Sequence record: NC_135729.1
Reading direction: 5' to 3' (one strand)
Length of the DNA stretch: 64,000 nucleotides
From: a phage
Shown here: piece after piece, positions 1 to 64,000 of the stretch
How the letters are laid out: each line of letters opens with the position of its first letter
Numbering within the stretch: position 1 is the stretch's first letter
Made by a program: the position numbers and the translations under genes
The notes under the pieces: model-generated
Databases searched by the model: none
What the model was told of the DNA's origin: nothing
Seen by the model: only the letters and a program-made list of their open reading frames with translations

Positions 1-181
1 AAATGAGAACGGTTATCATTATCATTTAAAAATTTATGCAAAAAATCCTTGCTTTCTTTGTCCTGTGTGATACTATAATAACAAGCCGGGGCAACAGGGG
101 CCGGGAGACAATCACCGGGCCTGCCCGTTATTCTGCAAACGAGAATGATTATCATTCAAAATTCTAAATGAGAACTCCTCG
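1..181. repeat. direct repeats with Fur-box-like cores in non-coding leader
   Basis: AAATGAGAAC at 1-10 and 166-175; GAGAACGGTTATCATTATC (5-23) and GAGAATGATTATCATTCAA (141-159) match the 19-bp Fur-box consensus GATAATGATAATCATTATC at about 15/19 and 14/19 positions (counted by eye); no ORF >=60 aa in 1-760. Confidence 0.4.
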
Positions 182-283
182 CATTTAATAAATTTAATTA
201 GCACGCTAATTACCCTCCGTAACAATTTCCTATAAAACAGTATCCCATAAAATATTCCCGTATAGAAATTTTAAAAATCCATT

Positions 284-449
284 TCTGAAAACGAAAAATC
301 GATTTCGTCCCCAAAAATTTTAGGCCAAGAGCCGGAGCGATTTCCAGAAAATCCGATTCAGAAAACGAAAAACAGATCGAGTACTGAGAAATTTATCGAG
401 AAAAATTTTCAGAAAATTCAATCTTTGAAACGAAAAACAGATCGAGTAC
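284..449. repeat. imperfect ~65-bp tandem repeats (iteron-like)
   Basis: identical 20-mer ACGAAAAACAGATCGAGTAC at 365-384 and 430-449; degenerate third copy CTGAAAACGAAAAATCGATTTCG at 286-308; flanking CAGAAAAT motifs also repeat. Confidence 0.6.
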
Positions 450-627
450 CTGGAAAGCTGCACCGCAACTTCAAGATAGTGGTTGGATTATTGCTATAAA
501 AGGTCAAGGGTAAGTGGAGGAAGTTCTAGTAGCGAGATGTAAGCATGTGCGGGAAATCTATAATGGTGGTCTGGAATATGGTGCAAACGGTAGGATGAGT
601 GATTCAGCTTGTCGCGCCTACTCTGAA

Positions 628-721
628 AAATCCATTTTAGTTTTCGATCCATTTTCTGATTTTCTAAGGATTTTAAAATATCCTGGCAGGTAAAATATCA
701 AAAGGAGGAAATCCATTTTAG
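628..721. repeat. direct repeats AAATCCATTTTAG
   Basis: AAATCCATTTTAG at 628-640 and 709-721; related GATCCATTTTCTG at 646-658 and AAAATCCATTTCTG near 274-287. Confidence 0.5.
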
Positions 722-760
722 AAATCCTCCTGATCTCTGGCAACCTGATAACTTAAAATA

Positions 761-1093
761 TCAGGCTCCCAGTGTGTTCTTTCCTTTGTACAACCGTAAG
801 GGTATAGTTTTTGTAACAGTCCATCTCCCCAGCCCTTCCCAGTTCCAGTTGTAGGCATGGTACCCGGTTACGCATGCACTGCTAGAGTGGTCATAGGCAT
901 AAGAGAACACTATACGCACCAAATGGAACCAGTCTTTCCACGGTTGTGGTCCGTAAGCTTTTCTCCAACACCGACACAAACTAAATGTCTCAAGAATAGG
1001 CAGGATAACAAATCCATACACCGCCACCAGAATAGCCAGCGCAATGATTGTCAGGAATACATACCCTGCAGTTGAAACGATGATCTCTGTCAT
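761..1093 (-). CDS. hypothetical membrane protein
   Basis: 110-aa ORF; hydrophobic stretch YVFLTIIALAILVAVYGFVILPIL suggests one transmembrane helix; same strand as neighbours. Confidence 0.35.
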   Translation of the reverse strand: MTEIIVSTAGYVFLTIIALAILVAVYGFVILPILETFSLCRCWRKAYGPQPWKDWFHLVRIVFSYAYDHSSSACVTGYHAYNWNWEGLGRWTVTKTIPLRLYKGKNTLGA

Positions 1094-1293
1094 TTGTCGT
1101 CCCCTTTCTTACGGATATAGATGTGAGAACCTGCCTGTATATAAATTTCTCGACCATCTTCTGCGAAGATGTGGAATACACGGTCACCTTCGTACTCAAT
1201 ACGAGATATCTTCATAATGGTCTTTCCACCTGGGATACGGATCTCGTCCCCCACAGCGATGTTCCATGCAGATTTAAGCTTAAACATCTGCAC
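1090..1293 (-). CDS. hypothetical protein
   Basis: 67-aa ORF, 4-nt overlap with downstream gene. Confidence 0.3.
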   Translation of the reverse strand: MQMFKLKSAWNIAVGDEIRIPGGKTIMKISRIEYEGDRVFHIFAEDGREIYIQAGSHIYIRKKGDDK

Positions 1294-1480
1294 CCTCCTT
1301 TGGGAACTTGAACTCTGGCATAGCCATATACGCTACAACAGGGTTGTGATCAAAGTAGAACTGACCGTTAATTATCCCTGTTTTGTCCACATAGTTACCA
1401 GATCCTGCAAGAACAACCTCGCAAGCTCCGAAATCTACATTGCCATCCTCATCAGCCATGGCTACGGATATACTTTCCAA
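1280..1480 (-). CDS. hypothetical protein
   Basis: 66-aa ORF in the minus-strand gene train; competes with plus-strand ORF 1169-1495. Confidence 0.25.
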   Translation of the reverse strand: MESISVAMADEDGNVDFGACEVVLAGSGNYVDKTGIINGQFYFDHNPVVAYMAMPEFKFPKEGADV

Positions 1481-1546
1481 GAGGCATGTTTTTAACGCCG
1501 TCTACAAATGTCCACCCTTTGCTCATACTTTATCTCCTGCGCTTTC

Positions 1547-1879
1547 TTAAGGTAACCAGTAAACAATCTCGCCTTTCAGCTTCATGTCGTTTCCAACATA
1601 AATTTCCCAGCCATCCATCTTAGCAACTGTAGGCCCAAAGTCATCCGCACCCCTTACCTCTTTCCAGGCTCCGTAGTCAGGTTGCCAGATATAGAATCCA
1701 CCTTCTTTGTCCCATGCTCCGTACACTACGTTTAACAGGTTTCCCATTGCAACAATGGTGGGCCGTGGGAATAATACATCTACAGATGCGCCACAATTTC
1801 GAGTATCTTTTAAGTTGCAATCCCAAAAGATGTCTGCCAGTGTGGCGGCGATAGCTTTACGTCTTTCCAATGTTACCAT
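1547..1879 (-). CDS. hypothetical protein
   Basis: 110-aa ORF, co-oriented with neighbours. Confidence 0.4.
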   Translation of the reverse strand: MVTLERRKAIAATLADIFWDCNLKDTRNCGASVDVLFPRPTIVAMGNLLNVVYGAWDKEGGFYIWQPDYGAWKEVRGADDFGPTVAKMDGWEIYVGNDMKLKGEIVYWLP

Positions 1880-1889
1880 GGCACGATAC

Positions 1890-2081
1890 TCACTTGTTGT
1901 TAATAAGGTCTAAAACTTTCTGTCTTACTTTGTCAAGGTCTGTTGATTCAAAAACTGTGCGATATCCCCAACTTTGCCCATAAGAGTGACTGCAATCCCC
2001 GTAGCACCATTGCTCAATTTGATAGTATTCAAGGAACGGGTGCTGTCTAACTATGATACCATCCCGGTTAAAAATTACCAT
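1890..2081 (-). CDS. hypothetical protein
   Basis: 63-aa ORF. Confidence 0.3.
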   Translation of the reverse strand: MVIFNRDGIIVRQHPFLEYYQIEQWCYGDCSHSYGQSWGYRTVFESTDLDKVRQKVLDLINNK

Positions 2082-2144
2082 AATACATCACTCTCTGTTA
2101 GTTTATGCATATATTATACACTGCAGTTTTCAGATGTCAATCTT

Positions 2145-2396
2145 TTACAGGTTACTCCAGTATAATCGGCATTTACATTTTGGGCAATGAGGTTCTTTTA
2201 TGTAATAACCATCAGTCTTTGGAACACTTTTTGGTGCAGTTTTAAGATTGTACCTGGTAAAACATCGGAAGCAGGTCACCTCTCCAACCTGTTGATCGTT
2301 GATCCACTCACCAGAGTAAAGCTCTTTCTTGTTTCTCATAATTCTCTCCCAAATCCTCTGCAATCTTATACCAAAATCTCCAGCCAGAAAGCACAC
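2145..2396 (-). CDS. hypothetical protein, possible Zn-ribbon
   Basis: CFRCF ... CPKCKC cysteine pairs; true start probably internal (MRNKKELY). Confidence 0.35.
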   Translation of the reverse strand: MCFLAGDFGIRLQRIWERIMRNKKELYSGEWINDQQVGEVTCFRCFTRYNLKTAPKSVPKTDGYYIKEPHCPKCKCRLYWSNL

Positions 2397-2590
2397 GGGA
2401 ACACTTTGAGGATTGAATCTTTACTTGGCTCGGAAGTTCTTTTTCCGTATGGTAGGTAGAAATACCCTCCTGCAGATTCGAATATAGCTCCTTCGGTTGT
2501 ATCTACCACAGCAAGAATTAAGATTCTAGTCTCCACAGTGCTCTCCTCTCTTAGTTGTTGTGGAGACTATATCACCTCAGAAGATGGTCG

Positions 2591-3049
2591 TCAACACTTT
2601 TTGTACTCTACTACAACCACATCAATATCTGTGGTTGCAAGATTAATTACATCTTCTACATGTTCCCACTTTAGACCGCCAATACCGCATCCAATTTTAG
2701 GAATGTAGAACGGCAATGACACACCTTTGAATACCTCGTTGACTCGCTCAAAACCTTTCATGATTGAGAAGTATTCAGCATTGGGCCCTGGGTAGAACTG
2801 GGTATACAGGTTGATTCCATATACGACCCTGTTCTTGGCAAAATGCTCCCAACAAGAAAACATACCCAGCTTGTCCAGATTACCATAGGCAGTCTCTTTG
2901 TCGGCTGCCAGTGCTTGAGGGAACTCACGGGCAATATCTTTCGCTATGCCTGCACCCATTGTATGAAAGCAGTTACAACCGTGGATCAGGTGACCAGCAC
3001 CGCTCTTAAAAAGGGAGATTAAATCTCCCGCTACAGTATCAATAATCAC
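2591..3049 (-). CDS. macro-domain protein, TARG1/OARD1-like (putative ADP-ribosyl hydrolase)
   Basis: GDLISLF...HLIHGCNCFHTMGAGIAKDIAREFP and LPFYIPKIGCGIGGLKWEHVEDVI align by eye with the TARG1 signatures GDLFSCP...CRMGAGIA...FKKKFG and LSMPRIGCGLDRLQWENV; length 152 aa fits a single macro fold. Confidence 0.7.
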   Translation of the reverse strand: MIIDTVAGDLISLFKSGAGHLIHGCNCFHTMGAGIAKDIAREFPQALAADKETAYGNLDKLGMFSCWEHFAKNRVVYGINLYTQFYPGPNAEYFSIMKGFERVNEVFKGVSLPFYIPKIGCGIGGLKWEHVEDVINLATTDIDVVVVEYKKC

Positions 3050-3464
3050 GGTATGTCAGCTCCTCTTCCGCAATTTCAAAAAACTCATCCCAACCTTGTG
3101 GCATATTTGAGTTGCCGAAGTGGCTTTCATAGTAAAGGTTCTCACCACTTGGGAGATAGAAATCTGTTACCTCGTAGAATCCACAATCGTCGCACTCGCC
3201 TTCTTCAAACTTGGCCTCAACCTTAATACCTAGGAAGGTGAAAAGTTTATGGATATCTTCAGTTTCGAACTCCCAGCAGATATTGTTTTCCGCATCGGTG
3301 TAGAACTGGATCAGCAGACCATTATCCAGTTTACCAAAATATTCTGTGAAGTAACTACCTTCCCAGAAATCTTTATGACAAATAATATCCATGCGCTTGC
3401 CCATGATAAAGGTGTGGGCGTTTTGGGCATCGTCACGAATCAGTTTTGGCATTTCATAGATCAT
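3039..3464 (-). CDS. hypothetical protein
   Basis: 141-aa ORF overlapping the macro-domain gene start by 11 nt (likely co-translated). Confidence 0.45.
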   Translation of the reverse strand: MIYEMPKLIRDDAQNAHTFIMGKRMDIICHKDFWEGSYFTEYFGKLDNGLLIQFYTDAENNICWEFETEDIHKLFTFLGIKVEAKFEEGECDDCGFYEVTDFYLPSGENLYYESHFGNSNMPQGWDEFFEIAEEELTYRDY

Positions 3465-3532
3465 CTTAGTTCTCCGGGTTCAACAGGTGGTGGTGCTACA
3501 GGAAGATCATAAAACATAGCTATCACAGTCTC

Positions 3533-3730
3533 TTACACAGGAATTGCTTCAAACAGGCCGTTATCTATACCGTCCTTCAGATAGAGATTATACTCTATGT
3601 CGGTATCTGTATAAAGGGCAGCATCCAGCATTCTATCTGTGAGTCCATCCATTGGGTGGAGAAACCACCACCCACGCCAGTCAAAGTAACAGCCTGGTGC
3701 ATCTTCTCTTACACGGATTCGATAAATCAT
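3533..3730 (-). CDS. hypothetical protein
   Basis: 65-aa ORF. Confidence 0.3.
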   Translation of the reverse strand: MIYRIRVREDAPGCYFDWRGWWFLHPMDGLTDRMLDAALYTDTDIEYNLYLKDGIDNGLFEAIPV

Positions 3731-3826
3731 GGGCAGTGGCCTCCTGTTAGTTATACATCCCAGTTTTCTTCGTTCATCGCGTCCTCCCGTTATATGAAGT
3801 TATAATTGCACACCTTTCAACCTGTG

Positions 3827-4243
3827 TCAACAGAAAACTTCAACAAATTCTTCCACAGTTTTAATGTCGTGGGAAAAAGGTTTACGGCTATAACGGGCAA
3901 TAGCACTATCAACCACCGCCCGGTACTCAAGATCTTCAGAGTATTTCATGAAGCATTGTAGTGTTTCTGGACAGATAGCCAGATAGCTCCACCACCCTTC
4001 ATCAGATTGATAGTCAAATCCCATACTCTCCAACCATGAAGCATATACTCCAGCACCCTCAAGCCAGTGAGTATTTTCATCCAGAAACTTGTTAACAGAC
4101 ATGTGAGCTTCTAAGCACTTGTCCAGCTCTTTTCCGTTAACCAGCCACGCACTGACCGTGGCGCATCCAAGGTCTACAGATTGAGTTGACAGGTTGTATT
4201 GGTCATAGTTCTCAGGTTTAACAATGATATCTTCTAATGTCAT
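3827..4243 (-). CDS. hypothetical protein
   Basis: 138-aa ORF. Confidence 0.45.
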   Translation of the reverse strand: MTLEDIIVKPENYDQYNLSTQSVDLGCATVSAWLVNGKELDKCLEAHMSVNKFLDENTHWLEGAGVYASWLESMGFDYQSDEGWWSYLAICPETLQCFMKYSEDLEYRAVVDSAIARYSRKPFSHDIKTVEEFVEVFC

Positions 4244-4260
4244 TTTTCAGATCTCCTTAT

Positions 4261-4290
4261 ACAAAAATGCCCCACCCTTTCGGGCAGGGC
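4261..4290 (-). terminator. rho-independent terminator
   Basis: minus-strand hairpin GCCCTGCCCGAAAGGGTGGGGC (plus 4269-4290) followed by ATTTTTGT; a second copy of the same hairpin is at 15885-15906. Confidence 0.6.
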
Positions 4291-4305
4291 TATGTTAACT
4301 AGGTG

Positions 4306-4929
4306 CTAAAAGTATTCGTAGAGGTATCCATCGGGGGCTGGAATTTTTTCATGAATGTAGTAATCAACACATATTCCGGTTTCTCTTCTACAAGAATTGT
4401 GGGATACCCATTCTTTAAGAACGTTTCCATTCATGTCCAGCCTCCTTACATTTTTACACCGTCTACCGCTGGTGCTTCTATGCAACAGAATATCCTCCGT
4501 CTGCTTGTCTTTATTTTCTCCCCAGGTCGTTAAACGGATATTATCAAAAGAGTACCCTTTGAAATCATCTATCCTGTCACAAGAAGGCTTTTTCCTTTTG
4601 TCGTATCCGCTGGCTACCCACTGGTCATACAACTCTTTGTAACCGTTCAGGTATAGCCACTCCTTAAACTCTTTTTTGGTGTAAGTCGGAGGAGGGTGAC
4701 CTCTTTGCTTGCTGTTGCACTTTTGAGCCTTGTACAACACGCGTATTACACCTTTTTCTGAAGAGTCGTGGGAAAACTGGTCAGCCTCCCTGCTGGCCTT
4801 CTTACAACACTCTTTGCACTTATTAAGATGACCGTCAGACATCTTTGGGTGTTTGTAGAACTCGGAGAGGTTTTTCACCTCTCCGCACTTGATGCACCTC
4901 TTACAATGCGTGGATTCTACTTTTGCCAT
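4306..4929 (-). CDS. HNH homing endonuclease (free-standing)
   Basis: zinc-finger-like [10 protein letters not shown]...CKECCK followed by [28 protein letters not shown] (His-Me finger, DRID-type); the track ORF starts at 5016 but an internal Met ([12 protein letters not shown]) at 4929 is more plausible. Confidence 0.65.
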
Positions 4930-6172
4930 ATTGCAAACCCACTGGAGCGAAAGGTATGTCATCACAGAAGTCATACTGTGCTGGATTCTGATCCATTGGG
5001 TCATCTTCCTCATCATTTACAGGAGGAGCGTCTACAGTGTTTTGCTGTGGAGCTGCTTCCTGTTTGGCAGCCTGAGGTTCTTGATGGTCAGTTGACCCAG
5101 CACCGTTCTTGATCCAATCGTACAACGGCTCAGCCAGATTAGTCAAGACATCTTTTGCTTCTGCAGTAATTGCCGCTGCAAAATCATCAACTTTCGTTTT
5201 CTTGTCAATACGGCGACAAGCGTTCAACACCGCATTACCGACACTGGCACCTACTTCATCTTCAGTTCGGTTGGTGGCTTGAGCATACTCTTTCTTAAGC
5301 TCAATGGTGACTACGTGCAGTGTTTTAGCCACGCCCAGTGGGTCGTCTACCTTAAACCCGCGATCCAGGATGATTTGCAACGCATTGATGCTATGCCCCG
5401 TTTCCACACCGATAGGGTCGTAAGAGGATTTACGCTTGCCACCAGAGCCTTGAGTGCCGTTCTCTGCCTTAGGGGGATAGGCCTTGAAACCACTGATAAT
5501 GTTTCCGGTGTCTTTGTCAACAATGGCTGCAACACGACCACCTACCACCAGGTCTTTAAGCTGCTCATCAGTTACAACCATAGCACCTTCGCCAATCTTG
5601 TGGTCATTAACAGTAACCACGTTGCCAACAATCTGAGTCACATCACCATAGATGCGTAAAACGTCCTGATTGGCATTCTGCTGAGGTTTCTGCTTCTGGC
5701 CTTGTGATTGTGCACCTTGTTGCTGTTTTTGCTGCTGAGTCGCTGCTGGAGCCTCTCCTGCACCCAGCTTAACCATCTTAGCCAGTGAGCCCTTGTAATA
5801 GGTCTTACCGTTATGCTCGTTTGCCTTCAAAGGGATATTTACGATCCATCCTGGCGTTACGGTTTCCCACTTGTCATCAATCTTAACAGAGACAGAGTCT
5901 TGATGACCTGGTTTAAGCAGCTTATCACCCATGCTGATCCAGACTTCTTCACCACCTTGAAGCAGGTTATCAGAGGAATCCAGTTCAGAAATCAGTAAAG
6001 AGATGGTGTGGCTGGATTCAATTTTCTTACCTTGCCACACAGTGGTTTTAATACCTGTTGTAGGATCAGCACCTTTGATAGGCTTGATGCTAACACGTTT
6101 AATCATGCCGTGAGCCAGTAAAACAGTTTCACGCGGATTCATTGGGTTAGCGAATTGTTGAATAACGCTCAT
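4901..6172 (-). CDS. protein with SSB-type acidic C-terminal motif (putative ssDNA-binding or SSB-interactome protein)
   Basis: Q-rich linker ([22 protein letters not shown]) and near-C-terminal YDFCDDIPF resembling the bacterial SSB tail MDFDDDIPF, but followed by a 15-aa extension; the N-terminal fold was not recognised. Confidence 0.4.
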
Positions 6173-6537
6173 TATTTGTCTCCTTGTTCTTCGTTAGTGT
6201 TTGCCGTGTGTGCAAACCCTGCTTGAATTAATTTGTCCTGAACTTGAGCCAACAGGCCCATTGCAAAACTTGTGGTCCCAGAGAGGGCCATCAGCATATC
6301 TCGTTGTTGAGCTACCCAACCTAAGGCATAGTCCAAACGACGATATTTTTCTTCTTCACGCAGAGCCTGAAATAATTGTTCAGCCTCCGGTTGTTGTGTG
6401 AGCTCCTGAAGTCTTCCCATGAAAGAAGAAAGCACTAGCAGAAGAGACACTTGATCTTTACTTAACCCTAAGAAAAATTCTTGAGGTTGTTCTTGCTCGT
6501 TCATCGCAACCGACGCTTGATCGTTCATTTGTTCCAT
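6172..6537 (-). CDS. hypothetical protein
   Basis: 121-aa ORF, GGAGA RBS upstream of the ATG. Confidence 0.4.
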   Translation of the reverse strand: MEQMNDQASVAMNEQEQPQEFFLGLSKDQVSLLLVLSSFMGRLQELTQQPEAEQLFQALREEEKYRRLDYALGWVAQQRDMLMALSGTTSFAMGLLAQVQDKLIQAGFAHTANTNEEQGDK

Positions 6538-6581
6538 TATGGAATCTCCGATTTTATTTGAACAACATAGAAGGAGACACT

Positions 6582-6610
6582 ATTTTAGCATCCCCTTCTG
6601 TAAATTACAA
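6582..6610 (-). promoter_or_regulatory. sigma70-like promoter
   Basis: minus strand TTGTAA - 17 nt - TAAAAT in the 83-nt gap upstream of 6172-6537. Confidence 0.35.
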
Positions 6611-6620
6611 TAGGTATTTG

Positions 6621-6866
6621 TTAGCCAATCACTTCGAAAGTTCCCCAATTCCCGTCCAGCAGGCAGGTGATCGGATCCCCATCGTCGTCAAAGATTTCAA
6701 AGTTTTCAGCATCCAGGATGTGGCCCTCGAACACAATACTTTCGTCGCCACCACCAGAGATAACAGCGTATTCCTTACCTTGAGTCAAGTTTTGACACCC
6801 TTTGCCACCAAAACCTACTTCCACACAACGTACTTTCTGTCCTGCGCGAGCAACTACTTCAGCCAT
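6621..6866 (-). CDS. hypothetical protein
   Basis: 81-aa ORF. Confidence 0.35.
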   Translation of the reverse strand: MAEVVARAGQKVRCVEVGFGGKGCQNLTQGKEYAVISGGGDESIVFEGHILDAENFEIFDDDGDPITCLLDGNWGTFEVIG

Positions 6867-6883
6867 CTTAAGGTCTCCTGATA

Positions 6884-7204
6884 TTAATCGTCAAGTTCAA
6901 AATAGATTTTAACAGCTTCATCAAAGATTGGAATCCCGATGTTGTTGATAAGCTGCCAAACTACCATATCTTTACCTGGGTCTGGGAGAATGTCAACCTT
7001 TCTCCATGCGCTGTATATCCAGTTCGGACCACCTTCTGCACTAACTGGCAGATTTTCACCAGCCTCCTGCAGATACTTATACAGCAAAAGATACTCTGGA
7101 TACTCTAGAATACTGTCCTCTGCAGTGTATAGCAGTTCACGGTATACTTTTAAGAACCCTGCGGGGGTGATGTTTTCAGTCTTCATTTGCTGCCTCTCCT
7201 GCAT
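6884..7204 (-). CDS. hypothetical protein
   Basis: 106-aa ORF. Confidence 0.4.
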   Translation of the reverse strand: MQERQQMKTENITPAGFLKVYRELLYTAEDSILEYPEYLLLYKYLQEAGENLPVSAEGGPNWIYSAWRKVDILPDPGKDMVVWQLINNIGIPIFDEAVKIYFELDD

Positions 7205-7565
7205 TCATCAGATCTGCCATAGCGTCACCAACGAAGAGAACAACCACATCGTTGACAGCGTCAGTATCATCTTTGTTGACGTTGCTGAATTTAGGACACA
7301 CAGCAATAATCATATAGACACCGTTACCAACCTGAACTGTCCGCGTGGTGCACATCATGGCTGTATTTGTACCCTCTTTGAAAGCGAATCCTTGAAGACG
7401 CTCCTCCAAAGTGTTACCGGTAGATTTCAGAAGCGCCAGCTCGTCCAAGGCATAGATGATATCTCCGGAAGTTAGTGTTGCCTTACCATCAGACACCATA
7501 ATCACTCCATCAGCACCGTCAAGCTTAGAGGCTTCAAAGATATCGATATCCCAAATATTTTTCAT
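7176..7565 (-). CDS. hypothetical protein
   Basis: 129-aa ORF. Confidence 0.4.
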   Translation of the reverse strand: MKNIWDIDIFEASKLDGADGVIMVSDGKATLTSGDIIYALDELALLKSTGNTLEERLQGFAFKEGTNTAMMCTTRTVQVGNGVYMIIAVCPKFSNVNKDDTDAVNDVVVLFVGDAMADLMNAGEAANED

Positions 7566-7882
7566 TACGCTTCCTCGTCTAAGGAGTTGAAGATTTCACC
7601 GAAGTATTCTAAGACTTCTAGCTCCCGTGTGGTGCAGAAAACACAGTCACCGTTGTCATCCTCGATAACGGCCTCTTTACCCAGCACATCTACTTCAAGT
7701 TTATCGTTCAACAGGACGGCCCCTGTGTAAACTTTGTCATCTGTGCAGTCCCGAAAAGCAGAGTCCTTCTCTAGGTAGTCTGGCTTAACCTTGGCTTTAA
7801 TTCGTTGATATTGTTTGGTCATTGCTGTGGTCCCCTTTCGTTTTGATAGGACCATTGTATTAGGTCCTATCGCTGTTGTCAA
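7565..7882 (-). CDS. hypothetical small Cys-containing protein (paralog of 7886-8140)
   Basis: shares AFRDCT and DDNGDCVFCTTRE motifs with the adjacent ORF. Confidence 0.4.
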   Translation of the reverse strand: MTTAIGPNTMVLSKRKGTTAMTKQYQRIKAKVKPDYLEKDSAFRDCTDDKVYTGAVLLNDKLEVDVLGKEAVIEDDNGDCVFCTTRELEVLEYFGEIFNSLDEEA

Positions 7883-7885
7883 GTA

Positions 7886-8140
7886 TTAATGTTCAGTTTT
7901 TACAAAAACTACTTCGTTAACAGTGCACCAGACAGAGTCTCCTTCATCATCTTTAAAGGTAAGGCACTGTGCTGAGTTTTCCAGCTCATCAAGCTCTTCT
8001 TGTGATAGAGGGGCCCCTTCTTCCAAAAGGGCTTTTACCAAAGGGTTCTCACAAAACTCTGCTTCATAAGTAGCGCCAAGTGTGCAATCTTTAAAAGCTC
8101 GGTCGTTTGCAACGCATTCTGGTTTCAACATGATTTTCAT
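7886..8140 (-). CDS. hypothetical small Cys-containing protein (paralog of 7565-7882)
   Basis: AFKDCT and DDEGDSVWCTVNE motifs. Confidence 0.4.
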   Translation of the reverse strand: MKIMLKPECVANDRAFKDCTLGATYEAEFCENPLVKALLEEGAPLSQEELDELENSAQCLTFKDDEGDSVWCTVNEVVFVKTEH

Positions 8141-8191
8141 CTTAGAGGTCTCCTTAATTATTTAACAATCAATACTCTGTTTGTGAGGAGT

Positions 8192-8220
8192 ATCTTACAT
8201 CTAACCTTACTTCTTGTCAA
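8192..8220 (-). promoter_or_regulatory. sigma70-like promoter
   Basis: minus strand TTGACA (plus 8215-8220) - 17 nt - TAAGAT (plus 8192-8197), upstream of 7886-8140. Confidence 0.45.
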
Positions 8221-8615
8221 CGACTATTTTCAATCATCCACCAAGGATCAAGGTAGGTTTGTTGACTTTTTGCCCACTGGCAAACATCTTCGTACATCTG
8301 AACTTCGTTTTCAGTCAGTTCACGAATAGGCTCATCTATACCCTCATTTTTGTGGTAATCCCAGTCGGCATCGATTTCCCACAACCATGACTTGTTGTCA
8401 CCACGCTTACGCACACAGAAGTCACCGGGACGGCCTGCCAATGCATTTAAGAACTCCTTCTCCGCTCGCTCCTGAAGAATACTAAGGAGCAAAACGTTGG
8501 AGCATGACCGTAAAATATGCTTCAGCTCACAATCATCAATCTCAACTTCAATACGTTGTTTGACTGTGTGGGTACCTTTTACTAACATCCTACCTCCTCT
8601 AAACGAACTCTGCAA
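8217..8615 (-). CDS. hypothetical protein
   Basis: 132-aa ORF. Confidence 0.4.
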   Translation of the reverse strand: MQSSFRGGRMLVKGTHTVKQRIEVEIDDCELKHILRSCSNVLLLSILQERAEKEFLNALAGRPGDFCVRKRGDNKSWLWEIDADWDYHKNEGIDEPIRELTENEVQMYEDVCQWAKSQQTYLDPWWMIENSR

Positions 8616-8811
8616 GAGTTGTGTTGTTCACTGCACCGCAGTAAATGGAGTATCCCAGCCCATTAGAGTGCAGAAACCACGGTGTGCCGAAATTATCTTT
8701 CACGTAGACATCGCCGTTGTTTGTAAATGGCCAATATTCTTCACCAAGGGTAAAATACCTATTCATACCTTCAGCAAGATACTTTACTTTCATAGGGGTC
8801 CTCTTCAACAA
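8599..8811 (-). CDS. hypothetical protein
   Basis: 70-aa ORF. Confidence 0.3.
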   Translation of the reverse strand: MLKRTPMKVKYLAEGMNRYFTLGEEYWPFTNNGDVYVKDNFGTPWFLHSNGLGYSIYCGAVNNTTLAEFV

Positions 8812-9019
8812 CTACAAACTTGGCAAGCAAAGTGGTTCCGTAGATATGATACTCACCGTTTGCCAGGTGAGAGATATACCAGTCAACCCCTTCCTCGTCT
8901 TTAATCATCTTGTTTGCACGAGCTTTATCGTAATAAACCTCGTAGGTCTTTCCTTCTTTAAAGAATGACAGGTCTGTCATCTTTTCTTCTACAAAGGTAG
9001 CTTTAACCAAAGTCGTCAT
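8771..9019 (-). CDS. hypothetical protein
   Basis: 82-aa ORF. Confidence 0.35.
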   Translation of the reverse strand: MTTLVKATFVEEKMTDLSFFKEGKTYEVYYDKARANKMIKDEEGVDWYISHLANGEYHIYGTTLLAKFVVVEEDPYESKVSC

Positions 9020-9333
9020 TGATCAGTCTCCTTCTTGTTAAGTCTGAATACTGCAATAATAGCATTCCCAAGGTGCAGTGTCAAATCATTTCCAAGATAC
9101 CACAGCATTCCACGGTCATCTTTGATGAAAGGGTAGCAATTTGGTGCCTTCCAGACATTGTACACTTTCCCAACCTGAAAGAAATCAGGCCCTGTTGGGA
9201 TTTTAGTGCCTGGCCACACTTGAGATACCTGAACACACTCCACCTGCATAATAACAGGGATAGTCATGGATGTAAATGTTTTTGTTGGTTCTACTACCAT
9301 AAAAGTCTCCTCTTTGCTCAACAACACTTCCAT
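9016..9333 (-). CDS. hypothetical protein
   Basis: track ORF 9016-9390 overlaps polymerase exon 2; internal Met (MEVLLSKEE) start at 9333 preferred. Confidence 0.3.
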   Translation of the reverse strand: MEVLLSKEETFMVVEPTKTFTSMTIPVIMQVECVQVSQVWPGTKIPTGPDFFQVGKVYNVWKAPNCYPFIKDDRGMLWYLGNDLTLHLGNAIIAVFRLNKKETDQ

Positions 9334-9349
9334 GTGTTGATAGTTTACA

Positions 9350-9703
9350 TTAGTGACAATCACCCCAATTACGACCACACAGGTATTCACCTGTGATCTG
9401 GAACGGGACGCCCATCATTTTAGAAGCTTGCCAGAAGCAATGCACCACCATTTCACCCACAGGGCTCCAGATAAGTTCAAGCTTTCCGTCATCGTTCAGG
9501 ATAGGATCGTACACCGTGTTTCCGTCTCTGTCAACCACTTCGTTTCCGTCCTCATCCTTGCGTGCCTTTTTGTACTTATGACCGTCGAACACATGAAGTT
9601 TGGCTTCCTGCTCTGCCTTAAATGCTTCCAATTCTTCAATTGTGTCGAAGGTGTACACAGTCTTATACTTAGGCGTGTCAGGGACCTGAAGTTGGTACTC
9701 ATC
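9350..9703 (-). CDS. DNA polymerase, family A, exon 2 (C-terminal)
   Basis: begins DEYQLQ..., completing motif C (H-DE) with the last His of exon 1; ends GRNWGDCH like T7 (GPNWAICH) and Klenow (GENWDQAH) C-termini. Confidence 0.75.
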   Translation of the reverse strand, partial: DEYQLQVPDTPKYKTVYTFDTIEELEAFKAEQEAKLHVFDGHKYKKARKDEDGNEVVDRDGNTVYDPILNDDGKLELIWSPVGEMVVHCFWQASKMMGVPFQITGEYLCGRNWGDCH

Positions 9704-10546
9704 CATCTGTTCAGGTAGGTCGTTAAGCTACCCCGCACCATTACGTGCATAGCCATACAGTTTCCTGTATGGATCGGACTACCTCACTGCCTTGGTAACA
9801 AGGCACCTCCCATTTCGACCGCACTTGCTGGCCTACTCTACTCGCTTCTTCACACCAACCTGTGTTGGAGCTATGCTTTCGATAGTCTCTGAACGTTACT
9901 ACCAGGTGTAGTTTTTAGAGATATGTTTCCACTGTCTTCTTTGCTTTATAGCCCTGACGGTCTCATAAGGATATCCAAGATCCCTAATCTCGCATTGTCG
10001 TAGACCACTCTGCAACAGTTCGCAAATCTCTATTACCTCATCTTCTGTCAGCACAGCGTTGGCATTATACTCACCAACTGGCCTTACTCTGAGGTCATTA
10101 TCATAGGCGTGCTTGATATTTCCACCAGGGGTGGTCCATTCCAGGTTCCAGTATGCATTGTTGTACTTATTCCCATCCTTATGGTTCACCCATGTGAGCC
10201 TTTCAGGATCTGGGTTTGATACAAAGCATTCAGCAACCAGGTGGTGGACACCTTTTGTGCACTGCTTCCCCTCGATTAGCATGGTTACGCAAAGGTAACC
10301 TCTACCATTATCAAAACAAAACATTGCTGTATGATCACGTTTCGATAAAGGTATTGTTCCATCATCAAACACGGTATACCCGTGATAATCAGCTGTTCTA
10401 GCCATTTTAACTACACCCCTTTAGTCTTCGCTGCGGATTAGCATATTGAGCTTTTACCATACTCAGGTGTAAAAGTCAACTTAGCTTTCCCGTCAATTAA
10501 AGAGGTTATTCGACATAGATCACTCTATGAAGCCACAATGTTATTT
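9704..10546 (-). mobile_element. group I self-splicing intron with HNH homing-endonuclease ORF
   Basis: minus-strand core elements: P-like TTAATTGACGGGAAAGC, Q AATCCGCAGC, R GTTCAGAGACTA, S-like AAGCATAGCTCC; exon 1 ends in U (..CAU), intron ends in G; candidate P1 pairing exon CCAU with intron GUGG (U.G at the splice site); in-frame stop right after the exon-1 His. Confidence 0.75.
9899..10405 (-). CDS. HNH homing endonuclease (intron-encoded)
   Basis: GVHHLVAECFVSNPDPERLTWVNHKDGNKYNNAYWNLEWTT = H-N-H His-Me finger motif; sits between the Q and R elements of the intron. Confidence 0.8.
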   Translation of the reverse strand: MARTADYHGYTVFDDGTIPLSKRDHTAMFCFDNGRGYLCVTMLIEGKQCTKGVHHLVAECFVSNPDPERLTWVNHKDGNKYNNAYWNLEWTTPGGNIKHAYDNDLRVRPVGEYNANAVLTEDEVIEICELLQSGLRQCEIRDLGYPYETVRAIKQRRQWKHISKNYTW

Positions 10547-12970
10547 ATGGTAATAGATAATACGACGGACACCTTCATCGTACCACCCACGCTTCACCAT
10601 TTGGTGGTGCATGAGTATCCCAACTAAGTCACACAGCGATGCACCACCATTCTGTTGGTATGCATTAAGTAAAGAGTGTTTAGATCGGGTCCAGATAGCA
10701 TGACCATCAAAAGAGTAGATAAACTTCTTACCCGTTGCTTCCCAGAATTTCTCCAGATCCTCTTTACGCCCCTTAAGACCAGGGTTGGCATCCCAAAGTG
10801 CATCGATTACCCTTTGTCCCAACTCTGGAGAGATGTCCAGCATATCTGCAACTTTATCTTTTTGTGCCCCGTACATAACCCCATACGTGATAGGTTTACC
10901 GTCGTTACGAGACACCTCTCTGCCTGCTACTTTTGTATATGCCTCAGCATTGTTTTGGTGTGCGTCCCCGTTACTTACAACATCATAATACAAGCCGTTG
11001 TCGAACTCAAAGGCACCCCAAGCCCCGATAAGCTGCTCTAAGTTGGACCCGTCAATACCGATCTCAAAGTATCCTGGAGGAACACCCCACAGACTGCGCA
11101 TCTCTTTACCCATAACCACTTTAGGAGATGGTTTAGGCATGTTTGCACAAATACTGTGTTTCTGTCGGGAAGTGTTTGTTAATCCAGAACTTTTAGCAGG
11201 AAGCTTATGGTCAATCTTCAAACGTGGGTGATTAAGAAGACCAGTATCAACCTTATCCTCCTTGATTGGATCAAGGACCGATCTGCGGTTTCGCAATGAT
11301 AACCACAAGACGATATCTTTAGCCATCTCTCCGTTCAATTTTTCAAGATTTGGGCATAGGTGTCCAAACGTATCTTTCAGCTGCGGAGAAGTAATAAGTG
11401 CTCTGGCTTTTCTACGTATTTTCCCGAATACTTCCTTTTTAATCCTTTCGGAGTTAGGAAAGCTTCGGAACTTGTGCACGGTTGTCTGAAACTTAGCATC
11501 AGTTTTGTTCCAGAAGTTGATAATTAGGTCACAATACTCTGACTCTAAAAGCTCGTCCATGTATGCATATACTCGTGCATCAACATCTGCATCAGGTAGA
11601 GCTTTCTTCTTGCTGTCTTTAGTTACATCCTTAGTTCTCCACATTGTCGGAAGCCAACCAGCACTGATCAGGTATCGCTTAATGTCGTCCTGATTGCTGA
11701 TTTTCATAGGTATCTTGCAGTCCGGCATTCGCTTCTGCTGTAGATCACTTATTGCCTGATCCATCAGCTCTTTAGGTAAAGGTTGTGGTGTGGAAGTGCC
11801 CTTAATATAGCCTCTCAAGAAATCAGCCATCTTATCAGGGTCTTTGCAGCCCATCTCTTCACACCATTTTATCCCCATCTTACTGACATCTCCTGTGGAG
11901 GTAAATGCTCGCTTAGGCGGGGCTTTGAACTCTAAAGCGCTCATGTCTACAGGATAGCCAAGCTTATCTTTTAACCATTTCCAACCATTATTGGAGATTG
12001 TCCCATCTTGGTTAAACGGCTTTTCAGGGAACTTGGGCCGCTGAGACATTGACAGCTCTTTTAAAGGTAGTTGTGGTTCAACACGATCAGCTATTTCTTT
12101 CATCCACGCATCACAACGGTCACGTAAAGCAATAGCTCCATCTATGTCAAAATACACACCCTGACGGGCCTGCAGCTCCATCAGGAAGTGCTGCAGCATG
12201 CCTCGGCATAGTGCGTTCTTCCAGGTGATCTTCTTGAACCCTTTCGGCTTCTCTTTGGCAGGATCGTACATAAAGTTCTGCATGTCAGACTTGCCGTAGA
12301 ATACACCTTTTGATTCCGCTACCAGTTCTTTCCAGAGCAGCTCCTGGATGATAACGTCCTCAAATACACGATCCACATACTTCCACAACGGAAGATCGCG
12401 CCAGTCATCAATTTGAACTTTCTGGTTACCAAGAGCATAGCCCCATGCCATAAGGCCGTGAGGACCAACAGGCTGCATTTTCTTAGTGACCGGGTTGAAT
12501 ACAGAGTCCGGACAACCTTTTGGTAAAGGGCGATCAGGCCACAAGATTCGACTCATCGCCAACGTATCAAACAGGTTAACCTGGTGGTCGTTGATAGTCC
12601 CCATGCATTTAGGATCACGGAACATGTCAAAATGAATACCGGATAATCTTTCCATCAGCATAAAGTCATAACTGTAGCAGTTATGGCAGTTCAAAGCTGT
12701 TGGTGACCAGTCAGAATTGCCTGTAAGCCAACCTTCCAACTCCGAAAAATCTGCTATGCGAACTTCAAAATCTTTATAAAGAGTTTTCTTTGCCAGAATG
12801 AAGTTCTTAGCCTTTTCTATATCCTCCTCGGAGTAGTGTGTGCGGTCATTTAGAGGAAGGAACAGCATAAAACGGTTCTTATTCAGCTCTTTAAACAGAC
12901 CGCAGTGATAATAAAGATCTGGGTCTTCCAGCAAACCGGATGACTCAAAATCGAAAGACCACATACTCAT
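10547..12970 (-). CDS. DNA polymerase, family A with 3'-5' exonuclease domain, exon 1
   Basis: Exo I FDFESSG; motif A DGSNLEQ; motif B RNDGKPITYGVMYGAQ; LNAYQQNGGASLCDL resembles Klenow INAPMQGTAADIIK; ORF stops at ..IIYYH-K-stop exactly where motif C (HDE) is expected (stop at 10541-10543 is intronic). Confidence 0.85.
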
Positions 12971-13028
12971 ATACAGTTCTCCTTAAAGGGGAGGCGGTTG
13001 TACTACCCCTCCCACTCTTTGTTAAACA

Positions 13029-15107
13029 TTAAAAAGGCGTTTCATCATCCTCAAAACCAGGGACCGGGTCAGAGGATGGATCATCGTACTGGAGGTCTTC
13101 CTGCGTGTCAACAGGCTTAACAGTAGGAGTTACAACCTTATCAGCCACAACCTTGCCCATAGGTGTTTCTACAACTGCATGCTCCTGATCCTCAAACATA
13201 GCCTGAGGTCTCCAAACAACCTCCCCACCTTCTCCGTCTGTAAACATTTGCATTTCTTTGTCCCAGTACCAATTACTGGCATCATGGAACTTACCTGTGT
13301 GCGGGTCCATAACCAAAGTGTCAGCAATACCTAGAGTTTTTGCTGGACGGTTTTTAAGACCTACCAGACGGACACGTCCACGAGAACGATCCACCATTTC
13401 TTCGGCCTCGACACCTATGACTACCCAACTCAACTGTTCAAGCCCTGCCGATCCTCGCAAATTCTCTTTTCGCACAGGATACCAGAAAGGTAACGGGTTA
13501 CCATCCTTGTCCTTAGGAGGCACAATCTCTGTACGTTTGAGGTGAGCGATCACCAAGATAAACACGTTAAACTGCTTACAAAACGCAGCCAGCTGAGTCA
13601 TAGCCATGTCCAGTTCTTTTCGCTCATCCTTAACATTAAGCCCTGAAATTACCATGGACAGGTGATCCAGCACAATATAACGGCAATGGTACAGGCAAAC
13701 CATTTGCTTAAGCTTGGTAATCAACTCGTCCACCGGAATAGATCCGAAATGTTTGAACACTTTGATTTTTCCAGCTTTTGCCCATGATTGGTGAATCTCT
13801 GCGTGTTCTTGATCAGTTAAAAACTGGCTAGGATCTTCAACAAACTCTTTAACATCAAACCCTAACTGGTTTGCATACAAGGAGTTAATTGCTTCCTCTG
13901 GGTCCTCCTCAAGATGGATCATGCATAGACGATCATCCTCTTCATAGTCATCGGCCTTCGGGCATGTCGGGTCCATTAGGTATCTTGCAATACAGTGTTC
14001 CAGTTTTTTAGCCACGGTTGTTTTACCGCCGCCTGATGGACCTGTAAGCATTACGAGTGTCCCTTTGTGCAAGCCTTTTAGCATTTTTTGCAGTTTTGGG
14101 AACTCTGCACTGATATCTACCCCGTTGGAAGTCTTTTTCCGCAAAGACTCGATAGAGAAGTCTTCTAAATCCGACACAGCATCAGGCACATATTTAACAG
14201 GGTGCCGGAACATGTTGACAATATCTTCCAGCTTTTTAGCCTTCAGCATGTCTCGGATATCTTTTACACCGTCAGGGTCATTTACTTCACCAGGGTATTC
14301 TACGTGGTAAACGTTATCAGCCATCAAAAATGCTGCGATATTGTGCGTGGCCTCAACACCTTTAATGACGTGTTTTTGCTTCTCTACCTCGTTAGCTGCA
14401 TCGTTATCCATTGCCAGCACAACTGTTCCATAGCTACGGATAAACTTCTCATTGTTTGCAAAAGTATCTACTGCGTTTGCACATCCACAGTTAATTCCAA
14501 CAAAAGGCAGGCAGGGTTTTCCTGCCAAATCACCACCGTTGATAACTGCGTCGATCCCGTCCTGGACCTCTTTAGCCCACTGCTTCACCTTTGCCGGGGC
14601 TTTAGCGTTGGTGAGAATCCCTTTTACTTGTATCTGATATGCAGCCTGCCATGCTGCAATAACATCACCTTCTCCCTCACAAACGTTAATCTGCTTACGG
14701 TTGTTGGAAGATGCACACAGCTTTTGACCAAACATCTGGGAGTTGGCCTTTACGATGCCAACAACGGAGAAATGGCCCCTTTGCTCTTTAGGAATAGTCC
14801 AGTCACGCTTTTTGAAACCAGACAGATTTCCGTAGCGGTCGTAATATGGGAAATATGTTGCAGTGACTGTCACACCGTCTTCTTGGGACAATGCTGATCG
14901 CACACCAAAATATTGTGCAGCCATCAGACCGATATTTTGTTGTGGGACAGGGACAATTTTAGTATTTTCTAAAACAGTCTCTACAGTTTCAACTTCTTTT
15001 TCATCACGATAGTCTCGTTTCACACTTCCCCCACTTTTATACTTAGTTGCTTTCGGGTTTGGCTCACCGAAACGGTTGTATGCAGATGCCATAAATTTAC
15101 TTCCCAT
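13029..15107 (-). CDS. DNA primase-helicase (T7 gp4-like: TOPRIM primase + RecA-fold/DnaB-like helicase)
   Basis: TOPRIM-like VVLAMDNDAANE; Walker A MLTGPSGGGKTT; Walker B YIVLDHLS; 692 aa. Confidence 0.8.
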   Translation of the reverse strand: MGSKFMASAYNRFGEPNPKATKYKSGGSVKRDYRDEKEVETVETVLENTKIVPVPQQNIGLMAAQYFGVRSALSQEDGVTVTATYFPYYDRYGNLSGFKKRDWTIPKEQRGHFSVVGIVKANSQMFGQKLCASSNNRKQINVCEGEGDVIAAWQAAYQIQVKGILTNAKAPAKVKQWAKEVQDGIDAVINGGDLAGKPCLPFVGINCGCANAVDTFANNEKFIRSYGTVVLAMDNDAANEVEKQKHVIKGVEATHNIAAFLMADNVYHVEYPGEVNDPDGVKDIRDMLKAKKLEDIVNMFRHPVKYVPDAVSDLEDFSIESLRKKTSNGVDISAEFPKLQKMLKGLHKGTLVMLTGPSGGGKTTVAKKLEHCIARYLMDPTCPKADDYEEDDRLCMIHLEEDPEEAINSLYANQLGFDVKEFVEDPSQFLTDQEHAEIHQSWAKAGKIKVFKHFGSIPVDELITKLKQMVCLYHCRYIVLDHLSMVISGLNVKDERKELDMAMTQLAAFCKQFNVFILVIAHLKRTEIVPPKDKDGNPLPFWYPVRKENLRGSAGLEQLSWVVIGVEAEEMVDRSRGRVRLVGLKNRPAKTLGIADTLVMDPHTGKFHDASNWYWDKEMQMFTDGEGGEVVWRPQAMFEDQEHAVVETPMGKVVADKVVTPTVKPVDTQEDLQYDDPSSDPVPGFEDDETPF

Positions 15108-15861
15108 TAATTCTGCTCCTTACTACAGGCTCGTTTGCTAAGAATACGGCTTTTGCCCAGCCACGTGGTGTGAGGCTTCGGATCATCTTCGTTCTTGCAC
15201 TCTTTCCACCCAGCTTGGCGTGTTGCATGGAATACCCGCTAACCGCGTCAACTATTTGCGGGACAGGTTTTGTGGCCGGGATTATAAATCCATTACCTAT
15301 CCAGCCGCAAGTTATTTTTGGATAGGCATCACGTGGAGCTATAAATTCAGGAAACCAAGGGTTTACATCATCCTCCGGTAAATACCCGCCATAGTCAGAA
15401 GGATGAAAACGGTAATCAGGTTTGCGCCACAGTGTGGACATAACACCAACAGGATTCTCTACATGCCACGGGCAATCGTAAATCTCTCCCAGCTCTTCCG
15501 CAACCCGAGCATCCTTTACAGCATTAATTTGGATCATGGGGTCCTTAGCCAGCTTTTTCTTAAAATGTGCAGCACCTGATACCGCTAAATGCGTGCACGG
15601 AGGAAATGCAAGAATAAAGTCTGGGGCTGGGTACATGCAAAAAGTTTCCTGAGGGAACCATGGGTCAATCCAATAATCCACATAGTGGATGTTGGGATGA
15701 TCGGTTATCACCTCTGCATAACTGCCGTGATCAGCACCTTCTGCATTGAAGCATAGGCACAGGTACCCAGCTTTTGCCCAGTCAATGACTGCACCACCAG
15801 ACCCGTCAAATAGACTCCACACAACACCTTTGTGGTAGTGTTCTTTGTAGATAAATTTCAA
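15097..15861 (-). CDS. putative DNA (cytosine-5)-methyltransferase-like protein
   Basis: motif I SLFDGSGG (FxGxGG), motif IV AFPPCTHLAVSG (PC-T instead of canonical PCQ), motif VI VENPVG (ENV); short for a MTase (about 254 aa). The track start (GTG at 15891) lies inside the terminator hairpin; TTG at 15861 with an AGGAGA RBS 7 nt upstream preferred. Confidence 0.45.
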   Translation of the reverse strand: MKFIYKEHYHKGVVWSLFDGSGGAVIDWAKAGYLCLCFNAEGADHGSYAEVITDHPNIHYVDYWIDPWFPQETFCMYPAPDFILAFPPCTHLAVSGAAHFKKKLAKDPMIQINAVKDARVAEELGEIYDCPWHVENPVGVMSTLWRKPDYRFHPSDYGGYLPEDDVNPWFPEFIAPRDAYPKITCGWIGNGFIIPATKPVPQIVDAVSGYSMQHAKLGGKSARTKMIRSLTPRGWAKAVFLANEPVVRSRINGK

Positions 15862-15878
15862 TTTGCTGTCTCCTAATG

Positions 15879-15906
15879 CAAAAAGCCCCACCCTTTCGGG
15901 CAGGGC
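15879..15906 (-). terminator. rho-independent terminator
   Basis: minus-strand GCCCTGCCCGAAAGGGTGGGGC followed by CTTTTTGC; same hairpin as at 4269-4290. Confidence 0.6.
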
Positions 15907-15912
15907 CTAGTG

Positions 15913-16395
15913 TTAAACCCGGATACCTATTGTATACTCGGTGGATACCAATGTCAAATCTAAATTTAAAATTTCTTGCATCTCATAGTATGCGTCCAGG
16001 GTGAGATACATTTCCCCATCCTTTTCTACATACTTGTCCAAGTGCTTGAGGCATTTCGGATAACTATCGAGTGCAGCTTTCAGACACTCAAACTCTGTGC
16101 TGTTGATGAGTCCTTCCATCTTGGCTACCCGTTCTGGGGTAACGATAGCACTGTAGTGAGATTTAGCTTCCTGAATGCAATGGGTCCAAGCATCAACTTT
16201 CTCTTCGAAAAGTCCGAAGAATTTCTTTTTAGTGAGCTTCAGATTCTTTAAGTGCTTAAGCACTCGGTTGCCGATCACAGCCACATCACGAAACTTAAGG
16301 ATCACTTTGTCGATATCCTCGCGGCCTATTTTCACAAAGCAAGCCTCACACATTTCAGGAGCTGCGTAACCTACTTTCCACATAAAATCTGACAT
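15913..16395 (-). CDS. hypothetical protein
   Basis: 160-aa ORF; N-terminal WKVGYAAPEMCEAC motif shared with ORF 33311-33511. Confidence 0.4.
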   Translation of the reverse strand: MSDFMWKVGYAAPEMCEACFVKIGREDIDKVILKFRDVAVIGNRVLKHLKNLKLTKKKFFGLFEEKVDAWTHCIQEAKSHYSAIVTPERVAKMEGLINSTEFECLKAALDSYPKCLKHLDKYVEKDGEMYLTLDAYYEMQEILNLDLTLVSTEYTIGIRV

Positions 16396-16407
16396 AACAC
16401 TATCTCC

Positions 16408-16806
16408 TTATTCTTCCTGAAAAGCAACGATATCATATGAACTTGCAGACGATCCTGGTGAAGAATGACTCCAGTCTAGGTCATCAGAGTAGTCAGCGTA
16501 CTGTGCACCACTACGTAGTTTATATTTTACCCACTTACCTGGTGCAGGGTTTTCACCACCTTCCCATACTTCCCAGCCTTCTGGCAGGCCGTCCTGGGGA
16601 TAGTCATCCACCTCACTAATAATCTTAGGGTTTGGCACCAAGATCCCTGCAGGCTCTTCCTTACGGATAAGTGTCCACACAACGTAGGTGTCTGAGCAGG
16701 CGCATGATAGCAAAGTATATCCACTATTCAGAACTTCTGCAAGCTCTTTTTCAGCATCTTCCAATTTGGTTAAGTGGTATTGGATAACCTTCACACCTGT
16801 AATCAT
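16408..16806 (-). CDS. hypothetical protein
   Basis: 132-aa ORF. Confidence 0.4.
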   Translation of the reverse strand: MITGVKVIQYHLTKLEDAEKELAEVLNSGYTLLSCACSDTYVVWTLIRKEEPAGILVPNPKIISEVDDYPQDGLPEGWEVWEGGENPAPGKWVKYKLRSGAQYADYSDDLDWSHSSPGSSASSYDIVAFQEE

Positions 16807-17108
16807 CAGAAACCTCCCACTTCTTCAGCAAATGCAGCTGCTGTCGTCGCCGCATCCAGATAGGACTCTAGTTCACGGGCTGCACGTTTGTAAATTGAGT
16901 GTCGCAAATCGTTTGGCAGTTGGTGGAAGTCCACCTCTTCACCGTTGTGGTAAACATGCACATCGGTAATTTGTCTAAATCCGTAATAGTCAACATCAGA
17001 ATCACGGCACTCCGGGTCTGGCAACTGGACAGCTGCCTGAGCTTCTACAGTAAACATATCGTCAAGTTCGAAATCGATTTCAAAAGTGTATGGTTTATAA
17101 CGTTTCAT
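16806..17108 (-). CDS. hypothetical protein
   Basis: 100-aa ORF; AAGGAAG RBS. Confidence 0.4.
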   Translation of the reverse strand: MKRYKPYTFEIDFELDDMFTVEAQAAVQLPDPECRDSDVDYYGFRQITDVHVYHNGEEVDFHQLPNDLRHSIYKRAARELESYLDAATTAAAFAEEVGGF

Positions 17109-17168
17109 CGTTTAGTGCTTCCTTAGTTTTTGTGGGGAGGAGTGCCTCCCCTTTAGACTCACATCTTA

Positions 17169-17510
17169 CTACTGAAGGTCTTCAGAGTCAAGCTCAAAAA
17201 GAATCAAACTGTGCATACCTGCAGAGAGATCAACACACCCTGCAACAATAAGGGTCTGATAGTAAGGTTCAGCACCCTCGATGTCTTCGTTAAAATCTAC
17301 AACAAGGTAGTCACCTTTGTTAAAGGTGTATTTGTCCGATGTAAACGCAAAACCTGCCCAGTCCCCTACTGCAGGATCTTTATCAGTCACCTTTGTTAGC
17401 AGTAGATCTTTTTCACGAGATCTTTTAGTAAAATCGTGAATCACAACATCCTTCTCTTCAGGAGTTGGATTGCCGCACACGTAGTTAACTATATTTCTCC
17501 ACAAACTCAT
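17169..17510 (-). CDS. hypothetical protein
   Basis: 113-aa ORF. Confidence 0.4.
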   Translation of the reverse strand: MSLWRNIVNYVCGNPTPEEKDVVIHDFTKRSREKDLLLTKVTDKDPAVGDWAGFAFTSDKYTFNKGDYLVVDFNEDIEGAEPYYQTLIVAGCVDLSAGMHSLILFELDSEDLQ

Positions 17511-18877
17511 ACGTCCCCCTCTTCGGCTCTGGTTTCAAAATCTTTCCTGACAATTTTGTCTAAGTCAGGGAATGTTGTATTGTAAAACTCTACGACTCGC
17601 GGGTCAACAATAATGTCAACTTCTCTTAGTGGACGCAACAAGTTTATTCCTTGTATTGTCTTAACTCTACTCAAAGCGACATACGTCATTCCAGGAGAGA
17701 AAGCTCCGTTCTTTCCAAGATCTAGGTTGTAGCAATCTAACGTAAGTCCTTGACTTTTATGAGATGTTACGGCGTACCCAGATTTCAGAGGGAGTTGCTT
17801 GTATGACCCGATCACTACCCTCTCTATAAACTTCTCCATCTTCCTTTCTGCAATGTTGTATCTCTGAGATGGCTTATACTCGTTATTTTCCCACAACCTC
17901 TGCTCTATGTCAACCTGTGTTCCATCTTCAAGCTCTACCACCACCGCCTTGTTCTTAAATTTAACAATTGTGGCACGTGTTCCGTTAACATAATAAGGTA
18001 CTTTGTGCGTCGGGTCAACATCGTTGGCGGTTATCATAACTTTCATGCCAATTTTCAACTTCATCTCCTGCTCAACTGGCAGGGTGGAGGGAAACTTACC
18101 CTTCATTTCACCAGTGTATACCTTCTCTGGGGCGTTGATGGCATCATAGAACCTTCTGTTCACTTCCTCTGCTTGTTTGTTGGTAGCGCAAATTGTGAGA
18201 GCGTCTGTTGGTACACCGCCTTTGTAACAGCGAGCATTAAGTTCTGCTACAACCTCTTTTATGCGACGACCCTCACGAACACAGTTGAGCATTGTGGCAA
18301 ATCGAATAGACTCCTGTCGGAACTGGTCTATTAGGGCTATGTTGTGAAGGTCCAGCTCTTTCCAAGATTCGGTATAGCAACATAGGTCTGTGTGGTAGAA
18401 GTTGAAGTAGGCCTCCTTCTCCATAGAAGAGACAACAGGAGGTGCCTGGTAAAAATCGCCAAACAATATGACCTGTATGCCTCCGAAAGGTTTGTCATTT
18501 TTTCGAAGGAAGCGGAGTTTCCTATCCATCTCTATAAACTTATCAGCACGGATCATAGAGATTTCATCGATAATTAGGATGGTAAATGCCTTGCTTTTCA
18601 AAGGCTTTGCTGTTTTTGCCCTTATTGCAGTCCAGTCAGACTCCATGCTCACACCTGCTGCAAGATCGAAGGTTCGGTGTGCTGTTGCTCCATTAACGTT
18701 TAAAGCGGCTACCCCTGTCGGGGCAACCGTTATGCAAGAGTCTCCATACATTGACTGGATCATGTTGATGAGGTACGTCTTCCCACAACCTGCGGGTCCT
18801 GAAACGAAGACATTCTCCCCACTCATGATTGCAACAAGGGCAGCATCTGTGCCTACATCATACTGCCCTTTTTCCAT
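17507..18877 (-). CDS. SF1B helicase, Dda/RecD/Pif1-like
   Basis: Walker A VFVSGPAGCGKT; Ia ITVAPTGVAA; Walker B LIIDEISMI; III ILFGDFYQAPPV; V YAVTSHKSQGLTLD; VI ALSRVKT. Confidence 0.85.
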   Translation of the reverse strand: MEKGQYDVGTDAALVAIMSGENVFVSGPAGCGKTYLINMIQSMYGDSCITVAPTGVAALNVNGATAHRTFDLAAGVSMESDWTAIRAKTAKPLKSKAFTILIIDEISMIRADKFIEMDRKLRFLRKNDKPFGGIQVILFGDFYQAPPVVSSMEKEAYFNFYHTDLCCYTESWKELDLHNIALIDQFRQESIRFATMLNCVREGRRIKEVVAELNARCYKGGVPTDALTICATNKQAEEVNRRFYDAINAPEKVYTGEMKGKFPSTLPVEQEMKLKIGMKVMITANDVDPTHKVPYYVNGTRATIVKFKNKAVVVELEDGTQVDIEQRLWENNEYKPSQRYNIAERKMEKFIERVVIGSYKQLPLKSGYAVTSHKSQGLTLDCYNLDLGKNGAFSPGMTYVALSRVKTIQGINLLRPLREVDIIVDPRVVEFYNTTFPDLDKIVRKDFETRAEEGDV

Positions 18878-20082
18878 TACGCCTCCTCGTAAAGAATGTC
18901 GATAGTGTTACCGTCTCGGTCAACCACGTATTCAATCGGGTCTCCGTCCTTGCGTGCTTCCGGAGCTACCACAATCTCATAGCGGCATGCACGGCACTTA
19001 GCGCTATTGTGTTGGTATGGCACACTAACCACATCTGCAGGGTCAACCATGACAGTCATTACAGTGCCGTAGCTCTTTGCATACTCCTTGCTGGCGCAGT
19101 GTAAGCCATAGGAGCACGCAGCTTCAGGATCATCCTCTACAAAGTTACGAGGCATGGATACAAAAGCACCCTGGTATTGTGGAACTTTACCACTGTGCCA
19201 ATCCACCCACTTGCTGCCGTTAAACTGAACCCCTTTGTAGCAAATGATTCGACCATCTTCTGCAATCTGGATATCGTTGGCCTGCATAAAATCGTAGAGC
19301 ATGTTTACAGATTTTGCAGAAGGATTGCGTAGCAGGCGAACGAGGAATTTCACATAGCGGTCATCCAGGGTTCCGTCTGCATAGTCTTTCTCAATTTTCT
19401 TTGCAATGGTGGATCGCATCTCTACACCGTAGTAGTAGAGCTTACCATCTTTCATGATCAGGTTGTCTGCAAGTGTGGTGAACTCATTCTTGCGTTCCAG
19501 CCAGACAAGGATTTCACCAATTGCCTCATCATATTCCTGAACAGAGATATGGTCGAAGACTTTCTGGTAAACTTCCTCACTTTCGCTGCGGCGAATTTCA
19601 AAAATGCCTTCGTTGCAGGTGATCTGGAGGAGTTCCCCACAAATAACTACTAAAGGCTCGATGCTTCGAGTCTGTTGCTGAGACACACTGCTAACCACCT
19701 CCAGCACCGGGTCTTTGACTTCTACTAAAGGTTCTTCTGACTTGATTGCCACCCCAGTGAACCCCACACCGTGAACAACACACAGTGGGTATACCACGCC
19801 CCAACGTTTAACGGAACCTTCGCCTAAGTCTAAGATCATGGCGTACTTACCATTATCTTCCAGCCCATATCGAAATAGACGAGCCTCTTCACGGGTTTCA
19901 AAATCCTCACGGGTGTAGCAGACGCTGTCACGGTCAGGATCGAACAATTCTGGGGCACCCACTGCCAGTGTCCAGGTTGTGTCACCTTTCTCAATGGCAC
20001 ATGTGAAACCCTTCTTCTCAAGTTCTGCACGGCGGTCTCGTGCTTCTTTACGAGTTTTGAAATGTTCGTAGATGAAAATCAT
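18877..20082 (-). CDS. putative rIIB-like protein (by position next to rIIA-like gene)
   Basis: 401-aa ORF immediately downstream of the GHKL ATPase; no motif recognised, assignment by synteny only. Confidence 0.3.
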   Translation of the reverse strand: MIFIYEHFKTRKEARDRRAELEKKGFTCAIEKGDTTWTLAVGAPELFDPDRDSVCYTREDFETREEARLFRYGLEDNGKYAMILDLGEGSVKRWGVVYPLCVVHGVGFTGVAIKSEEPLVEVKDPVLEVVSSVSQQQTRSIEPLVVICGELLQITCNEGIFEIRRSESEEVYQKVFDHISVQEYDEAIGEILVWLERKNEFTTLADNLIMKDGKLYYYGVEMRSTIAKKIEKDYADGTLDDRYVKFLVRLLRNPSAKSVNMLYDFMQANDIQIAEDGRIICYKGVQFNGSKWVDWHSGKVPQYQGAFVSMPRNFVEDDPEAACSYGLHCASKEYAKSYGTVMTVMVDPADVVSVPYQHNSAKCRACRYEIVVAPEARKDGDPIEYVVDRDGNTIDILYEEA

Positions 20083-20092
20083 AGCGGTCTCC

Positions 20093-22075
20093 TTATTTGG
20101 TGTTATTCTTTGTGTCGATCAGTTCACGGTATTCAATCATAGCAGGAGTGTCCCAATATTTCAAGCCTACATGCTTCAAAAGTGGGTATTTCTTTTCCAA
20201 TCTTGCAATATAGGCCTTCCCGCATTTAACTCGGTTGGCGATTAAGATTTTGGCACGATGATTTAGCTCACTGTGCTTCCACGTGGTGTTACCTTCCCAC
20301 TTGTGGAAATGTGGCCGATAATTTCCAAAATCTTGCATGGGAATAATTTTCCCTAATTGTCTATACAGGCTGTCATAAGAAGTCTCATTTGCTGCACGGG
20401 TCAGTAAGAATTTCCAAGCATCCTCTTTCAACAGGTGCTCCACATTCTTCTCTGTAACATACTGGCAATCAGGATCAGTCCAAAGCAGACGAGATTCAGA
20501 TACCAGATACAGATCTTCACCTTCAGGAATCTGAAGTGCCGCACGCACACGGTCATAATCTTGCTGGTAGATGTTACTCATCTGCCCCAGCCAACAACTT
20601 CCACGTTGGATATCACCCTCATAAGGGATGCAGTGTTTAATCTTCCGGAACTCTGCCTTAGTAATACGCTCACGGCGGAAGTAACCATCCTTCTCAAGTT
20701 TTTTAACCCAATAGCCCGGCTCATAACGAGTTTTTGTTTCACCTTTCTTGACAGGTCGGCGAGGGAGCTCTGATAACAATTTGACCGTATCTGCAAAGAA
20801 CGGGTGGTGTGCCGCTTCTTTAAACTCTTCCACCAGATCCGTGTTACGGCAATAGAAAACGTTGCGTCCGGTGATCTCGCTTAAGTAGTTACACTTATTC
20901 CGGTTATATTTGCCGTCTCCGTCGTTAAATACAAGGTATACACCTCGTAAGAACTCCGACTTTCCGTAACGAGCATAGCCTATGCGGCCTTTATTTAAGC
21001 CGCCAGCGAAAATTTCACAATCGCCTAAGTCGCCAAGCCCTGTTTCTTCCCAACGGTTCCACATAAAGTTCTTGCCGAAGATGTGTCCGAACACTCCACT
21101 ATTCTTCATCATTTCACGTGCTTCTGCGGAGGTTTTTGCCGTCTCCAGTTCTGCAACAACTTCTGCCCCGCGAAGACGTATACCTTCTTTGACAAATGCC
21201 TCCAGGCGATCCTGGAATCCACCGTCGTCATGGCCCTCTATGGTCCATTCACGCCCAGGGTTAATATTGCAATCCCCAATAGGAATTTCCACGCAGATTG
21301 CAGGGTAATCGGTCAATGTCTCCAGGAACTTGGAGCGGTAAGGTTGGTGACCCATCACAACACGGCTCTCATCAGAACTGGTATAACCTTTCAGGATGGT
21401 CATTTTCCAGCCATCCTTCTCGTAATGATACTGTGCCTCAACCTTGTCACCTTCTAACATCTTACTGGTCATGGGATCGGTGACGATGAACGGAAACTTC
21501 GCATAGCGTAAGCACGATGCAATAGCAGTGCGATATTTCAGGACATGCTCTTTCTTAACATGGAACTGAACTTTTACCCCGTTGTGCTCTTCAGTCTTCC
21601 GCTCGCGGATCTTGGTAACGTTTGGGATACCCTGATCCAAGAACAATAGATATGTGCTTTCAATACCATTGTGCACACTGATAACATCGAAAGTGTCCAC
21701 CATGCTGAACGGAGCCTTTGAACCAACACCTTTATTGCCAACCAGAGCGTTGCTGTTGCGCTTGGTTGACTCACCGAGGTTCATGAAAGTGTTGCGGACC
21801 ATCTCTTCTGACATGCCCAATCCAACGTCCTGCACAAAGAAGTATGGTTCAAGGTCTGTAGGAGAGTGAATAATGATCGGCACATCACCCCGTCCAGACT
21901 CAACATGAGAGTCCACAGCATTGAAGATTGGTTCACGGCAGCTTGCCAGCACCTTATCTTCGTAAATCCCTTTAATGATTAGCCCAAAAGTCTCTTTGTT
22001 AAGAGAAATTGAGCCCCTGGTGACCTCCATATTTCCGGTTAGCACTGCTTTAGTTTCATTACTGTTTACAATCAT
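20093..22075 (-). CDS. rIIA: rIIA-like protein with N-terminal GHKL (HATPase_c) ATPase domain
   Basis: Bergerat-fold boxes: N-box REPIFNAVDS, G1 DVGLGMS, G2 GNKGVGSKAPF; 660 aa, comparable to T4 rIIA. Confidence 0.55.
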   Translation of the reverse strand: MIVNSNETKAVLTGNMEVTRGSISLNKETFGLIIKGIYEDKVLASCREPIFNAVDSHVESGRGDVPIIIHSPTDLEPYFFVQDVGLGMSEEMVRNTFMNLGESTKRNSNALVGNKGVGSKAPFSMVDTFDVISVHNGIESTYLLFLDQGIPNVTKIRERKTEEHNGVKVQFHVKKEHVLKYRTAIASCLRYAKFPFIVTDPMTSKMLEGDKVEAQYHYEKDGWKMTILKGYTSSDESRVVMGHQPYRSKFLETLTDYPAICVEIPIGDCNINPGREWTIEGHDDGGFQDRLEAFVKEGIRLRGAEVVAELETAKTSAEAREMMKNSGVFGHIFGKNFMWNRWEETGLGDLGDCEIFAGGLNKGRIGYARYGKSEFLRGVYLVFNDGDGKYNRNKCNYLSEITGRNVFYCRNTDLVEEFKEAAHHPFFADTVKLLSELPRRPVKKGETKTRYEPGYWVKKLEKDGYFRRERITKAEFRKIKHCIPYEGDIQRGSCWLGQMSNIYQQDYDRVRAALQIPEGEDLYLVSESRLLWTDPDCQYVTEKNVEHLLKEDAWKFLLTRAANETSYDSLYRQLGKIIPMQDFGNYRPHFHKWEGNTTWKHSELNHRAKILIANRVKCGKAYIARLEKKYPLLKHVGLKYWDTPAMIEYRELIDTKNNTK

Positions 22076-22572
22076 TTATTGCGCTCCTTGTAGTAGATAT
22101 GACTCCCGAATTGAGCTGTCCTCTGCATCTTTTTTGCCCATTTCGGTCGTACTTTGGTTGTATGGTAGTGTGTTGCTCCACCTGTTATGTCCATAGCCAT
22201 GTATGCAACATGGTTGTTATTATAGACCTTTAGAAGCATCTTTGCAAGACTTTTAGCGTGATCCCATGAATCTTTTTCTGTCACCTTAAAAGTTTTGCCG
22301 TGGTTTGTCCACGAAAACTGGTTAGGTTGGTAGACAATCTTTCTTATAGTGTCTGGGTATTTGGGGTGAGATTTCCTGTTTAGTGTGGCAAACCCTGATG
22401 CCAGCATACCCATCGTGCCATCCCCTCTAGCCTCCCTGTAGATATTGCATGCCAGAATGTTTTCCTTAGTATCTGAGGGCTTGCAAGTATGATATACTTT
22501 TTGTTTTGGTGCTGCAACAACAGGCAGCGATAAAAATGCGCTCAAAATAATAGCAAAGATCTTAATTTTCAC
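22072..22572 (-). CDS. secreted cell-wall hydrolase, SleB/Hydrolase_2 family (candidate lysin)
   Basis: signal peptide MKIKIFAIILSAFLSLPVVAAP; family signature CNIYREARGDG...ATLNRKSHPKYPDTIRKIVYQPNQFSW. Confidence 0.75.
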   Translation of the reverse strand: MKIKIFAIILSAFLSLPVVAAPKQKVYHTCKPSDTKENILACNIYREARGDGTMGMLASGFATLNRKSHPKYPDTIRKIVYQPNQFSWTNHGKTFKVTEKDSWDHAKSLAKMLLKVYNNNHVAYMAMDITGGATHYHTTKVRPKWAKKMQRTAQFGSHIYYKERNK

Positions 22573-22582
22573 AATAACTCCA

Positions 22583-22610
22583 AATAGAAAATCCCCGCCG
22601 AAGCGGGGGA
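22583..22610 (-). terminator. rho-independent terminator
   Basis: minus-strand CCCCGC-TTCG-GCGGGG hairpin followed by ATTTTCTATTT; same hairpin at 48721-48736. Confidence 0.65.
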
Positions 22611-22621
22611 GGTCTTAGAAA

Positions 22622-23002
22622 TTAATCGTAGTGTGCCAAAATCTCTCCATCGTTGCAAGTTCCCTCTACAAAGTTATGAAGATTCATGCACTCATCTTGA
22701 TAGAAGAATTTACCGCTTTTCAGCCGTAAGCCAAACAACTCCGCATCTCCACGATGGCAAGCCTCTACAAGTTCATAGATTTCATACGGCAACTCTCCGT
22801 CGTCATGGAAGAACCCAGCCTTATCGTTGACATAGATGAAGAAATAATCACTGCTATCGCAAGCGTCCAATATTTTAAACCAGATTTCATCTACATCTTT
22901 TTCTCGGATATCAATCACGCAAGTGGAGCTGCATTCGTACTCCTTCTCCGGCTCCTCGGTCAATACCACCCGGTAATTTCCCCGCTTACCTACTTTAGCC
23001 AT
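22622..23002 (-). CDS. hypothetical protein
   Basis: 126-aa ORF. Confidence 0.4.
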   Translation of the reverse strand: MAKVGKRGNYRVVLTEEPEKEYECSSTCVIDIREKDVDEIWFKILDACDSSDYFFIYVNDKAGFFHDDGELPYEIYELVEACHRGDAELFGLRLKSGKFFYQDECMNLHNFVEGTCNDGEILAHYD

Positions 23003-23011
23003 ACAACCCCC

Positions 23012-24196
23012 TTAAGCTTTAGCTAAAATGGCGCTAAACTCTTCACCAAACTCTTTTACAATCTTCATCAGGTTTGGGTACGCTTTGATCAGTTGAGCAA
23101 CGATCTTGTCACGCCCTTTACCGATAAGCAAGGCATTTCCTAAGGCGTTAGGTTTCATCATCGCCATAAAGACTGAGAATACAAAATCTCGGTTCTCGTC
23201 CTTGAAATTTTCCCAAAGGAAATCGAGGAAGTTTGCCACACAGCTAACAAGATCTTCGTCAGAGATACTTGCATTTTCCATCATATTACGAATAGCGATA
23301 CAACCTTCAGACCCAAGAATCCACAAGATGTCTGGCTGCTTAGGCCCTACGTATTCTTTGCAACCCCCTGCCATAATCCGACCGATTTCCGGTAAATTGC
23401 GTTTCTTGGTGTGGTAGGTCCAGATCTCTACCGCTGCAGTGTGACCAATAGCACCTTGCAGAAGAACACGGGCCATAGCGTCAGAAATAATACCGCTGTC
23501 AAAATCGTGCAGGATATCAGATGCAGCAACCCAAGATCGCGGTGTGGCAAAAGATGGGCAATTAATCTCAGCCATAGCCTCATAATTATCAATAGCTGAC
23601 GGAACTCTTTTCAGATACCCAATTACAGAGGAGTGCACTCCATTAAGGAATGCGTAGTCCTCAATAAACACCTCTGCATTGCTTGTAACTTCTACAATGA
23701 TAAAACGGTTAGCCAGAGGGGCTTCAAGCGCCGAAAGAACCGCACCATCTGTAGAACGGTTACCTGCAGCTACAAAAACAGAGCCCTTAGGGAATGCATA
23801 GGTGCCGCACTTGTGGTCGAGCATAATTTGCATTGCAACCTTTTGCAGGTAACTATCTGCATGAGTAAGCTCATCCAGAAATATAATTCCGCTCCAGTCC
23901 GGATCTGCAGGCCAGAATTCTGGAATTGCAAACACTGTACGTGCAGTTCCATCCGCTTCTACAGGGATAGGTAGCCCAGATAAGTCGGCAGGATCTTTAT
24001 CTGACAGTCGCACGTCAACCAGGTTGTCATCTCGCTCACCGAACATATTATCGGCGATCTGCTTCATCACCTGGCTCTTCCCCACGCCCATTGGTCCTAA
24101 AATCAGGACAGATCGGTTATGACGTTGGGCAAACTGAATGATAGCTGGCAACTCACGGACAGTGATTTGACCACTTTCAAATACGTTTCTTGACAT
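23012..24196 (-). CDS. AAA+ ATPase, MoxR-like (AAA_5)
   Basis: Walker A LILGPMGVGKSQ; Walker B IIFLDELTHA; sensor-1-like VFVAAGN; LANRFIIVEV. Confidence 0.75.
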   Translation of the reverse strand: MSRNVFESGQITVRELPAIIQFAQRHNRSVLILGPMGVGKSQVMKQIADNMFGERDDNLVDVRLSDKDPADLSGLPIPVEADGTARTVFAIPEFWPADPDWSGIIFLDELTHADSYLQKVAMQIMLDHKCGTYAFPKGSVFVAAGNRSTDGAVLSALEAPLANRFIIVEVTSNAEVFIEDYAFLNGVHSSVIGYLKRVPSAIDNYEAMAEINCPSFATPRSWVAASDILHDFDSGIISDAMARVLLQGAIGHTAAVEIWTYHTKKRNLPEIGRIMAGGCKEYVGPKQPDILWILGSEGCIAIRNMMENASISDEDLVSCVANFLDFLWENFKDENRDFVFSVFMAMMKPNALGNALLIGKGRDKIVAQLIKAYPNLMKIVKEFGEEFSAILAKA

Positions 24197-24504
24197 TAGT
24201 AAAAGTCCTCTACTTGTGTGTAAGTGTTTTCAAAGTTTTCCAAAACAGATGCCACATCGGATCTGTCAATATCGTACACAACTTCCCAGTTGTATGCAAC
24301 CCTTTCTGCTGTTGCTTCTTCAGGACTTAGCCGTCTACTGGGGTGAAAGAATGTTGGGGTACACCTTCTTAGTTGTCTTCCGGTTTTCCCATAACAATAT
24401 CTGTGGATAACTTTGTCAAAATTTAACTCTTTTTCTGCACAAAGTTCGTGTTTCTGGTATAACATGTTTATTACTCTTCTAAGCGGCATCCCTGCCACCA
24501 CCAC
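24196..24504 (-). CDS. hypothetical protein
   Basis: 102-aa ORF. Confidence 0.35.
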   Translation of the reverse strand: MVVAGMPLRRVINMLYQKHELCAEKELNFDKVIHRYCYGKTGRQLRRCTPTFFHPSRRLSPEEATAERVAYNWEVVYDIDRSDVASVLENFENTYTQVEDFY

Positions 24505-24507
24505 CTG

Positions 24508-24888
24508 CTAGAATGCAGTTCGAATCCAGACAAGGTTCTTATCTGCCCAATCATAGAGGCAAGTCATTGCGCTATTGAATTGCTCACACGGAGGATAATC
24601 TTCTTCCATCTGGCGCATAGCAGAGCCTTGTGGGTAAAGCTCCCGTGCTGCAAGCCACGCATCGTAGTCATCCACGGTATCGAAGTAGTATACAACATCC
24701 TCCAACTCAGGATCGAACTTTGAATTATCAGGATCCAGTTGTTCAGGGAACTTGGAGCGTAACTTGCCAGCCACAATGCTTGCCAACTCGCTAACATGCT
24801 TATTGTCCCACTCTACTAGTTTCCCGTCTTCAGCGATGCGTCCTAACCACTGATCATGAAGGTCAACTGTTGTCTTCCACCGGGCCAT
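24508..24888 (-). CDS. hypothetical protein
   Basis: 126-aa ORF. Confidence 0.4.
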   Translation of the reverse strand: MARWKTTVDLHDQWLGRIAEDGKLVEWDNKHVSELASIVAGKLRSKFPEQLDPDNSKFDPELEDVVYYFDTVDDYDAWLAARELYPQGSAMRQMEEDYPPCEQFNSAMTCLYDWADKNLVWIRTAF

Positions 24889-24890
24889 TA

Positions 24891-25148
24891 TCAGTCCACC
24901 TCTTCTTCTCGTTGCAGTTCAAGATACCCGTAGGTCTGGATATCTTCAAGGGTGTGGAAATCCCCATCTGCCGCTAAGGCACGAACAACTTGGCACAAAA
25001 CCTTATGAGGAACTTCATCCAGACCAAGATTCAGTGCAGGAAACACCTTATCTAAGTCAACAAAATAAACGAACTGTAGCTCACCAGCTTCAAAAGGTGT
25101 ATCTTCAATAAACATCTTCTCGGCATTAGTCAAGATCTGCACTTTCAT
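24891..25148 (-). CDS. hypothetical protein
   Basis: 85-aa ORF. Confidence 0.35.
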   Translation of the reverse strand: MKVQILTNAEKMFIEDTPFEAGELQFVYFVDLDKVFPALNLGLDEVPHKVLCQVVRALAADGDFHTLEDIQTYGYLELQREEEVD

Positions 25149-25525
25149 TATTCTGCCTCCTCTTCTTTTTCTTCGGCGTTAGTTTCAGTGCTACCCCACT
25201 CTGGAGTTTCCACCCCGATAGTAAACTCACGCACTACACGGTAATTGCCCATGAAGCGCTCCACCTCGTCAAGGCTTATGGCGAGGCCATTGGAAACCAG
25301 GTCTGCAGCACCCTCTTCTACCAGATAGTCCAGATTGGCTTCCAAAGCTTCAGGCTCGAACCCTGTCAATGCAATCAGATAACCTTCCCCTTCATCAGGG
25401 AGGACAATACAGCCCAATTGATTTTCTTTAAAAAGGCAGTGACCATCATTATTGATTGGGTGTTCATTGCAGTAAATAGCTGCACGATAAGTAACTTTAG
25501 ACATCGGTAAGGTCTCCTTAGGCAA
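25148..25525 (-). CDS. hypothetical protein
   Basis: 125-aa ORF, acidic C-terminus. Confidence 0.35.
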   Translation of the reverse strand: MPKETLPMSKVTYRAAIYCNEHPINNDGHCLFKENQLGCIVLPDEGEGYLIALTGFEPEALEANLDYLVEEGAADLVSNGLAISLDEVERFMGNYRVVREFTIGVETPEWGSTETNAEEKEEEAE

Positions 25526-25808
25526 TTGTCATTTTACATTCTTGAAATTTTAACACAAGACGGTGATTGTGTCTAGTGTCTAAAAAGATTTTTTCAACCA
25601 TCAGGCACACGGTATAACCGTCCATCTTGTTGACAACAAAATCTCCAGGATGAGGGAGGATGTCTCCCGGATTGGGGAAACATAGTCCACTCAGAAAGGC
25701 ATCGTCAGTGGTGGACTTAATAGATTTCCACACACTGTCTGCCTGAACATGTTCACCGACGTAATATACATTACCACATGCCTTCATCATAGTCAAACCC
25801 TCGCACAA
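25518..25808 (-). CDS. hypothetical protein
   Basis: 96-aa ORF. Confidence 0.35.
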   Translation of the reverse strand: MCEGLTMMKACGNVYYVGEHVQADSVWKSIKSTTDDAFLSGLCFPNPGDILPHPGDFVVNKMDGYTVCLMVEKIFLDTRHNHRLVLKFQECKMTIA

Positions 25809-26692
25809 ATTAAACTTGTATCAGTATACTTCTTTAATGGGTAAATATCCTGTCCATAGATGCAATCATTAAACACCTCATCTACCCAAAGGCTACACTT
25901 ATATCCCATCATTTCTAAAACGCCCATCTCTTCTTCGGTGAACTTATCACCGCTCTTGCAAGATGTCAATACCTCATTCTGTACTCTTGCTACCTCGAAG
26001 CGGTTATTGGCAATATCACTATTGGCAATCAAATACTCACCTAAAGGGTGTGCAGCATTAAAGATGCACAGTGGACGGTTGACGTAATAGTCTCCCGGTG
26101 TATAAAAATTGTTGAGATCCTTCACCAGAACATTCTTATCAGTCACTTCATTTATAACATCATGCATATCACACATCTTTATATGTTTGAGGATTCCATC
26201 CCCCATCACAAAATAAAAACTTGCTGAGACACTCTCGGCATAGATCTTACTAGATCCGTTGTAGTTGTATTTTACGCGAATGCTTACAGGGGTTTTGCCT
26301 GTCGCGTTAGCCATCATCCAAAGGAACGGAAGTTCAAACCTCTCCTCTGAGGAAACAAAAGGTGAAGTTGCCAGAGATCGGAAACCTCCAGAAAAGTTGA
26401 AAGTTACAGAGCCGCTCCGGCGATATGATACCGCATATTCTACTTTTATATCGACGTACCCATTGGAATAGGTGTGTCCTTCATTATCTAAATATGTCCA
26501 CTTATCAGATCCGGATACCAGCCTACGCTCAATAACCTTCATTACTATAGGAATTAGCGGGTTGGTACAAACCGATTTTGAAGTAGCTTTATCATCTAAA
26601 GCCTCGTAAATTGCAGAAAGGATGTCTCCAGCTGAAAGATTGGTTGTTATATCCTGTTGCCACCGCGTACTAAAACTGTTAAGATTTGCCAT
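25793..26692 (-). CDS. hypothetical protein (first gene of leftward operon)
   Basis: 299-aa ORF; GGAG RBS; directly downstream of the divergent promoter. Confidence 0.45.
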   Translation of the reverse strand: MANLNSFSTRWQQDITTNLSAGDILSAIYEALDDKATSKSVCTNPLIPIVMKVIERRLVSGSDKWTYLDNEGHTYSNGYVDIKVEYAVSYRRSGSVTFNFSGGFRSLATSPFVSSEERFELPFLWMMANATGKTPVSIRVKYNYNGSSKIYAESVSASFYFVMGDGILKHIKMCDMHDVINEVTDKNVLVKDLNNFYTPGDYYVNRPLCIFNAAHPLGEYLIANSDIANNRFEVARVQNEVLTSCKSGDKFTEEEMGVLEMMGYKCSLWVDEVFNDCIYGQDIYPLKKYTDTSLICARV

Positions 26693-26728
26693 GAGTGCTC
26701 CTATGTTAGTTTTCTTTCGAATGGGTGC

Positions 26729-26757
26729 ACTATATCGGAGATTTAGAGTAAAGTCAA
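26729..26757 (-). promoter_or_regulatory. sigma70-like promoter (leftward)
   Basis: minus strand TTGACT (plus 26752-26757) - 17 nt - TATAGT (plus 26729-26734). Confidence 0.45.
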
Positions 26758-26770
26758 CACGTTTTTGATG

Positions 26771-26799
26771 TTGACATCTGTTGAGACAATTGATAAGAT
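26771..26799 (+). promoter_or_regulatory. sigma70-like promoter (rightward)
   Basis: TTGACA (26771-26776) - 17 nt - TAAGAT (26794-26799); its -35 and the leftward -35 are the two arms of the inverted repeat GTCAACA-N9-TGTTGAC (26753-26776). Confidence 0.5.
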
Positions 26800-26830
26800 T
26801 TCTTCACTTACAGAGCACGAGAGACAACTC

Positions 26831-27808
26831 ATGAATCTTGAAAAATATTATACACCAGAAGAGTTAGAGCGCCTGCTCAAAAAATATAGACGCAAACAGA
26901 ATAATGCACGGAAACGAGATATAGAGTTCGACCTGTCGTGGGAAGAATACCTACTATTTGGTAAAAAACTTTTAGGGGAAGGGGTATGCGACTACACCCT
27001 TATACCTTTCGACATGCACACAGATGAAAACGGACTGGGAAATCCTTTCTATCCATCTCTGGAGCGGATAGATGATGAAGGTCCTTACGCAATTGATAAT
27101 TGTTGTGTGGTAGGGTTGAGGTGCAACGCTCTGAAGGACTGTCTGGTAGATAAAAAGACTGCAATATTGATAAAAGACAAAACTGATCGAAAAATTGTCC
27201 AGCAGATGATGCTCCACCTGAGCGAAGAGCGTATGGAGAAATTGAAAGGTGATTATACTTTCGAAGATTTCATCTTGCAATACGGGACAGAAGAAGATAA
27301 ACTAGCACTTTTTGACGAAGAGGAAGAAGATATGTCACCAATGCAGGACTTTAAAAATTTCATGGCTGATCGTGCAGCCAACAAACACATTTCAGATATC
27401 GTAAACGAAACTGTGACAGAAGAAATTGAAGAACAGAACTCTGAAGAGGAAAAAGAGCCTCAGGAGGTCGAAGAGGAGATTGCAGAAGAGGTTCCTGCAC
27501 TGCCTGATGATGTTGAGGTTGCTAAGGCTTACACTTTCTATTGTCAAACGTTCTACGATGCAGGTATGAAAGTTGATCTGTCGTTCAGCCAATTTAAGAG
27601 TTCATATATTCGCAAATGCTGTGCTTTAACTGGTGAACGTCTCGGAGCTGGACTTAAACCGCTGTTGGTGACCGACTGGAATAAAGGTTTCACTAAAGGA
27701 AACTTTATGGTAGTATCTCCAATTATGGAAAAAGCCATGACGGATCTTATGAAGACCACTCGCATGACAATGACTGAGTTGGCAGGTATTTTCAAACACG
27801 TTAAATAA
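26831..27808 (+). CDS. protein with two degenerate HNH-like (DRID-type) modules and an acidic linker
   Basis: N-module PSLERIDDEGPYAIDNCCVVGLRCNALKD and C-module KPLLVTDWNKGFTKGNFMVVSPIMEKAM both resemble [28 protein letters not shown] of the HNH endonuclease at 4306-4929; acidic stretch EEEEDMSP...EEIEEQNSEEEKEPQEVEEE; ATG at 26831 preferred over the TTG at 26765 that lies inside the promoter. Confidence 0.4.
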   Translation: MNLEKYYTPEELERLLKKYRRKQNNARKRDIEFDLSWEEYLLFGKKLLGEGVCDYTLIPFDMHTDENGLGNPFYPSLERIDDEGPYAIDNCCVVGLRCNALKDCLVDKKTAILIKDKTDRKIVQQMMLHLSEERMEKLKGDYTFEDFILQYGTEEDKLALFDEEEEDMSPMQDFKNFMADRAANKHISDIVNETVTEEIEEQNSEEEKEPQEVEEEIAEEVPALPDDVEVAKAYTFYCQTFYDAGMKVDLSFSQFKSSYIRKCCALTGERLGAGLKPLLVTDWNKGFTKGNFMVVSPIMEKAMTDLMKTTRMTMTELAGIFKHVK

Positions 27809-27820
27809 TGACAGGGGCCA

Positions 27821-29302
27821 ATGGCCCCTTCTGGAGTTTTAATGGATAGCAGAAGTTCAGAAATCGTTGCCTCACAGAAAGATGATGCCCTGAGAATGTT
27901 GCAGGCTGCACGTATGTATCTCCTTGAAAAGCTGCCGTTTTATGGCACACTGCTGTCAGGGTTGCAGTTCGTAGAAAACCACACATGGTGCTCCACCATG
28001 GCAACCGACCATAAACGCATCTATTACAGCCCTGAGTTCATTATGGGATTGGCTGATGAACGCAAGGCTATTCTTAAGGCCTCTCTAACTGACAAGCAGT
28101 TTGAGATGGCTGAGGTTTTCTATTCCCCCAAATCTGTGAAAGAGGTGGCCTTTCTTCTGTCGCATGAGGTGGGGCATATTATCTGTGATCACCTGGTCCG
28201 TGGTAAAAGCTTTGAGCCGGAACTGTTCAATATTGCTTGTGATCACGTTATCAACACAGGCCTTGTGGTTGACTTTAGCAAACCTCCTTGTGTTTTCTTC
28301 TCGAAGGGGAAAAGCACTACGTTCGTGAAAGGTAAGCCTTTTGGCTTCTTAGCCAGCTGCTACTGCGACATGAAGTTTCATGGATGGATTGCTGAGAACG
28401 TTTATGCAGTTCTTGATAAGCAAAGAGATCAGAATAACGGTAAAAGTAAGAGCGGTAAAGGTGAGAACTCTCAAGAAGATAAGCGACAAACCGATGATCA
28501 CATGAGTGGTAACGGTGGCACCAGTGATGATCTTGGAAAGGCTATGGGGTATGATCAGCCACAACCTGTAATCAGTCAATCTGATAAAGATCAGGCCATG
28601 CAGGACTCTGGTGACATGCTGGAGGCAGCAATGCAAGCTTCCGGAGGCCGTTGCCCTGAGGCGGTTCGTGAGTTTGTCAAGAATAGAGGTAAGCCTGTAA
28701 TTAATTATATAGACATCATCAAGCAACGCATGTTGTCTAAACGAAAGGCTGAACTGACCTACAGAAAACCTGGTCGCCGATCTGGGTCTTTGACCAGCAC
28801 AATGCGAAAAGTTGGGGCTATAAACAAGAACCAGCACGTTATTGTTCCTGGTCGTAATCCGGAAAACACCATAGATATTGTGGTAGCTTTAGACGTTTCT
28901 GGCTCGATCTCTCAAAGAACTTTAAAGAAAATGTTCAATGAAATCACCGGATTGTGCAATCTGTATAAAGAGTTTAAGGTTACAATGTTCTGTTGGTCAA
29001 CTGAAGTCGGAGAGGTTAAAGTATACACTCGCGGCAACATAGACGAGATGATCAACTATGAGGTACACTCAACATGGGGCACAACAGCTGCTTGCGTGTT
29101 CGAGTATCTGGATGCCAACATACCGAATGCAAAAGATGTCATCGTCCTGACCGACCTATACTTTGAGCATAACTTTGAACAAAAGGCTGTTGACAACAAG
29201 TGGAAAAAGTACGATACTTTATGGGTTCTCACCGAAGGGTATAATAAAAATTATATCCCTAGCTTTGGGAAAACTGTGGAATTAATCGAGTACGCTAAGT
29301 AA
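27821..29302 (+). CDS. putative metallopeptidase (HExxH) fused to vWA domain (COG3864/DUF2201-like, MoxR partner type)
   Basis: HExxH LLSHEVGHIICDH; vWA MIDAS motif VVALDVSGSIS (DxSxS); 493 aa. Confidence 0.7.
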   Translation: MAPSGVLMDSRSSEIVASQKDDALRMLQAARMYLLEKLPFYGTLLSGLQFVENHTWCSTMATDHKRIYYSPEFIMGLADERKAILKASLTDKQFEMAEVFYSPKSVKEVAFLLSHEVGHIICDHLVRGKSFEPELFNIACDHVINTGLVVDFSKPPCVFFSKGKSTTFVKGKPFGFLASCYCDMKFHGWIAENVYAVLDKQRDQNNGKSKSGKGENSQEDKRQTDDHMSGNGGTSDDLGKAMGYDQPQPVISQSDKDQAMQDSGDMLEAAMQASGGRCPEAVREFVKNRGKPVINYIDIIKQRMLSKRKAELTYRKPGRRSGSLTSTMRKVGAINKNQHVIVPGRNPENTIDIVVALDVSGSISQRTLKKMFNEITGLCNLYKEFKVTMFCWSTEVGEVKVYTRGNIDEMINYEVHSTWGTTAACVFEYLDANIPNAKDVIVLTDLYFEHNFEQKAVDNKWKKYDTLWVLTEGYNKNYIPSFGKTVELIEYAK

Positions 29303-29308
29303 GAGAGG

Positions 29309-29575
29309 ATGTTATTTATGGCAACAGAGGTAGTAATTAAAGCTGAACGCCCAGTTAAAAAAGCTATCAACACGTTCCCTGTGGGAACCATTGTGAGCAT
29401 GATCACAGAGTCAGGTCGTGTATCTACGCTGCTGATTGTGAAATCTGCATGTTCTTCTTGTGTGTGGGCTTACGATCTGGACAAGAAAGAACTAAAATAT
29501 TTTGTTGGGGAGCTGAAAGCAACCGAGCTCGATGCTCGTATCGAAGTATTTGGTGAAACTATGGAGGAAGAGTAA
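29309..29575 (+). CDS. hypothetical small protein (paralog family, member 1)
   Basis: FPVGTIVSMITESG... ; 4-nt ATGA-type overlap with next gene. Confidence 0.4.
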   Translation: MLFMATEVVIKAERPVKKAINTFPVGTIVSMITESGRVSTLLIVKSACSSCVWAYDLDKKELKYFVGELKATELDARIEVFGETMEEE

Positions 29576-29838
29576 TGACCACGAAAATCACTATTGCAGA
29601 ACCGAAAGCTAACACGCAACCTATCGAAAAATTTAAATGTGGTGAGGTGGTAACATTTACACCAGATAATGAAGATGCTAAGATTTTCGCCATGGTCACA
29701 GCTGAGTGGATGTGCGACAATACCACACAGGTTCTGCGTTTTGACACCTATCTTACCGATGAAATCAGGAACGACAAGATCGTGACTGGTGTTGATACTG
29801 AAATTATTTTCTACAAGAGCTTTTTAGAGGGTTTCTGA
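29575..29838 (+). CDS. hypothetical small protein (paralog family, member 2)
   Basis: FKCGEVVTFTPDNED... similar architecture to neighbours. Confidence 0.4.
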   Translation: MTTKITIAEPKANTQPIEKFKCGEVVTFTPDNEDAKIFAMVTAEWMCDNTTQVLRFDTYLTDEIRNDKIVTGVDTEIIFYKSFLEGF

Positions 29839-29839
29839 T

Positions 29840-30073
29840 ATGGCAAAAATTCGTAAATTATCCAGCAATCAGGTTGTGAAAGACTTTGAATCTGGAGAGA
29901 TTCTGTATGTTCGTGATGCAGATGACGAAGTTGAAGATCTTGTTATGTTGGTGGGGCACGCTGAGGACGGATGCATCCAAGCTGTTTTTCTTGAAACAGC
30001 TATGGTGCACTGGATAGAGCTGGACTTGAAAGCACGAAAACCTAAAGCAGAAATCCTGATTTACGAAGATTAA
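29840..30073 (+). CDS. hypothetical small protein (paralog family, member 3)
   Basis: FESGEILYVRDADDE... Confidence 0.4.
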   Translation: MAKIRKLSSNQVVKDFESGEILYVRDADDEVEDLVMLVGHAEDGCIQAVFLETAMVHWIELDLKARKPKAEILIYED

Positions 30074-30089
30074 CAAAAAGGAGATAGCC

Positions 30090-30539
30090 GTGTTGAGCAA
30101 GCGTGAATGCGACAGCATTAGCCTGAATTCTTATAAGAAACAATGGTTTGGGGTAGAAGTTTGCCGACTGCGGCTAGGCTCCTACCTGAACTTCGTTTAT
30201 TATGAGAGCGATAGTCGTATCGTTTCTTATGAAGTGTTCTACACTAAGAACACCTTCGAACTGCGCCGTAAAGTGGATGGTGGGAGAACTACCCCCCAGA
30301 ATAATTGGGAAACTATCCTACCTACAGATGTTATAGGAAGTCCCCTGAATGTATCTGAAGATGAAAATCTTATGGTTCATGCTATGATGGGACTTGACAG
30401 CTTAGAGCTGGCGATCTATGATATGTCCATCGAAGCAGTTAAGCTGGACTACATCGAAAACACTTTAGAGGAAGGTATCAAGAAGTTTCTCAGTGAGAAA
30501 TTAAAAGACCACTTTCATAAGGAGCTATATCTGTTATGA
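30090..30539 (+). CDS. hypothetical protein
   Basis: 149-aa ORF. Confidence 0.4.
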   Translation: MLSKRECDSISLNSYKKQWFGVEVCRLRLGSYLNFVYYESDSRIVSYEVFYTKNTFELRRKVDGGRTTPQNNWETILPTDVIGSPLNVSEDENLMVHAMMGLDSLELAIYDMSIEAVKLDYIENTLEEGIKKFLSEKLKDHFHKELYLL

Positions 30540-30781
30540 AGACCCGTAAAGAACGTAACAAAATTTTACCTGGAGCTCTCGAACACCTGATGAAGTGCAG
30601 ATCTATTTGGCACTCTGCCAAGGAAGGGCAGAAGGTGGTTGTGGTTAGTGACAATACCAACCCGTTTGGAGATTATACCACCATGATGGCCCCATATGTC
30701 CGTGATGGCGTTGTAGAAGTGGTCCCTTACAACGGTTTGCATGAACGGCACTTTGAAAGCACTTTGCTAGTGGAGCTATAG
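30536..30781 (+). CDS. hypothetical protein
   Basis: 81-aa ORF, 4-nt overlap. Confidence 0.4.
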   Translation: MKTRKERNKILPGALEHLMKCRSIWHSAKEGQKVVVVSDNTNPFGDYTTMMAPYVRDGVVEVVPYNGLHERHFESTLLVEL

Positions 30782-30783
30782 TC

Positions 30784-31350
30784 ATGGCGGTCAATGTGGC
30801 TTACAACACAGGAAAGCTTGACAGAGACATTGGGTGTCTTGTCCTTTCAGATACAGAAGAGTATTGGGGCTATGGGTTGCTGTCAGACCCACACCCGAGC
30901 AACCTTGTATCAACGGTGCTATACCGCTACGACCCCGTGCCAACTGTACACGACAAAGACATTCACGACCTTCGGATCAAGTGTCTGGAAGATCTGCTGA
31001 ACAATGGTTGCAATGATCTGCGGGTAGCCAAAGAGAAGCTTACAAACATTCACAAAGAGGAAGTGATGAGCACCCTCAGTAAGAGATCAGTGCACAAAAA
31101 GATGATGCTGAACTTTGCAATGGGTATCTACATGGATGGGTATAAGGGCGGGGACCCGATTCTCAAGCTTCGCTGCCCAACACTGTGGGAAAGGGTGGTT
31201 GACAGTAAGGACGGCACTGCCCTGCTTGAGCTTCACACTGCAGGTTGGATATGGCGGTATGTTGATGGATACCCTCTATGGGCATGTGGGCCTGGGGAAT
31301 TTGTTGACAGGCCTAGTGCGGTGGTGGACTTGCTATTGCAGTTTGAATAA
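30784..31350 (+). CDS. hypothetical protein
   Basis: 188-aa ORF. Confidence 0.4.
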   Translation: MAVNVAYNTGKLDRDIGCLVLSDTEEYWGYGLLSDPHPSNLVSTVLYRYDPVPTVHDKDIHDLRIKCLEDLLNNGCNDLRVAKEKLTNIHKEEVMSTLSKRSVHKKMMLNFAMGIYMDGYKGGDPILKLRCPTLWERVVDSKDGTALLELHTAGWIWRYVDGYPLWACGPGEFVDRPSAVVDLLLQFE

Positions 31351-31405
31351 AAGTGAGATATAAGGTGTTCATGCACCTACCAACAATACAACAAGAGAGA
31401 CTGAG

Positions 31406-31681
31406 ATGACGAAAGAAGAAGCTGACGTATTAGACTTTGCACTGGAGGCTACGCAAGAGGCTCTGGTGTTAGCTTGGAAAATGAACCAGCGTGCTGCAGA
31501 ATGCAACCGCCGAATCAATGAGATTCTGGGCATGTCTATGTATGATTTCACTATGCATGCCGGAGAGATTCCTGAATTAACTGCAGAGATGAATGATCTT
31601 GACAATAAGATTAATATCATTCTGAAGACAGCAGAAACAACTCACCAAACCGCCCGTAAATTTATCAACGAGAAGGTGTGA
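31406..31681 (+). CDS. hypothetical protein
   Basis: 91-aa ORF. Confidence 0.4.
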   Translation: MTKEEADVLDFALEATQEALVLAWKMNQRAAECNRRINEILGMSMYDFTMHAGEIPELTAEMNDLDNKINIILKTAETTHQTARKFINEKV

Positions 31682-32157
31682 ATATGGACTACAGCTACTG
31701 CGGGGAAGAAGTTCCTTTTAACTACAGCAATCTTACCACAAGCAATCCATATGAGACTCGCCACGGCACGCACATCATTGCCATTGACTTTGATGGAACG
31801 TTTAATGCGAGCCCTTTCATCTTCTCCCGCCTGATCAGGGATCTGAAGAAGGAGGGGTGGACAGTCTACCTTGTGACTTTCCGATTCATTACTCAAGACA
31901 ATGTAGACATTGAGTATTGGCGCAAGGAGCTTGATGTTGGTGTGTTTTATACTGGAGGTGTTCAGAAGGCAGCCTATCTGGCTCAGTTTGATATCTACCC
32001 AGATATCTGGATTGATGATTCTCCGGCATGTATTCCGGCTAAGAATCAATTAGAGTTTGCAATGAAGGAGATTAAGTATAAGTCTGAAGCAAAGCGTAAT
32101 GGATGGCCTTTTATTATTGAAGATTACCCAGATCCTGAACCGGAGAAAGAGCCATGA
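31678..32157 (+). CDS. HAD-superfamily hydrolase, putative 5'(3')-deoxyribonucleotidase-like
   Basis: HAD motif I HIIAIDFDGTF (DxDGT); motif IV-like IWIDDSP; about 160 aa as in NT5C-type nucleotidases. Confidence 0.5.
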   Translation: MNMDYSYCGEEVPFNYSNLTTSNPYETRHGTHIIAIDFDGTFNASPFIFSRLIRDLKKEGWTVYLVTFRFITQDNVDIEYWRKELDVGVFYTGGVQKAAYLAQFDIYPDIWIDDSPACIPAKNQLEFAMKEIKYKSEAKRNGWPFIIEDYPDPEPEKEP

Positions 32158-32324
32158 GGCTAAGATATCATTACCTGATGTGGAAGTTATATCATGGTGC
32201 TGCTAAAGCTTACCGCACCGTGTTTGGTAATGACAATAACTGCATTATGTTACACCTTACCGCCATTGAACATCACAATGAGTGGATTCGTGCAATCGTA
32301 ATAGGTGACAAAGATTTTAAGTAA
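32154..32324 (+). CDS. small hypothetical protein (below ORF-track threshold)
   Basis: 56-aa ORF MRLRYHYLMWKLYHGAAKAY...; ATG overlaps the stop of the upstream gene (ATGA), suggesting translational coupling. Confidence 0.3.
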   Translation: MRLRYHYLMWKLYHGAAKAYRTVFGNDNNCIMLHLTAIEHHNEWIRAIVIGDKDFK

Positions 32325-32354
32325 AGTATTGCTTTCTAGATGGAGACTGATTAA

Positions 32355-32735
32355 ATGTGCAAGTGTAAATCCTATAATTGGAAAGTGAAAGGTGCCAAGC
32401 ATCAAAATGTTATCGTTGATGTGCCTAAAAAGCTCCGTGACGGCAAAAAACGTGTGTGCCTTGATAAGTGCATGGCTAAGCCTATCATGAGTCTATGGGC
32501 GGCAGGATTGAAAACGCTAAACTGCTGCTGTGGTCATAACAAAGATGTTCCAAGCATCATTATCCCAGAAGATGCAGATCCTAAAGCTTATGCCAAAATA
32601 CTGACCCGCTATCCCAGCACCTTCCTGATCGGAAAATGGTGTCACGATGAACTTCAATGGTGGATAGCCTATGGTAGTATAGGCACTACTTTTGGCTTCC
32701 CAGCTTTGTCAGAGCGCTATGTCAAAGTGTCATAA
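32355..32735 (+). CDS. hypothetical Cys-rich protein
   Basis: MCKCKSY...CLDKC...NCCCGHNKD; GGAG RBS. Confidence 0.4.
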   Translation: MCKCKSYNWKVKGAKHQNVIVDVPKKLRDGKKRVCLDKCMAKPIMSLWAAGLKTLNCCCGHNKDVPSIIIPEDADPKAYAKILTRYPSTFLIGKWCHDELQWWIAYGSIGTTFGFPALSERYVKVS

Positions 32736-32860
32736 TAGAATTTAAGGCCTCAAACGAGGCCTGTGCCTTCATAAATTGCCCTACCCTGTGTGATTACCCT
32801 CCTGAACAAAATACCTCCCCAGAATCGCTTAAAATTAAACTTGACACCAACACCAGATCT

Positions 32861-33307
32861 ATGTATGATTATCTCACCAACCGAACAGAGGAGATCGTCA
32901 TGGATAATCTTGCGGATGTAAATGTCGAAATTGTTAAACTAAAGTTCTTAGGCTTTCGAGACCCTTATTCTTTAACAGCTATACTAATGGACACTCACTT
33001 CACACCAGGTAAAGAGTACACTGCCTTCCGTTATATTTGCGGAGATCACGAATCAGCTTATAGTGTGAATACAAACCTCGGTGAGGGATATTTCATCAGA
33101 GATATCACAGATCACTTGTGGGGTATGTGGGAGTTGGTGGAGGAAGAGAATAAATCCCTTCCTAAAGAGATTTGGGTGCACACCTTCCACACAGGTAAGT
33201 TTGGAGGTACGGAACATAAATCTATCCACTATGATGAAGAAAGTGCCATTAAACAACAAGCTGTGCTTGGTGGATCTGTAGAAAAATTTGTTAAATGCGA
33301 GGACTGA
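32861..33307 (+). CDS. hypothetical protein
   Basis: 148-aa ORF. Confidence 0.4.
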   Translation: MYDYLTNRTEEIVMDNLADVNVEIVKLKFLGFRDPYSLTAILMDTHFTPGKEYTAFRYICGDHESAYSVNTNLGEGYFIRDITDHLWGMWELVEEENKSLPKEIWVHTFHTGKFGGTEHKSIHYDEESAIKQQAVLGGSVEKFVKCED

Positions 33308-33310
33308 GAA

Positions 33311-33511
33311 ATGGCTGATTTTTGCAAAGATTGTTCTGAAGAGTTGTTTGGTCGTGACTGCGGAGATCTGAAAGGACTGATCACAGAGGACCAGTGGAAG
33401 GAAGGTTATGCGGCCCCTGTTATCTGTGAAGGCTGTGGTTACACCTATGTCGATCATGAAGGTAAGCGTGTCCAGCCGTCTGAAGATGGGTCGTGTTGGG
33501 AATATTACTAA
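33311..33511 (+). CDS. hypothetical Zn-ribbon-like protein
   Basis: CKDC...CEGCGY cysteine pairs; WKEGYAAPVICEGC motif shared with 15913-16395. Confidence 0.4.
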   Translation: MADFCKDCSEELFGRDCGDLKGLITEDQWKEGYAAPVICEGCGYTYVDHEGKRVQPSEDGSCWEYY

Positions 33512-33550
33512 TTATAAAAAGAAAGGGGCCGTCTGGCCCCTTTTTATTTG
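33511..33550. terminator. bidirectional rho-independent terminator between convergent operons
   Basis: GGGGCC-GTCT-GGCCCC hairpin (33525-33540) flanked by AAAAAGAAA upstream and TTTTTATTTG downstream. Confidence 0.7.
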
Positions 33551-33557
33551 CCTCCTG

Positions 33558-36500
33558 TTAACTAGGGAAGTTTGTATAAGCTTCGAGATGGTATTGCTGG
33601 TTACCAGGTAGCATAACACCTATGCTTGCAACACCTAATGTTCTACCACCAGGGTTCCACTGAAACTTAAATCCAATCCAACCCGAGCTTCTGGCTGCAT
33701 CAATGTTGTCACTGTACCCAAAAGTGGCTAGACCATCAACACCTGCTCCGAAAAGCAGTTGTATCTGGTTCCTTGGTAGGCCAATAATTTCAGGTATGTA
33801 AGCACCAAAAAATGTAGGGTTGGTGGTTGTGGTCGGATTGTTCATGACCGGACCGGTAAAGACCCTCATATTGGACGTTCCTGCAGGTCTAGGGTAAGCC
33901 CCGTCAAGAGGATTTCCTTCCCAAATAAACCACTGAGGTGCCATCTGTCTGACAGTAAACGATGTTGAAGACGTTTTGCGGCCTGCATCATCTCTAACTA
34001 CAAACTTTATGGTGACATTCCCAGTAGCTTTAAATGTTACCAGCCCCGTGGTGGCATCCACTGTTGCAATGTTGGTATTACTACTTTCCCAAGTCTTTCT
34101 AATCCCTGATACGTTGGAAGGGGTGATAGAAGGTTCCTGCATCTGCAGTTTACCGCCCACAATCCCTATGCCGTTGCCCGGATTATACAGCACACCGACC
34201 TCGTCTATAATGTTCCCTGCTTTGAGACTATACTTCCTTGAGAAGTTGTAAGTTCCGTTATAAGTGTGTGTCCCTGAGAATGTGACATCTGCCTTCCCGT
34301 AAGAGATGCAAACCAAAGCATACTTCCTGTCAGGCAACGTTTCTCCAGTCTCTGGGTGAGTTTTACCCACCTGGAACACGCTCGGGTCGGTAGAGTCGTG
34401 ACTATCGCTAATGGAGCTTGTACCGCCCATCAACTGTGACAAACAATTCCTTACCCATGTCCAGTTATTATCACTGGAGAAGTCCACAGTCAAATCAAAC
34501 ACAACCCACTCATTCGGCTTCCACACAGGTGTTGCAATGGACTTGCCTACACCGCCTCCTTGGAGTGTTGCCGACTGTTCGGTGATCAGTGCCGCATAGG
34601 CCAGAGTTCCTAAACTCAGAGTCTGGCTTGCTGTCCTCACTACCTTAGAATCAGCATCTGTGAAGTTGTTGATGATTTGGAATGTGCCATAAGTGTTTTT
34701 ACAGGTAATTCTGGCGTTCAGTGTGTCAATCTTCCTCACATCTGCCATAGCAGTGTTAGACACAGAGAAGTCAGAAGCTTTAGCTGAGTTTGCCGCAACA
34801 GCAGGATCAACGTTAAGAGTTGCGTTGAACTGACAGGCAGGGGTAACCAGCAGCTTGTTATCACCTATTTGCCTCCATGAAACACTTTGAACAGGAAGAT
34901 TCCATTTAATACCTGAGAAAACCTTAGCAACCCTTGGCCCCAAAGCTCCAGTCCTGTTGTCTTTACAGCACATAGACATGGTGATCGTTGACGGAGTGGC
35001 CTGACCAAATAATTGCTGTGCTTTTGCAGAGGACATAGTGTAGAAATTGTCCTTAACAAACTCATCAGCAGCTAAAGATCCATCAGGTCTCCACCACTGA
35101 ACCTGATACCCTGTTTTATCCCAACCACCGACCTGCTTCAAGTCCTCCCAAGAGATTTCCAGATCCCCCGTGGTCGGGTTGATTGCAGCAGTTCCTGGTG
35201 TACCGGATGACCACAATGGGATATCAAACCACGCAGGTTTAACAGATTGCACTGCATTAGGACCTATTGCAGCAGCAAGTTGTTGACCCATCAGCACGCG
35301 AGCATCTTTCACCAGACCCCATTCTATCATAGACCCAGAGTAACCTTCTTTCTTGTAGGCCGAAGATCCGTTCAAATGGATAAGTCTGCTGCAGTCGAAA
35401 CCATACGCCCCGCCACCGTTAGGATCTGCAAAGTTAGTTATGATTCTATCCCTTATATTTTTCCATGCCCTGCCTCCAATCTCATAGTCATGGTCATAAC
35501 ATCTCTGCAGCGTTGTCCAGCAAATGATTGCCATTCTTCTGCCACCAGTAAACCCGAAAGCGCCGTCATTCAACTCTTTCCACAGATAGCAGTTAGTTGC
35601 CCACATAGCTCTGTGGATATTGAACCAGTTTATAGACTTAGCAGAATTGTCCCACTGAGTTCCCGGTAATTCAGGCCACACCGCATTCACCAGCATATCC
35701 TCTGTGCCAGCATCGACCAGGAAGCCTCTTACCTTCCTACCCATCCCTTCTCTGTCTTTAGCAATCCAATTGCCAAACAGCCTCAGTTTTGGACCATAAA
35801 CAACATCTTCAGGGTGCTCAAAAGAAACATACTTCAAGTATACCGTAGGATCACCGTAGGTGCCATCACAAACACTTTTATGCATGTTCTCACCCAGGTC
35901 TAGACGAAGTCCTGTCACCACTTTAGATGTGTCGGTGAATTTGTCTGTTAAGTCAAATTCATACCACCACCACCCGCCACCTAGCATAAATTTCTTGCAT
36001 CGCACAGCGTCTGTGTCAGATATTCTCTTATCCCCTGCAAAAGGTGAATCAGCAAACTGATAGTGCAGAGCAGTCTCAAATAGGTGGGTGGAAGTTCCGT
36101 TCTCTGCAAGAACTTGCTTACCTATCAGATCGCACTTAATGATCATCACAACACGCTTGTATCCGTTTGTTACCGGAACTTGCATAGATATGGATGTTCC
36201 ATCCATGTTCGATCTTAGATCACTCATGATGATATAGGGGTCGACAGCGTTACCTAAAGTTTCAGGCCCTGGAATTATCTTGTATTTCTTGACCTGGCCC
36301 ATAAATCTGTCACTGGCGTAAGTTGCAGCCTCAAAACAAGAGCCACCACCAGGTAATTCTCCAGGTCCCCAGAAAAATGCCCCATAGCAGTTATAGAACC
36401 ACTTATTAGGGTCGTATTTGTTCTTGAAGGTCTGGACCTCGTTGGCCTGTTTTGTCAAGAAAACCTGCGTATCTGTAAAGATTGCAGGATTTACCCTTGC

Positions 36501-39185
36501 CTGACGCGGAGGGTAACCTGTAGTTTGGTTAAACCACAAATTACAAGAGTAATCCCTCATATAGTCATAATCAGAGTATTTGTTTACATCTTCGTTCCAA
36601 CACATGTTTAGGTTGGTACCGCCCATGCATACAATATATTCTGCGACATACTTATCACTTCTGGCAGGAATACCTATGAACCATCTGTTAACAGGCTCAT
36701 CCCAAGCTGTGCGCTCATCTTTAACGCAGATAGCAATCCAATCATGTGTTCCTGTTTTCTTGCACACATCTCGCTTCATACCATAGTAGAACTCTTTAGT
36801 ATTTGGCTCAGGTGCATTTATCAGGTAACTCCATGCCTGATTTGCATAAGTCCCATTGGTGCGCGGATCATGATCAAAGGCATACATGATGATCCTTTCC
36901 CCACCAAGATGTTCGCCAAGAGTAACTTTGACATTCACATCGCCGTAACCGTTGCGAACAACATCCATATTGTCAATAGAGATGCCTCTAGGAGTGTAGG
37001 CAATTTTCAGTGAGTTATCCTCACTAGTGCCACCAAGAGTGATCCCTATGTTGTTTGTTGTCCCGTCGGCATATCTTACTGTAGCTTCCCAGCGTATTCC
37101 GAAATATCCTACATCATGGCTGACAATTTTCAGTGTACGAGCGCCAGGGTGAGGTTTTCCAGGATCAGGCCAAGGATCTGGATGTTCGTGGACAGTCAAC
37201 GACGTTCCGTTTTGCTCGTTAACCTGCAACATTTTACCACCTCTGCCGTTAGGGTTGAACTCCCATACGGCCTGTGTCTGCACCAAGTTGTTGTAGGTAT
37301 TTCGTCTCTGATCATAAATCTCTTGGGTAACATCATAAGTGACTGATCCAGCATCCATTCTGTGGAGTCGGACCATATACGATGTATCCCCTTCTACTGC
37401 AGGCTGAGTCCCATTCAGTCCGAAGTATACAGTATCGTTAACATGGAACTGTTTGTTTCTACCGACAGTATGCCACTTGCCGTTGGACGGATACGCAGGA
37501 ACTATAGTGTTCCAGTTCAAAGTCCTTGTCGTATAGGTTCTTCCAGTGCCATGCTTGTCATGGTAGGTGATCTTGATAGAATACAAACCACGTCTGTTGA
37601 TGTTACGGTTATACTGGGTGACCACAACTTCGTTAGCACCACCATGGTTCCAGTTAGTGGAGAACTGATAGTTTGCATCTGTAACAACAGTGCCTGCAGC
37701 ATTTACCAACTCAATCTTGTCAATAATGAACGTAGCACCCTCCGGCTGAGGTTTCAATTTCATCTTGACAGTATCTCCGATGTAAATGTTGCTAACATTG
37801 CTCACACCATTGACATCAAAGATGTCTTCGATACCCCAGCTATCTACCGGGACATTTTTATACCAATTCTCCGGAATCTCTGTGAACCCTTGGCTGTTAA
37901 GTCTGCCGCCAAAGAGGTTATTAGATCCTGAAAAACTTCCCCTTGGGATGCCTGACCACCAAAGTTTACCATTAACAACAGTAAAGGTCCCTAAGAAACC
38001 TTCTCTATGGATGCCTTGGAAATAAACACTCTCTGTCCAGCTAACTGGCAGGCGTTGCTCAACATATTTAGCTGTAGCAAGAGCTTGATAGTGGATAAAA
38101 TCGGACCTAGGACTATTGTTTGCAGATTGTGCACCAATATCATTACACAAGTTGCGAGAGAATCCACGATACTGCTTGGTGCCATTATTGAAGAAAATGC
38201 CACTTGTGCCGTACCCACGAGCCATTATTACCTCATGGGTGTAGGTGATATTCAGTTCCCGCCATGTATCATCTCCCCAAATGTTTTGACCATAAAATAC
38301 GTTAACAAGCTGCTGGTCATCGGGTCTATGCATCCTCTGTGTGGCAATTATTGCCCCGTTAGGACCGCACATAAACCCTTTCCACTCCTCATCTGCAGGA
38401 ATGCCCCTCAAATCGTTACGAGTAATCTGCACAGGAGGCCAAACAAGGTCGTTTCTACTGTTATTTCTCAGAAAGTCGTATCCAGCAATCCAGAAACCTC
38501 TAGGACCACCGAAAATAACAGAGTTGTCATGCACCTCGCAGTTGATGCTTGGGTTTTTCCAAGGACCTGTTTCAGGATTTTCCGATGTCTCACCAATCTT
38601 TACAGGGGTTGCATGCTGATTTTTGTCAACATGAAGAGAGCCGTAAGTATTATTGCCAGAGCCGTACAGGTGAAGCATACCATCAGCCTCTGGTGCAGCA
38701 ATTACCCACACTGTATTGTTTACGCCACCCATTACTTCAACAAGTCTCTCAGGATGGGTGTCCAAATGCAACCCTGTTACGATCTGTTCCGGCAAAGGTG
38801 TCCACTCTCTGACACAAACATCGTTTCCACCTGCTGCCTCCGATCCGATAAGACCAGCTGTGCAACCAATATAGAAAAATTTATTATCGAATGTGCGGAT
38901 TACAAATGCACGGTCAGCTCTCCAAACATGGTCTACGTTCCAAGCTGCCTCATTAGGATAGTTTATTGTATCAAGATCTCCAGTCCGACACTCTCCGAAC
39001 CTATTATAGCCAGTAATATTAAGCTGACCATCATCAAAAAGTATAGCTAAGCTATTTACATAGGATACTGTGTTGCTTGTACCATCACTGTTGTCTATTG
39101 GGTATGACAGAACAGCAAGTTCCTTAATTCCACCCCTCTTATCGAGGAAATGACGACCAAGTTTTAGCAAAGGGATTGGAAGCAT
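33558..39185 (-). CDS. giant tail-associated adhesin/fibre-like protein (1875 aa)
   Basis: N-terminal RCC1-like repeat signatures (YGSGNNTYGSLHVD); Big_2-type Ig-like segment (SNVSGIRKTWESSNTNIATVDATTGLVTFKATGNVTIKFVVRDDAG); last gene of the late operon. Confidence 0.5.
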   Translation of the reverse strand: MLPIPLLKLGRHFLDKRGGIKELAVLSYPIDNSDGTSNTVSYVNSLAILFDDGQLNITGYNRFGECRTGDLDTINYPNEAAWNVDHVWRADRAFVIRTFDNKFFYIGCTAGLIGSEAAGGNDVCVREWTPLPEQIVTGLHLDTHPERLVEVMGGVNNTVWVIAAPEADGMLHLYGSGNNTYGSLHVDKNQHATPVKIGETSENPETGPWKNPSINCEVHDNSVIFGGPRGFWIAGYDFLRNNSRNDLVWPPVQITRNDLRGIPADEEWKGFMCGPNGAIIATQRMHRPDDQQLVNVFYGQNIWGDDTWRELNITYTHEVIMARGYGTSGIFFNNGTKQYRGFSRNLCNDIGAQSANNSPRSDFIHYQALATAKYVEQRLPVSWTESVYFQGIHREGFLGTFTVVNGKLWWSGIPRGSFSGSNNLFGGRLNSQGFTEIPENWYKNVPVDSWGIEDIFDVNGVSNVSNIYIGDTVKMKLKPQPEGATFIIDKIELVNAAGTVVTDANYQFSTNWNHGGANEVVVTQYNRNINRRGLYSIKITYHDKHGTGRTYTTRTLNWNTIVPAYPSNGKWHTVGRNKQFHVNDTVYFGLNGTQPAVEGDTSYMVRLHRMDAGSVTYDVTQEIYDQRRNTYNNLVQTQAVWEFNPNGRGGKMLQVNEQNGTSLTVHEHPDPWPDPGKPHPGARTLKIVSHDVGYFGIRWEATVRYADGTTNNIGITLGGTSEDNSLKIAYTPRGISIDNMDVVRNGYGDVNVKVTLGEHLGGERIIMYAFDHDPRTNGTYANQAWSYLINAPEPNTKEFYYGMKRDVCKKTGTHDWIAICVKDERTAWDEPVNRWFIGIPARSDKYVAEYIVCMGGTNLNMCWNEDVNKYSDYDYMRDYSCNLWFNQTTGYPPRQARVNPAIFTDTQVFLTKQANEVQTFKNKYDPNKWFYNCYGAFFWGPGELPGGGSCFEAATYASDRFMGQVKKYKIIPGPETLGNAVDPYIIMSDLRSNMDGTSISMQVPVTNGYKRVVMIIKCDLIGKQVLAENGTSTHLFETALHYQFADSPFAGDKRISDTDAVRCKKFMLGGGWWWYEFDLTDKFTDTSKVVTGLRLDLGENMHKSVCDGTYGDPTVYLKYVSFEHPEDVVYGPKLRLFGNWIAKDREGMGRKVRGFLVDAGTEDMLVNAVWPELPGTQWDNSAKSINWFNIHRAMWATNCYLWKELNDGAFGFTGGRRMAIICWTTLQRCYDHDYEIGGRAWKNIRDRIITNFADPNGGGAYGFDCSRLIHLNGSSAYKKEGYSGSMIEWGLVKDARVLMGQQLAAAIGPNAVQSVKPAWFDIPLWSSGTPGTAAINPTTGDLEISWEDLKQVGGWDKTGYQVQWWRPDGSLAADEFVKDNFYTMSSAKAQQLFGQATPSTITMSMCCKDNRTGALGPRVAKVFSGIKWNLPVQSVSWRQIGDNKLLVTPACQFNATLNVDPAVAANSAKASDFSVSNTAMADVRKIDTLNARITCKNTYGTFQIINNFTDADSKVVRTASQTLSLGTLAYAALITEQSATLQGGGVGKSIATPVWKPNEWVVFDLTVDFSSDNNWTWVRNCLSQLMGGTSSISDSHDSTDPSVFQVGKTHPETGETLPDRKYALVCISYGKADVTFSGTHTYNGTYNFSRKYSLKAGNIIDEVGVLYNPGNGIGIVGGKLQMQEPSITPSNVSGIRKTWESSNTNIATVDATTGLVTFKATGNVTIKFVVRDDAGRKTSSTSFTVRQMAPQWFIWEGNPLDGAYPRPAGTSNMRVFTGPVMNNPTTTTNPTFFGAYIPEIIGLPRNQIQLLFGAGVDGLATFGYSDNIDAARSSGWIGFKFQWNPGGRTLGVASIGVMLPGNQQYHLEAYTNFPS

Positions 39186-39195
39186 TGTGTTCTCC

Positions 39196-39227
39196 AGATA
39201 AGAAAACCGCCCCGTCAGGAGCGGTTA
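39196..39227 (-). terminator. rho-independent terminator or attenuator
   Basis: minus-strand AACCGCTCCTGACGGGGCGGTT hairpin followed by TTCTTATCT. Confidence 0.45.
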
Positions 39228-39235
39228 GATATATA

Positions 39236-40981
39236 TTAACGTTGTGCAATTACTACGTCTACGATATCACCAACACCACAATATGTTAATTGCAGCAAGG
39301 TAACACTATTAGCCTTGTTATTAATAACAGGCGTTGCCGACAGGATAGCATACTTATCGTGCAAAGTCACGTTGTGACCTACAGCATCCTGAATGACATA
39401 GATAACCGCAGTGAATGGATAAGGTTTATCTTCCGCTGATGTACCAGGCCATTGTCCTATTGTAAAATCCCCTTTCGCGTGGACAACATACATACTGGCC
39501 TGCCCGTTAGGTGTCCATGTCCCACTGGACGCGTCAACCTCCTCTAAATCAAAATCTACCTTTCCTGCGTGGAAAGTAGGGGCAGTAATGGTTTTACCCG
39601 CCTCAATTTCTTGAGAGGTGGTTATCTTGCCACTGGAGTTAATGCCATTACAAACAAAGTTGACATTAGAGAAGTCTGGCAGCCACCCAGTCACTGTGCC
39701 GGATATTTCAAGGTTGTGAAGGTAGGTGGTGCCCGTCCCTGCTGCGTTTAAACTAACATCTCCATTTACCTGCAAGTTTCTGGTAACGTTGCAGTTTTCA
39801 GAGTTTGCAGTTGTTGCAGTTAAAGTAGTGGTTGTCAGCTCGGTAATTACACCTTTGTTGGCTGTAAGCCCTTCCCCTTCAAAAGTTGCACGCTCATTGA
39901 CTCTTAGGGTATTCAGAGCTATGTTTTGGATAGAGGCTGTACCTCGAATAACTACAGATCCGCCAACTTCTAAATCACCATTTATTAATGCGTCCCCCGT
40001 GCTTTCAATATAGCTAGGGTAAATCATGGTGCCATCGACAGAGTAGGTTATCCCTGTAACAGTGCCTGTCACCTCAAGGTTCTTAACCCTGGTGGTTCCA
40101 TCTACCTGCAATGTCGGTTCTGTTGCTGCCTTCATGGCATTACCACGAATGTACACGTAGTCAAAAAAGTTATTACCTAGACCATCAAAATGCACATCGT
40201 TATTATTAGCCACTGGTTTCCCAGAAGTTATAGTGTCAGCTATAACCCTGTGGGTGGACACTTCATGAGGTTGCAGCTCTGTGCTTCTCCAGTCTGCATG
40301 CTTAGGATCACTCCACGCAAAAGTAAGTGTAGAAGTATTTGCCGTGAGGATTAGGTTCCTGAAGCGTGCAGTAGAATCTGCTCCATTAACAGGCCCATGT
40401 AAGGTGAGTGTGCCACCAACTATAGTGTTAGCAAGTTCTGTAAGACCTTTTACCACCAAAGACCCTACAGTAACTTTCATTCCCTCCATGGCTTCAAATA
40501 TGCTATCCACATAGTCAACAACAAACTCTGTGTTTGCTATAGACTCGGATTTGTCGTCCATTGGAGGCGTAGGTACTCGCGGGTCACCTTCGAACCTCGG
40601 ACTGTTAAGTTTTGCGTAGTATTTTGCCATTACTGCAGAATCGGTATATAATCTCCAGTTTGGAGATTGTGAAGGATCTGCTGGCATTCTAACCGGGTTA
40701 GATTTTGATGCTGCGGGAGCGTACCACCACTGAGGGCCTGTGTCCCCTTTAAACTCGTACAGCTGGTTAAAAACTGTTGTGGATGCACCATACGCCCAAG
40801 GGATTGGTGGCGTTTTAAAATAAAGGGTGTCAAGCATGGCTTTTCGTACCGTAGGGATGGTGGTCCCATCCTCTACGACAACTTCATCCACAGCGTTACC
40901 GTTGACAATCAGGTGCAAACGTTCAGAATCAACAATTACTTGATCTACCGCCTGCTCAAAGCTTGTCATGTCTTGCGCCAT
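39236..40981 (-). CDS. tail fibre protein
   Basis: 581 aa, Gly/Thr/Asn-rich beta-structure-like repeats (NLEVTGTVTGITYSVDG, NLEISGTVTG). Confidence 0.45.
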   Translation of the reverse strand: MAQDMTSFEQAVDQVIVDSERLHLIVNGNAVDEVVVEDGTTIPTVRKAMLDTLYFKTPPIPWAYGASTTVFNQLYEFKGDTGPQWWYAPAASKSNPVRMPADPSQSPNWRLYTDSAVMAKYYAKLNSPRFEGDPRVPTPPMDDKSESIANTEFVVDYVDSIFEAMEGMKVTVGSLVVKGLTELANTIVGGTLTLHGPVNGADSTARFRNLILTANTSTLTFAWSDPKHADWRSTELQPHEVSTHRVIADTITSGKPVANNNDVHFDGLGNNFFDYVYIRGNAMKAATEPTLQVDGTTRVKNLEVTGTVTGITYSVDGTMIYPSYIESTGDALINGDLEVGGSVVIRGTASIQNIALNTLRVNERATFEGEGLTANKGVITELTTTTLTATTANSENCNVTRNLQVNGDVSLNAAGTGTTYLHNLEISGTVTGWLPDFSNVNFVCNGINSSGKITTSQEIEAGKTITAPTFHAGKVDFDLEEVDASSGTWTPNGQASMYVVHAKGDFTIGQWPGTSAEDKPYPFTAVIYVIQDAVGHNVTLHDKYAILSATPVINNKANSVTLLQLTYCGVGDIVDVVIAQR

Positions 40982-40990
40982 GATTTCTCC

Positions 40991-41257
40991 TTAAGCTTTT
41001 TGCTCTTCGTTTTTAACGTGGTCAGGGTGCTGGCAACCCCACCGGAGCGAGATGAATTTGCTAATAAGCTGGGGGCAAGCTACTGAAGGCGCGTATATCC
41101 ACGCATACCATTCAGGAAGCGTATCATTATACCCCATATGAATAAACACCCCAGTCATCACCGCCATGCCTATGTTCGACCATAGCTTAGATTGGGACAC
41201 TTTCGTAGGGTCATCAGATGCCGCAACCAGTCCCCATAAAAACTGAGTTAGTTTCAT
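40991..41257 (-). CDS. small membrane protein (holin-like candidate)
   Basis: 88 aa with hydrophobic segments (FLWGLVAAS, GMAVMTGVFIHMG). Confidence 0.3.
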   Translation of the reverse strand: MKLTQFLWGLVAASDDPTKVSQSKLWSNIGMAVMTGVFIHMGYNDTLPEWYAWIYAPSVACPQLISKFISLRWGCQHPDHVKNEEQKA

Positions 41258-41268
41258 TTACCCTCTTT

Positions 41269-42315
41269 TTAAGCATAAGATATAGTGATCCATTGACCAT
41301 TTACAAGTTTTTGGATAGCACCTGTCCAGTAATCACCTTGATAAGGGTGTTTATAAGCGTAGTTACCAGAGCACATCACATGTCCAGGGTAGACTCTTGA
41401 CTCTCTATAGGTGGTTTTGAAACGGTTTGCTATCCTTACATCATCAACCCCTCTGCTGGGCATAGGGATAGTAAGGTTACCACTAACGTCTGCGCTGTTA
41501 CCATTTACCCTGCGGACAACGTTTCTTCCACCAACTGTTGCATATTGTCCCCTGACGGTTTCATCGTTACAATCAACTCTTCCACCTATTTGGGCGCTTC
41601 CACAGGATTGTTGTCCATTAACAGTGGCTCTTGGTATCGTGACCGCATTGGCATTTGCAGAGGAACTTTTTGCATCGTTGCATTCAAGATTTCCTTGGAT
41701 AGCCAGTCTTGCACGGTTGGCAGTTATAGCATTGAGCTTCATAGCCGAAAACACAGGATGCCCACCAGAAGGTTGAAATCTCCAACGGAACCCGTCTATT
41801 TGGTGAGAAGGATCATCAAGGTCTGTGCCGTCAGCACCACCGATGTTGTCCATAATCCAGAAGTCCATCGTCGTCTTGTCTGGAGTTATGGTGGTATATA
41901 TTGCCGCATTGTCTGTTGACGCAGATGCAAACTCGATTCTTTGAAGGCCTAAAGTTTGAGTCTGAGTCATTATGTCTCCAGACTTGTCAACATACAGATC
42001 GTCCATTTCTTCAGGCGAGTATACATTGAGAACTTGACGTGCAGCAGCTTTGTCTGGAACGTCTGCTAGATTATTAGTGACCCTTAAGAATCTATTATCC
42101 CATCCTGGGACAACATCTTCTGTTAAATGCTTTAACCACGCAGAAAGCATGTGAAGTTCAAAGTTAACAACTTCACATGCCACTCTTTGTGTCATATCCC
42201 AACCTTTCAATCTCTCTTCTTTTTTTGGTTGAGACTTATTCAACTCTCCCGTATTTTCAAGCACAACATCCTGATTGGCCCAAATATCAAGAGGGATAAC
42301 TGGTTTAGTCATCAC
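41269..42315 (-). CDS. tail fibre protein (paralog A)
   Basis: N-terminus PLDIWANQDVVL; C-terminus GAIQKLVNGQWITISYA; paralogous to 43327-44367. Confidence 0.55.
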   Translation of the reverse strand: MMTKPVIPLDIWANQDVVLENTGELNKSQPKKEERLKGWDMTQRVACEVVNFELHMLSAWLKHLTEDVVPGWDNRFLRVTNNLADVPDKAAARQVLNVYSPEEMDDLYVDKSGDIMTQTQTLGLQRIEFASASTDNAAIYTTITPDKTTMDFWIMDNIGGADGTDLDDPSHQIDGFRWRFQPSGGHPVFSAMKLNAITANRARLAIQGNLECNDAKSSSANANAVTIPRATVNGQQSCGSAQIGGRVDCNDETVRGQYATVGGRNVVRRVNGNSADVSGNLTIPMPSRGVDDVRIANRFKTTYRESRVYPGHVMCSGNYAYKHPYQGDYWTGAIQKLVNGQWITISYA

Positions 42316-42360
42316 GTTCTCCTGAGAAAATTCCTTAGGACTATTTTAACACTTTAGGGA

Positions 42361-42393
42361 ACAAAATGCAAGAACGGAGTCCTTTCCGTTCTG
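42361..42393 (-). terminator. rho-independent terminator
   Basis: hairpin AGAACGGA/TCCGTTCT (42371-42392) followed on the minus strand by ATTTTGTTCCC. Confidence 0.5.
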
Positions 42394-42401
42394 ACCTTTG
42401 T

Positions 42402-42716
42402 TTACCTTTTACTATGCTCTACGAGCATGTGCAAAATCTTTTGTACATCGGCTCTGATGCCGGAGACATCTGTCCTGACATCCTGCTTAAGGTCGTTAAT
42501 ATCGGCCTCTAGCTTGCTTAACCGGGTCTCTATAACGGAATCAAGTTTATCTTTTGTAACCATACTGTTTTTCACTAAGATGAGGTCTTTCTCCAGCTCA
42601 TCCAACCTCTTGGAAATGCCTTTCCATTTGGTGTGCCACTGGTTGAAAGCCCATACACAGATCGGGACAACGGTACCCATGCAGATACCGTACAATGCCG
42701 CCAAATCCAACTCCAC
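42402..42716 (-). CDS. membrane-anchored coiled-coil protein
   Basis: N-terminal TM-like LAALYGICMGTVVPICVWAF followed by a heptad-like charged segment. Confidence 0.35.
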   Translation of the reverse strand: MELDLAALYGICMGTVVPICVWAFNQWHTKWKGISKRLDELEKDLILVKNSMVTKDKLDSVIETRLSKLEADINDLKQDVRTDVSGIRADVQKILHMLVEHSKR

Positions 42717-42727
42717 AACACCTCCTC

Positions 42728-43312
42728 TTAGAGGGTAGGTCGCTCCGGGAAGAAAATGTCAGGGGCTTTAGATGTATCTATTTCAAGAAGTTTTACCCTG
42801 TACATTTTCAAATCTCTGATGTTACGTTTCTGGTCATCAGTAAGATCATATTCAAGGTCAATCATGTCTTGATAGGCACCAATTCTAGCAGTAGCCCAAG
42901 CAAGTTCTGTCTCTATGACACCCTCTGCCTGTTGAACAAAGAATTCATTGTCTGTGACAAATTCATCACCAACTAAACGCAAAGCGTCGTGGTGAAGCAT
43001 AATGTTTTCTGGTACCTCTTCTTTTTTGGCGATAACCACACGAAGACCTGGAGCAGGCCATAAGGCATCAGGTTCTTCTGTAGATGTCTTAAGAATTCCC
43101 TTCTCGTCAACAAGTAGGAAGATACACCCTGGATTTTCTTGTCGTAATGTTCGTGACTGCACATACCAATCACCATCATCATTACGTAAAAAATACCCAG
43201 TGTATGCGGTGTAATCCTCAACCTCTTGAGGGGTCAGCTCCTTGGTTTCCTTGTTGGAGTGGTATTCGCCAGATCCCGGTTGGTAAAGTTTAAACTCTTG
43301 AAGTATTTTCAT
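42728..43312 (-). CDS. tail fibre assembly chaperone (Tfa/Caudo_TAP-like)
   Basis: C-terminal signature MYRVKLLEIDTSKAPDIFFPERP (YR..L..ID.S.AP.I.FP..P). Confidence 0.6.
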   Translation of the reverse strand: MKILQEFKLYQPGSGEYHSNKETKELTPQEVEDYTAYTGYFLRNDDGDWYVQSRTLRQENPGCIFLLVDEKGILKTSTEEPDALWPAPGLRVVIAKKEEVPENIMLHHDALRLVGDEFVTDNEFFVQQAEGVIETELAWATARIGAYQDMIDLEYDLTDDQKRNIRDLKMYRVKLLEIDTSKAPDIFFPERPTL

Positions 43313-43326
43313 GCTAGTCCTCCGAT

Positions 43327-44367
43327 CTATGCATAATTAACAGTGATCCATTGACCGTTTACAAGTTTTTGTAAAGGTCCTGCCCAGTAGGTTGAACCAC
43401 GCATCTCTTTTTTGTCACCGAAATGCCAGCCTGTGACAACGTAGCCGTTGCGAATTGGAGATTCGGAAACGCCGTCAACAAGTCTTGCACCGATTCTGAT
43501 GTCTTGCACACCTGTCTGCGGGATAGTGATTGTTACATCACCGTTACCGTTAGCCGTCACTCCATTCACAGAGCGCACCACATTTCTGTTACCGACAACA
43601 CAGTGCTGACTTCTTACAACCATACTGTCACAACTTGCACCTCCATTAACATACACTGACCCAGTCGTCAACTGACTAGCCACATTACAGTTGGTGAATG
43701 TTGCTGTATTGCTGATAGTAAGGTTATTGCACCTCATGTTATCGACAACTTCAACATTGCCTACCACTTTCAACAGCGCACGATTAGCCGTGATCGCGTT
43801 AAGGTACATCAAAGTGAACTCTGGATTAATATCCGGCTGAGTTGGCTGGAATCTCCAACGAAACGCATCTACTGTAGATGTACCACCATCATCAAACGAC
43901 CCTGTATTATCACTTAACCCAAAGTCGAGAGTTGTCTTATCTGGGCCAATAGTTGTCTCTATCCAAGCCTTATCTGTCTCGGCAGCTTTAAAGTTGATAC
44001 GTTGCAACCCCAAGGGGCCTGTCATTGTATCACCTGTAACTTTTACATACCTGGCGTCTGCCTCTTCCTTAGTGATAATCCCAAGGTTTCTACGGGCAAC
44101 AGGGATGTTCAAAAGATCGCTCAAGTTATTATCACGTACCAGATAACGGCCTTCTTGAGCGGGGATCTGCTCGTCAGCAATGTATTTTGCCCAAGTTCCG
44201 AGCATATTGAAAATATAGTTAAGTTCTTCACATGAGGGCTTTTGACCAAGATCCCAACCTTTTCTCCACAAATCATCAATCGGGCGTAGCCTGTTCTGTC
44301 TGTGGGTGTTAGGCAGAACCTGATCCTCCTCTGCCCAAATCTCTAATGGAAAACTAGGTTTTGACAT
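43327..44367 (-). CDS. tail fibre protein (paralog B)
   Basis: N-terminus PLEIWAEEDQVL; tail-fibre hallmark VKVTGDTMTGPLGL; C-terminus GPLQKLVNGQWITVNYA. Confidence 0.6.
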   Translation of the reverse strand: MSKPSFPLEIWAEEDQVLPNTHRQNRLRPIDDLWRKGWDLGQKPSCEELNYIFNMLGTWAKYIADEQIPAQEGRYLVRDNNLSDLLNIPVARRNLGIITKEEADARYVKVTGDTMTGPLGLQRINFKAAETDKAWIETTIGPDKTTLDFGLSDNTGSFDDGGTSTVDAFRWRFQPTQPDINPEFTLMYLNAITANRALLKVVGNVEVVDNMRCNNLTISNTATFTNCNVASQLTTGSVYVNGGASCDSMVVRSQHCVVGNRNVVRSVNGVTANGNGDVTITIPQTGVQDIRIGARLVDGVSESPIRNGYVVTGWHFGDKKEMRGSTYWAGPLQKLVNGQWITVNYA

Positions 44368-44379
44368 TTTATCTCCTGA

Positions 44380-46452
44380 TTATGAGAAGTCTGGCGGGAC
44401 AACATCCTCTACATACCCTTTCAGAGCAACCTGCCCCATATGAAGCACGGTAGAATCTCTAGCGGTAACAGTGATGCTGTCAGACATTACTTGCGGGTAT
44501 GCCCACACATACTGTTTTACCTCAGGGTATCTATACTCTATAGTTGCCATGTTTCCGCAAATACATCTCCATAAAAATTCTTGGTAATTCCTGGTTGGGT
44601 CGTAGCCATATACCGGAGCAAGCTCTTTACTAGGAACGAACCCTGCAAGGTATTGTATTTCAGACGGTTGCCAACCTAACTTAACGATAGGTATGTTTAC
44701 AGACTCTTTTGCCTTTTCAATACCTCCCTGCATCACCCAATCGTAGCACTCGGTGCAGAAGAAATCAAGAGCACCTGCTTCCTTTTTATATTGGTCAGCA
44801 AGGTTCAGCTTTTGCGTAAGCTCGGTTTCCATGATGGTTGGGAAAAACAGCAAAGCTGTCATCTGAGCTGATGCAGCGTGTGCCTTTATTGCCTTTGAAA
44901 TAGCCGCAATACGAGCGCCAAGCTTACCACGACAAAATGCTACATACTTGTCGTAAACACCGCCAGTTTTAGGATCGTCAATAGTCCCAATATCTAATGC
45001 ATACTCACCTGTCTCATCATAAAACGCCTGCTTTGTAGGGTAATCATAAATACAAGGTCTACGAGTATCGGTATTGTACCACCACCACGGTTCACCAACC
45101 TGCATAATCACTGGCAGGTTGTTTCTCATAGCGGCTGATGCAAAATTCTTAAATACTGCAGTAAGGAAATTCATACCCTCTTCAATGGTTGGAGACAGGA
45201 GGTAGCTACAGGGTGTATACCCTGTTTTAGCGTAGTTATCGTTCCAGTCTCTTTGGGTCCATTCCAACGGGCAGGCATCGCTGAAAAGCTCAAAACTTAC
45301 AGATTGCATAACGTCGAAGTTATGTCGTTTGGCATTGTACATAAAATCATCATGCCATTTATAAGCTGCAGCGTTTAGCGCCCCTGTTCTGTTTATAGAC
45401 CATTGGGTTCCTGACCATGTGTAGTCATAATAATGACTCATACCAACATAATGGTTTATGGTTCCGGTATAGCCCAGACGCTTGATATTGTTCAACACCC
45501 TTAAAGGAGATACGTTCCACATATCGTCATATGCGGTGCAGATCCCAACGTCGTGCTCTTTAACCTGAATATTGTTAAGTTGCATCATTTTCCAGCCTGT
45601 GTCTGGCTGAAGCAGATCTAGGCGCAACTCACACTCTACATTTTCCGTTCTCGGGTCTGTGCTATTACTTACCCAGTCTTTAGGCATGAGTGGTATTAAA
45701 ATCCTTCTCACCTGCCGAGGATCAACACCCATCATGTTGTTGTTCTGGTCCATCCCGACGCAGTCCTCAAAATCAATATGAATTTCTGCAACATTCTTAT
45801 CCTCTGAGATGCTGACAGCATATTGAGCTAAAGGAACATAGATGATTGTGCCATCAACAAGGTCTACAGTCATAATCATCTTTTCAGGAGTGGAGAAGTT
45901 GCTGGCGTTGGTTATTGACATTCTGAACCAGAGCTTGGTGTTTCTCATCTCATAGTGATCATCAAACCCAATGCCGAAATGGTCATACTTGTCAACTGTT
46001 TCCCAAATACACCCAGCCATACCTCCATATGTTCTTGACACTAAACGGTTAATACAACAGTTGTTATCTGCAACAATACAGGTACTTTCAGTCTGCTGAG
46101 TAGTTGTAACCCAATACCTTGGGTGAAACATTCTCTCCTCAACAGTATCCCAAGATATCCTGTCAAGATTCTCATCTGAAACTATTGTACATTTCGCCCT
46201 TTGTGTTCCAATCATTACCCCTTGGGATTTTGATGAAAACTCCATAAAGAAGCTTCTTGGCAACCTGTTGGGTAATTTGTCAACAATTTCCACGGGGATC
46301 TCAATACTTGTTGCCCCAACTGGGATAGTTATATCGCCCTCAACATGATTATAATCCCTACCAGGAACGGCAGTATCCTGAACTGTTCGGTAATGAAACT
46401 GTGCAGCCATTGTAGAGTAATCACGGTAAGGTTTAAAAACAGCTGTTGCCAT
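44380..46452 (-). CDS. structural (baseplate/tail-associated) protein
   Basis: 690 aa; N-terminal Calx-beta-like segment (AVPGRDYNHVEGDITIPVGATSIEIPVEIVD); no catalytic motif recognised. Confidence 0.35.
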   Translation of the reverse strand: MATAVFKPYRDYSTMAAQFHYRTVQDTAVPGRDYNHVEGDITIPVGATSIEIPVEIVDKLPNRLPRSFFMEFSSKSQGVMIGTQRAKCTIVSDENLDRISWDTVEERMFHPRYWVTTTQQTESTCIVADNNCCINRLVSRTYGGMAGCIWETVDKYDHFGIGFDDHYEMRNTKLWFRMSITNASNFSTPEKMIMTVDLVDGTIIYVPLAQYAVSISEDKNVAEIHIDFEDCVGMDQNNNMMGVDPRQVRRILIPLMPKDWVSNSTDPRTENVECELRLDLLQPDTGWKMMQLNNIQVKEHDVGICTAYDDMWNVSPLRVLNNIKRLGYTGTINHYVGMSHYYDYTWSGTQWSINRTGALNAAAYKWHDDFMYNAKRHNFDVMQSVSFELFSDACPLEWTQRDWNDNYAKTGYTPCSYLLSPTIEEGMNFLTAVFKNFASAAMRNNLPVIMQVGEPWWWYNTDTRRPCIYDYPTKQAFYDETGEYALDIGTIDDPKTGGVYDKYVAFCRGKLGARIAAISKAIKAHAASAQMTALLFFPTIMETELTQKLNLADQYKKEAGALDFFCTECYDWVMQGGIEKAKESVNIPIVKLGWQPSEIQYLAGFVPSKELAPVYGYDPTRNYQEFLWRCICGNMATIEYRYPEVKQYVWAYPQVMSDSITVTARDSTVLHMGQVALKGYVEDVVPPDFS

Positions 46453-47138
46453 TAACCCTCCTGTCTAGTTGCGTTTACTGTAATACTTTCACAATAAATG
46501 GTTGTGGTGTCCCAATCAGGTCTTACGTCAGGAACATATAGCAAAGTAGCCAGCCCACCAACTCCGAATTGGATTTCTTCCCACACTGATCCGAAGCCAA
46601 GAGCTGTAGAGTCCCCTTCAAAACCAAAAGCTTGCCCTTGCGATTCTGTAAGACGCAAATGACAAGGTAATGGTAGCATATCTAAGATCTGATCGATAGA
46701 CTGCAATATGTCAAAGCAAGTTTTTCTAATATTTATGTCAAACCTGAAGTTGTCTCCTTTCCACGTATCGAAATTGTCTCTTCCGAACAATTGTCGCAAG
46801 GTGGAGATGACATCTTCTCGAGTCCCGCCCCTTGATGCTGCAGCCTGCTGAATAATTAGTGTGGCACGAAAATCAGCATCTGAAAGTCCATTCCTAAGAA
46901 TACCAAGCTGATTACCAACTTCGTCAAGGTATCTTCCGCTGGCATTGTTAAGCAATCTTCCTTCAGCCAAACCTACCAGCATCTTATCAACATCCTCCAA
47001 CCTTTTAAGGTACACGGTTAAGAATGTGACTAAATTAACCTTCTCAGCCAGAAAATCTCCAGGCAGGTAGTCAAGACCTCCCTGAACAAAATCTGGCAGA
47101 GTGTGGATGTGGTTAACATCCGACTTAATCTCTGCCAT
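46452..47138 (-). CDS. baseplate/tail-associated protein (positional)
   Basis: 228 aa, directly downstream of the baseplate J-like gene with 1-nt overlap. Confidence 0.3.
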   Translation of the reverse strand: MAEIKSDVNHIHTLPDFVQGGLDYLPGDFLAEKVNLVTFLTVYLKRLEDVDKMLVGLAEGRLLNNASGRYLDEVGNQLGILRNGLSDADFRATLIIQQAAASRGGTREDVISTLRQLFGRDNFDTWKGDNFRFDINIRKTCFDILQSIDQILDMLPLPCHLRLTESQGQAFGFEGDSTALGFGSVWEEIQFGVGGLATLLYVPDVRPDWDTTTIYCESITVNATRQEG

Positions 47139-47149
47139 ATCTCGCCGCC

Positions 47150-48640
47150 TTAAATAGTTTGTTGGAAAGTTATATTACTTTCGTCGAGGTCAAACACCTC
47201 GGTCATGTTCGCAACAATATCGTTTGTAGTGTAAGCTTCATCAGAAGCTCCTACTGGTTTAACTTGAATTACCAGTCTATTAAATCTGCCTATTGACACA
47301 GCAGCAGATGCAGCACCGACCAATTGGATATTGTACAACGTATCTGCAACATCCAGTCCGTTAACAACCTGTAAAAGAGCCTCTACAATGGCATCTTTTT
47401 CGGTTGTGGAAAGCGCAGCACCGGAATAGGTAATTCTTACATCTAGGCGGTAGGTATTCGCCTTGGAGTAATAAATTCTTTCAGTTTGACCGTCAGATGT
47501 AGTGACATCGTAGAAAATATTACCATAAGTCCTGTTCGTACAGGCTATAGTTTGGTAAAGTGCTTGGCAAATGTCCTCCGTTGCACCACCAAACACAACC
47601 ACTTGGAACTTGTAAGGAGGTATACCTTTAGCATCAGTTTTATCAGTGTTGTTGGAGAACACTCTCACTTTCTCAACACCTTTCACCTCGCTTACAGCGC
47701 TAAGGATTGCAGGACGGGTAGCCTTCGATGTTAACTGTTTTGTGCTGGAAGCTCTTAAGCGATACTCGGAATCTTTCTCAACATCCCTGCCCTCGTTGAA
47801 TCTTTCTCGGTTGGTAAGCTTGATAAATCCGCTGGGAGTAGGTGACATTGTTGTCACGGTCTCTGCCTCTCTTGACAGCTCACCAGCCTCGTTAGCTATA
47901 ACATCTAGGGTGATAGTTCTTTCCCCTACAATCGGGGATACTCTGAAATCTACCCTACTATTAAGTCCAACTTGATCAAGATTCGAATTGTACCCTATCC
48001 ACAACGTTCCTGTCAACATATCGATCTGAATCAAATCGTCGTTCAACAGGGTTGTATTATCGACAATGAACTGCTTAATCTCTCCGTAAAAGCTTGGCAG
48101 ATCAGAAGAGTCCAGAGACTTATCTGTTAAAACCAGACTTTTTGTTTTGATACTTCCATCTGTCTGGTTGGTGATTTGAAAGTTGTATTTACCAATCCTT
48201 AGGTCTGGAGCATTTATTCTGTGGGCAATAAGATTCCCTGCCACCTGCACATCATTGCTAAGAACAAAGTTGCCACTATCCAGCGTATAAGTTTTGGAAT
48301 CATAAATCATATTGTACGGCACAGTTGTGTTGATTGTCAACTGGCAGGTACCTGATGATTTAGAACGGCCTCTTCGGTAAATACCCTGTCTTCCAAGAAG
48401 CTCATCCAGGTAAATACCTTCTGCCCCATACAGCGTCTGTGATGCGTATACAGATGCTGCCATAAGAATAAGTTGATACTCTCGCTCGTTGAAGATAGTG
48501 GTCAGCTTATCTGCAACGGAGTTACTCTGTACGTTGAAGTTTTCGCCAAAAGCACGGATCAGGCTTTGCTTAGTTTCAACGATTAGGTCATTTAGGGTTG
48601 GTATAACGAAACCAGCCTCTGTCAATCCATACTTAGCCAC
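47150..48640 (-). CDS. baseplate J-like (wedge) protein
   Basis: N-terminal FVIPTLNDLIVETKQSLIRAFG and YLDELLGRQGIYRRGRSKSSG resemble the Baseplate_J family signature (P.L.ELI ... LD.L..G..R....G). Confidence 0.45.
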   Translation of the reverse strand: MAKYGLTEAGFVIPTLNDLIVETKQSLIRAFGENFNVQSNSVADKLTTIFNEREYQLILMAASVYASQTLYGAEGIYLDELLGRQGIYRRGRSKSSGTCQLTINTTVPYNMIYDSKTYTLDSGNFVLSNDVQVAGNLIAHRINAPDLRIGKYNFQITNQTDGSIKTKSLVLTDKSLDSSDLPSFYGEIKQFIVDNTTLLNDDLIQIDMLTGTLWIGYNSNLDQVGLNSRVDFRVSPIVGERTITLDVIANEAGELSREAETVTTMSPTPSGFIKLTNRERFNEGRDVEKDSEYRLRASSTKQLTSKATRPAILSAVSEVKGVEKVRVFSNNTDKTDAKGIPPYKFQVVVFGGATEDICQALYQTIACTNRTYGNIFYDVTTSDGQTERIYYSKANTYRLDVRITYSGAALSTTEKDAIVEALLQVVNGLDVADTLYNIQLVGAASAAVSIGRFNRLVIQVKPVGASDEAYTTNDIVANMTEVFDLDESNITFQQTI

Positions 48641-48673
48641 GTCACTCCTCCGGTATGAAAATCTCTACAAGGT

Positions 48674-48702
48674 ATTTTACCAAATTTTGTAACAATAGTC
48701 AA
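48674..48702 (-). promoter_or_regulatory. sigma70-like promoter with extended -10
   Basis: minus strand TTGACT - 17 nt - TGG-TAAAAT; directly follows the terminator at 48709-48738. Confidence 0.45.
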
Positions 48703-48708
48703 TCTGAG

Positions 48709-48738
48709 CATAAAAATAAACCCCGCCGAAGCGGGGCT
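48709..48738 (-). terminator. rho-independent terminator
   Basis: minus-strand CCCCGC-TTCG-GCGGGG hairpin followed by TTTATTTTTA. Confidence 0.7.
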
Positions 48739-48745
48739 TTAAAGG

Positions 48746-51700
48746 TTAGTCGTGAGACTCGTTCCAAGGTCCCTGGAAGCTTGAGTTAGAACGACTAACG
48801 ATCACAGTGGGACAGGAGATTGTGACACCTGTCACGTTCGACGTTGACCACGGTGTGTAAATCTCGATAACAATGTCTATAGTTTGTTCACCCAGACCTG
48901 TTATCCCTACCGCACACATACCGTTGTTGTCGTTAAAATACTTCTTGCCAGCAAGGATCTGATGACCAGCTATCCATGCATTCAGTTGGGAGCCGGCAAG
49001 AGTACCATTCAGTTTAAAGAAGAATGTTACGTTCTTACCCTGACCTGAAACGTTATCTACGTATCTCCACCTCCAACGGCAAACCCTTTGCCGGGAGTTA
49101 TATACTGGAGCACAATCTCCGTAAGTCCTGTGTGCAACAATTGCACCTTCGAACTGGTTAGCGCGGATAACAGAAGCTTCTACACGACCACGGAAGGTAC
49201 CTCCGGTTGCATCTATGGTGCCTCTAAAGCTGCCATTATTGGCATAAACATCTCCACGGAAGGTACCACTAGTGGCGTTAACTGCCCCTGTGAAGTTACC
49301 AGAACTGGCGTTGATGTTGCCTTTCACCCACACATCCATAAATTGGGCGTGCCCGTTCTTATTAATATACCAACCGTATTTATGGTACCCGTTGCCATCG
49401 TAGTTGTTTGACGAAATTTCTTGTGCGATCTTGGCAGAGGAGATCGTGCCATTCTCTATAAAAGCGTCTTTCAAGAACGCTTGGTTGTTCTTGATTGCGA
49501 AAGCAAGGGTTGCTGTTCCATTTCCTGGGTTGTATACCGCAAAATTGTTTGCACTAACCATGAAGTAGGATTGAACTTGGCCCCCAGACCCTTCCATCCC
49601 CAGCTGGATACCTGCAACATATTTATTCCCTGCGGAGTCTACCTGTATTTTTGTGCCCCATTGAGCATTTACTTTACCCTCTAAGTCGGTTACAGCCTTA
49701 GATGTTGTAGCTACTGCAGCCCTGATCTCAGACACATCCCCAACATCATCAATGATCTCCTGCTTAGCAACAGCAAGTTCTTGACGAATAGCTGACGCTG
49801 TGCCGTTGATAAGGTCCACAGCGGCTTTGTTGGTATCGGAAATTGTAGCATCCAGCGCTGTTTTTGTGGAGGTCAGTTTTCCATCCAAAGCATCAATCGC
49901 TTGCTTGTTGGTAGAAATCTCCCCACGTGCAGAAGTTATCTGCTCTGACAGTGCAGATGTTTTCTGATTCAGCAGGTCAGTGGTGGCCTTGTTGGTATTG
50001 GCAATCAAGGTGTTGAGGTCAGTTTTTGCGGTAGTTATCTTTCCGTCAAGGGTGGTATAGTTTTTAGATACCGTCGCGTTTGTCTGACTAATCTTTTGAT
50101 CCAGAGTTTCAGATGTCCTGTTCAAAAGATCCACAGTGGCTTGGTTGGTGCTCAAGATGCTTGCGTCAAGTTCTGTTCTCTGAGTATTGATCTTACCATC
50201 TAGAGTTTTATCTCCGGCTAAATACCCGCTCTCAACTCCCTCTATCTGCTCTACCAGTTCACCTTTGGCGGCAACCAATTTCTCATCTAAAGCCTCTGTC
50301 TTTTTGTTCAGAAGATCAGTAGTTGCTTTATTGGTTGTCTCAATCAGAGATGCCAATCTTCCACTTTCAGTGTTCAGATCGTTGGTGAACTTGTTCTGTG
50401 CAGCAACAAGTTTCCTATCCAGCGCTGTGATATTGCCATTGACATCCTCAAACTTCTGAGTTGTCTCTGTAACTACCGCACCTATTCTGTCTCCAAGTTG
50501 CTGGAATGCCTCATCTACCCTACCATCCATGTATTTATTAAGCTCTGTGACACGATTTTCAACCTCTTCAATAGAGGAATCCAAAGTGCTCATCAACTCT
50601 TTATAAGTTTCTGTCTTTTTGAATTCAGCATCTATCTGAGGCATCAAATCCTCGATAGAGGTGTAGCAGCGTGCAGCGCATTCTACAAACTGAGAGCTAC
50701 CAAAAGCGTTTGTGGTTCGAATATACCAATAATAAACCTTATCGTTCTGCAGGCCTTCAGATGTCCAAGTTGAACCAACACCCATACGGGTGGCTTTTGA
50801 AGTAACGGTTGCATCACTGGTATCTGGCAATCTTGTCATCCCAGATGTCCAAAAGTCATATTGGGTGCTTACACTGGCCAAGTCTCTGCTGTGCGGGATC
50901 AGGGTAATAGCAAAGTATCCCTGTTTAACTTCTACAGAAACCGGAGCCTCAGGTGCCTGAATGTTAAACTCACAGTATGCTTCTGGAGATACACCACCTT
51001 TATAAGATGTTGCAACAACAGTGGCTGTGTAGGAACCTTTAGTCAGACCTTCAACACGGACAAACTGCTCAACTGTCTGCGCTGTCCAGACAATCTCTCC
51101 GTTTTTCCTGACCTGCACAATGTTTTGAGCATAAGTCCCAACGTTGTCCCAAGCCAAAACACCGTGAGTTACTTCTCCAGCTTGGAGAACGGAATATCTG
51201 AAGTTTTGCGGTTGAGCTACACCAGATGGAGATATCGGAATATCTACATCGCCAGAATCCGGAAGTTGCCCTGTGGCATCATTCCACTCTTTAGCATCTT
51301 GACGAAGTTTTACCTTGACACCACCCTTTTTGGTAAACTCCCATTCAAGAACTCTCATTTCTTGGCCCACTATACCAATACTTGGGAGGTCCATTGTAAC
51401 GTAACGACCAGGTTTAAATTTGAAACCTCGCATATTGCAGGTGACTTCAATAATCCTGCCAGCTCTGGCACGTCTTAGGAAGATTGCAGAAACACGTTGA
51501 GCTTGATAAGGACTGGTAACAAAGCGATAGTCTATATCGATTATCTTTCTTTCTCCATCCTTCTCTATCCACTCTGGGACAAACACTGATGGAAAATCTG
51601 TTTCAGAATACCCTTTGGTCGGACTAGTGAATCTGCCAGTTATTGTGTTGGATCTTTTGTCAAATGAGGCTTCCGGATAGATCTTGACCTCACCACAGAC

Positions 51701-52585
51701 ACAATCCTCACTCAGTGTCATTGTTGCCGGGCCATAGTATGCACCAACCAACAAACCATACTTACCAGCTACATAACTAAGATCTGCACCGCAAGCTTTC
51801 AGCATTTCTGCCATAATACTTGCTGGGGCCTCATCCATGTCAAACTCACCGTTAATGGTGTAACGGCGCTCACTGGTTCCGTCTGCGTTTTTTACCGCCT
51901 CGTCGCATATGTTGGCAGCCTCCTTGAAGGACTCCCAGTTGATGGTTTCGTCAGGACATTTAAGGTACGTTCTTAAATAGTCTAGGATCACCAAGGCAGC
52001 GTTATTGGTGTACACCTCTTTACTGATACGAGGATCATAGCATTTTTTACCAATCTTGACGAGTGTAACGTTTGGCAACCCAAAAGGAAACTTGTTAGGG
52101 TCAAACCTGAAGCTGGCACGTAGCCAACTGATCCCTCTACCTATCATGTCAGGTGACCATGATGGGCAGTGTGTACCCATGAAAGGATCAGATGTTTTTC
52201 TGTCGTTATGTAGCTCCCACGATACCAGATCTCCATACGAGGAAATAGGATTACCGTCGATAAGTATATCTTCTATACCTTCCAGAGGGTGATTGGCAAG
52301 AACAATAGCACAATGGAGGGTTCTGTCGCTATCCTGCTCCAAAAACGCAAGCAATCCAGATGTGCGTGTCTTCCCATACACTACAGAGCAAGGTGCAGCA
52401 GAAGATCTGAGAAGATTTTGTCTATCTTGCTGACTTCTGTAAGATTTGTTGCCCTCAAAAATCTTATCCAAAGTTCTGGTGGTCACAGTGTTCAGGCTGT
52501 CAGCCAGAGCTGCCTTGGATGCGTTCCAGTCATAACTTGAAGATCTTGCAGAAGCAACGATGTTATCAATCATTGCAATTGGCAT
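48746..52585 (-). CDS. host-specificity / central tail fibre protein with lambda gpJ-like FN3 and distal regions
   Basis: GYFAITLIPHS and YYWYIRTTNAFGSSQFVE vs lambda J GYFQITATPH and YYFYIRSVNTVGKSAFVE; NKYVAGIQLGMEG...FMVSANNFAVYNPGNG vs KHYVAGIGLSMED...FLVAANRIAFIDPANG; central repeat array (TDLLN-containing heptad-like units). Confidence 0.65.
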   Translation of the reverse strand: MPIAMIDNIVASARSSSYDWNASKAALADSLNTVTTRTLDKIFEGNKSYRSQQDRQNLLRSSAAPCSVVYGKTRTSGLLAFLEQDSDRTLHCAIVLANHPLEGIEDILIDGNPISSYGDLVSWELHNDRKTSDPFMGTHCPSWSPDMIGRGISWLRASFRFDPNKFPFGLPNVTLVKIGKKCYDPRISKEVYTNNAALVILDYLRTYLKCPDETINWESFKEAANICDEAVKNADGTSERRYTINGEFDMDEAPASIMAEMLKACGADLSYVAGKYGLLVGAYYGPATMTLSEDCVCGEVKIYPEASFDKRSNTITGRFTSPTKGYSETDFPSVFVPEWIEKDGERKIIDIDYRFVTSPYQAQRVSAIFLRRARAGRIIEVTCNMRGFKFKPGRYVTMDLPSIGIVGQEMRVLEWEFTKKGGVKVKLRQDAKEWNDATGQLPDSGDVDIPISPSGVAQPQNFRYSVLQAGEVTHGVLAWDNVGTYAQNIVQVRKNGEIVWTAQTVEQFVRVEGLTKGSYTATVVATSYKGGVSPEAYCEFNIQAPEAPVSVEVKQGYFAITLIPHSRDLASVSTQYDFWTSGMTRLPDTSDATVTSKATRMGVGSTWTSEGLQNDKVYYWYIRTTNAFGSSQFVECAARCYTSIEDLMPQIDAEFKKTETYKELMSTLDSSIEEVENRVTELNKYMDGRVDEAFQQLGDRIGAVVTETTQKFEDVNGNITALDRKLVAAQNKFTNDLNTESGRLASLIETTNKATTDLLNKKTEALDEKLVAAKGELVEQIEGVESGYLAGDKTLDGKINTQRTELDASILSTNQATVDLLNRTSETLDQKISQTNATVSKNYTTLDGKITTAKTDLNTLIANTNKATTDLLNQKTSALSEQITSARGEISTNKQAIDALDGKLTSTKTALDATISDTNKAAVDLINGTASAIRQELAVAKQEIIDDVGDVSEIRAAVATTSKAVTDLEGKVNAQWGTKIQVDSAGNKYVAGIQLGMEGSGGQVQSYFMVSANNFAVYNPGNGTATLAFAIKNNQAFLKDAFIENGTISSAKIAQEISSNNYDGNGYHKYGWYINKNGHAQFMDVWVKGNINASSGNFTGAVNATSGTFRGDVYANNGSFRGTIDATGGTFRGRVEASVIRANQFEGAIVAHRTYGDCAPVYNSRQRVCRWRWRYVDNVSGQGKNVTFFFKLNGTLAGSQLNAWIAGHQILAGKKYFNDNNGMCAVGITGLGEQTIDIVIEIYTPWSTSNVTGVTISCPTVIVSRSNSSFQGPWNESHD

Positions 52586-53022
52586 TAATACCTCCAGACA
52601 TCAACAACGATAGAATCTTTCATGTCGAACATAAAGACCCCTTTATCACCTTTCGCCCAAATCTGGTTGTTCCAGAACACACCAGCGGTGAGCCCGTTCA
52701 GACCTTCGAAAATAACAATATCGCCACGCTGAACCTGTTTAGGAGTATCCAGTCGAGTCATAAAGAGATCAAAAATAGTAGGCAGGTGTGTAGTTTTGAA
52801 ACGAAGCATGCACCATCTTTTGCTTTCCAACTCTGTTTTATACGTTCCTTCGAAGTTGGAAAGAAAATCTGTTCCGTATTGGGCATCAACACACTTAGCC
52901 GCAAAGGTGCAACAATCGTGGAATCCCCATTCAAAAGGTATGGTGGCCTCTTCGTCAAACACTTTCCACAATCTTTCTTGCCAATCCACTAAACGAGGGT
53001 GTGTGCTCATTAAACCTCCCAA
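52585..53022 (-). CDS. tail assembly protein, NlpC/P60-like (gpK-like) candidate
   Basis: GFHDCCTF (Cys motif) and RGDIVIFEG resemble NlpC/P60 DCS and GDLVYF; no clear catalytic His seen. Confidence 0.3.
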   Translation of the reverse strand: MGGLMSTHPRLVDWQERLWKVFDEEATIPFEWGFHDCCTFAAKCVDAQYGTDFLSNFEGTYKTELESKRWCMLRFKTTHLPTIFDLFMTRLDTPKQVQRGDIVIFEGLNGLTAGVFWNNQIWAKGDKGVFMFDMKDSIVVDVWRY

Positions 53023-53576
53023 ATGATCGGGCGGCTCGCCACCTGATCCACATATTTAAAAAATCTGTCATTATCGTTTCTTGAGCTGTGGCTTTCCTCC
53101 GTGTACCGATAAGGAAAACCTCTTAACCAACTGTTGAAGATGGAAGAGATGGATATTGACAAAGCACTATTCTCACCTGTCTGAATAGCCATATCTGTTA
53201 TAAGGCCGTCAAACAAGCCATTAGTTGTGACAGGTAGACCATTCTCCATAGCGGTAATGTACAACGTGGCACGACAACCAGAATACTCCGTCTTCAGCAG
53301 ATCACCCACATACTTAGGATCAAACCCGTTCAATGTTGCTACCACAGATCCGAAGTTGGTGGCATCTTTCTCAGACACAGCAGTTAATGTTGCTGATCCC
53401 CCTATCCCTATAAAATGTTGCCCCTCAATTACTACAACACCAGTGCCTGAGCACACCCTGACAGTTCCTGTCGGTAGCTCCAGCTTTGCAGCAATTAAGA
53501 TCTCAACACCATCAAGCTCCAGCTTTTCAAGAAATAAATTATCTAATGGCGCTCTGATCATCTTAGAAATCCTCAA
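53010..53576 (-). CDS. tail protein (positional)
   Basis: 188 aa, overlaps neighbours by 13-14 nt in the tail operon. Confidence 0.3.
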   Translation of the reverse strand: MRISKMIRAPLDNLFLEKLELDGVEILIAAKLELPTGTVRVCSGTGVVVIEGQHFIGIGGSATLTAVSEKDATNFGSVVATLNGFDPKYVGDLLKTEYSGCRATLYITAMENGLPVTTNGLFDGLITDMAIQTGENSALSISISSIFNSWLRGFPYRYTEESHSSRNDNDRFFKYVDQVASRPIIWEV

Positions 53577-54153
53577 AGAAGTTGATAACTATATTATCAC
53601 CTTTTTGCATAGCATCGACTTTTTGCTTAATTTTATAAATATCTCTGATATGAAACCTACCCTTCGGGGATTGAGTTATTATCTTCATAGTGTCCCCTGC
53701 GGCAATAGGTTTTCTAAGTCTTGGAGATATGCTTATAACAGCAGACCCAACACCATCGCTACGCACTGGAGCTGTTACCACTTTCAATTCATCATTGACA
53801 GATATTTTATCCCCAGCTCTGGCTATGTCTCTGTTTGGCTCCCACCCAACCGTCTTCAAAAAATCGTCGTTACCAGTAGGCCCAAGGGCGATTGGCTCAT
53901 TAGCTGTAACTGAGTGACCGTAAGTTTTAATAAGAAAGATGTTTCCATCTTTATACACCTGATCAACAAAGCTCTTAAGCTCTAGCAACTGTGACTCGCT
54001 GATATTGGAAACCGTCAAAGTGCCTTTCCAGTTAGGTGTGGCATAGGTTACTTTTTGCGTTTTACCTGTAAACGGACTTTTAAACGTAACAATATCTGCC
54101 AGCAGCTCCAATCTAATATCTGGAAGGTATCTAGGCCTTTCCCATAAAAACAT
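53563..54153 (-). CDS. tail protein (positional)
   Basis: 196 aa, first gene after the promoter at 54185-54213. Confidence 0.3.
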   Translation of the reverse strand: MFLWERPRYLPDIRLELLADIVTFKSPFTGKTQKVTYATPNWKGTLTVSNISESQLLELKSFVDQVYKDGNIFLIKTYGHSVTANEPIALGPTGNDDFLKTVGWEPNRDIARAGDKISVNDELKVVTAPVRSDGVGSAVISISPRLRKPIAAGDTMKIITQSPKGRFHIRDIYKIKQKVDAMQKGDNIVINFFEDF

Positions 54154-54184
54154 TGTGCCTCCAGGTTAAACAATCATGATAGTT

Positions 54185-54213
54185 ATTTTACCAGATTTTG
54201 AGTTAATACGCAA
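54185..54213 (-). promoter_or_regulatory. sigma70-like promoter with extended -10
   Basis: minus strand TTGCGT - 17 nt - TGG-TAAAAT; same CAAAATYTGGTAAAATA block as at 48674-48690. Confidence 0.4.
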
Positions 54214-54245
54214 TACAAACAAAAAGCCCCCGCCGAAGCGAGGGC
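54214..54245 (-). terminator. rho-independent terminator
   Basis: minus-strand GCCCUCGC-UUCG-GCGGGGGC hairpin (one G.U pair) followed by TTTTTGTTTG. Confidence 0.65.
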
Positions 54246-54252
54246 AAAACAG

Positions 54253-57200
54253 TTACTTCAGTTTCTCTTGCAACCCAGTAACAACCTCTGTCAATTTTTT
54301 AACCTGCTCCTCAAGGGCGGTTATTTTATCGTCCTGTTCCCTGCAAACCTGGACAAGCAAGCCTGTTACGGCTGCGTAATCCACGCTGTAGAATCTTTCC
54401 TCTGTTATCAAAGGAGTTCCATCTTGATCAGGGTTTGGGATTTCCTTTCTTTGCACGAAAGAGCTAACTGCTTCCGGCAGCGCTTCAAGCACTTCTTGTG
54501 CTATAACACCTGCATAAGGCATACCGTTCTCTTTAAGAGTGTAAGTATAACCCTTCATCTTCCGGATAGCTTCTAACGCATCAGGAATAACAGCTATGTT
54601 ATCTTTCAGATCTCTGTCAGAACTCTGATTGACAGATGTGCAATTCACAGCGCCGTTTACAGAAAGATATCTTGATTTATCTGGCAAGGTACCGCAATGC
54701 CATACCCAATTTGATTGAGACTCGTCAAGAACCTTAAACTCTAACACGTTTGGACGATCTCCTGTGCTGCCGTTACCCCAATAATACATATGGGCGGCAT
54801 TAGCAGGCATGTTGCCACCGTTATTAGTAACATGACTTCCAGAAATATATACCTTTAACTCTGGGGTTGGTATTTCCCCTTCCGGGGTTGTTCCTCCATA
54901 CCTGAAGCTAACACCATTACCACCTGTTTGGGTCCACGGGCCCCAAGTGAAGACCTGTTTCACCATATTCCCATAACGTGTAAATCTATCGCCATGGTAG
55001 GTAATATATTCTTGAACACACCCATTACCGTTATTGGCGTTATTTTGCAACACAATAAGTGTTCCGGCCTCATTTACGGGATAATGACGATCATATGTTG
55101 CATCATTATTTGCAGGCTGATGGTAAATACCTTCCCACAATCCGTGATAGGTGTTAAGGTCTGAAGAACCAAGACCTTGACCCCTGTGTTGCATAGCCTT
55201 ATTCCAGGGATGGTGATTACCACCTTCTATAGACCTGGTGTATAAGTTACTTTGTCTGCCAGCAATCTGGAAAGCGTAGTTTCCCGAGAATCCTACAGAT
55301 AACCCGCCTACAACCATGGTATCTTGTGGGCCGTTAACATTACCAGCTATTATTTTTGACGGGTTGTTAGGCCCGAACTGGTTGTTCCAGTCTGCACCTG
55401 TGTGGCATACAAAACCACCTGGTGCTGAGAAAGTACCATCTTTGTTGAAGTTGTAGAATCTATGAGCTGTGCCTACAACATCACGAACAATAACTTGACC
55501 AGCCTCTGGAGTAGATCTGAACTCTGCTTGACCTTTAAGGCCAGCACCATTACCGCATTTAGAGGTAAACGTGCCGTTAGTTAGATCCTCTGTTCCATCT
55601 GATGCACACTGGAATCCTGCGTTAGAGAATAGCGCCTTTCTAGGACCACTGTAGCACAAATAGTCAAAACCGTCAGCCCATAGCTCTACTTTAGGCATGT
55701 TCATTTTGCTCATTATCGCATAGCGTTCAGCAGTGCCTATATAGTGCCACTGTGTGCCGCCGCCAGTGTAGAACCCTGAAGTGCCTTTGAAGTCAACAAT
55801 AGGTCTGGTATTGGTATTGTTATCTCCAAGAACAGCTAGATTCAAGTCTGCTGATTGAAGAGGTGCAACGAACTTAACCCCATCCTGATTGTTTGTTACA
55901 GAGCCGACTTGATAATCTTGCTCTCTGGTAAACACTTCGACAACATTTCTACTTGCGTATATGCTGACAGGGAAAGCACGAGCCTCTGCATAGAAAGCAA
56001 CATACTCTTGTTTACCCCTTGTTGGAGCAACCATCCCAAGAAGTGCTTTTTCATTCTTCTGGTAGAAATTTACTACCCCGTAGAAAGAGTCTCCCCTGTC
56101 CGTCCAGCCGCCAGTTCTATAGTGACACTGCAGGGTGGCACAGTTCATAGGGTCATTTCCAGATGAAAACCTGGTGACTATAGTAATATCAGTGCCAGTT
56201 GCTGGAGCATAGTACGGATCTGTTCTAACGATGATTGGGTAGTATTTCCCATCTTCCATCCCTGCGGTTCTTGGCAGTGTTAAGAAGTCTTTTACACCTG
56301 CCGCTATAGGAACTTTGAACAGATTCTGAGCATCTGCTAAAGTTGTAGCTCCAGTGCCACCTGCGGCTTGAGGTAAAGGTTCCCACTTGGCCTTCCGGTT
56401 GTTATAAACACCCCACTCCAAAGTGCCGTTACCGGATTCGTCCATCCCACCATCCCAGATAACCATCTTGGCGGCTTTCTTGGACCCCCAGAAGCCTCTT
56501 TCTGCTCCTGAACTACGGATCCACTCTCCAAGTCCCCAGTTTGTCAGCTGACCAGTAAGATCCCCAACCTGCATATATTTAGGGCAGTCTAATACTCCGT
56601 CTTCGCGGAAACCTAAATATCTGTGAGTTTCAGATCCTTTTGCACCTTTGTGCAGGTGGATTGTCAACCAAGCTTTATTGTCGTTTCTTACCTCAGAGTA
56701 GATCCTATAACCATGCTCAAGGACACCGTCAGCGTTGTATTTGTCCCCGTTAACAATACCTGATGCTGACTTAACATCAGCAGAACTTTGAGACAGGTAA
56801 AGGTGCCCGAAGGTAGGGGAATTTCTAGACCCGAGACCGATGTGCGATCTAAAGGTATCATCGTTACGAGGTCTGACCATCGGCTGCCATGCAGTCCACT
56901 GGTTTGTGTTGGCTTGATAGGTTCTCAAATACCAAACATCTACGTTAGAGAATGGATAGTATTCCTGACGACAACCTGTACCGCCGTTAGCATTGTTCTG
57001 CCAAACAATCAAGTGACCAGCACCAGAACCTGCAGGGTAACCATTTTCCTCAGTTGCATAAGCAGTCATCGGCTGGTAGTATACACCATCCTGATTACCA
57101 GTCAAGTTATTGATATTGAAATTTGGCTCAAGGGCTGCACGTTGCTTATAGAAAGCCCCGATATTGATACGGACTCCAGCGGCATCTCTGGCCCCTGTAC

Positions 57201-58068
57201 CGCCTTGCTCTATAGCAAGAGGTTGCCACGAGGCTGTTTGTTGGTTCCACATACCCCAACGGCCTGTTGCATCAAGCTGCAAGTACCCTGCCGTGTTTAA
57301 ATCATCTCCAGCACGGATAACTGTTCTTGTTGGGTTGTTTGCCTCCAGGCGTTTAAATTCATCACGAAGTGCTATTCTTTTTGTTGTCGCTACACCGTTG
57401 GTTACTGAGATGGTATACATAGCTCCGGAGGTAGCTCCACGGAAAATACCATCAACAGTTGTAGTATCACGACGAGATACCACACCGTTCAGAAATTTTT
57501 CACCAGCTGCTACAGAGGGATAGTTGGTGGTTCTTCCCTCTTCAATAACTGCAGGGCCAACAAAGTTATCAAGGTGGATAACATCACTTACAGTGTGCAC
57601 TGTACCAAAATCTACACGCTGTGCAAGGGCTTTAGCATCGTTAGCTGTCTGAACAGTAACATCCATTACATCCTGGACAGACTGCCCTTCGGCTGTCATG
57701 ATCATAGATGCGCCAATGGTAGATTCCAACTCCTCCCTTAAGGACGGGTCAGTATATACCATCCATGCAGCGTCAGTAATCCCACCATCAGCGTACGGTG
57801 AAGATAGTGCAGGAACAGTGTGTGGAAATTCGCCTTTCCAACGCAGGTAGAGGTCTTCCTCTTCGAAGTAGGCAAAATCCATTGGGCCGTTTAACTTACC
57901 ACCTTCCTTAAAGGAGATTACATGAGAAACAGTCCCATCCACATGGACAACATCGCCAATTTTTACACGACGGGTCAGGTCTGGTTGTTGAACAACCAGG
58001 TAATCATCCTCTGTCACTGCGGTAGTGGCAGGAAGAGATTCAATTCTGACAACTTTAATATCAGCCAT
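54253..58068 (-). CDS. tail fibre/tailspike with C-terminal intramolecular chaperone (Peptidase_S74) domain
   Basis: C-terminus SSDRDLKDNIAVIPDALEAIRKMKGYTYTLKENGMPYAGVIAQEVLEALPEAV (S74 auto-processing signature); N-terminal anchor module shared with 60703-61371. Confidence 0.7.
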   Translation of the reverse strand: MADIKVVRIESLPATTAVTEDDYLVVQQPDLTRRVKIGDVVHVDGTVSHVISFKEGGKLNGPMDFAYFEEEDLYLRWKGEFPHTVPALSSPYADGGITDAAWMVYTDPSLREELESTIGASMIMTAEGQSVQDVMDVTVQTANDAKALAQRVDFGTVHTVSDVIHLDNFVGPAVIEEGRTTNYPSVAAGEKFLNGVVSRRDTTTVDGIFRGATSGAMYTISVTNGVATTKRIALRDEFKRLEANNPTRTVIRAGDDLNTAGYLQLDATGRWGMWNQQTASWQPLAIEQGGTGARDAAGVRINIGAFYKQRAALEPNFNINNLTGNQDGVYYQPMTAYATEENGYPAGSGAGHLIVWQNNANGGTGCRQEYYPFSNVDVWYLRTYQANTNQWTAWQPMVRPRNDDTFRSHIGLGSRNSPTFGHLYLSQSSADVKSASGIVNGDKYNADGVLEHGYRIYSEVRNDNKAWLTIHLHKGAKGSETHRYLGFREDGVLDCPKYMQVGDLTGQLTNWGLGEWIRSSGAERGFWGSKKAAKMVIWDGGMDESGNGTLEWGVYNNRKAKWEPLPQAAGGTGATTLADAQNLFKVPIAAGVKDFLTLPRTAGMEDGKYYPIIVRTDPYYAPATGTDITIVTRFSSGNDPMNCATLQCHYRTGGWTDRGDSFYGVVNFYQKNEKALLGMVAPTRGKQEYVAFYAEARAFPVSIYASRNVVEVFTREQDYQVGSVTNNQDGVKFVAPLQSADLNLAVLGDNNTNTRPIVDFKGTSGFYTGGGTQWHYIGTAERYAIMSKMNMPKVELWADGFDYLCYSGPRKALFSNAGFQCASDGTEDLTNGTFTSKCGNGAGLKGQAEFRSTPEAGQVIVRDVVGTAHRFYNFNKDGTFSAPGGFVCHTGADWNNQFGPNNPSKIIAGNVNGPQDTMVVGGLSVGFSGNYAFQIAGRQSNLYTRSIEGGNHHPWNKAMQHRGQGLGSSDLNTYHGLWEGIYHQPANNDATYDRHYPVNEAGTLIVLQNNANNGNGCVQEYITYHGDRFTRYGNMVKQVFTWGPWTQTGGNGVSFRYGGTTPEGEIPTPELKVYISGSHVTNNGGNMPANAAHMYYWGNGSTGDRPNVLEFKVLDESQSNWVWHCGTLPDKSRYLSVNGAVNCTSVNQSSDRDLKDNIAVIPDALEAIRKMKGYTYTLKENGMPYAGVIAQEVLEALPEAVSSFVQRKEIPNPDQDGTPLITEERFYSVDYAAVTGLLVQVCREQDDKITALEEQVKKLTEVVTGLQEKLK

Positions 58069-58083
58069 TCTTTCTCCTGAAAG

Positions 58084-58100
58084 GGGGCAAACAGCCCCCT
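58084..58100 (-). terminator. intergenic hairpin (possible attenuator)
   Basis: GGGGGC-AAACA-GCCCCC; weak T-tract on the minus strand, so terminator function uncertain. Confidence 0.3.
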
Positions 58101-58103
58101 ATG

Positions 58104-60701
58104 TTAAAGGTACAATCCACGGTATTGAGCATAAAGGCCCAGACCGCGAAGGATTTCGCCAGAGTGATAGCCCACCGGATCAGAAACTGCCCAGCAGCCG
58201 TTTAAAACATTATCCCCATTGATGAAGTGGTGCTTTTGCAGTAGCTTCACGCAGGCTTCTACAACAATATCTATTTGAGGTATTGTCTCTGAATACCCGC
58301 ACAGACCTAGCCAGCAGCAACCTGCAAGCCATTCACCTACCACCCACATCCTGTCTCCTCTGTCCTGATAAGAATATCCCCCAGAGGTGTTAAAGTCTGT
58401 AGGTAGATTTCCTGAATGAGATGACTGGAATCTGTTGAGGAACCATGCCCATTTCTGGCAGAACAGGAATAATCTTTCATCAACAGGTTCTTTATGTTTC
58501 TTGAGCTCATAGATTGTGCGGCACGCAGCAACAAAAGATCTTGACTGGAGCTTAGAGTTATCTACCATCTCCCACCAACCAGTCAGCCCTTCATTACCTC
58601 TCTGCCATACATAACGCGAGGCAACTGGACCCTCTGTCTTAAATGTATTATTATACCAGACTTGAGCGTCATACAGAAAGCCTATTGTATTTGACAATCT
58701 ATGGCGATCTATGTTTTCTGCACCCATGCAGTAGACTGCTGGGTATTGCATGCCTGGGTAGGGCCAATTTGGCCTTTCCTCTAAGAGATAGTTTTCCTTA
58801 TCTATCACCTTTCCGGCAGGGAACACACCTGGTGTGTGCCTGTATGCACCTTGCTTGTAGTTTCTGACATAGCAATCACCAACCTTAGCGGTTGATTCTG
58901 TCTTGCTTGCCATCCATACGCTAAACCAGATTAGATAAGCATCCCTATCTGCAATATAGAATTGCGGCAGTGTGTTGACGCAATATAGATCAAACAAGCC
59001 ATTACCTATCTGCCTGTCGCTTAGGCTGAAATCTACAGAGGTGAGTCCCTTAGGATTAGCAAAGAAAGGTTTAATCTCTTCTTCAGTGTGATGAGGTTGT
59101 GTCGGATCTAGTTTGAAATCTCCTAGAGTAAGAGTTTCTGTTACCCATTGTCCATTAGTGGCATATAGATCAGCATACCATAACCACCTGTCTTTGTCAA
59201 GAAATTTGACCCTTACCATCTCATCATCTGATCGATAAGTTACTGAGTTTAAAGAAATCTCTCTTCCAAAATTGAAAGTTACTTTGCCTCTTGCTATATT
59301 ACAACGGGTGAAGTTGTCAGAGTGGTTGTAAATGTCAGTATCGTACTGCATGCTAACACTGGCACCACCGCTCACGGCAATGTTTTCCTCTTTAGGTAAG
59401 AGGTACGGATTACCGTCTTTACCAACTACCTCTACGAAATCAGTAACCTTGGCAACTATTTCTGTTACCTCTGCCCCTCCAAAAGGAACCCCTATCCTGT
59501 ACTGTTTTTTGTTATTGTTGCCATCATTAAGGATGAAATGTGGCTGGAACAGAACCCCCTCTCCTCCGAAATTCATAACAATTTCAGCATCTCTGCCTAT
59601 TTTGTATGTAGTCCCTTTTTGGATTATTTCGCAAGGCTGGCGTGCGTTCATTCTAAAATTGATATACCCGTCACTGTCCCTGCTCATGACAGGAACTGTT
59701 CCTGCAACAAGACAAGTACCATCTGTAAACGGTGCCTTAATCAACGTGGTCTTTCTAAACAGTTTGTCGTATGCGTTTATATCACTGAAATTAAGCAACT
59801 TGTTGTAAGACTGTTCAAACGCGGTGTAATACTTTTCCTCACCTGTCAAGGTGTAGAGTTGATAACAAGCGTCACACCACATTTCTTCCCCGTCCAACTC
59901 TGGGGCCTGATTATCTGCAACCACGTTTATAGGATTTACAATTACAGGGGATCCAGCAGGTATCACCGATCCACCCTGCTCTTGAGGTAATCTTACACAA
60001 TAGGTCACCTTGTGGCTTCCTGTAACACCCTTATCTTGTAATTGGATTGTGCCGAACTCTATAGACGTATGCCCACTGTCGGCTATGCTTCCGTTAGCCC
60101 AATAGCGGTTACCATCCCATGCTATGTACCACTCAACCCACCAACTTAATCCGGATGTTGTCCAATCTGGGTTAGCATCTGTGCCACCGTAAACATCAGA
60201 GTCTACAGTGTTTCTTCCTAACACACCGTTATACGCTTGGAATGCCTTGTCCAGGTATTCCCCCCATGTCGGAGATCCAGCTGGGATTTTTCCTCTACCG
60301 TTGGTAAAAGACACCACCACATCTTTAAACCCACCGTGTGATGGAACCCCATCTGTGGATAGAGGGTAGTGGGACAATCTTTGCATTTTACTTTCTACGG
60401 CATATGCACCCAGAAGATGACTATTGTAAGATTCCCAAGCATCTTTTGCCCTATCCAGATAGAAATCGCTTTTCGATGCCCTGTATGCTTCAATGTATCC
60501 CAGAATCAACACAGCTTGGGACTCATGCATTGCCCAATCGTTATTTATCTTATTACCTGCCCACCCTGCAGCTATAAGACCATCAGGGTTTACTAGCTTA
60601 TTTTGTGTAGGTGTGTTGGTAATACCTGTGTTGTTATCGAGGCACTTCCTGTGCCCCTCAATCATCTGAAATACGTTATCAATGTTGTGTTGAATACGCA
60701 T
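58104..60701 (-). CDS. putative tailspike/tail fibre protein with enzyme-like domain
   Basis: 865 aa; Trp/Tyr-rich segments reminiscent of glycosidase-like folds; no catalytic motif identified. Confidence 0.35.
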   Translation of the reverse strand: MRIQHNIDNVFQMIEGHRKCLDNNTGITNTPTQNKLVNPDGLIAAGWAGNKINNDWAMHESQAVLILGYIEAYRASKSDFYLDRAKDAWESYNSHLLGAYAVESKMQRLSHYPLSTDGVPSHGGFKDVVVSFTNGRGKIPAGSPTWGEYLDKAFQAYNGVLGRNTVDSDVYGGTDANPDWTTSGLSWWVEWYIAWDGNRYWANGSIADSGHTSIEFGTIQLQDKGVTGSHKVTYCVRLPQEQGGSVIPAGSPVIVNPINVVADNQAPELDGEEMWCDACYQLYTLTGEEKYYTAFEQSYNKLLNFSDINAYDKLFRKTTLIKAPFTDGTCLVAGTVPVMSRDSDGYINFRMNARQPCEIIQKGTTYKIGRDAEIVMNFGGEGVLFQPHFILNDGNNNKKQYRIGVPFGGAEVTEIVAKVTDFVEVVGKDGNPYLLPKEENIAVSGGASVSMQYDTDIYNHSDNFTRCNIARGKVTFNFGREISLNSVTYRSDDEMVRVKFLDKDRWLWYADLYATNGQWVTETLTLGDFKLDPTQPHHTEEEIKPFFANPKGLTSVDFSLSDRQIGNGLFDLYCVNTLPQFYIADRDAYLIWFSVWMASKTESTAKVGDCYVRNYKQGAYRHTPGVFPAGKVIDKENYLLEERPNWPYPGMQYPAVYCMGAENIDRHRLSNTIGFLYDAQVWYNNTFKTEGPVASRYVWQRGNEGLTGWWEMVDNSKLQSRSFVAACRTIYELKKHKEPVDERLFLFCQKWAWFLNRFQSSHSGNLPTDFNTSGGYSYQDRGDRMWVVGEWLAGCCWLGLCGYSETIPQIDIVVEACVKLLQKHHFINGDNVLNGCWAVSDPVGYHSGEILRGLGLYAQYRGLYL

Positions 60702-60702
60702 C

Positions 60703-61371
60703 TTAGATAGCTCCTGCGATAATCAGTGCCCCGTACCAAGTTAACCCGTTGTCGTAGGTTTCCAACTTGAAAATGTCTGTTGCACCAGCTGTAAATGTTA
60801 GGATAGGATCTCTTCCGTAGGACCATTTAACATTACCAGGCCAATAGACTTTGTTGCCGCCAGAGGTCTGAGTAATGCATACAGTTATAGTTCTCGCCAC
60901 CCCTTCAAGACCTTCTGTTTGATTTTCAAAAGAGATTGTGGTATTTGAAGTTAGTCGAACCTTAAAGGTATCCGCAACTTCAAGATCCATATCAAGCTGA
61001 CCACCGATAGATCCGTAATCAACTATTCTGCCAGAAGAAGTTGCAGCAAGCTCACCAAAAACAGACCAGGCATTTGCAGACACACCTCCAGCACCCTCTA
61101 CAGTGGAGTCTGGGAGGATTATTTTAGGATAATCCCCGTTCCACGTGTAGTAGCGCTTAGTTTCTGGGTCATAAGCAAAGTCCTTCTTGCTCTTAAGATA
61201 ACCACCCTCTGTGAAATAGACTATCTTGGTAATGCTAAGATCGTTGACAACATCGTCAATCTTAGCCTTTCTTGTCCCATCAGTCTGGTTGACAACCAAG
61301 AAGTCATCACTCAGGACTGTTTCTGCATCTTCAAGATCTGGAATTGGTATTGTAGGATAAGCTACAGCCAT
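60703..61371 (-). CDS. short fibre-adaptor-like protein carrying the shared fibre N-terminal module
   Basis: LSDDFLVVNQTDGTRKAKIDDVV...FTEGGYLKSKKDFAY aligns with TEDDYLVVQQPDLTRRVKIGDVV...FKEGGKLNGPMDFAY of 54253-58068. Confidence 0.4.
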   Translation of the reverse strand: MAVAYPTIPIPDLEDAETVLSDDFLVVNQTDGTRKAKIDDVVNDLSITKIVYFTEGGYLKSKKDFAYDPETKRYYTWNGDYPKIILPDSTVEGAGGVSANAWSVFGELAATSSGRIVDYGSIGGQLDMDLEVADTFKVRLTSNTTISFENQTEGLEGVARTITVCITQTSGGNKVYWPGNVKWSYGRDPILTFTAGATDIFKLETYDNGLTWYGALIIAGAI

Positions 61372-61380
61372 GATTTCTCC

Positions 61381-62097
61381 TTAGTTAACATCAATAGCAC
61401 GACCAGACTGGTTGGCAATAGCCTCATCATTGGAGGTAGCAATAACACCAGAGTATTCGCGCTCATCTGGAGCAAGCGTCCAGGTATTGCGGTTAATGGT
61501 TTGTTCTGCCTCAGTCATCAGCAGATCTTTATCCTGAGTCAACAGAGAGCCTACAGGGATCGGGTTTTCCATCTCAGGACCAGCATACTGGTTCCACCAT
61601 GTGGCATCTCCGGTTCTAGGTAATCTGAAGTTGATCAGATAGTACAGTTTATTAGCCCACTTAATCCAACCCTCATCATCACAGAGAGAGGTTGTCCCAG
61701 AATCAGGCTGTGGGTAGGTGAACTGATCAAGACCTACGAAAGCCAGCCTTACAATCTCGTTCTCTTTGGTAACAACCTCAAAGAACGCTTGGTATGTTCT
61801 CGATCTTCGATCCATGGTAGACTGGAAGTTTATGATGTTTAACACATCCGGCTCTTGTCTTGCCACTTCCATGATCTTGTTATCAAGAACAGTCTTCATG
61901 ACCTTCTTACTGAGAAAGTCCATATAAGGGAAGCCAAACAACTCGTCGAAGTACCAGCTCCCCTTCCACGTATTAAACCTCATCCACAAGCGCTGGCGCA
62001 GACTTACTTGGTTTGAATCTATCAACTCAAGACCTTTGTCTATCGCCAAATCGCCTGTCTGCGGGTCCATCAATATATCACTATAAAGCGTAGCCAT
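61381..62097 (-). CDS. structural protein (baseplate/tail, positional)
   Basis: 238-aa ORF in the tail operon. Confidence 0.3.
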   Translation of the reverse strand: MATLYSDILMDPQTGDLAIDKGLELIDSNQVSLRQRLWMRFNTWKGSWYFDELFGFPYMDFLSKKVMKTVLDNKIMEVARQEPDVLNIINFQSTMDRRSRTYQAFFEVVTKENEIVRLAFVGLDQFTYPQPDSGTTSLCDDEGWIKWANKLYYLINFRLPRTGDATWWNQYAGPEMENPIPVGSLLTQDKDLLMTEAEQTINRNTWTLAPDEREYSGVIATSNDEAIANQSGRAIDVN

Positions 62098-62109
62098 GAA
62101 AGCCCTCTA

Positions 62110-62787
62110 TTAGTGCGGTCCACTTGTCTCGCCATCAGGGCAAGAGTGGGTATGACCTTTATATTCTGCATAGAATGAATCCAAATCCACGCCAGCAGCA
62201 GTTATAATTCTACCAGATGGGTCTATTGTAGCACCATTCATTCTGATATTCCCATCCACAGCAGCTCGCAAATTGGCAGCCCCGTTAGTGAAAGAAAACT
62301 CCCCGCTGCTGTCGCACCGTAATGTCCCACCAGGTGTTTGAAGCTCAAAATCGCCAGAAGGTGTCAGTTTAAAATAAACCCTATCATTCCATAACTCTAC
62401 GTTATCAGGATCGATCTGTAAAGCGTTTGAGTCTGAATGGACAGAGGTGATTGCCCACCCTGGAAACAGGCCGTGAGTTTGTTGATCGTCGTTATTGTTT
62501 TCATTTCTCTCTGAAAACTGTAATCCTACAACATCTCCGGCCTTAATAGGAAGTGTTAACCTTGCCTTTCCGCTGTTTGCAGACATCACCTGAATTGGAA
62601 CGTCATAGATAAGAGGGTATCTCTCCACATCTCCGTCATCAAACGTAGTTTCAGCTATTGGCTGCACGGCTGCAGAAGGTATACTGTAGTCAACACTGAC
62701 AACTCTGGCCCTGATACTGGTGTGGTAGTCCCTCATTATTTTTTCTATAAAGGATCTTACAGCAGCATCTTTCCTATTTATTGCCAT
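62110..62787 (-). CDS. putative baseplate central spike (gpV/gp5-like)
   Basis: N-terminal OB-like region (LTLPIKAGDVVGLQF) and C-terminal GHTHSCPDGETSGPH resembling HxH metal-binding spike tips. Confidence 0.35.
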   Translation of the reverse strand: MAINRKDAAVRSFIEKIMRDYHTSIRARVVSVDYSIPSAAVQPIAETTFDDGDVERYPLIYDVPIQVMSANSGKARLTLPIKAGDVVGLQFSERNENNNDDQQTHGLFPGWAITSVHSDSNALQIDPDNVELWNDRVYFKLTPSGDFELQTPGGTLRCDSSGEFSFTNGAANLRAAVDGNIRMNGATIDPSGRIITAAGVDLDSFYAEYKGHTHSCPDGETSGPH

Positions 62788-63791
62788 TATACCTCCTCAG
62801 TTTTGTCAACAACTCCACCCACTGTTTCCCCAAGGCCAAGCTCTGTAGTGTAATCACCTCCTTCTATGGTGCCCTTATGATGCACCGTGATCACCTTATA
62901 GAATCCTGTATATTGCTTGCTTTTAAGATAAATAGTGGACTCTGGGAGGATAGCTCCGTTAAGGCATGTGGTTACAGTAAGGCCAACATCCTCTCTCGGG
63001 TTTTTCTTTTTCTTTTTAGATGTCGAACCACCTTTGGCAGCAGCTTTAGCTTTTCGTTTTTTAGCAGGTTCTGGGTTTTTAGGGGTAGGAGATCCGTGCA
63101 TCCCAGACTCTGCACTTATTTCAAACACAGAGTCTTTGAACCTTTTTCCAACCTTGGTCCAATACAAAGCCCCATCCTGAACGCTAAATGTTGAGTTGGT
63201 CAGCCTTGCAAACCTGCGGAGGTTCTCTGCAGTGTTTCCAGAGAAAGCCATAGAGTATTGCAAAGTCTGGTTTCCAAAACCAACAACCCTACCTTTTGGC
63301 AAGTTCATATCCTTCAGCAGGTCATTAAGCACAGAGTTCAGAGGTGTGCCTTTCTGATAAGATCTTGTGCTTTGGCACTTAATGATATTCTCAGTGCCAT
63401 CTCCAAAGATGAACTTAGTTTTTCTGGTCGGACCTTCCCATCTGTCTTCAACAAACTCCACAGTTCCGGAGAATATCAACTGGTTCTCATTATCATAGCC
63501 AGCTTCAAACATAACTGCAAGGGCATCAGCCTGATGCATATCCAGATAGTTAACTGTATCGTCAGACAGGTTGTAAACTGTCACATAACCTTTGTTTGGC
63601 TCTTTGGTATTGTCCTTTTGTATATCAAACTCTATATTGGCAGCACCAGTGTCCGAGCTAACTTCATAAACTCCGGAATCACTCTCCCCTTTCTTTTCAA
63701 CAGATTTTGGGATATTGGTTTTTGATTTACCGCCATGTTCTACAGGACGACCAAACAATAATCGCCATGTTCTACGTCTGTACTCTGCCAT
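62787..63791 (-). CDS. structural protein (baseplate hub/tail, positional)
   Basis: 334 aa; lysine-rich low-complexity stretch KKRKAKAAAKGGSTSKKKKKNP; start overlaps the stop of the upstream partial ORF (TAATG). Confidence 0.3.
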   Translation of the reverse strand: MAEYRRRTWRLLFGRPVEHGGKSKTNIPKSVEKKGESDSGVYEVSSDTGAANIEFDIQKDNTKEPNKGYVTVYNLSDDTVNYLDMHQADALAVMFEAGYDNENQLIFSGTVEFVEDRWEGPTRKTKFIFGDGTENIIKCQSTRSYQKGTPLNSVLNDLLKDMNLPKGRVVGFGNQTLQYSMAFSGNTAENLRRFARLTNSTFSVQDGALYWTKVGKRFKDSVFEISAESGMHGSPTPKNPEPAKKRKAKAAAKGGSTSKKKKKNPREDVGLTVTTCLNGAILPESTIYLKSKQYTGFYKVITVHHKGTIEGGDYTTELGLGETVGGVVDKTEEV

Positions 63792-64000
63792 TATTCTAAC
63801 CCTTGCTGTTCCTTGTAAAGATCAACCGGGGTGCCGTATACAAGTTGTAGCTCAGATCTCGCCCCAAGGTTATATCTTCCAACCCTGCCCCAATATTGAT
63901 CGTCTTTAAACGACAGCGCCATCAGTCTACCTTTCGGTAAATCATCTCGGTAATGCAGTCCGTCTAAAATATCTTGACAAGCTGTTACTTTTCTGGTTAC
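63791..64000 (-). CDS. partial CDS (3' end of an upstream structural gene running off the window)
   Basis: open minus-strand frame from the window edge to the TAA at 63791-63793 (...LVYGTPVDLYKEQQGLE*), hand-translated. Confidence 0.35.
   Translation of the reverse strand, partial: VTRKVTACQDILDGLHYRDDLPKGRLMALSFKDDQYWGRVGRYNLGARSELQLVYGTPVDLYKEQQGLE

Follow-up and report, generated by a model that had tools for sequence, protein, structure and literature searches.

Fur operators normally overlap the -35/-10 region of a promoter. In E. coli, the fhuA and ryhB operators are each bound by Fur in gel shifts. Overlapping sites shifted by 6 bp, which place two dimers on opposite faces, are the rule for natural Fur clusters (PMC2189734). 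The region analysed here, positions 1-760 of a 64,000-nt stretch of phage DNA (NC_135729.1; "the window"), belongs to a non-coding island whose boxes resemble the E. coli operators of ryhB, fhuA and fecI. The core sequence GCAAACGAGAATGATTATC matches the fhuA operator at 17/19 and the ryhB operator at 16/19 positions (the identities of box B, described below), sites overlap at a 6-bp shift, and the island scores at least as high as natural operators. Unlike the E. coli operators, the island boxes lie off any recognisable -35/-10 element, after a promoter-proximal hairpin, and are arrayed every 29 bp; in local alignments to the ryhB, fhuA and fecI promoters, similarity ends at the box.

To our knowledge, the Fur boxes so far known from phage DNA all act as switches of temperate-phage cargo genes. 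The stx1 promoter is one Fur-regulated cargo case. Another is the sitABCD operon carried by lambdoid phages (PMC6969025). In these cases, as in the island, a host Fur box is located on phage DNA, and cargo expression is tied to iron. In contrast to cargo boxes, which sit at the promoters of protein-coding genes, the island boxes lie in a gene-free region of strictly virulent phages, are conserved across the subfamily and are coupled to a hairpin RNA. In the literature collection searched, we found no paper on the island or on Fur boxes in virulent phages.

Two further groups of phage elements invite comparison. Promoter-proximal RNA elements include the antitermination sites put of HK022 and nut of lambda, and antisense RNAs are represented by lambda OOP and P22 sar. 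Like these, the island places a conserved structured RNA directly behind its host-type early promoters, each genome having two or three paralogues, some of them antisense to their neighbours; unlike them, its hairpin is without sequence or Rfam similarity, only one imperfect hairpin is supported, and an antitermination or antisense role is putative. The T7 primary origin combines tandem promoters with an A/T-rich region, and T4 oriE an early transcript with iterons. The island likewise has tandem promoters followed by A/T-rich DNA and direct repeats near replication genes, although its promoters are host-type, its repeats are 65-75-bp composite units and a Fur array is interposed.

The window derives from an rV5-like phage of E. 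coli (Vequintavirus), and its edge at position 1 is an arbitrary cut within a non-coding island of ~1.1 kb among leftward early genes. Positions 1-760 are the right-hand two thirds of this island, a conserved, single-copy feature of the rV5-like early region; in A51.2, a near-identical phage, the gap without genes reaches ~330 bp further left (L001 4669-5760). The label "leader" given to the stretch in the sequence-only reading is thus misplaced, as the island is embedded in a block of early genes that run leftward and position 1 is arbitrary. We consider the island best explained as tandem promoter-hairpin-operator units under the control of host Fur, beside a single-copy iteron array that is possibly a replication origin, a reading based on sequence to which we assign a probability of roughly 0.4. 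Its features in 1-760 are:

2-29 (no strand assigned): Fur-type operator A, overlapping 19-mers 5-23 and 11-29; 16/19 to consensus; 17.6 and 13.1 bits
27-48 (+): A/T-rich tract AAAAATTTATGCAAAAAATCC, UP-element-like by inferred function, adjoining the -35 hexamer on its upstream side
49-76 (+): candidate promoter P1+, TTGCTT 49-54, 16-nt spacer, TG 68-69, TACTAT 71-76
77-132 (+): GC-rich hairpin of Unit 1, covariance-model match of 68.6 bits
133-159 (no strand assigned): Fur-type operator B, overlapping 19-mers 135-153 and 141-159; 15.8 and 14.8 bits
167-185 (no strand assigned): degenerate third box AATGAGAACTCCTCGCATT, 29 bp from box B (start to start), matching the phage box consensus at 14/19
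266-317 (+): iteron unit 1, degenerate, with inverted repeat ACGAAA-N6-TTTCGT; 65% identical to the reference unit
340-391 (+): iteron unit 2, AAATCCGATTCAG then GAAAAACAGATCGAGTAC, including a GATC site
405-456 (+): iteron unit 3, with an exact 22-nt match to unit 2, 65 bp away
457-625 (no strand assigned): fast-evolving spacer, with many substitutions and 1-2-nt indels among close relatives, both flanks being nearly invariant
626-702 (no strand assigned): near-invariant repeat block, AAATCCATTTTAG at 628, GATCCATTTTCTG at 647-659, TAAAATATC at 674 and 691
703-745 (-): terminator-like hairpin, AGGAGGA...TCCTCCT at 703-731, then TTTTGATATTTT on the - strand

With a 60-aa ORF threshold, 1-760 is indeed the sole ORF-free stretch of at least 250 bp in the 64 kb. 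Small ORFs are annotated in the gap in some GenBank records (rv5_gp192-194, A512_73 and A512_74), yet indels of 1-2 nt disrupt them between close relatives of the same genus, or the other aligned genera lack them. The same applies to minus-strand ORFs of 37 and 92 aa over the boxes, and the annotated + strand ORF 514/547-693 is ruled out by the indels in the spacer. There are no tRNAs in the window, and Rfam scans of window positions 1-3000 and seven related loci returned nothing meaningful at E up to 1. Capture of a host promoter was rejected, since a search of the island element against 5,426 E. coli genomes gave zero matches at E up to 1 and alignment to host promoters is confined to the box. 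A plasmid replicon origin was likewise discarded, the sole match being a mislabelled phage genome.

A total of 248 phage records match the region, and the island layout is found again in six lineages of Vequintavirinae and in Phapecoctavirus. The shared layout comprises a strong sigma-70-type promoter on the strand opposite the flanking genes, a GC-rich hairpin of ~55 nt with loop GAGACAAWCACC, one to four 19-bp palindromes (multiples being exactly 29 bp apart), three direct units of ~65-75 bp with GAAAAACCGATCGAGA in each and, at the right end, a fast-evolving spacer, an invariant repeat block and the terminator of the neighbouring gene. In other genera, the alignable part is the hairpin-plus-box core only, at 70-88% identity. 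The proteins encoded beside the island belong to families of unknown function that differ between genera.

P1+ is oriented against the flanking genes. Conserved in all genera are a -35 TTG, a 16-17-nt spacer and a TAYWWT -10, with a TGn extension in most, and the A/T tract, with TTGAC after it, is shared by the Unit 2 promoter and, in other genera, by the second rightward promoter. P1+ of the window falls under the threshold of a simple promoter scan; its counterpart in locus L011 was flagged. From these sequence features, we regard it as likely that the island promoters are active and give rise to the predicted RNA ends.

The Unit 1 hairpin is formed by the stems AATAAC/GTTATT (77-82 with 127-132) and GGGCA/TGCCC (89-93 with 122-126), with the conserved loop GAGACAATCACC at 105-116. 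RNAalifold, run on MAFFT alignments, found no consensus structure on either strand, and the hairpin was assessed with a covariance model, a stated structure and an alignment that had been trimmed. Pairing in the closing stem amounts to 92-93%, two of its pairs being changed on both sides and many being G-U; in the inner helix it is 53-60% in fixed columns. Covariation is modest; its score is exceeded by 3-12 of 500 shuffles. Pairing amounts to 93% in the promoter-sense strand versus about 86% in the other, and the promoter-sense strand has the better folding z-score in all three folds (for Unit 1, -1.15 on the + strand versus -0.20 on the - strand). The hairpin matched no Rfam family. As no U-tract follows the stem, UAUUCUGCAAA taking its place, and no terminators are called on the + strand, the hairpin does not qualify as a canonical terminator. 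In the window, sites that the conserved loop could target are not enriched (11 versus 10.8 expected).

The promoter-to-hairpin order is the same in the island copies and in all second-locus paralogues on the other strand, and the hairpin-to-box spacing is invariant, including in old paralogues that lie on the other strand at a distance of 7-10 kb. This conserved promoter and hairpin, at a fixed distance before each box, were overlooked in the first reading. Operator A is the 3' end of a Unit 2 that lies mostly left of the window and whose promoter and hairpin, just beyond the edge, were read in L001 4906-5000. The box is missing from a metagenomic relative (L041) in which promoter, hairpin and iterons are present, and from the third hairpin copy of Vequintavirus; we therefore regard the Fur box as accessory rather than core.

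The iteron-like units noticed earlier are real: three are present per genome in every genus, as homologous arrays, and none in the rest of the 137-kb genome. The perfect repeat, described as 20 bp long, is in fact 22 nt (AAACGAAAAACAGATCGAGTAC at 363-384 and 428-449, 65 bp apart), was matched in 0 of 100 shuffles and lies inside 52-nt units (340-391 and 405-456) that are 79% identical; the degenerate third copy was located at 266-317, where a terminator-like match runs on the - strand (318-281). Unit 2 has sub-repeats of about 20 bp at 347, 367 and 386. The short repeated motifs are likewise present in 1-760, with AAATCCATTTTAG exact at 628 and 709 and related at 275, 349 and 650, TTAAAATATC exact at 673 and 753, and TAAAATATC in three copies at 674, 691 and 754. 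The repeat block also carries a late-promoter-like AGGTAAAATA at 688-697 (+), and Certrevirus has AAATATCA triplets at the equivalent place. Directly past the stop of gene 761-1093, the terminator-like hairpin folds at -15.5 kcal/mol on the - strand (z -1.9) versus -10.8 on the + strand (z -0.8), and a promoter-like TTGCCA-17-TAAAAT occupies 743-715 on the - strand.

Such repeats raise the question of whether the island is primarily a replication origin, in which tandem promoters feed an A/T-rich iteron segment and the Fur boxes are accessory or incidental. Consistent with this, the single-copy iterons contain sub-repeats of about 20 bp, A-tracts and GATC sites, and the array is kept in every genus, even without a Fur box. 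The promoters oppose the flanking genes and would thus be dispensable for their expression, and replication genes adjoin the island immediately on the right in the same block, in a phage that has a T7-type primase-helicase and a family-A polymerase. The replication origin of rV5 is, moreover, unknown (PMC3606486). On the other side, no conserved DnaA (TTWTNCACA) or IHF (WATCAANNNNTTR) sites were found across the loci, GATC enrichment is limited to loci with the iteron core CGATCGAG, and no initiator gene was recognised among the annotated neighbours. The 65-75-bp unit spacing is also unlike classical iteron arrays of 20-23 bp, skew analysis is uninformative in these genomes, and a second large non-coding region of A51.2 (104-106.5 kb), with repeats of its own (TGTTTACGC about six times), is an equally good candidate for origin or terminus. 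We therefore consider it possible, if somewhat doubtful, that the iterons function as a replication origin, and unlikely that this is the primary role of the island.

The reading of host Fur control draws on the boxes themselves. Five matches of at least 14/19 to the consensus GATAATGATAATCATTATC fall at three positions only (16/19 at 5-23, 14/19 at 135-153 and 15/19 at 141-159), compared with none above 13/19 in the remainder of the window, and GAATGATTATCATTC at 143-157 is a perfect 7-1-7 palindrome. We scored the window with a Fur matrix built from 25 sites of nine K-12 Fur-regulated promoters, in which natural sites reach a median of 11.5 and a maximum of 17.4 bits on leave-one-out scoring. 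The four best matches in the 64 kb (17.6, 15.8, 14.8 and 13.1 bits) all lie within 1-160, the top score being that of operator A, which was reached by 1 of 1000 dinucleotide shuffles of 1-760; isolated matches of 14-16.5 bits occur elsewhere in the genome. The boxes thus outscore nearly all natural K-12 Fur sites and stand clear of shuffled sequence.

The boxes are also kept across genera, operator B, at its fixed distance from the hairpin, being the segment most conserved among them. On scores and conservation, both outcomes named in the first reading as refutations thus fail. Box pairs are offset by 6 bp (5/11 and 135/141) as in natural Fur clusters, and likewise in other genera; the 29-bp start-to-start phasing of the third box is common to their arrays. 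When base frequencies were compiled from 37 distinct boxes at 17 phage loci, the resulting matrix correlated with the natural-site matrix at r = 0.80 in both expected registers; of the other five registers, the middle one gave 0.40 and the remaining four ~0. Formation of RNA hairpins by the boxes was rejected as an explanation, because the E. coli and Klebsiella versions are asymmetric (GAGAAT/ATTATC) and would mismatch in RNA. The proposal that the 19-mers are Fur boxes hence holds in silico on matrix scores, 6-bp pairs and cross-genus conservation, and we consider it probable that Fur binds them in vivo.

Alternatively, the palindromes could be operators of a phage-encoded dimeric regulator, for example of an early-to-middle switch, with a convergent likeness to Fur sites. 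The regular 29-bp array and its fixed coupling to a phage-specific hairpin are atypical of host Fur sites, and the commonest half-site in the phage boxes is TGAGAAT rather than TGATAAT. Nevertheless, the variation between lineages stays within the natural Fur range, and two loci (L042 and L043) carry the exact 7-1-7 Fur consensus TGATAATGATTATCA (20.1 bits). The window encodes no Fur-like protein, and the likeness to the ryhB and fhuA operators is so close that Fur would bind regardless, which makes this explanation improbable.

Relative to the rightward start sites, the boxes follow one by ~60-85 nt and precede the next by ~55-80 bp. This position outside the -35/-10 region of either promoter is atypical for Fur operators, so that the geometry of repression is conjectural. 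The sole candidate promoter overlapping a box is a leftward TTGAAT-18-CAGAAT at box B (159-154 and 135-130), which, if Fur-repressed, might under iron shortage drive a small RNA or the early genes downstream. Its layout is fecI-like, with the box following the -35 hexamer at once, TTGAAT is conserved in most genera and the direction is that of the flanking genes. The critical second base of the -10 nonetheless varies (CTGAAT in Mydovirus, CGGAAT in L016), the spacer is 14 rather than 18 nt in the second-locus paralogues, and the downstream genes differ between genera and have strong promoters of their own. We regard a leftward promoter of this kind as very improbable.

Boxes on replicating phage DNA might instead act as a decoy that titrates Fur and derepresses host iron uptake for iron-dependent ribonucleotide reductases. 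Up to four boxes are present per genome, each a pair of overlapping sites of natural-operator strength, and the phage has genes for ribonucleotide reductases of classes Ia and III; but a decoy would have no need of a fixed position after a hairpin and several genera keep a single box, leaving this role highly improbable. Least credible of all is a DNA-transaction signal tied to a genome end, such as a T5-like injection-stop region or a site for packaging. The island does consist of repeat-rich, non-coding DNA and lies 8-13 kb (about 6-9% of genome length) from the region with the 514-bp terminal repeat of the related Klebsiella phage KPP-1 (PMC9862379). That repeat (116,316-116,829), however, occupies another non-coding region, 8.3 kb away, and all records place the island internally, against the packaging-site or terminal-repeat-proximal role first suggested; rV5 is described as circularly permuted (PMC3606486), another Vequintavirus is reported to be headful-packaged, and two-step injection is without evidence in these phages.

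Returning to tandem units under host Fur, each would run from a sigma-70 promoter directed against the flanking genes through a hairpin RNA of ~55 nt to a Fur operator at a fixed distance. Early in infection, host RNA polymerase would fire from the island promoters and transcribe the hairpin. Iron-loaded Fur would coat the operator array, which adjoins each hairpin on its downstream side and immediately precedes the next rightward promoter, and may thereby decide whether transcription ends at the hairpin or reads on, first through the iterons and from there antisense into early and replication genes. Phage early development would in this way be wired to host iron status. The iteron units, as once-per-genome protein-binding sites, would be the best candidate target of island transcription, and possibly an origin. 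As the phages grow well in iron-replete laboratory media, Fur is not a simple off-switch for an essential function. A bolder and rather unlikely extension is that virulent rV5-like phages use iron-loaded Fur as a developmental checkpoint, in which operator array and hairpin RNA gate early transcription between a short RNA and read-through across the iterons and antisense into the replication genes.

Iron status in laboratory media is very different from that in the gut or in infected tissue. If Fur control of the island is true, the lytic development of virulent, therapy-relevant phages listens to host iron status, in a subfamily whose hosts include E. coli, Salmonella, Klebsiella, Cronobacter, Pectobacterium, Erwinia and Serratia; should the checkpoint hold as well, iron supply would tune either the replication of phage DNA or the expression of early genes, and the hairpin would represent a previously undescribed RNA family. 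The analysis defines an RNA element that has no Rfam family, and the island provides a concrete candidate for the replication origin and control region of these phages.

The first 1.1 kb of the window matches 248 phage records, led by the Escherichia phage phiWec191 (99.9% identity) and followed by A51.2 and two 'Campylobacter phage' records (99.8%), and over the first 20 kb its identity to many Vequintavirus (rV5-like) phages is 94-97%. The 'Campylobacter phage' records (GenBank MG0656xx; MG065662 bears the tag UNVERIFIED) share 92-99.8% identity with E. coli Vequintaviruses, and a 137.5-kb 'E. coli plasmid' in PLSDB (CP057073.1), with the length of a Vequintavirus genome, matches the query region at 95% identity. 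Because window position 1 corresponds to position 117,340 of 137,300 in the A51.2 record, within a long run of small leftward genes, it is an arbitrary cut rather than a genome end. Real genes are absent from 4669-5760 of L001, the A51.2 locus (~1.09 kb), and the right-hand 760 bp of this gap lie in the window. Vequintaviruses carry a 60-115-bp insertion/deletion polymorphism at L001 4841, which is 159 bp to the left of where the window starts and just upstream of the Unit 2 promoter. The rV5 map shows merely a 'non-coding' box here (PMC3606486), and the literature searched yielded no description of the island, nor of Fur boxes in virulent phages.

All features that the sequence-only reading had listed in 1-760 were found. 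At a 60-aa threshold this is the sole ORF-free stretch of at least 250 bp; the noted 20-bp repeat is a 22-nt exact repeat (363-384 and 428-449) within 52-nt units, with the degenerate third copy at 266-317; and the short motifs AAATCCATTTTAG (628, 709) and TAAAATATC (674, 691, 754) are present, their exact forms being absent from the rest of the window. At 688-697 (+), AGGTAAAATA corresponds with one mismatch to the rV5 'late' motif TggTAaAAtA and points antisense into the gene at 761-1093; this motif is enriched, with 17 copies in the window vs 5.6 expected, most of which precede late genes on the - strand. Among eight Vequintaviruses, 457-625 shows many substitutions and 1-2-nt indels, and the flanking segments are almost invariant. 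The 1-2-nt indels, and indels in the hairpin region that are not multiples of three in the comparison across genera, led us to reject the small ORFs annotated here in some records. The region is clearly functional.

Consensus Fur matches of at least 14/19 occur at only three positions in the 64 kb (5-23, 135-153 and 141-159). We built a Fur position weight matrix from 25 sites in nine E. coli K-12 promoter regions under Fur control (fepA-fes, fepD-entS, fepB-entC, fhuA, fecI, fecA, cirA, tonB and ryhB); in leave-one-out scoring these natural sites have a median of 11.5 bits and reach at most 17.4 bits, and the 99.99th percentile over the window is 11.1 bits. The highest-scoring matches in the window are as follows:

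5-23, box A, best match, 17.6 bits
135-153, box B, second-best match, 15.8 bits
141-159, box B, third-best match, 14.8 bits
11-29, box A, fourth-best match, 13.1 bits

Of 1000 dinucleotide-preserving shuffles of 1-760, a single one reached the best score, and the matches are paired at a 6-bp shift, the arrangement of natural Fur clusters (PMC2189734). Box B, GCAAACGAGAATGATTATC, is identical at 17/19 positions to the fhuA operator and at 16/19 to the ryhB operator, for both of which Fur binding has been shown (PMC2189734). The likeness to the fhuA, ryhB and fecI host promoters stops at the box edge and E. coli genomes searched at E up to 1 gave no match to the element; we therefore reject a captured host promoter and regard the box as a functional look-alike. 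No Fur homologue is encoded in the window, and the remaining 77 kb of A51.2 contains isolated matrix matches only (16.5, 15.0 and 14.0 bits and a few at 12-13), with no cluster. Other motifs in the island also resemble protein sites. TTAGCACGCTAA at 198-209, within the palindrome AATTAGCACGCTAATT, is unique in the window and confined to Vequintavirus; we take it to match the SlyA/RovA consensus at 11/12 positions. Between iteron units 2 and 3, TCGATAAATT (390-399, - strand) occurs once in the 64 kb and matches the H-NS high-affinity motif exactly.

In other genera the flanks are unalignable and a core corresponding to about 45-190 is still matched at 70-88% identity, always within unannotated DNA; it was found in Phapecoctavirus, Mydovirus, Seunavirus, Certrevirus, Henunavirus and in Serratia and Pantoea phages. 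With this conservation and the score statistics, the Fur-box-like sites of the sequence-only reading are strongly supported as putative operators. Across eight fetched loci and additional ones from IMG/VR, the core always lies in a gap of 0.7-1.4 kb whose position between leftward genes is constant, the protein families of the flanking genes differ between genera, and the order of features on the + strand is identical in all loci compared:

1, small rightward gene, some genera only (two families, 55-64% identical between genera)
2, promoter and ~100-nt GC-rich conserved block, most genera
3, P1+ (49-76 in the window), TTGnnn-16/17-(TGn)TAYWWT
4, GC-rich hairpin with loop GAGACAAWCACC
5, ATTCTGCAAA
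6, palindromes AATGAGAAT-N-ATTCTCATT (one to four), starting exactly 29 bp apart if several
7, second rightward promoter, some genera
8, three direct units (63-82 bp) with the core GAAAAACCGATCGAGA in each
9, variable segment
10, AAATATCA-type repeats, then the neighbouring gene's terminator

The small rightward genes, of ~88-aa and ~60-aa families (L004 2075-2341, L006 1028-1294, L005 2097-2279, L008 1066-1257), have no counterpart in the window. The ~100-nt block, ACGCCACCCCACGGCGAAAAGGCGGGGCTAAC...GGAAGGTGGATCGCCGGTAG, lies upstream of the conserved hairpin in loci L004-L011 (e.g., L009 1287-1440), could form a CCCC/GGGG pseudoknot with one compensatory change in L007, and has no match in Rfam; E. 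coli Vequintaviruses carry a second hairpin unit in its place.

When 37 distinct boxes, drawn from 17 phage loci, are compiled into a frequency matrix, its correlation with the natural Fur matrix is r = 0.80 in both expected registers; of the other five, four give r ~0 and the middle one 0.40. Most of the difference between lineages falls on the symmetric fourth position of the half-sites (TGAGAAT vs TGATAAT), both forms being present in natural Fur sites, and two loci carry an exact 7-1-7 consensus box (20.1 bits). The frequent asymmetric version GAGAAT...ATTATC argues for protein binding to the box as DNA and against an RNA hairpin. Fur-type box arrays, TGAGAATGATTCTCA, also occur in non-coding DNA of unrelated IMG/VR phage contigs (L014 13589-13631, L027 5203-5240), the former also encoding an IscU-like iron-sulfur scaffold protein (10622-11029, -).

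E. coli Vequintaviruses carry two tandem promoter-hairpin-box units:

Unit 2, TTGACA-17-CACAAT, hairpin with GGGAGACAACCACCGG, box A; the window includes box A only
Unit 1, window 49-159

A covariance model built from 16 hairpins added a third copy from the same genome; it lies on the opposite strand, 9.5 kb to the left of the island, and has a promoter (TTGACT-17-TATTCT) before it but no box. This copy (27880-28010, - strand, of L045, a further A51.2 sequence; A51.2 ~107.8 kb) has loop GAGACAATCACC, runs in gene direction, with a further promoter and a gene after it. Second-locus copies were also found in Mydovirus and Henunavirus, where the promoter-to-hairpin order is kept and a box of lower score (8-11 bits) follows ATTCTGG with precisely unchanged spacing. 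The equivalent second-locus copies are:

L024, 4992-5045
L013, 4327-4380
L016, 1192-1245

The constancy of this order, whatever the direction of the neighbouring gene, is the best evidence on transcription and indicates that the hairpin is probably transcribed from its upstream promoter. Support for the hairpin structure is moderate. Its closing stem is 92-93% paired, two pairs are changed on both sides, and many pairs are G-U (A-C mismatches if read on the opposite strand); by our own count from the pair table, pairing is 93% on the promoter-sense strand vs ~86% on the other. Folding z-scores favour the promoter-sense strand in 3/3 comparisons (-1.15 vs -0.20, -2.18 vs -1.48, -2.98 vs -2.14). 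The inner stem is poorly fixed, and no U-tract follows the stem. Just upstream of the -35 hexamer, P1+ and further early promoters of several genera share GTAAAGA-N3-GTAAAGA, by which P1+ can be assigned to a recognisable class of early promoters. This element occurs in Seuna-, Mydo-, Certre- and Phapecoctavirus (L005 2440, L008 1418, L009 1429, L013 718 and 4082, and others) and is absent from the window; as it fits GTAAA-N5-GTAAA, we take it to resemble a CpxR box.

The sequence-only reading had called the architecture typical of replication origins, packaging sites or regulatory regions near terminal repeats. A transcription-activated replication origin fits the island, in that the iterons are single-copy and conserved and adjoin promoters serving no gene, and the rV5 origin is still unmapped in the literature. 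However, the loci share no conserved DnaA or IHF sites, no initiator was recognised, and a rival 2.5-kb non-coding region with its own repeats lies at 104-106.5 kb. This second region (L045 24168-26645; A51.2 104,067-106,544), where converging gene blocks meet, has about six TGTTTACGC-type repeats and one 14-bit Fur-matrix match, and is the counterpart of the KPP-1 region with a 514-bp terminal repeat (PMC9862379). A leftward promoter overlapping box B (TTGAAT-18-CAGAAT) has a layout like that of the fecI promoter, but the second base of its -10 is not conserved and the spacer is only 14 nt in paralogues, making it improbable. A terminus or packaging role was not borne out, since the region of the KPP-1 terminal-repeat type is 8-13 kb away, rV5 is described as circularly permuted (PMC3606486) and another Vequintavirus as headful-packaged.

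The boxes sit between a hairpin, which they follow directly, and the next rightward promoter, whose A/T tract and -35 hexamer come directly after them; this promoter is P1+ for box A in the window and the second rightward promoter in Seunavirus and Mydovirus. In the metagenomic relative L041 (5400-5900 of a 146.8-kb Seunavirus-like contig), promoter, hairpin and iterons (four or five, GAAAAAGCTATCGAGACC, lacking GATC) are kept and no Fur site is present, which argues for the box as an accessory to a core made of hairpin and iterons. Fur on the boxes could stop read-through from the upstream promoter and could also impede the next rightward promoter. As our favoured hypothesis, the island comprises Fur-gated early transcription units that would run opposed to the genes and adjoin a candidate origin.

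Follow-up and report, generated by a model that had tools for sequence, protein, structure and literature searches.

Macrodomains carried by phages have lately been connected with resistance to DarTG2. In phage T4, tk.4 was the sole significant match in a transposon screen on a DarTG2 host, and its clean deletion makes T4 sensitive to DarTG2; the gene was renamed adfM, for anti-DarT factor Macrodomain, in the November 2025 preprint reporting this work (bioRxiv 10.1101/2025.11.20.689424). The result explains why T4 without adfA and adfN had been found still DarTG2-resistant; on K-12, tk.4 is dispensable. The evidence from T4 is genetic only, and the enzymatic step is inferred in the preprint as well, where Tk.4 is compared with Mycobacterium tuberculosis DarG and where, in its accessible text, the absence of the lysine goes unmentioned (bioRxiv 10.1101/2025.11.20.689424). 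The name AdfM was also given, independently, to gp104 of phage PhiKZ, which clears DarT2 marks from DNA in vitro and is required to withstand DarTG2 (PMC13309987, 2026). Among cellular proteins, SCO6735 of Streptomyces coelicolor efficiently strips thymidine-linked ADP-ribose from DNA and protects Streptomyces against DarT; it has Gln85 at the lysine position, locked by Asn27, and the Q85A substitution abolishes the activity, while N27S nearly does (PMC9411070). A longer, lysine-bearing mobile loop was proposed as the reason for its high activity on DNA (PMC9411070). DarTG is present in E. coli, as described in the accessible text of one report (PMC7003065), and other Vequintavirinae encode an anti-DarTG1 NADAR. 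DarTG2 is not among the challenges given for the transposon library of Bas54 (Vequintavirinae) in the accessible text of the T4 preprint (bioRxiv 10.1101/2025.11.20.689424), and our literature search returned no published data on DarTG2 restriction of vequintaviruses.

Here we compare with these systems a small gene in the window, that is, the whole stretch of 64,000 nucleotides analysed from a phage record (NC_135729.1). By its matches the window is that of an rV5-like Vequintavirus of E. coli: its first 8 kb are matched at 80-99% identity by 124 phage records, nearly all from rV5-like E. coli Vequintavirus. Sixteen "Campylobacter phage" records with Campylobacter jejuni as host (MG065644-MG065690) share some 95% identity with rV5-like phages of E. 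coli in positions 1..8000 of the window, and their host labels look doubtful. Since rV5-like phages are common candidates for the control of pathogenic E. coli, a probable DarTG2 counter-defence in them, as the analogy with T4 suggests, would aid host-range prediction and the reading of resistance. The basic picture is already published and the idea is known in outline; worth keeping in view are an active site of the Gln type that is shared with SCO6735, the use of one name, AdfM, for two distinct lineages, and the acidic neighbour, which has no known fold. The macrodomain gene (2591..3049, minus strand, stop codon included) encodes 152 aa from a GTG start and corresponds to rV5 gp204. Around it, downstream of replication genes, extends a long series of small minus-strand ORFs without assigned function. 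The ten ORFs flanking the locus match nothing but phage families without assigned function, a protein resembling endonuclease VII and a zinc-binding domain, and no darT gene is found among them. The zinc-binding ORF, two genes downstream (83 aa; 2145..2396, minus strand), matches the Pfam "Phage zinc binding domain" (PF23903) at E 1.6e-22. In another phage, a 142-aa protein (P0129) joins an N-terminus like that of the endonuclease VII/HNH-like ORF at 4306..5016 to the conserved C-terminal module of the acidic neighbour (as in 3039..3200), a fusion that suggests rearrangement around a mobile endonuclease gene.

The assignment of the protein to the TARG1-like (ALC1-like) macrodomain class is secure, since profiles, a structure model and a structure search agree on it. 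Pfam Macro (PF01661) gives 25.9 bits, above its curated gathering score of 22, at E 1e-5, phrog_335 matches at E 1.4e-59, and the PADLOC DarG model matches at E 1.4e-13 with its macro part only (profile positions 9-143 of 329); for the NCBIfam antitoxin_DarG equivalog the score, 47.3 bits, lies below the cutoff of 250. A profile made from 58 homologues finds BT1257, SCO6735, TARG1, M. tuberculosis DarG and Poa1p at E-values of 1e-15 to 1e-11. The AlphaFold model (pLDDT 94.4, pTM 0.89) is a three-layer alpha/beta/alpha macro fold for which Foldseek ranks TARG1, Poa1p and DarG on top, and the nearest neighbours by structure and profile together are TARG1, DarG, SCO6735/BT1257 and Poa1p, not MacroD, viral or PARG types. 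These results bear out an earlier note on this DNA, which had recognised both halves of a macro signature in the 152-aa ORF, named it TARG1/DarG-type and proposed a profile or structure search as a check: every motif it quoted is present in the translation, and the search returned the macro fold. E-values do not rank the sub-families, with BT1257, SCO6735, TARG1 and DarG all within two orders of magnitude, so residue signatures and loop lengths were used for placement within the class. The protein is a stand-alone macrodomain and no DarG in the strict sense, because it lacks the C-terminal DarT-binding domain of DarG (DarG2; PDB 5M3I, 5M31, 7OMU) and has no darT adjoining it. With the thresholds applied, homologues were recovered from 2741 phage records of many genera, under labels that include tk.4 "phosphatase" (in the rV5 RefSeq record since its deposition), "macro domain protein" and "Poa1p-like".

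Full-length alignment with T4 Tk.4 gives 39% identity over 153 columns (E 1e-43). The window and a complete relative genome each contain one copy of the gene, which is the reciprocal best match of T4 Tk.4 by tblastn; by these measures the 152-aa protein is the vequintavirus orthologue of Tk.4/AdfM. The two are collinear and similar in length (152 vs 155 aa), and share the motifs HGCNCFHTMGxG, NLYTQF and IGxGIG, with Asn26 and Gln84 included. Both are stand-alone macrodomains encoded among small non-essential genes of E. coli myoviruses. They differ in family, Vequintavirinae as opposed to Straboviridae, and in gene context, as the neighbours in T4 are the genes vs and tk.3 and here an acidic ORF adjoins; the anti-DarTG2 phenotype itself is documented for T4 only.

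The active site departs from that of the best-known members of the class. Three motifs line it, all on the minus strand: the loop-1 motif H23-GCNCFHTMGAGIA-36 (2942..2983), which contains Asn26 (codon 2974..2972); N80-L-Y-T-Q84 (2798..2812), in which Gln84 is encoded at 2800..2798; and the glycine-rich diphosphate-binding loop G120-C-G-I-G-G125 (2675..2692), with Gly124 at the position of TARG1 Asp125. In an alignment with SCO6735, BT1257, DarG and PhiKZ gp104, Asn26 is the counterpart of SCO6735 Asn27 and PhiKZ AdfM Asn23, two residues whose part in function is described (PMC9411070, PMC13309987), and Gln84 aligns with TARG1 Lys84, Thermus aquaticus DarG Lys80 and SCO6735 Gln85. The YTQ of the phage protein thus stands opposite the PTK of M. 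tuberculosis DarG, and the lysine of this FPTK motif is also found in PhiKZ gp104. Unlike human TARG1/OARD1 (PDB 4J5S), the protein therefore has no Lys84/Asp125 dyad, Gln84 and Gly124 taking its place, and no Lys or Asp occurs at these positions in any of 118 family members. Conservation across these 118 sequences is otherwise nearly complete: Asn26 is invariant, His23 is kept in 117, as is Gln84 (the exception being an Arg, never a Lys), Gly120 and Gly122 are each present in 117, and position 124 is Gly or Ala only. Judged from the family alignment, the missing lysine is a trait of the whole family and does not mark a decayed copy. Given that SCO6735, with Gln85 and Asn27, is active on DNA, the lysine-less phage protein reads as SCO6735-type and not as inactive, and by this analogy the Tk.4-family active site points to a water-mediated mechanism of the SCO6735 type. 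The earlier note had held that absence of the catalytic Lys/Asp positions would refute its reading; both are indeed absent, yet the proposed class and role stand, because T4 Tk.4 has the same Gln and the lysine-less SCO6735 hydrolyses thymidine-linked ADP-ribose (PMC9411070).

A Gln at the catalytic-lysine position together with the conserved Asn is shared with SCO6735 (PDB 5E3B) and Bacteroides BT1257 (2FG1/2AFC). These, however, are cellular and not phage proteins, identity to them is about 22-27%, and the phage family shows a five-residue gap right after the Gln, so that it lacks the five-residue-longer mobile loop that bears Lys89/Lys94. PhiKZ gp104, likewise encoded by a phage, also stands alone as a macrodomain and falls into the same class, but it is only 22% identical to the protein described here (E 8e-5, 127 columns), keeps the DarG-type FPTK lysine and, unlike it, is imported into the phage nucleus. 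The mechanistic point is that the Tk.4 family does without the lysine of DarG, TARG1 and PhiKZ AdfM and has an SCO6735-type Asn/Gln pair instead. The two publications have thus applied AdfM to a Gln-type protein, Tk.4 (bioRxiv 10.1101/2025.11.20.689424), and to a Lys-type one, PhiKZ gp104 (PMC13309987), and the two are about 22% identical to each other's relatives. On these comparisons PhiKZ AdfM and the Tk.4 of T4 and rV5 are separate lineages under one name, and we give an even chance to the further idea that phages recruited anti-DarT2 macrodomains at least twice, once with the lysine (PhiKZ AdfM) and once with the glutamine (T4/rV5 Tk.4).

We consider it probable that the gene encodes a stand-alone TARG1-like ADP-ribosylglycohydrolase which counters DarTG2 by removing ADP-ribose from thymidine in DNA. 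This is the best explanation mainly because its T4 orthologue is needed for DarTG2 resistance; the suggestion of the earlier note that such a protein could neutralise DarTG has since gained the backing of a transposon screen and a clean knock-out of tk.4/adfM, as reported in the preprint (bioRxiv 10.1101/2025.11.20.689424). Upon infection of a DarTG2 host, the DarT2 toxin would ADP-ribosylate thymidine in single-stranded phage DNA and thereby block replication. The phage macrodomain would grip the ADP-ribose moiety by its two glycine-rich loops and hydrolyse the thymine-ribose bond, restoring replicable DNA. Catalysis would rely on neither the Lys/Asp dyad of TARG1 nor the lysine of DarG and would adopt the SCO6735 solution, in which Gln84, held by Asn26, would place the distal ribose for a water-mediated attack. 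From the T4 phenotype and the SCO6735 chemistry, both taken from the literature and the former from the accessible text of a preprint, we infer by analogy that the 152-aa protein shares this substrate and this role and that it is produced early enough to take effect. Against this reading we count the low identity to Tk.4 and the missing SCO6735-type mobile loop.

The class is promiscuous in vitro, acting on Glu/Asp-linked protein ADP-ribose, O-acetyl-ADP-ribose, uracil-linked ADP-ribose on RNA and ADP-ribose-1''-phosphate, and for this reason the physiological substrate cannot be fixed from sequence. On RNA, the uracil-linked modification can be reversed by TARG1, DarG and SCO6735 alike; on proteins, SCO6735 and TARG1 are active towards ADP-ribose attached to Glu/Asp; and a distribution over 2741 phage records and many host genera is wider than one might expect for a single defence system. 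It is thus conceivable, if on balance unlikely, that the protein erases a broad spectrum of marks and is directed mainly not at DarT2-modified DNA but at other host ADP-ribosylation, base-linked on RNA or Glu/Asp-linked on proteins, made by other toxin or defence ADP-ribosyltransferases. Nevertheless, DarTG2 is the only condition reported, in the accessible text of the preprint, to make T4 tk.4 important (bioRxiv 10.1101/2025.11.20.689424), we identified no E. coli defence whose RNA or protein modification could be reversed by this class, and the adenine modification of RNA by CmdT is described as irreversible. The database labels suggest instead a metabolic task, as an ADP-ribose-1''-phosphate phosphatase or O-acetyl-ADP-ribose deacetylase that would deal with a phage Sir2 by-product or with soluble immune signals derived from ADP-ribose. 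A Sir2-family "NAD-dependent deacetylase" is indeed encoded elsewhere in the genome of a relative, phage MiataMamis (L007:31550-32311, outside the window), beside an RNA ligase and a nucleotide pyrophosphohydrolase, and as a second NAD/ADP-ribose-related function it could interact with the macrodomain. Yet this gene lies about 84 kb off in a different gene block, and the "phosphatase" label stems from the old A1pp domain name and from no assay. No Sir2 is known to us in T4, which nevertheless retains Tk.4 and depends on it against DarTG2. Yeast Poa1p (6LFQ) serves tRNA splicing as a dedicated ADP-ribose-1''-phosphate phosphatase, and we know of no E. coli counterpart of the tRNA-splicing route that yields this compound. 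If the PDB chain is taken to be offset by a tag of three residues, the two Poa1p residues changed in the mutants PDB 6LFS and 6LFT, His23 and Ser30, have as counterparts His23, which is kept, and Thr30 at the Ser position; the conserved His does nothing to tell Poa1p from SCO6735, because SCO6735 has the same His. Taken together, we regard such metabolic housekeeping as distinctly unlikely.

There is a very slim chance that the protein acts without catalysis: it would bind DarT2 and block it directly, or it would sequester a molecule that contains ADP-ribose. ICP1 AdfB neutralises DarT purely by binding, and SCO6735, DarG and TARG1, even when catalytically dead, each inhibit DarT in vitro through interaction, an effect that is strongest with SCO6735 (PMC9411070). 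What speaks for an active enzyme is that Asn26, Gln84, His23 and the glycine loops are kept in 117-118 of the 118 sequences, and the domain with which DarG binds DarT is the part that the phage protein lacks. Scarcely credible is the remaining alternative, also raised in the earlier note, that the macrodomain reverses or tunes ADP-ribosylation which the phage itself places on host proteins. T4 does have three ADP-ribosyltransferases, Alt, ModA and ModB, alongside Tk.4; however, no ADP-ribosyltransferase of the Alt/Mod type or other kind is annotated in the complete genome of MiataMamis, about 99.7% identical at the locus, an absence that holds for an annotation in which many genes have no function. 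Moreover, Alt/Mod enzymes modify arginine, and we know of no cleavage of arginine-linked ADP-ribose by this macrodomain class.

The ORF that precedes the macrodomain gene (3039..3464, minus strand, ATG start) encodes a 141-aa acidic protein, homologous to rV5 gp205, with a net charge of -21, a pI of 4.2 and a conserved C-terminal core, EGECDDCG..HFGN..W.EFF; it has no known fold. A seven-fold match to a 3189-aa protein (P0132) was set aside as compositional, this being a eukaryotic VWD/C8/TIL cysteine-rich protein. The two ORFs overlap by 11 nt, GTGATTATTGA (3039..3049, minus strand), the GTG of the macrodomain gene lying upstream of the preceding stop codon, and a Shine-Dalgarno-like GAGGAG (3060..3065, minus strand) stands 10 nt before the GTG, both as read from the DNA. 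Overlap and GAGGAG are kept at the junction in three relatives, MiataMamis, rV5 and I29, whose identities to the window at the locus are about 99.7%, 96.3% and 87%, respectively. The overlap would allow translational coupling of the acidic ORF and the macrodomain gene in vequintaviruses. Of the co-translated arrangement proposed by the earlier note, the overlap is confirmed and is conserved; as far as their distribution tells, however, the genes form no conserved pair: at the thresholds used, homologues of the acidic ORF occur in 176 phage records, from vequintaviruses and RB49/Phi1-type phages only, as against the 2741 of the macrodomain gene, and in RB49/Phi1-type phages the two lie far apart, the homologue in Phi1 adjoining dam, far from Tk.4. 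Coupling is thus permitted by the overlap in vequintaviruses, yet nothing points to a shared function. We attach a small probability to a two-part anti-DarT module, in which the acidic protein would bind or decoy DarT2, or else some other defence protein directed at DNA, and the macrodomain of the Gln type would erase the marks; were this highly unlikely arrangement true, the two activities that DarG joins in one chain would have been rebuilt in trans.

The same two ORFs have been fused by a natural deletion. A 10-nt direct repeat, CCAGTTCTAC, occurs on the minus strand at 3309..3300, in the acidic ORF, and again at 2801..2792, in the macrodomain ORF, and in one related, near-genome-length contig of 135.5 kb an in-frame deletion of 508 nt has taken place between the copies. 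The product (P0017) is a 121-aa fusion of the acidic protein with the C-terminal half of the macrodomain, from which macrodomain residues 1-85, including Asn26, are gone. The macrodomain gene can thus be lost in nature, as expected of a conditionally useful counter-defence.

GTG is the correct start of the macrodomain gene, because the N-terminus that it sets aligns residue by residue with T4 Tk.4 and makes the first beta-strand of the confident model. At least one GenBank record, that of MiataMamis (PP925834.1; L005:46880-47338), begins the gene at an ATG inside it (46880..47248); the ORF from the GTG is complete there and its protein identical, and the short product as annotated would lose the first active-site loop. 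The nearest upstream sigma-70-like site outside both ORFs, TTGACA-17-AATTAT with a TG element (3802..3830, minus strand), is a consensus match only and a candidate promoter for a 65-aa ORF, the acidic ORF and the macrodomain gene; any single site of this kind is weak evidence, because the region holds 23 of them against 15.4 +/- 4.1 in shuffles, a slight enrichment. Further upstream, a strong terminator-like hairpin with a 9-bp stem, seven G-C pairs and a T-run (4269..4290, minus strand), likewise a consensus match only, probably closes the preceding transcription unit. That this is an early region, as the earlier note had it, is plausible and fits the sigma-70-like promoters. Within the macrodomain ORF, over codons 8-14, GGGAGATTTAATCTCCC followed by TTTTT forms another terminator-like hairpin (3013..3029, minus strand), and in the record of phage Murica a terminator is annotated under the macrodomain gene; we gave this hairpin no weight, given that the region has 8 such sites and shuffling predicts 8.0. 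Some 450 nt downstream of the macrodomain gene lies a perfect sigma-70 consensus, TTGACA-16-TATAAT (2113..2140, minus strand), which coincides with the region of promoter P205 in the rV5 RefSeq annotation.

What the first reader, a model, noticed from the sequence alone, without database searches (positions are those of the whole stretch)
4306..6172. SSB-type C-terminal tail (YDFCDDIPF) masked by a 15-aa extension where an HNH endonuclease gene abuts
The 423-aa protein ends ...[24 protein letters not shown]. The bacterial SSB tail (DDDIPF) works only with a free terminal Phe carboxylate, so the extension should block canonical SSB-partner binding. The extension coincides with the overlapping start of a free-standing HNH homing endonuclease, suggesting an insertion that displaced the original stop, or a decoy/processed tail. 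The protein also has a D-to-C change inside the motif and a long Q-rich linker.
Basis: partly seen in the sequence, partly recalled or inferred. Interest (0 to 1): 0.5.

Follow-up and report, generated by a model that had tools for sequence, protein, structure and literature searches.

The report
Capped SSB tail plus homing endonuclease
This phage's DNA-coating protein carries the bacterial "DDIPF" docking tail followed by a 15-residue cap that is not junk from a gene insertion but a conserved, apparently undescribed add-on found on many phage and plasmid SSB proteins, here carried in together with a selfish nuclease gene that targets exactly this spot.

Summary
Window 4901-6172 (-) encodes a 423-aa protein ending [24 protein letters not shown], and an HNH gene (4306-4929, -) starts 29 nt before its stop.

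Among ~113 near-identical rV5-like phages, the 640-nt block (cap codons plus HNH) sits exactly between the Phe codon and the stop codon of "empty" alleles that end FDDDIPF*.

The 15 residues are not read-through. The same cap, AP[VI][GT]L[QP][YF]-x-[RN]Hx-I-[HY]-x-[ILF], follows DDDIPF in HNH-free relatives (PVP-SE1, GAP31, Kashira, phi92-like). It also follows DDDIPF in canonical OB-fold SSBs of lambdoid phages, Proteus phages and IncN plasmids, and in other SSB-like families. Synonymous codon changes are abundant.

In the HNH overlap, selection preserves the SSB frame, not the HNH frame.

The HNH is a PacI/I-HmuI-like homing endonuclease. All 15 close relatives examined lie just after a gene ending in an SSB-type tip. 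HNH-linked tips are always non-consensus, which explains the D-to-C change as target recoding.

What the cap does is unknown. My best guess is that it changes which partners the tail can bind. I found no paper or solved structure containing it.

The parts
4901..6172 (-). 423-aa rV5-type SSB-like protein (phrog_4477). Predicted parts: OB-like beta domain (residues 1-140), disordered Q-rich linker (141-168), small beta barrel (171-232), four-helix bundle (253-355), disordered acidic tail (362-423).
4949..4972 (-). SSB-Ct-type acidic tip DFCDDIPF (residues 401-408). A non-consensus, recoded version of DFDDDIPF.
   Evidence: Empty-site alleles read V/A-FDDDIPF*. Seven of the 25 nt at 4949-4973 differ from phage Murica, against about 2% elsewhere in the gene. 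GAT->TGT at 4965-4966 gives the D->C change.
4904..4948 (-). 15-residue cap [15 protein letters not shown] (residues 409-423), which makes the tip Phe internal.
   Evidence: The same motif follows the tip in 27 of 72 family clusters. Mean pairwise identity among 20 distinct tails: cap residues 1-7 0.89, tip 0.78, linker 0.14. It also occurs in canonical SSBs and other families. Synonymous codon variation is abundant.
4306..4929 (-). Free-standing homing endonuclease, 207 aa. Parts: N-terminal Cys4 zinc ribbon, PacI-like beta-beta-alpha-Me nuclease core (PSCDRIDD...YS..N..L.TW..N), and a C-terminal domain where some homologues carry PF22083/PF07453 hits that I read as NUMOD-like.
   Evidence: phrog_1035 'endonuclease VII' E=4e-41. 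Weak PacI sequence match. Family invariants. AF2 pLDDT 91. Top PDB fold hits are I-HmuI and PacI, probability 0.98-0.99. Presence/absence polymorphism.
4309..4948 (-). 640-nt cassette (cap codons plus the rest of the endonuclease gene). It is absent from empty-site relatives and inserted exactly between the Phe codon and the stop codon.
   Evidence: Alignment A1. About 63 records cover 73% of the query, with spans of 1749-1764 nt against 2401 nt.
4302..4306 (-). 3' flank of the insertion, with clustered substitutions (3 of the 7 nt just 3' of the HNH stop) relative to empty-site alleles.
4266..4293 (-). Hairpin plus T-run (GCCCTGCCCGAAAGGGTGGGGCATTTTT) that looks like an intrinsic terminator. 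It closes the SSB (+HNH) unit and is shared by empty and occupied alleles.
   Evidence: Sequence. Conserved in alignment A1. I did not run the terminator scan; phage Murica's terminator annotation is for a different site upstream of the 121-aa gene.
6172..6537 (-). 121-aa gene whose stop overlaps the SSB-like start (ATGA). A likely co-translated partner of unknown function (phrog_7310).
   Evidence: Homologue directly upstream of the PVP-SE1 orthologue (25% identity, E=9e-12).

Best explanation
**What the protein is.** The 423-aa protein is the rV5-type, non-canonical single-stranded-DNA-binding protein of a Vequintavirus. Its parts are an OB fold, a Q-rich linker, a small barrel, a helical bundle and a disordered acidic tail.

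**The tail.** The tail is a composite short linear motif. It combines the enterobacterial SSB C-terminal tip (DFxDDIPF) with a directly abutting, conserved 15-residue cap (AP[VI]GLQY-x3-I-[HY]-A-L). This tip-plus-cap module is portable. It is found on several unrelated SSB scaffolds of phages, prophages and conjugative plasmids of Gammaproteobacteria, and it is kept by selection on the protein.

**How it got here.** In this phage lineage the cap codons arrive as one 640-nt cassette together with a PacI/I-HmuI-like HNH homing endonuclease. That gene's start codon lies inside the cap codons. The endonuclease belongs to a clade that homes to the 3' end of genes encoding SSB-type tips. Occupied alleles carry recoded, non-consensus tips. 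Here that recoding is D->C, which presumably protects the allele from self-cleavage.

**Function (inferred, not shown).** The cap buries the alpha-carboxylate of the tip Phe. It should therefore abolish or change the canonical docking of host SSB-interacting proteins, while adding a second contact surface. The capped SSB would then address a different, or narrower, host partner set than the free-tip allele.
For: **Identity and family**
- Window is an rV5-like phage.
- OB fold and disordered tail.

**Cassette anatomy**
- Three allele states among close relatives.

**The cap exists without any endonuclease downstream**
- PVP-SE1, GAP31 and BME3.
- Kashira and SSBI34.
- HK75, epsilon34, IncN pTR4 and Proteus phage V3, which are canonical PF00436 SSBs.

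**How widespread the cap is**
- 109 phage and 72 plasmid records match a capped canonical SSB C-terminus by tblastn.
- 87 representative clusters at E<=1e-3 match the tip-plus-cap profile; 27 of them match only the tip part and are free tips.
- Capped hits fall in phrog_44, phrog_2544/32668 and phrog_3284, besides phrog_4477 for the window's own protein.
- About 38 capped tails in GTDB species genomes, nearly all Gammaproteobacteria.

**Selection on the protein**
- Summed over pairs of 11 loci, cap residues 1-7 show 171 synonymous against 108 non-synonymous codon differences.
- In the 8 overlap codons, window and L009 differ at 13 of 24 nt. Six residues stay identical and two change conservatively (including Ser AGT->TCA). 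In the HNH frame all 7 residues before the first Cys differ.

**The cap predates the endonuclease**
- Kashira versus ABPH49.

**Endonuclease identity and site preference**
- Identity.
- All 15 close relatives examined (4 metagenome/genome contexts plus 11 viral contigs) sit after a tip-encoding gene. Only 1 of 69 distant relatives does.
- Recoding is clustered at the junction.
Against: - No binding, cleavage or processing data exist. The functional step is inference from E. coli SSB-Ct structural biochemistry (my own knowledge of ExoI, RecQ, PriA and chi complexes).
- AF2 gives the tail pLDDT <50, so it offers no structural hint.
- The tip remains strongly conserved in capped proteins (0.78 identity). 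That is awkward if the cap simply inactivates it. It fits composite binding, but also proteolytic unmasking or frequent switching between states (at least 14 switches on a rough tree).
- The endonuclease lacks the canonical general-base His (Arg instead, as in the PacI alignment). Its activity is therefore assumed from family conservation.
- The context counts include related sequences and are not independent events.
Confidence: 0.6

Rival explanations
1. First reader's model. The HNH insertion displaced the original stop codon, and the 15 residues are fortuitous read-through that merely masks (inactivates) the SSB tail.
For: - In the rV5 species complex the extension occurs only with this HNH variant. 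Empty-site alleles stop right after DDDIPF.
- A helicase in locus L066 does show a non-cap 22-aa extension after DEDIPF just upstream of a related HNH. True stop displacement may therefore happen elsewhere.
Against: - The same motif follows the tip in many HNH-free genes and in unrelated SSB families.
- Cap residues 1-7 are more conserved than the tip itself.
- Synonymous variation and frame-specific conservation in the overlap.
- The cap predates the HNH in Kashira/ABPH49.
Confidence: 0.04
2. Pro-tail model. The cap is a removable propeptide. A host or element-encoded protease cleaves at Phe|Ala-Pro and exposes a functional free DDDIPF-COOH at a chosen time or place, for example on ssDNA.
For: - The junction is fixed as IPF-AP in every capped tail I read from rV5-family members and fetched loci, with rare AY, SP or GY variants elsewhere.
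- Continued strong conservation of the tip in capped proteins.
- The IncN ssb lies next to a convergent SprT-family metalloprotease.
Against: - No protease is shared by the very different elements that carry the cap.
- The conservation of 14-15 residues beyond the junction is more than a cleavage site needs.
- There is no experimental sign of processing.
Confidence: 0.15
3. Degron or remodelling-tag model. The cap's basic-then-nonpolar C-terminus (…R-H-A-I-H-A-I, …S-R-I-H-A-L) is recognised by a cytoplasmic AAA+ protease or unfoldase (ClpXP, Lon or FtsH class). This would limit or time the level of the foreign SSB.
For: - All caps end in two or three nonpolar residues preceded by H/Y/N and often by a basic residue.
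- From my own knowledge, they resemble nonpolar C-terminal degrons and the MuA RRKKAI ClpX tag.
Against: - A degron need not abut the tip with fixed spacing.
- The most conserved part is the N-terminal half, AP[VI]GLQY, not the extreme C-terminus (0.89 against 0.37 identity).
Confidence: 0.12
4. DNA-level model. The cap region is conserved because it is part of the endonuclease's recognition or immunity sequence or its expression signals, not because of the peptide.
For: - The HNH start codon and its weak Shine-Dalgarno lie in the cap codons.
- The endonuclease clade is specialised on this site.
Against: - Third positions vary freely in nearly all cap codons while the residues are kept.
- Most capped genes have no endonuclease nearby.
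Confidence: 0.03

Closest known systems
E. coli SSB C-terminal tip (SSB-Ct, ...PMDFDDDIPF-COOH)
   Same: Empty-site rV5-like alleles end FDDDIPF and distant family members end ...PPMDFDDDIPF. This matches the E. coli SSB chains in the PDB. The tip sits at the end of a long disordered, low-complexity linker.
   Different: In the window the Phe is internal (residue 408 of 423), followed by a conserved cap, and the motif carries D->C. All PDB chains matching the tail profile stop at IPF. The scaffold is not PF00436.
T7 gp2.5 / DUF2815-type phage SSBs
   Same: An OB-fold phage SSB with an acidic tail. Fold hits include DUF2815 proteins (rank 59; rank 8). From my own knowledge, the gp2.5 tail ends in an essential terminal Phe.
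   Different: The rV5-type protein adds a second small barrel and a four-helix bundle, and uses the host-type DDDIPF tip plus a cap. Sequence similarity is undetectable.
Phage N4 SSB C-terminal activation peptide (binds host RNA polymerase; own knowledge)
   Same: A precedent for an SSB C-terminal peptide that addresses a host protein outside the classical SSB interactome. This is the kind of role proposed for the cap.
   Different: No sequence relationship. The N4 case is a single phage, whereas the cap is a shared module on many scaffolds. The cap's partner is unknown.
I-HmuI and PacI (HNH / beta-beta-alpha-Me nucleases) and free-standing phage homing endonucleases (T4 seg/mob genes; own knowledge)
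   Same: These are the top fold matches. Shared features are a Cys4 zinc site, the PacI-like DRxD...YS..N..L core, presence/absence polymorphism at one site, and recoded flanks.
   Different: Arg replaces the general-base His. The target is the 3' end of genes encoding the SSB tip, in unrelated genes. I did not find this described. The ORF start overlaps the host gene's cap.

Membership tests
Canonical bacterial/phage SSB (Pfam PF00436) | Sequence match to the SSB OB-domain profile | tested here: not met
   No Pfam family at E<=0.01 or E<=10. Canonical capped SSBs used as controls do match (HK75 1.6e-36, Proteus V3 8.6e-20).
Canonical bacterial/phage SSB (Pfam PF00436) | OB fold | tested here: met
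Canonical bacterial/phage SSB (Pfam PF00436) | Acidic C-terminal tip ending in a free Phe carboxylate | tested here: not met
   The tip is present but internal, followed by 15 residues. It is met in about 83 of ~113 close relatives.
Canonical bacterial/phage SSB (Pfam PF00436) | ssDNA binding and partner recruitment | not testable with these tools
   Needs EMSA or fluorescence binding assays and pull-downs.
rV5-type SSB-like family (phrog_4477) | Full-length profile match and conserved architecture | tested here: met
   E=4.8e-174 over residues 1-408. 72 homologous clusters share the domain order.
Tip-plus-cap composite tail (defined here) | [DE][DES][IV]PF immediately followed by AP[VIM][GT]L.[YFH], then 7-9 residues ending nonpolar, at the C-terminus | tested here: met
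   [23 protein letters not shown]. Consensus taken.
Tip-plus-cap composite tail (defined here) | Purifying selection on the peptide | tested here: met
   Synonymous excess and frame-specific conservation. Cap residues 1-7 identity 0.89 against linker 0.14.
HNH / beta-beta-alpha-Me homing endonuclease | beta-beta-alpha-Me nuclease fold | tested here: met
   AF2 pLDDT 91. Foldseek top hits are I-HmuI (prob 0.98, E 2e-3) and PacI (prob 0.99, E 3e-3), with Hpy99I also listed. E-values are modest.
HNH / beta-beta-alpha-Me homing endonuclease | Catalytic His of the HNH motif | tested here: not met
   The family-invariant motif is PSxDRxD...N...N, with Arg119 where His is expected. It aligns with the PacI DRSDSFEGYS...N..L segment. 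No Pfam HNH model matches.
HNH / beta-beta-alpha-Me homing endonuclease | Mobility signature: presence/absence at an identical site in near-identical genomes, with diverged flanks | tested here: met
   About 30 with cap+HNH, about 20 with a variant HNH, about 63 empty. Seven of 25 nt upstream and 3 of 7 nt downstream differ, against about 2% background.
HNH / beta-beta-alpha-Me homing endonuclease | Site-specific DNA cleavage of the empty allele | not testable with these tools
   Needs an in vitro cleavage assay or a co-infection homing assay.

The most novel reading that the evidence does not exclude
The DDDIPF+cap tail is a previously unrecognised, horizontally shared interaction module. Phages and conjugative plasmids of Gammaproteobacteria would use it to redirect or block a specific host protein. 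It might act as a high-affinity decoy for one SSB-interacting enzyme, or as a handle on a new host or defence target. It can be toggled on and off by recombination or by a single stop codon. Separately, a clade of homing endonucleases has specialised on the ultra-conserved DNA that encodes the SSB tip. That clade moves tail variants, cap included, between unrelated SSB genes.
Probability: 0.3. Interest if true: 0.85.

Novelty: new variant of a known kind. Interest (0 to 1): 0.68.

Why it matters
The free C-terminal Phe of the SSB tip is treated as an invariant requirement for recruiting more than a dozen genome-maintenance enzymes. A conserved cap that removes that free end, while the tip stays intact, points to an unstudied way mobile elements tune or subvert the host SSB interactome. 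The cap occurs on at least four or five unrelated SSB scaffolds in phages, prophages and IncN-type plasmids.

The idea is directly testable with peptides and with one-codon phage mutants. Natural capped and uncapped alleles already exist in otherwise about 98% identical phages.

The linked result also matters. A homing-endonuclease clade that targets the tip-coding sequence explains the odd non-consensus tips (C, S, QE, TE variants). It also offers a mechanism for moving tail modules between unrelated genes.

Tried and rejected
**Searches that found nothing useful**
- Pfam scans of the SSB-like protein, the HNH and neighbouring ORFs gave no hits.
- No paper in the library contains the cap or junction strings. 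Concept searches on SSB C-terminal extensions, plasmid SSBs and phage SSB-sensing defence systems turned up nothing relevant. I read the HK620 Sak4/SSB, Pol-SSB primase and DARNA papers.
- No solved structure contains the cap; all matches end at IPF.

**Tool problems**
- The 45-aa profile search returned only short fragments. These still revealed canonical capped SSBs.

**Ideas considered and dropped**
- Beta-clamp-binding motif (PIGLQY against QLxLxh). The Gln is missing, and the aromatic position can be E or H.
- Programmed frameshift or read-through producing both tail forms. No nucleotide conservation around the junction.
- A second, canonical SSB in the window. tblastn finds only the tail.
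- Intramolecular docking of the cap. AF2 leaves the tail disordered.
- Sequencing or frameshift artefact. Excluded by about 30 independent genomes.

**Limitation**
Full report
**1. What is in the window**

The region belongs to an rV5-like myovirus (Vequintavirus). Window 4200-6600 matches 115 phage records at 93-99% identity.

On the minus strand, a 423-aa ORF (4901-6172) ends ...[29 protein letters not shown] 207-aa ORF (4306-4929) begins [12 protein letters not shown]... Its ATG lies inside the cap codons TAT-GGC, so the two ORFs overlap by 29 nt. A 121-aa gene (6172-6537) overlaps the start of the 423-aa ORF by ATGA. A hairpin plus T-run (4266-4293) follows the 207-aa ORF.

It is not an assembly artefact, because about 30 independently sequenced genomes share it.

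**2. What the 423-aa protein is**

- It has no Pfam match. It is a full-length member of phrog_4477 (E=4.8e-174), whose profile ends at residue 408, the Phe of DDIPF.
- AlphaFold2 with 36 homologues predicts five parts: a beta-rich domain (1-140), a disordered Q-rich linker (141-168), a small beta barrel (171-232), a four-helix bundle (253-355) and a disordered tail (362-423).
- Foldseek against viral models finds DUF2815 (gp2.5-like) and other annotated ssDNA-binding proteins.
- No canonical SSB is encoded elsewhere in the 64-kb window.
- Conclusion: a probable, non-canonical phage SSB. ssDNA binding itself is inferred.

**3. Three allele states in the rV5 species complex**

Alignment of the junction shows:

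| State | Examples | Approx. records | Tail | Endonuclease |
|---|---|---|---|---|
| (a) empty site | Murica, JLBYU08, FFH2 | ~63 | 408-aa protein ending ...QYVFDDDIPF* TAA | none |
| (b) rV5 type | this window, rV5 | ~30 | cap present | 207-aa endonuclease |
| (c) inoa type | inoa | ~20 | protein ends ...YEFDDSIPF* (TGA) | 192-aa variant with a different N-terminus, after an 8-nt spacer |

- Relative to (a), the window carries a 640-nt insert (4309-4948) placed exactly between the Phe codon and the stop codon. The endonuclease's own stop takes the place of the old TAA.
- Substitutions against Murica are about 2% along the gene but cluster at the junction. Seven of the last 25 nt before the insert differ (4952-4973, including GAT->TGT, which gives D->C). 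Three of the 7 nt after it also differ.
- A fourth allele (L018) has an empty site but keeps the recoded tip, DFCDDIPF*.

**4. The extension is not read-through**

- Distant members of the same family (25-43% identity) carry DDDIPF followed by AP[VI]GLQY-x-x-H-x-I-Y-x-L.
- In PVP-SE1, GAP31 and Kashira the capped gene is followed by a hairpin/T-run and a convergent tail gene. In SSBI34 it is followed directly by a convergent gene. In BME3 (phi92-like) it is followed by a hairpin and then a methyltransferase gene. None has an endonuclease downstream.
- Codons differ synonymously at nearly every cap position while the residues stay the same.
- Among 72 family clusters, 27 are capped and 44 have a free tip. 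Among 20 distinct capped tails, mean pairwise identity is 0.89 for cap residues 1-7, 0.78 for the tip, 0.37 for cap residues 8-15 and 0.14 for the preceding linker.
- A rough NJ tree needs at least 14 switches between capped and free states.

**5. The cap is a general module of mobile-element SSBs**

- A tail profile recovers capped tails on canonical SSBs. Full genes confirm this, and all four match PF00436 or are clearly canonical:
  - HK75 and epsilon34 SSB: ...[24 protein letters not shown]
  - IncN plasmid pTR4 ssb: ...[24 protein letters not shown]
  - Proteus phage V3 SSB: ...MDFDDDIPFAPIGLPYPRHAIYVI*
- None of these four has an endonuclease downstream.
- tblastn with a capped canonical SSB C-terminus (76 aa) finds 109 phage records and 72 plasmid records, 58 of the latter conjugative.
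- An exhaustive profile search of 1.84 billion representatives gives 87 hits at E<=1e-3; 27 of them match only the tip part and have free tips. The capped hits include proteins of 160-480 aa in phrog_44, phrog_2544/32668 and phrog_3284, besides phrog_4477.
- A degenerate DNA scan of one genome per bacterial species finds about 38 genuine capped tails. All are in Gammaproteobacteria (Enterobacterales, Alteromonadales, Vibrio, Oceanisphaera), apart from one short variant in Sneathiella and one contig labelled Parasphingorhabdus (an alphaproteobacterial MAG). About five hits are chance matches.
- Cap subtypes follow host clade across different scaffolds: GLPYPRHAIYVI in Morganellaceae, TLPFPRHAIHAI in Enterobacteriaceae, and GLQ[YH]PALLxC[MI] in marine taxa.
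- No PDB chain contains the cap. No paper in the searchable library contains the motif strings.

**6. Relationship between cap and endonuclease**

- Kashira and ABPH49 are identical through the cap, the TAA and three further bases. ABPH49 then carries a roughly 415-nt insert before the shared terminator. The insert encodes a 146-aa ORF that starts at the ATG inside cap codons TAT-GCA.
- The N-terminal zinc ribbon of that ORF is homologous to the window's endonuclease. Its nuclease domain is a different, classical HNH by motif. So the cap predates the endonuclease, and the endonuclease ORF borrows its start from the cap.
- In the 8 overlapping codons, the window and a 76%-identical relative (L009) differ at 13 of 24 nt. 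The SSB frame still reads GKSRIHAL against GRSRIYAL, including a Ser AGT->TCA switch. The endonuclease frame reads AKVESTH against GGHAFMP. Selection therefore acts on the cap peptide even here.

**7. The endonuclease**

- It matches phrog_1035 "endonuclease VII". It has a weak sequence match to PacI across C...DRxDxFxGYSxxNxRL.
- Thirty homologues share four invariant Cys and PSxDRxD...N...N, with Arg where the HNH His is expected.
- AF2 gives pLDDT 91. The two best PDB fold matches are I-HmuI and PacI.
- Some homologues carry precomputed PF22083/PF07453 hits, which I read as NUMOD-like.
- All 15 close relatives examined (>=46% identity) lie directly after a gene whose product ends in an SSB-type tip:
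  - canonical SSB ...DWDDQEIPF*
  - a different OB scaffold with the same tail, spacer and endonuclease
  - a 107-aa protein ...DFDTEIPF*
  - a ResIII helicase ...SDEDIPF plus 22 aa
  - 11 of 11 viral contigs
- Only 1 of 69 more distant relatives does so.
- None of these endonuclease-linked tips is the consensus DDDIPF. Nine of the 13 endonuclease-free contexts I examined are exact DDDIPF. These counts include related sequences.
- Inference: this clade homes to the conserved tip-coding DNA. Occupied alleles are recoded, and the window's D->C is one such recoding.

**8. How it most likely works**

Shown:
- the composite tail and its conservation;
- the cassette anatomy;
- the site preference of the endonuclease clade.

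Inferred:
- The cap removes the free alpha-carboxylate that SSB-partner pockets use. This is established for E. coli SSB-Ct complexes (my own knowledge).
- Because the cap always abuts the tip at a fixed IPF-AP junction, it probably forms a composite ligand that changes which host partners are bound.

Alternatives are proteolytic unmasking at Phe|Ala-Pro and a C-terminal degron or unfoldase tag. Neutral read-through and DNA-level constraint are contradicted by the substitution pattern.

**9. Verdict**

- The finding is real and more interesting than proposed, but for a different reason. The extension is a member of a widespread, apparently undescribed cap on mobile-element SSB tails. In this lineage it is delivered by a homing endonuclease that targets the SSB-tip codons.
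- Cap function is unknown.
- I classify it as a new variant of a known kind (the SSB C-terminal interaction tail), with a new site specialisation for a known kind of selfish gene.

Noticed in passing
window 2591-3049 (-): A 152-aa ORF with a Macro (ADP-ribose-binding/processing) domain (PF01661, E=1e-5, above the curated cut-off), three genes downstream of the SSB/HNH unit.
   Followed up: partly
window 6172-6537 (-): A 121-aa gene whose stop overlaps the SSB-like start (ATGA). It is phrog_7310, function unknown. A 25%-identical homologue (E=9e-12) sits directly upstream of the PVP-SE1 orthologue. One GenBank record calls it a putative SSB. It is a possible partner subunit.
   Followed up: partly
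one search hit list (MG0656xx records): Sixteen GenBank records named 'Campylobacter phage' with host C. jejuni are 97-99% identical to E. coli rV5-like phages across this region. One (C2) is the closest match to the window. Host labels look doubtful.
   Followed up: no
L066:141-1976 and 2001-2618: A 611-aa ResIII/DEAD helicase ends ...YDISDEDIPF followed by a 22-aa extension unrelated to the cap (SLSIAIPLASLSLYLEWYNLII). A related HNH gene lies 24 nt downstream. This is a helicase carrying an SSB-type tip, and a possible true case of an insertion displacing the stop.
   Followed up: no
L063:1447-2609 and L064:1467-2609: Two different OB scaffolds (MASKGVNKV... and MAINTITASG...) share the same non-consensus tail ...PPQDWDDQEIPF*. 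They also share a nearly identical ~78-nt spacer and the same HNH gene. This suggests the tail and endonuclease move together between unrelated SSB genes.
   Followed up: partly
L007:3714-4154 versus L016:1440-1700: The ABPH49 endonuclease is a chimera. Its N-terminal zinc ribbon is homologous to the window's HNH, but its nuclease domain is different and looks classical HNH ([24 protein letters not shown]; no Pfam hit at E<=0.01). The GenBank CDS starts at an internal Met.
   Followed up: partly
L018:2600-2800: An rV5-like metagenomic genome has an empty site (no cap, no HNH) but the recoded tip DFCDDIPF*, with mosaic flanks. It is either a cassette-loss product or an endonuclease-immune allele.
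   Followed up: partly
P0116, P0121: A second type of extension after the tip...PPMDFDDDIPF-[LI]GHGYG[IV]CRKAIYAIS. It lacks the AP.GL start but shares the ...AIYAI ending.
   Followed up: no
L014:1039-2387 (IncN plasmid pTR4): The capped plasmid ssb is convergent with a SprT-family zinc metalloprotease gene and lies close to an antirestriction gene. This could matter for a processing hypothesis.
   Followed up: no
L030 (Sneathiella glossodoripedis): An alphaproteobacterial canonical SSB ends ...[15 protein letters not shown], a very short cap-like extension outside the Gammaproteobacteria.
   Followed up: no

Follow-up and report, generated by a model that had tools for sequence, protein, structure and literature searches.

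The window, a stretch of 64,000 nt from the phage record NC_135729.1, comes from an rV5-like coliphage whose DNA polymerase gene is broken exactly at the catalytic His-Asp-Glu motif. Both parts of the gene lie on the minus strand, and the interval between them carries a reading frame of its own. We assigned the following features to the locus, where the intron and the products of its parts are predictions:

10547 to 12970, minus strand: DNA polymerase exon 1 (family A, T7-like), codons 1-808, ending ..IIYYH (from the ORF list, Pfam and a match to slur12).
9350 to 9703, minus strand: DNA polymerase exon 2, 117 codons plus stop, DEYQLQ..GRNWGDCH (ORF list, slur12 and T7 gp5).
9704 to 10546, minus strand: predicted group I intron of 843 nt with IA2-like architecture, 5' splice site after U10547, omega-G at 9704 (Rfam, pair table and homologues).
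10533 to 10550, minus strand: P1 hairpin with the internal guide sequence (sequence and pair table).
10514 to 10529, minus strand: P2 hairpin (CAUAG/CUAUG), with compensatory double changes in 5/5 pairs among homologues.
10432 to 10506, minus strand: 5' strand of P3 (10506-10502), then the P4-P5-P5a-P5b domain, which includes the P and Q elements (Rfam alignment and pair counts).
9893 to 10431, minus strand: P6 and a long P6a arm holding the endonuclease gene (comparison with the ORF-less JLBYU08 intron).
9899 to 10405, minus strand: putative HNH homing endonuclease ORF, 168 aa, I-HmuI-like, in the P6a loop (PHROG 59; PDB 1u3e).
9776 to 9892, minus strand: J6/7, P7 5' strand, P7.1, P7.2, P3 3' strand, P8 and P7 3' strand (pair table; compensatory changes in P3, P7, P7.2 and P8).
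9704 to 9772, minus strand: P9 (9772-9753), P9.1 (9748-9735), P9.2 (9732-9714) and the 3' tail to omega-G 9704 (compensatory changes in P9, P9.1 and P9.2).

The interrupted polymerase gene

The exon-1 reading frame (12970..10541, minus strand, 809 aa) ends ..RRIIYYHK followed by a stop, so that the unspliced frame is closed one codon past the exon (AAA UAA, 10546..10541). The exon-2 reading frame (9706..9350, minus strand, 118 aa) starts MDEYQLQ and ends GRNWGDCH. From it come the Asp-Glu pair that is catalytic in motif C and the His at the C-terminus, and 834 nt separate the exon-1 stop codon from its ATG. The initial annotation had described a stop one codon after ..IIYYH and a second ORF about 840 nt downstream, and both descriptions were accurate.

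Joining the exons gives 2778 nt and 925 aa. The product aligned without gaps to the contiguous polymerase CDS of slur12, with 96.9% nucleotide identity and two amino acid differences, and the joined polymerase of the sister phage HeinrichReichert is the same at every residue as that of the intron-less phages DrSchubert and nomine. In the comparison with intron-less polymerases that had been suggested as a check on the initial annotation, the joined exons are colinear. Exon 1 matched Pfam DNA_pol_A at a sub-threshold 27.9 bits. T7 gp5 chains matched the joined polymerase with E = 1.4e-13, the alignment running across the junction (..iiyyHDEyql on ..maWVHDEIQV) and colinear with T7 gp5 H653-D654-E655. 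Once joined, the exons thus present the motif C His-Asp-Glu and the colinear palm and C-terminal regions of a family A enzyme. Judged from these sequences, the DNA polymerase of this phage is one 925-aa protein and not two genes.

Ribozyme core and splice sites

The split between YYH and DE sets the length of the interval at 843 nt (10546..9704). A P element (AAUUGACGGGAAAG) and a Q element (AAUCCGCAGC) lie 5' of the HNH ORF, and an R element (GUUCAGAGACUA) and an S element (GAGGUAGUCC) lie 3' of it; the Rfam consensus is identical to Q and R, letter for letter. At the splice sites, P1 forms between CCAU of the exon (10550-10547) and GUGG of the intron (10536-10533), which places the U10547•G10536 pair at the 5' splice site, and CAUU (10540-10537) pairs with GAUG of exon 2 (9703-9700) to form P10. 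P1 was unchanged in 10/10 homologues and P10 was 97.5% paired in the pair table; the U•G pair, P10 and omega-G were invariant or nearly so among the ten. These results agree with what had been read from the letters at first, namely core elements flanking an HNH ORF with Q and R exact to consensus, an exon ending in U, an intron ending in G (here G9704) and a CCAU/GUGG pairing.

The remaining helices could be placed in order along the intron. P4 is formed by 10495-10489 with 10437-10432 and P6 by 10431-10430 with 9894-9893. The R element provides the 5' strand of P7 (G9889, 9887-9883) and the S element its 3' strand (9781-9776), and between them lie the P3 3' strand (9809-9805) and P8 (9804-9789). 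According to a published description, subgroup IA2 is marked by P7.1 and P7.2 between P7 and the P3 3' strand and by a G-U-A linker (PMC3428280). Between P7 and P3' the window intron is 68 nt longer than the Rfam core. Within this stretch, P7.2 (9833-9830 with 9820-9817) showed double changes in 2/4 pairs, the linker GUAG was invariant in 10/10 sequences and P7.1 was variable in length.

A search with the Rfam Intron_gpI model (RF00028, gathering score 50 bits), which the initial annotation had proposed, succeeded for a sibling of the intron and fell short for the window itself. At the gathering threshold the window gave no match; a permissive search returned 29.6 bits (E = 3e-5 in a 1.5-kb search and 1.3e-3 in the whole window), in an alignment whose 3' half was forced wrongly into the ORF. 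The window intron scores below the gathering threshold because a 528-nt ORF-bearing insert in P6a splits its core. The ORF-less intron of JLBYU08, whose shared core departs from that of the window at 1 nt, scored 72.5 bits (E = 1e-17), and six more ORF-less homologues at the same YH-DE site scored 64.7-91.2 bits, so that all seven ORF-less forms exceeded the threshold. Through the insert-free JLBYU08 copy, we take the conserved core of RF00028 to be present in the window as well. Seven IMG/VR contigs that carry the same 5' intron signature in other contexts gave no Rfam match when scanned.

The minimum free energy (MFE) of the ORF-deleted core had a z-score of -1.36. Because this value is uninformative for a pseudoknotted ribozyme, we relied on covariation, using ten homologous introns and 72 base pairs, with slid partners and 500 shuffles as controls. 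In the ten homologues 94.9% of cells were paired, compared with 35-40% when partners were slid, and 29/72 pairs showed double changes on both sides, compared with 2-6. None of the 500 shuffles reached the observed values for cells paired, for double-change pairs or cells, or for the covariation score. The number of additional pair types was not distinguishable from that in the shuffles (331/500). Covariation by compensatory substitution was strong in P2, P3, P7, P7.2, P8, P9, P9.1 and P9.2. With the colinear exons, the seven Rfam matches and the family of the ORF described below, these data support the original proposal, and we consider it very probable that motif C is split, after its His codon and before its Asp codon, by an 843-nt, IA2-like group I intron that encodes an HNH homing endonuclease.

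The HNH reading frame and its distribution

The ORF in the interval, which had been called HNH from the start, has 168 aa (10405..9899) and is of the I-HmuI type. It matched PHROG 59 with E = 1.6e-36 and I-HmuI (PDB 1u3e), the closest solved structure, with E = 3.4e-5. The latter alignment spans HHLVAECF..VNHKDGNKYNN..NLEW with the H..N..N motif aligned, and a comparison of four intron ORFs showed no change at H54, H75, N82, N83 or N87. The ORFs of the AV124 and PBES02 introns are 56-57% identical to that of the window, and the ORF has a probable C-terminal DNA-binding helix region.

The ORF is positioned in the P6a loop, between Q and R, a placement that adds a detail to the earlier reading. 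The P6a stem pairs GGGUGUAGUU (10418-10409) with AACUACACCU (9913-9904), that is, the Shine-Dalgarno region of the ORF with its last codons. The stem formed when the full 859-nt transcript was folded by MFE and again in mini-constructs, and the AV124 and PBES02 introns have analogous P6a stems. In this folding model, pairing of the ribosome-binding region with the 3' end of the ORF probably limits endonuclease expression before splicing or processing of the RNA. The td intron of phage T4 is likewise an IA2 ribozyme in an essential phage gene, with an endonuclease ORF looped from P6 whose start is sequestered in RNA structure; it differs in its host gene, thymidylate synthase, and in its endonuclease, I-TevI, which is of the GIY-YIG and not the HNH family.

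In an evenly spread sample of 60 of the 116 Vequintavirus records, 30/60 were intron-less at this site, 18/60 carried an ORF-bearing intron (842-843 nt) and 12/60 an ORF-less one, which measured 276 nt in 10/60 and 328 nt in 2/60. The intron is thus patchily present and absent among phages whose exons are about 97% identical, which, with the purifying selection on its ORF, speaks indirectly for homing. The same site is filled in Avunavirus, Mydovirus, Seunavirus, Certrevirus and Vibrio phages.

This pattern bears on a reading in which the intron splices while its HNH ORF is a decaying passenger, inactive or unable to recognise this site any more, so that the element is inherited only vertically or by ordinary recombination. 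The common ORF-less derivatives of 328-329 and 276 nt at the same site fit the gain-and-loss cycle of homing endonucleases, and a Pfam HNH_3 score of 17.7 bits, which stays below the cut-off of 24.8, also favours this reading. We nevertheless judge it unlikely, since the full 168-aa ORF is preserved within a cluster of 155 members (90% identity), its H..N..N motif lines up with that of I-HmuI and does not vary among the four intron ORFs, and about half of the sister phages still offer intron-less targets. Its pN/pS of 0.06-0.11 likewise speaks against decay, and the pattern of substitution indicates that the ORF is subject to purifying selection.

Known systems, and the proposed splicing and homing

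A close relative with transcript data is the CB7_50 intron of Pectobacterium phage vB_PatM_CB7 (Certrevirus, Vequintavirinae), which is gone from the mRNA of infected cells by RT-PCR and Sanger sequencing (PMC7344957, Table 3). It has the identical codon junction (..RRIIYYH-DEYQLE..) and is homologous to the window intron at its 5' end (AAGUAACAUUGUGGCUU..) and in its 3' half, from P7 to omega-G. It differs in having another, shorter HNH ORF (127 aa, 31% identical) and a rearranged P5-P6 region, and the CB7 polymerase gene holds a second intron further upstream that the window lacks.

By description, the intron also resembles those of the T7-like phages ΦI and W31, although these are podoviruses and the window is from an rV5-like myovirus. 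As cited in PMC3428280, theirs is an IA2 intron with an HNH endonuclease (I-TslI) in a family A, T7-type polymerase, with P7.1 and P7.2 and with the ORF in P6a behind a weak or sequestered ribosome-binding site; the insertion falls on the His of HDE (position 881 in E. coli Pol I), as in the window. The introns of SPO1, SP82 and Bastille (I-HmuI, I-HmuII and I-BasI) and of Pf-WMP3 (I-PfoP3I) are also group I introns that interrupt a family A polymerase of a phage and carry a nicking HNH endonuclease; they sit at Pol I position 674 in the fingers subdomain instead of 881 (PMC3428280), and the similarity of the window ORF to these endonucleases is limited to the HNH core.

The element is ordinary and already known, since public records of sister phages annotate it. 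In the BASEL phages HeinrichReichert (bas58_0076) and EmilHeitz (bas49_0077), the region is 93-98% identical in nucleotide sequence with no substantive difference, and the GenBank records join the polymerase CDS from two parts, between which they place a 'putative homing endonuclease'. There, the intron boundaries were placed through comparative genomics (PMC8594841). Most other records, including RefSeq, have a separate 'DNA polymerase' CDS for each part, along with an HNH gene, and the rV5 genome paper describes introns in the terminase gene only and none in the polymerase.

Two separate CDSs would be correct if the gene were truly split, with flanks and HNH gene retained in the RNA and the polymerase made up of two polypeptides translated independently. 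In Aeromonas phage Aeh1, NrdA, split by mobE, is reportedly assembled in this manner. An HNH ORF between gene halves is not by itself proof of splicing, because one HNH-interrupted gene in the CB7 study was unspliced (PMC7344957), and an AUG (9706-9704) lies in frame just ahead of exon 2, so that ORF callers and many GenBank records give this exon its own CDS. This AUG, however, is not conserved: homologues have UUG or GUG, and only its final G is invariant. A search of the sequence upstream of exon 2 (9706) found no Shine-Dalgarno sequence, and the Mangalyan record, which annotates ribosome-binding sites for neighbouring genes, gives none for the exon-2 fragment. Furthermore, the break lies within the HDE catalytic motif, a full, covarying ribozyme core surrounds the ORF and the homologous CB7 intron is spliced. 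The interruption is also not simply an inserted endonuclease gene, because ORF-less introns fill the same site. The Aeh1 nrdA/mobE type, with its own translation signals downstream and no surrounding ribozyme, does not describe this locus, and we regard a split gene as very improbable. We give practically no credence to an intein or to a recoding bypass by frameshift or readthrough in place of RNA splicing: relatives do have inteins in the same polymerase, with a 323-aa in-frame insert in exon 1 of Mangalyan and JEP1, but the ORF in the window has its own start and stop, the polymerase frame is closed through the interval by the in-frame stop one codon past the junction, and the interval has ribozyme structure and matches the group I covariance model.

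For the group I intron, we infer the following course. In the transcript, the intron would fold into a P1-P9.2 ribozyme, and an external guanosine would attack after U10547, kept in the U•G pair by the guide GUGG. P10 would then position the 3' exon, and ligation after omega-G 9704 would give the predicted RNA junction ..TATTACCAT/GATGAGTAC.. and a 925-aa polymerase (..IIYYH-DEYQLQ..) with the predicted junction-spanning peptide IIYYHDEYQLQVPDTPK. Unspliced RNA would yield a polymerase without the catalytic Asp-Glu. The free-standing ORF of the P6a loop would encode an I-HmuI-type HNH endonuclease. When a relative without the intron infects the same cell, this enzyme most likely nicks or cuts its polymerase allele close to the insertion site, and recombinational repair would copy the intron into that allele.

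More tentatively, we speculate that the HNH intron may be less a passive parasite than a weapon in interference competition among co-infecting rV5-like phages. If so, the endonuclease would harm the essential polymerase gene of intron-less rivals, about half of the known relatives, and favour the flanking markers of its carrier, and an ongoing arms race would have left its record in the chimeric introns and in the four allelic states that coexist at one codon. Marker exclusion by I-HmuI and I-HmuII has been described as an effect of this kind, and an intron-encoded endonuclease in a jumbo phage of Pseudomonas has recently been reported to act similarly.

For the biology of group I introns and homing endonucleases, the element offers nothing conceptually new. 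Its main value lies in annotation: the polymerase CDS is split in most records of the group, including RefSeq, and the ORF in P6a hides the intron from Rfam at the gathering threshold. It also provides a natural series of the homing cycle, with intron-less, ORF-bearing and two ORF-less forms at one codon; the phages are about 97% identical in other respects and have easy E. coli hosts.

Silent differences 3' of the insertion (GAT GAG TAC CAA versus GAC GAA TAT CAG) were considered as a mark of self-immunity or co-conversion in intron-plus alleles and rejected as a strict rule. The exon-2 haplotypes did not cleanly separate intron-plus from intron-less alleles: the 'intron' haplotype also occurs in three intron-less phages (Murica, Pr121LW and JohannBauhin), and JLBYU08 has the intron yet carries the other haplotype. 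The sole position common to all intron-plus alleles is the U at position +3, which is needed by P10.

The interrupted polymerase gene

Many records of rV5-like coliphages (Vequintavirus) match the full 3.7-kb region at 97-98.5% identity, and some of them label it, in turn, as DNA polymerase, HNH homing endonuclease and again DNA polymerase. In the ORF list, the polymerase and intron features lie downstream of a primase-helicase ORF:

15107..13029, minus strand: T7 gp4-like primase-helicase ORF
12970..10541, minus strand: polymerase exon-1 ORF, 809 aa, ending ..RRIIYYHK-stop
10405..9899, minus strand: HNH ORF, 168 aa
9706..9350, minus strand: polymerase exon-2 ORF, 118 aa, starting MDEYQLQ and ending GRNWGDCH

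We let exon 1 end with the His codon's U (10547) and exon 2 start with the Asp codon's G (9703). The intervening sequence is 843 nt long (10546..9704), starts AAAUAACAUUGUGG and ends ..GAACAGAUG. Exon CCAU pairs with intron GUGG to form P1, with the U•G wobble falling on the splice site. Exon 2 opens with GAUG, and these four bases can form P10 with the CAUU directly 5' of GUGG. Every particular of the initial annotation was confirmed, namely a polymerase ORF closing one codon past ..IIYYH, the downstream MDEYQLQ..GRNWGDCH ORF, an HNH ORF in between, an exon ending in U, an intron ending in G and an available P1.

The joined exons (2778 nt) align without gaps to the uninterrupted polymerase CDS of slur12, with 85 nt and 2 aa differences, and joining the exons of the near-identical phage HeinrichReichert gives a product that equals the annotated polymerase of the intron-less DrSchubert and nomine in every residue; the colinearity with intron-less relatives that the initial annotation had proposed as a check thus holds. 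In a search of solved structures, the joined C-terminal region matched T7 DNA polymerase (E = 1.4e-13) in an alignment that crosses the junction and places ..iiyyHDEyql on ..maWVHDEIQV. These alignments show that the two exons belong to one gene.

Structure of the ribozyme

At the gathering threshold, Rfam gave no match in the window. A permissive search returned Intron_gpI at 29.6 bits (E = 3e-5 in a 1.5-kb search, 1.3e-3 for the whole window), with the 5' half aligned well and the 3' half pushed into the ORF; the match is weak because of a 528-nt insertion. The same intron in JLBYU08 is 329 nt long, has a 14-nt P6a hairpin instead of the ORF-bearing arm and differs from the window intron by one nucleotide in the shared core. 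It scored 72.5 bits (gathering score 50; E = 1e-17), and six more ORF-less introns at the same YH/DE junction (rV5, SYGMH1, Avunavirus 18-1-2, Mydovirus VLCpiM5b, Vibrio phage K412 and an IMG/VR contig) scored 64.7-91.2 bits. Over the whole 1-64000 window, the permissive scan (E up to 0.01) gave no RNA family signal besides the intron, and ARAGORN found no tRNA or tmRNA genes.

We scored a structure comprising P1-P10, including the P3/P7 pseudoknot, on an alignment of ten distinct homologues in which a tetraloop stood in for the P6a arm. Standard pairs occupied 94.9% of cells, compared with 35-40% when the 3' partners were slid by 1-3 columns, and both-sided changes occurred in 29 of 72 pairs, compared with 2-6 in the slid controls. 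None of 500 shuffles came up to the observed level of paired cells, of double changes or of the covariation score. Compensatory changes were seen in P2 (5/5 pairs), P3, P4, P5, P5a/P5b, P7, P7.2, P8, P9, P9.1 and P9.2. P1 was invariant and P10 nearly so among the ten homologues; this is expected, since the exon side of both helices encodes the HDE motif. Two additional helices, P7.1 and P7.2, separate P7 from P3' and have a GUAG linker that never varies. This architecture fits subgroup IA2, which is defined by P7.1/P7.2 (criterion quoted in PMC3428280).

The HNH reading frame and the proposed splicing

The HNH ORF follows the Q element and precedes the R element, in a loop extending from P6a. 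Its product matches PHROG 59 'HNH endonuclease' (E = 1.6e-36); its Pfam HNH_3 match is sub-threshold. The best solved relative is I-HmuI (1u3e, E = 3.4e-5, His/Asn catalytic motif aligned), a nicking endonuclease encoded by the SPO1 polymerase intron. The ORF belongs to a 155-member cluster (90% identity) and is 56-57% identical to the ORFs that the introns of Mydovirus AV124 and Certrevirus PBES02 carry at this position in P6a. Between diverged copies pN/pS is 0.06-0.11, and therefore the HNH protein is being maintained. The intron may be spliced while its endonuclease is no longer active, but this purifying selection speaks against such a loss.

A Shine-Dalgarno sequence, AAAGGGG, lies 10 nt ahead of the AUG. 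Its region, GGGUGUAGUU (10418-10409), pairs with the last codons of the ORF, AACUACACCU (9913-9904), in a stem that appears when the whole 859-nt precursor is folded by MFE; AV124 and PBES02 have analogous stems that include the start codon. Sequestration of the Shine-Dalgarno is the usual way in which phage intron ORFs stay poorly translated, and the stem could have a regulatory role in this intron as well.

In the best-supported account, inferred from the structure and a homologue, the precursor mRNA would fold, exogenous G would attack after U10547, P10 would align exon 2, and ligation after G9704 would restore ..YYH-DE... Unspliced RNA stops at the UAA one codon into the intron and would yield a polymerase without catalytic carboxylates, and the HNH protein would target intron-less alleles in mixed infections. 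The homologue, the CB7_50 intron of Pectobacterium phage CB7, is inserted at the identical codon (..RRIIYYH/DEYQLE..) and has homologous 5' and 3' ribozyme parts; its removal from mRNA was demonstrated by RT-PCR and Sanger sequencing (PMC7344957, Table 3), and CB7 supplies splicing data within the Vequintavirinae. That the polymerase is instead made as two polypeptides without splicing is highly improbable, as the AUG ahead of exon 2 is UUG or GUG in homologues and has no Shine-Dalgarno upstream, the Mangalyan record gives an RBS to each neighbouring CDS but none to the exon-2 fragment, and the break falls inside the catalytic motif. An intein or a recoding event as the cause of the interruption is ruled out by stop codons. 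We conclude that the group I intron with its HNH ORF is a real feature of the polymerase gene and that the earlier interpretation was correct.

According to the passages of PMC3428280 that cite Bonocora & Shub 2004, the polymerase introns of ΦI and W31, both T7-like phages, are self-splicing, belong to IA2 and contain an HNH ORF in P6a; they are inserted, as in the window, at the His of HDE (E. coli Pol I position 881). The introns of SPO1, SP82, Bastille and Pf-WMP3 also interrupt genes of this family, but their site is position 674. BASEL records bas58_0076 and bas49_0077 (flagged j2) already annotate the same element, with the polymerase CDS joined and a putative homing endonuclease inside it, and BASEL intron boundaries were set by comparative genomics (PMC8594841). 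The rV5 genome paper discussed terminase introns only, and our literature search found no paper explicitly describing the Vequintavirus polymerase intron. Given the BASEL annotation and the characterised precedents, the element is known already from public annotation and is a member of a well-characterised kind; new here are the secondary structure with covariation support and the allele census. We also add that most database records, including RefSeq NC_041869, NC_024134 and NC_019517, still split the polymerase into two separate CDSs with no join.

Intron alleles among related phages

Megablast with the joined junction region returned 116 Vequintavirus records, of which an evenly spaced sample of 60 was classified by match span.

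Polymerase alleles in the sampled Vequintavirus records
Intron-less: 30/60
842-843-nt ORF-bearing intron: 18/60
276-nt ORF-less intron (rV5 type strain included): 10/60
328-nt ORF-less intron: 2/60

The flanking exons are ~97% identical throughout the census, and the 276-nt form is only 69% identical overall to the window ribozyme. In the rV5 type strain (L005:3001-3276) this form occupies the same codon as the window intron; it matches the latter over 57 nt at its start and ~75 nt at its end, and its middle (P5, P7, P7.1, P8, P9) resembles the introns of Mydovirus/Seunavirus, a pattern suggestive of recombination between lineages of the intron. The patchwork of alleles is what a cycle of homing endonuclease gain, decay and loss predicts. 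In the 2013 rV5 record, the 276-nt intron is covered by short ORFs annotated as hypothetical.

The first 18 nt of exon 2 (window 9703..9686; L006, L020 and L044-L048 compared) form two silent-site haplotypes among intron-less sisters. Slur12, ECP26 and EI-SP-GF have GACGAATATCAG; Murica, Pr121LW and JohannBauhin have GATGAGTACCAA, as do nearly all intron-plus alleles, and the intron-plus JLBYU08 carries GATGAATATCAG. This pattern suggests past co-conversion and precise intron loss; a clean endonuclease-immunity signature was absent from the exon-2 haplotypes of the compared sister phages.

Nine IMG/VR loci (L029, L030, L032, L033, L034, L037, L040, L041 and L043) contain the 21-nt signature CCAT then AANNAANATTGTGGCTT without the YYH polymerase context, being preceded, for example, by the peptides ..GVLHFH or ..RRIARCH or by one that contains a stop codon. 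These loci may represent related introns with an ORF, inserted in other genes; the seven signature loci scanned gave no Rfam match at gathering score. In Mangalyan and JEP1 (L003:531-3929 and L002:531-3929), as well as in VB-EcoM-WM, 969 nt (323 aa) are inserted in frame into polymerase exon 1 behind ..NGDAH (window site ~10930); the insert starts CYSGDTQILTEKGW and ends ..VAVCGN then Cys. It looks like an intein, and the window polymerase is without it. Window 9300-13000 is matched best (98.3-98.5%) by the public records C12, A147 and A135, which bear the title 'Campylobacter phage'; C9 of the same series is flagged UNVERIFIED, although the sequence is that of a typical E. coli Vequintavirus.
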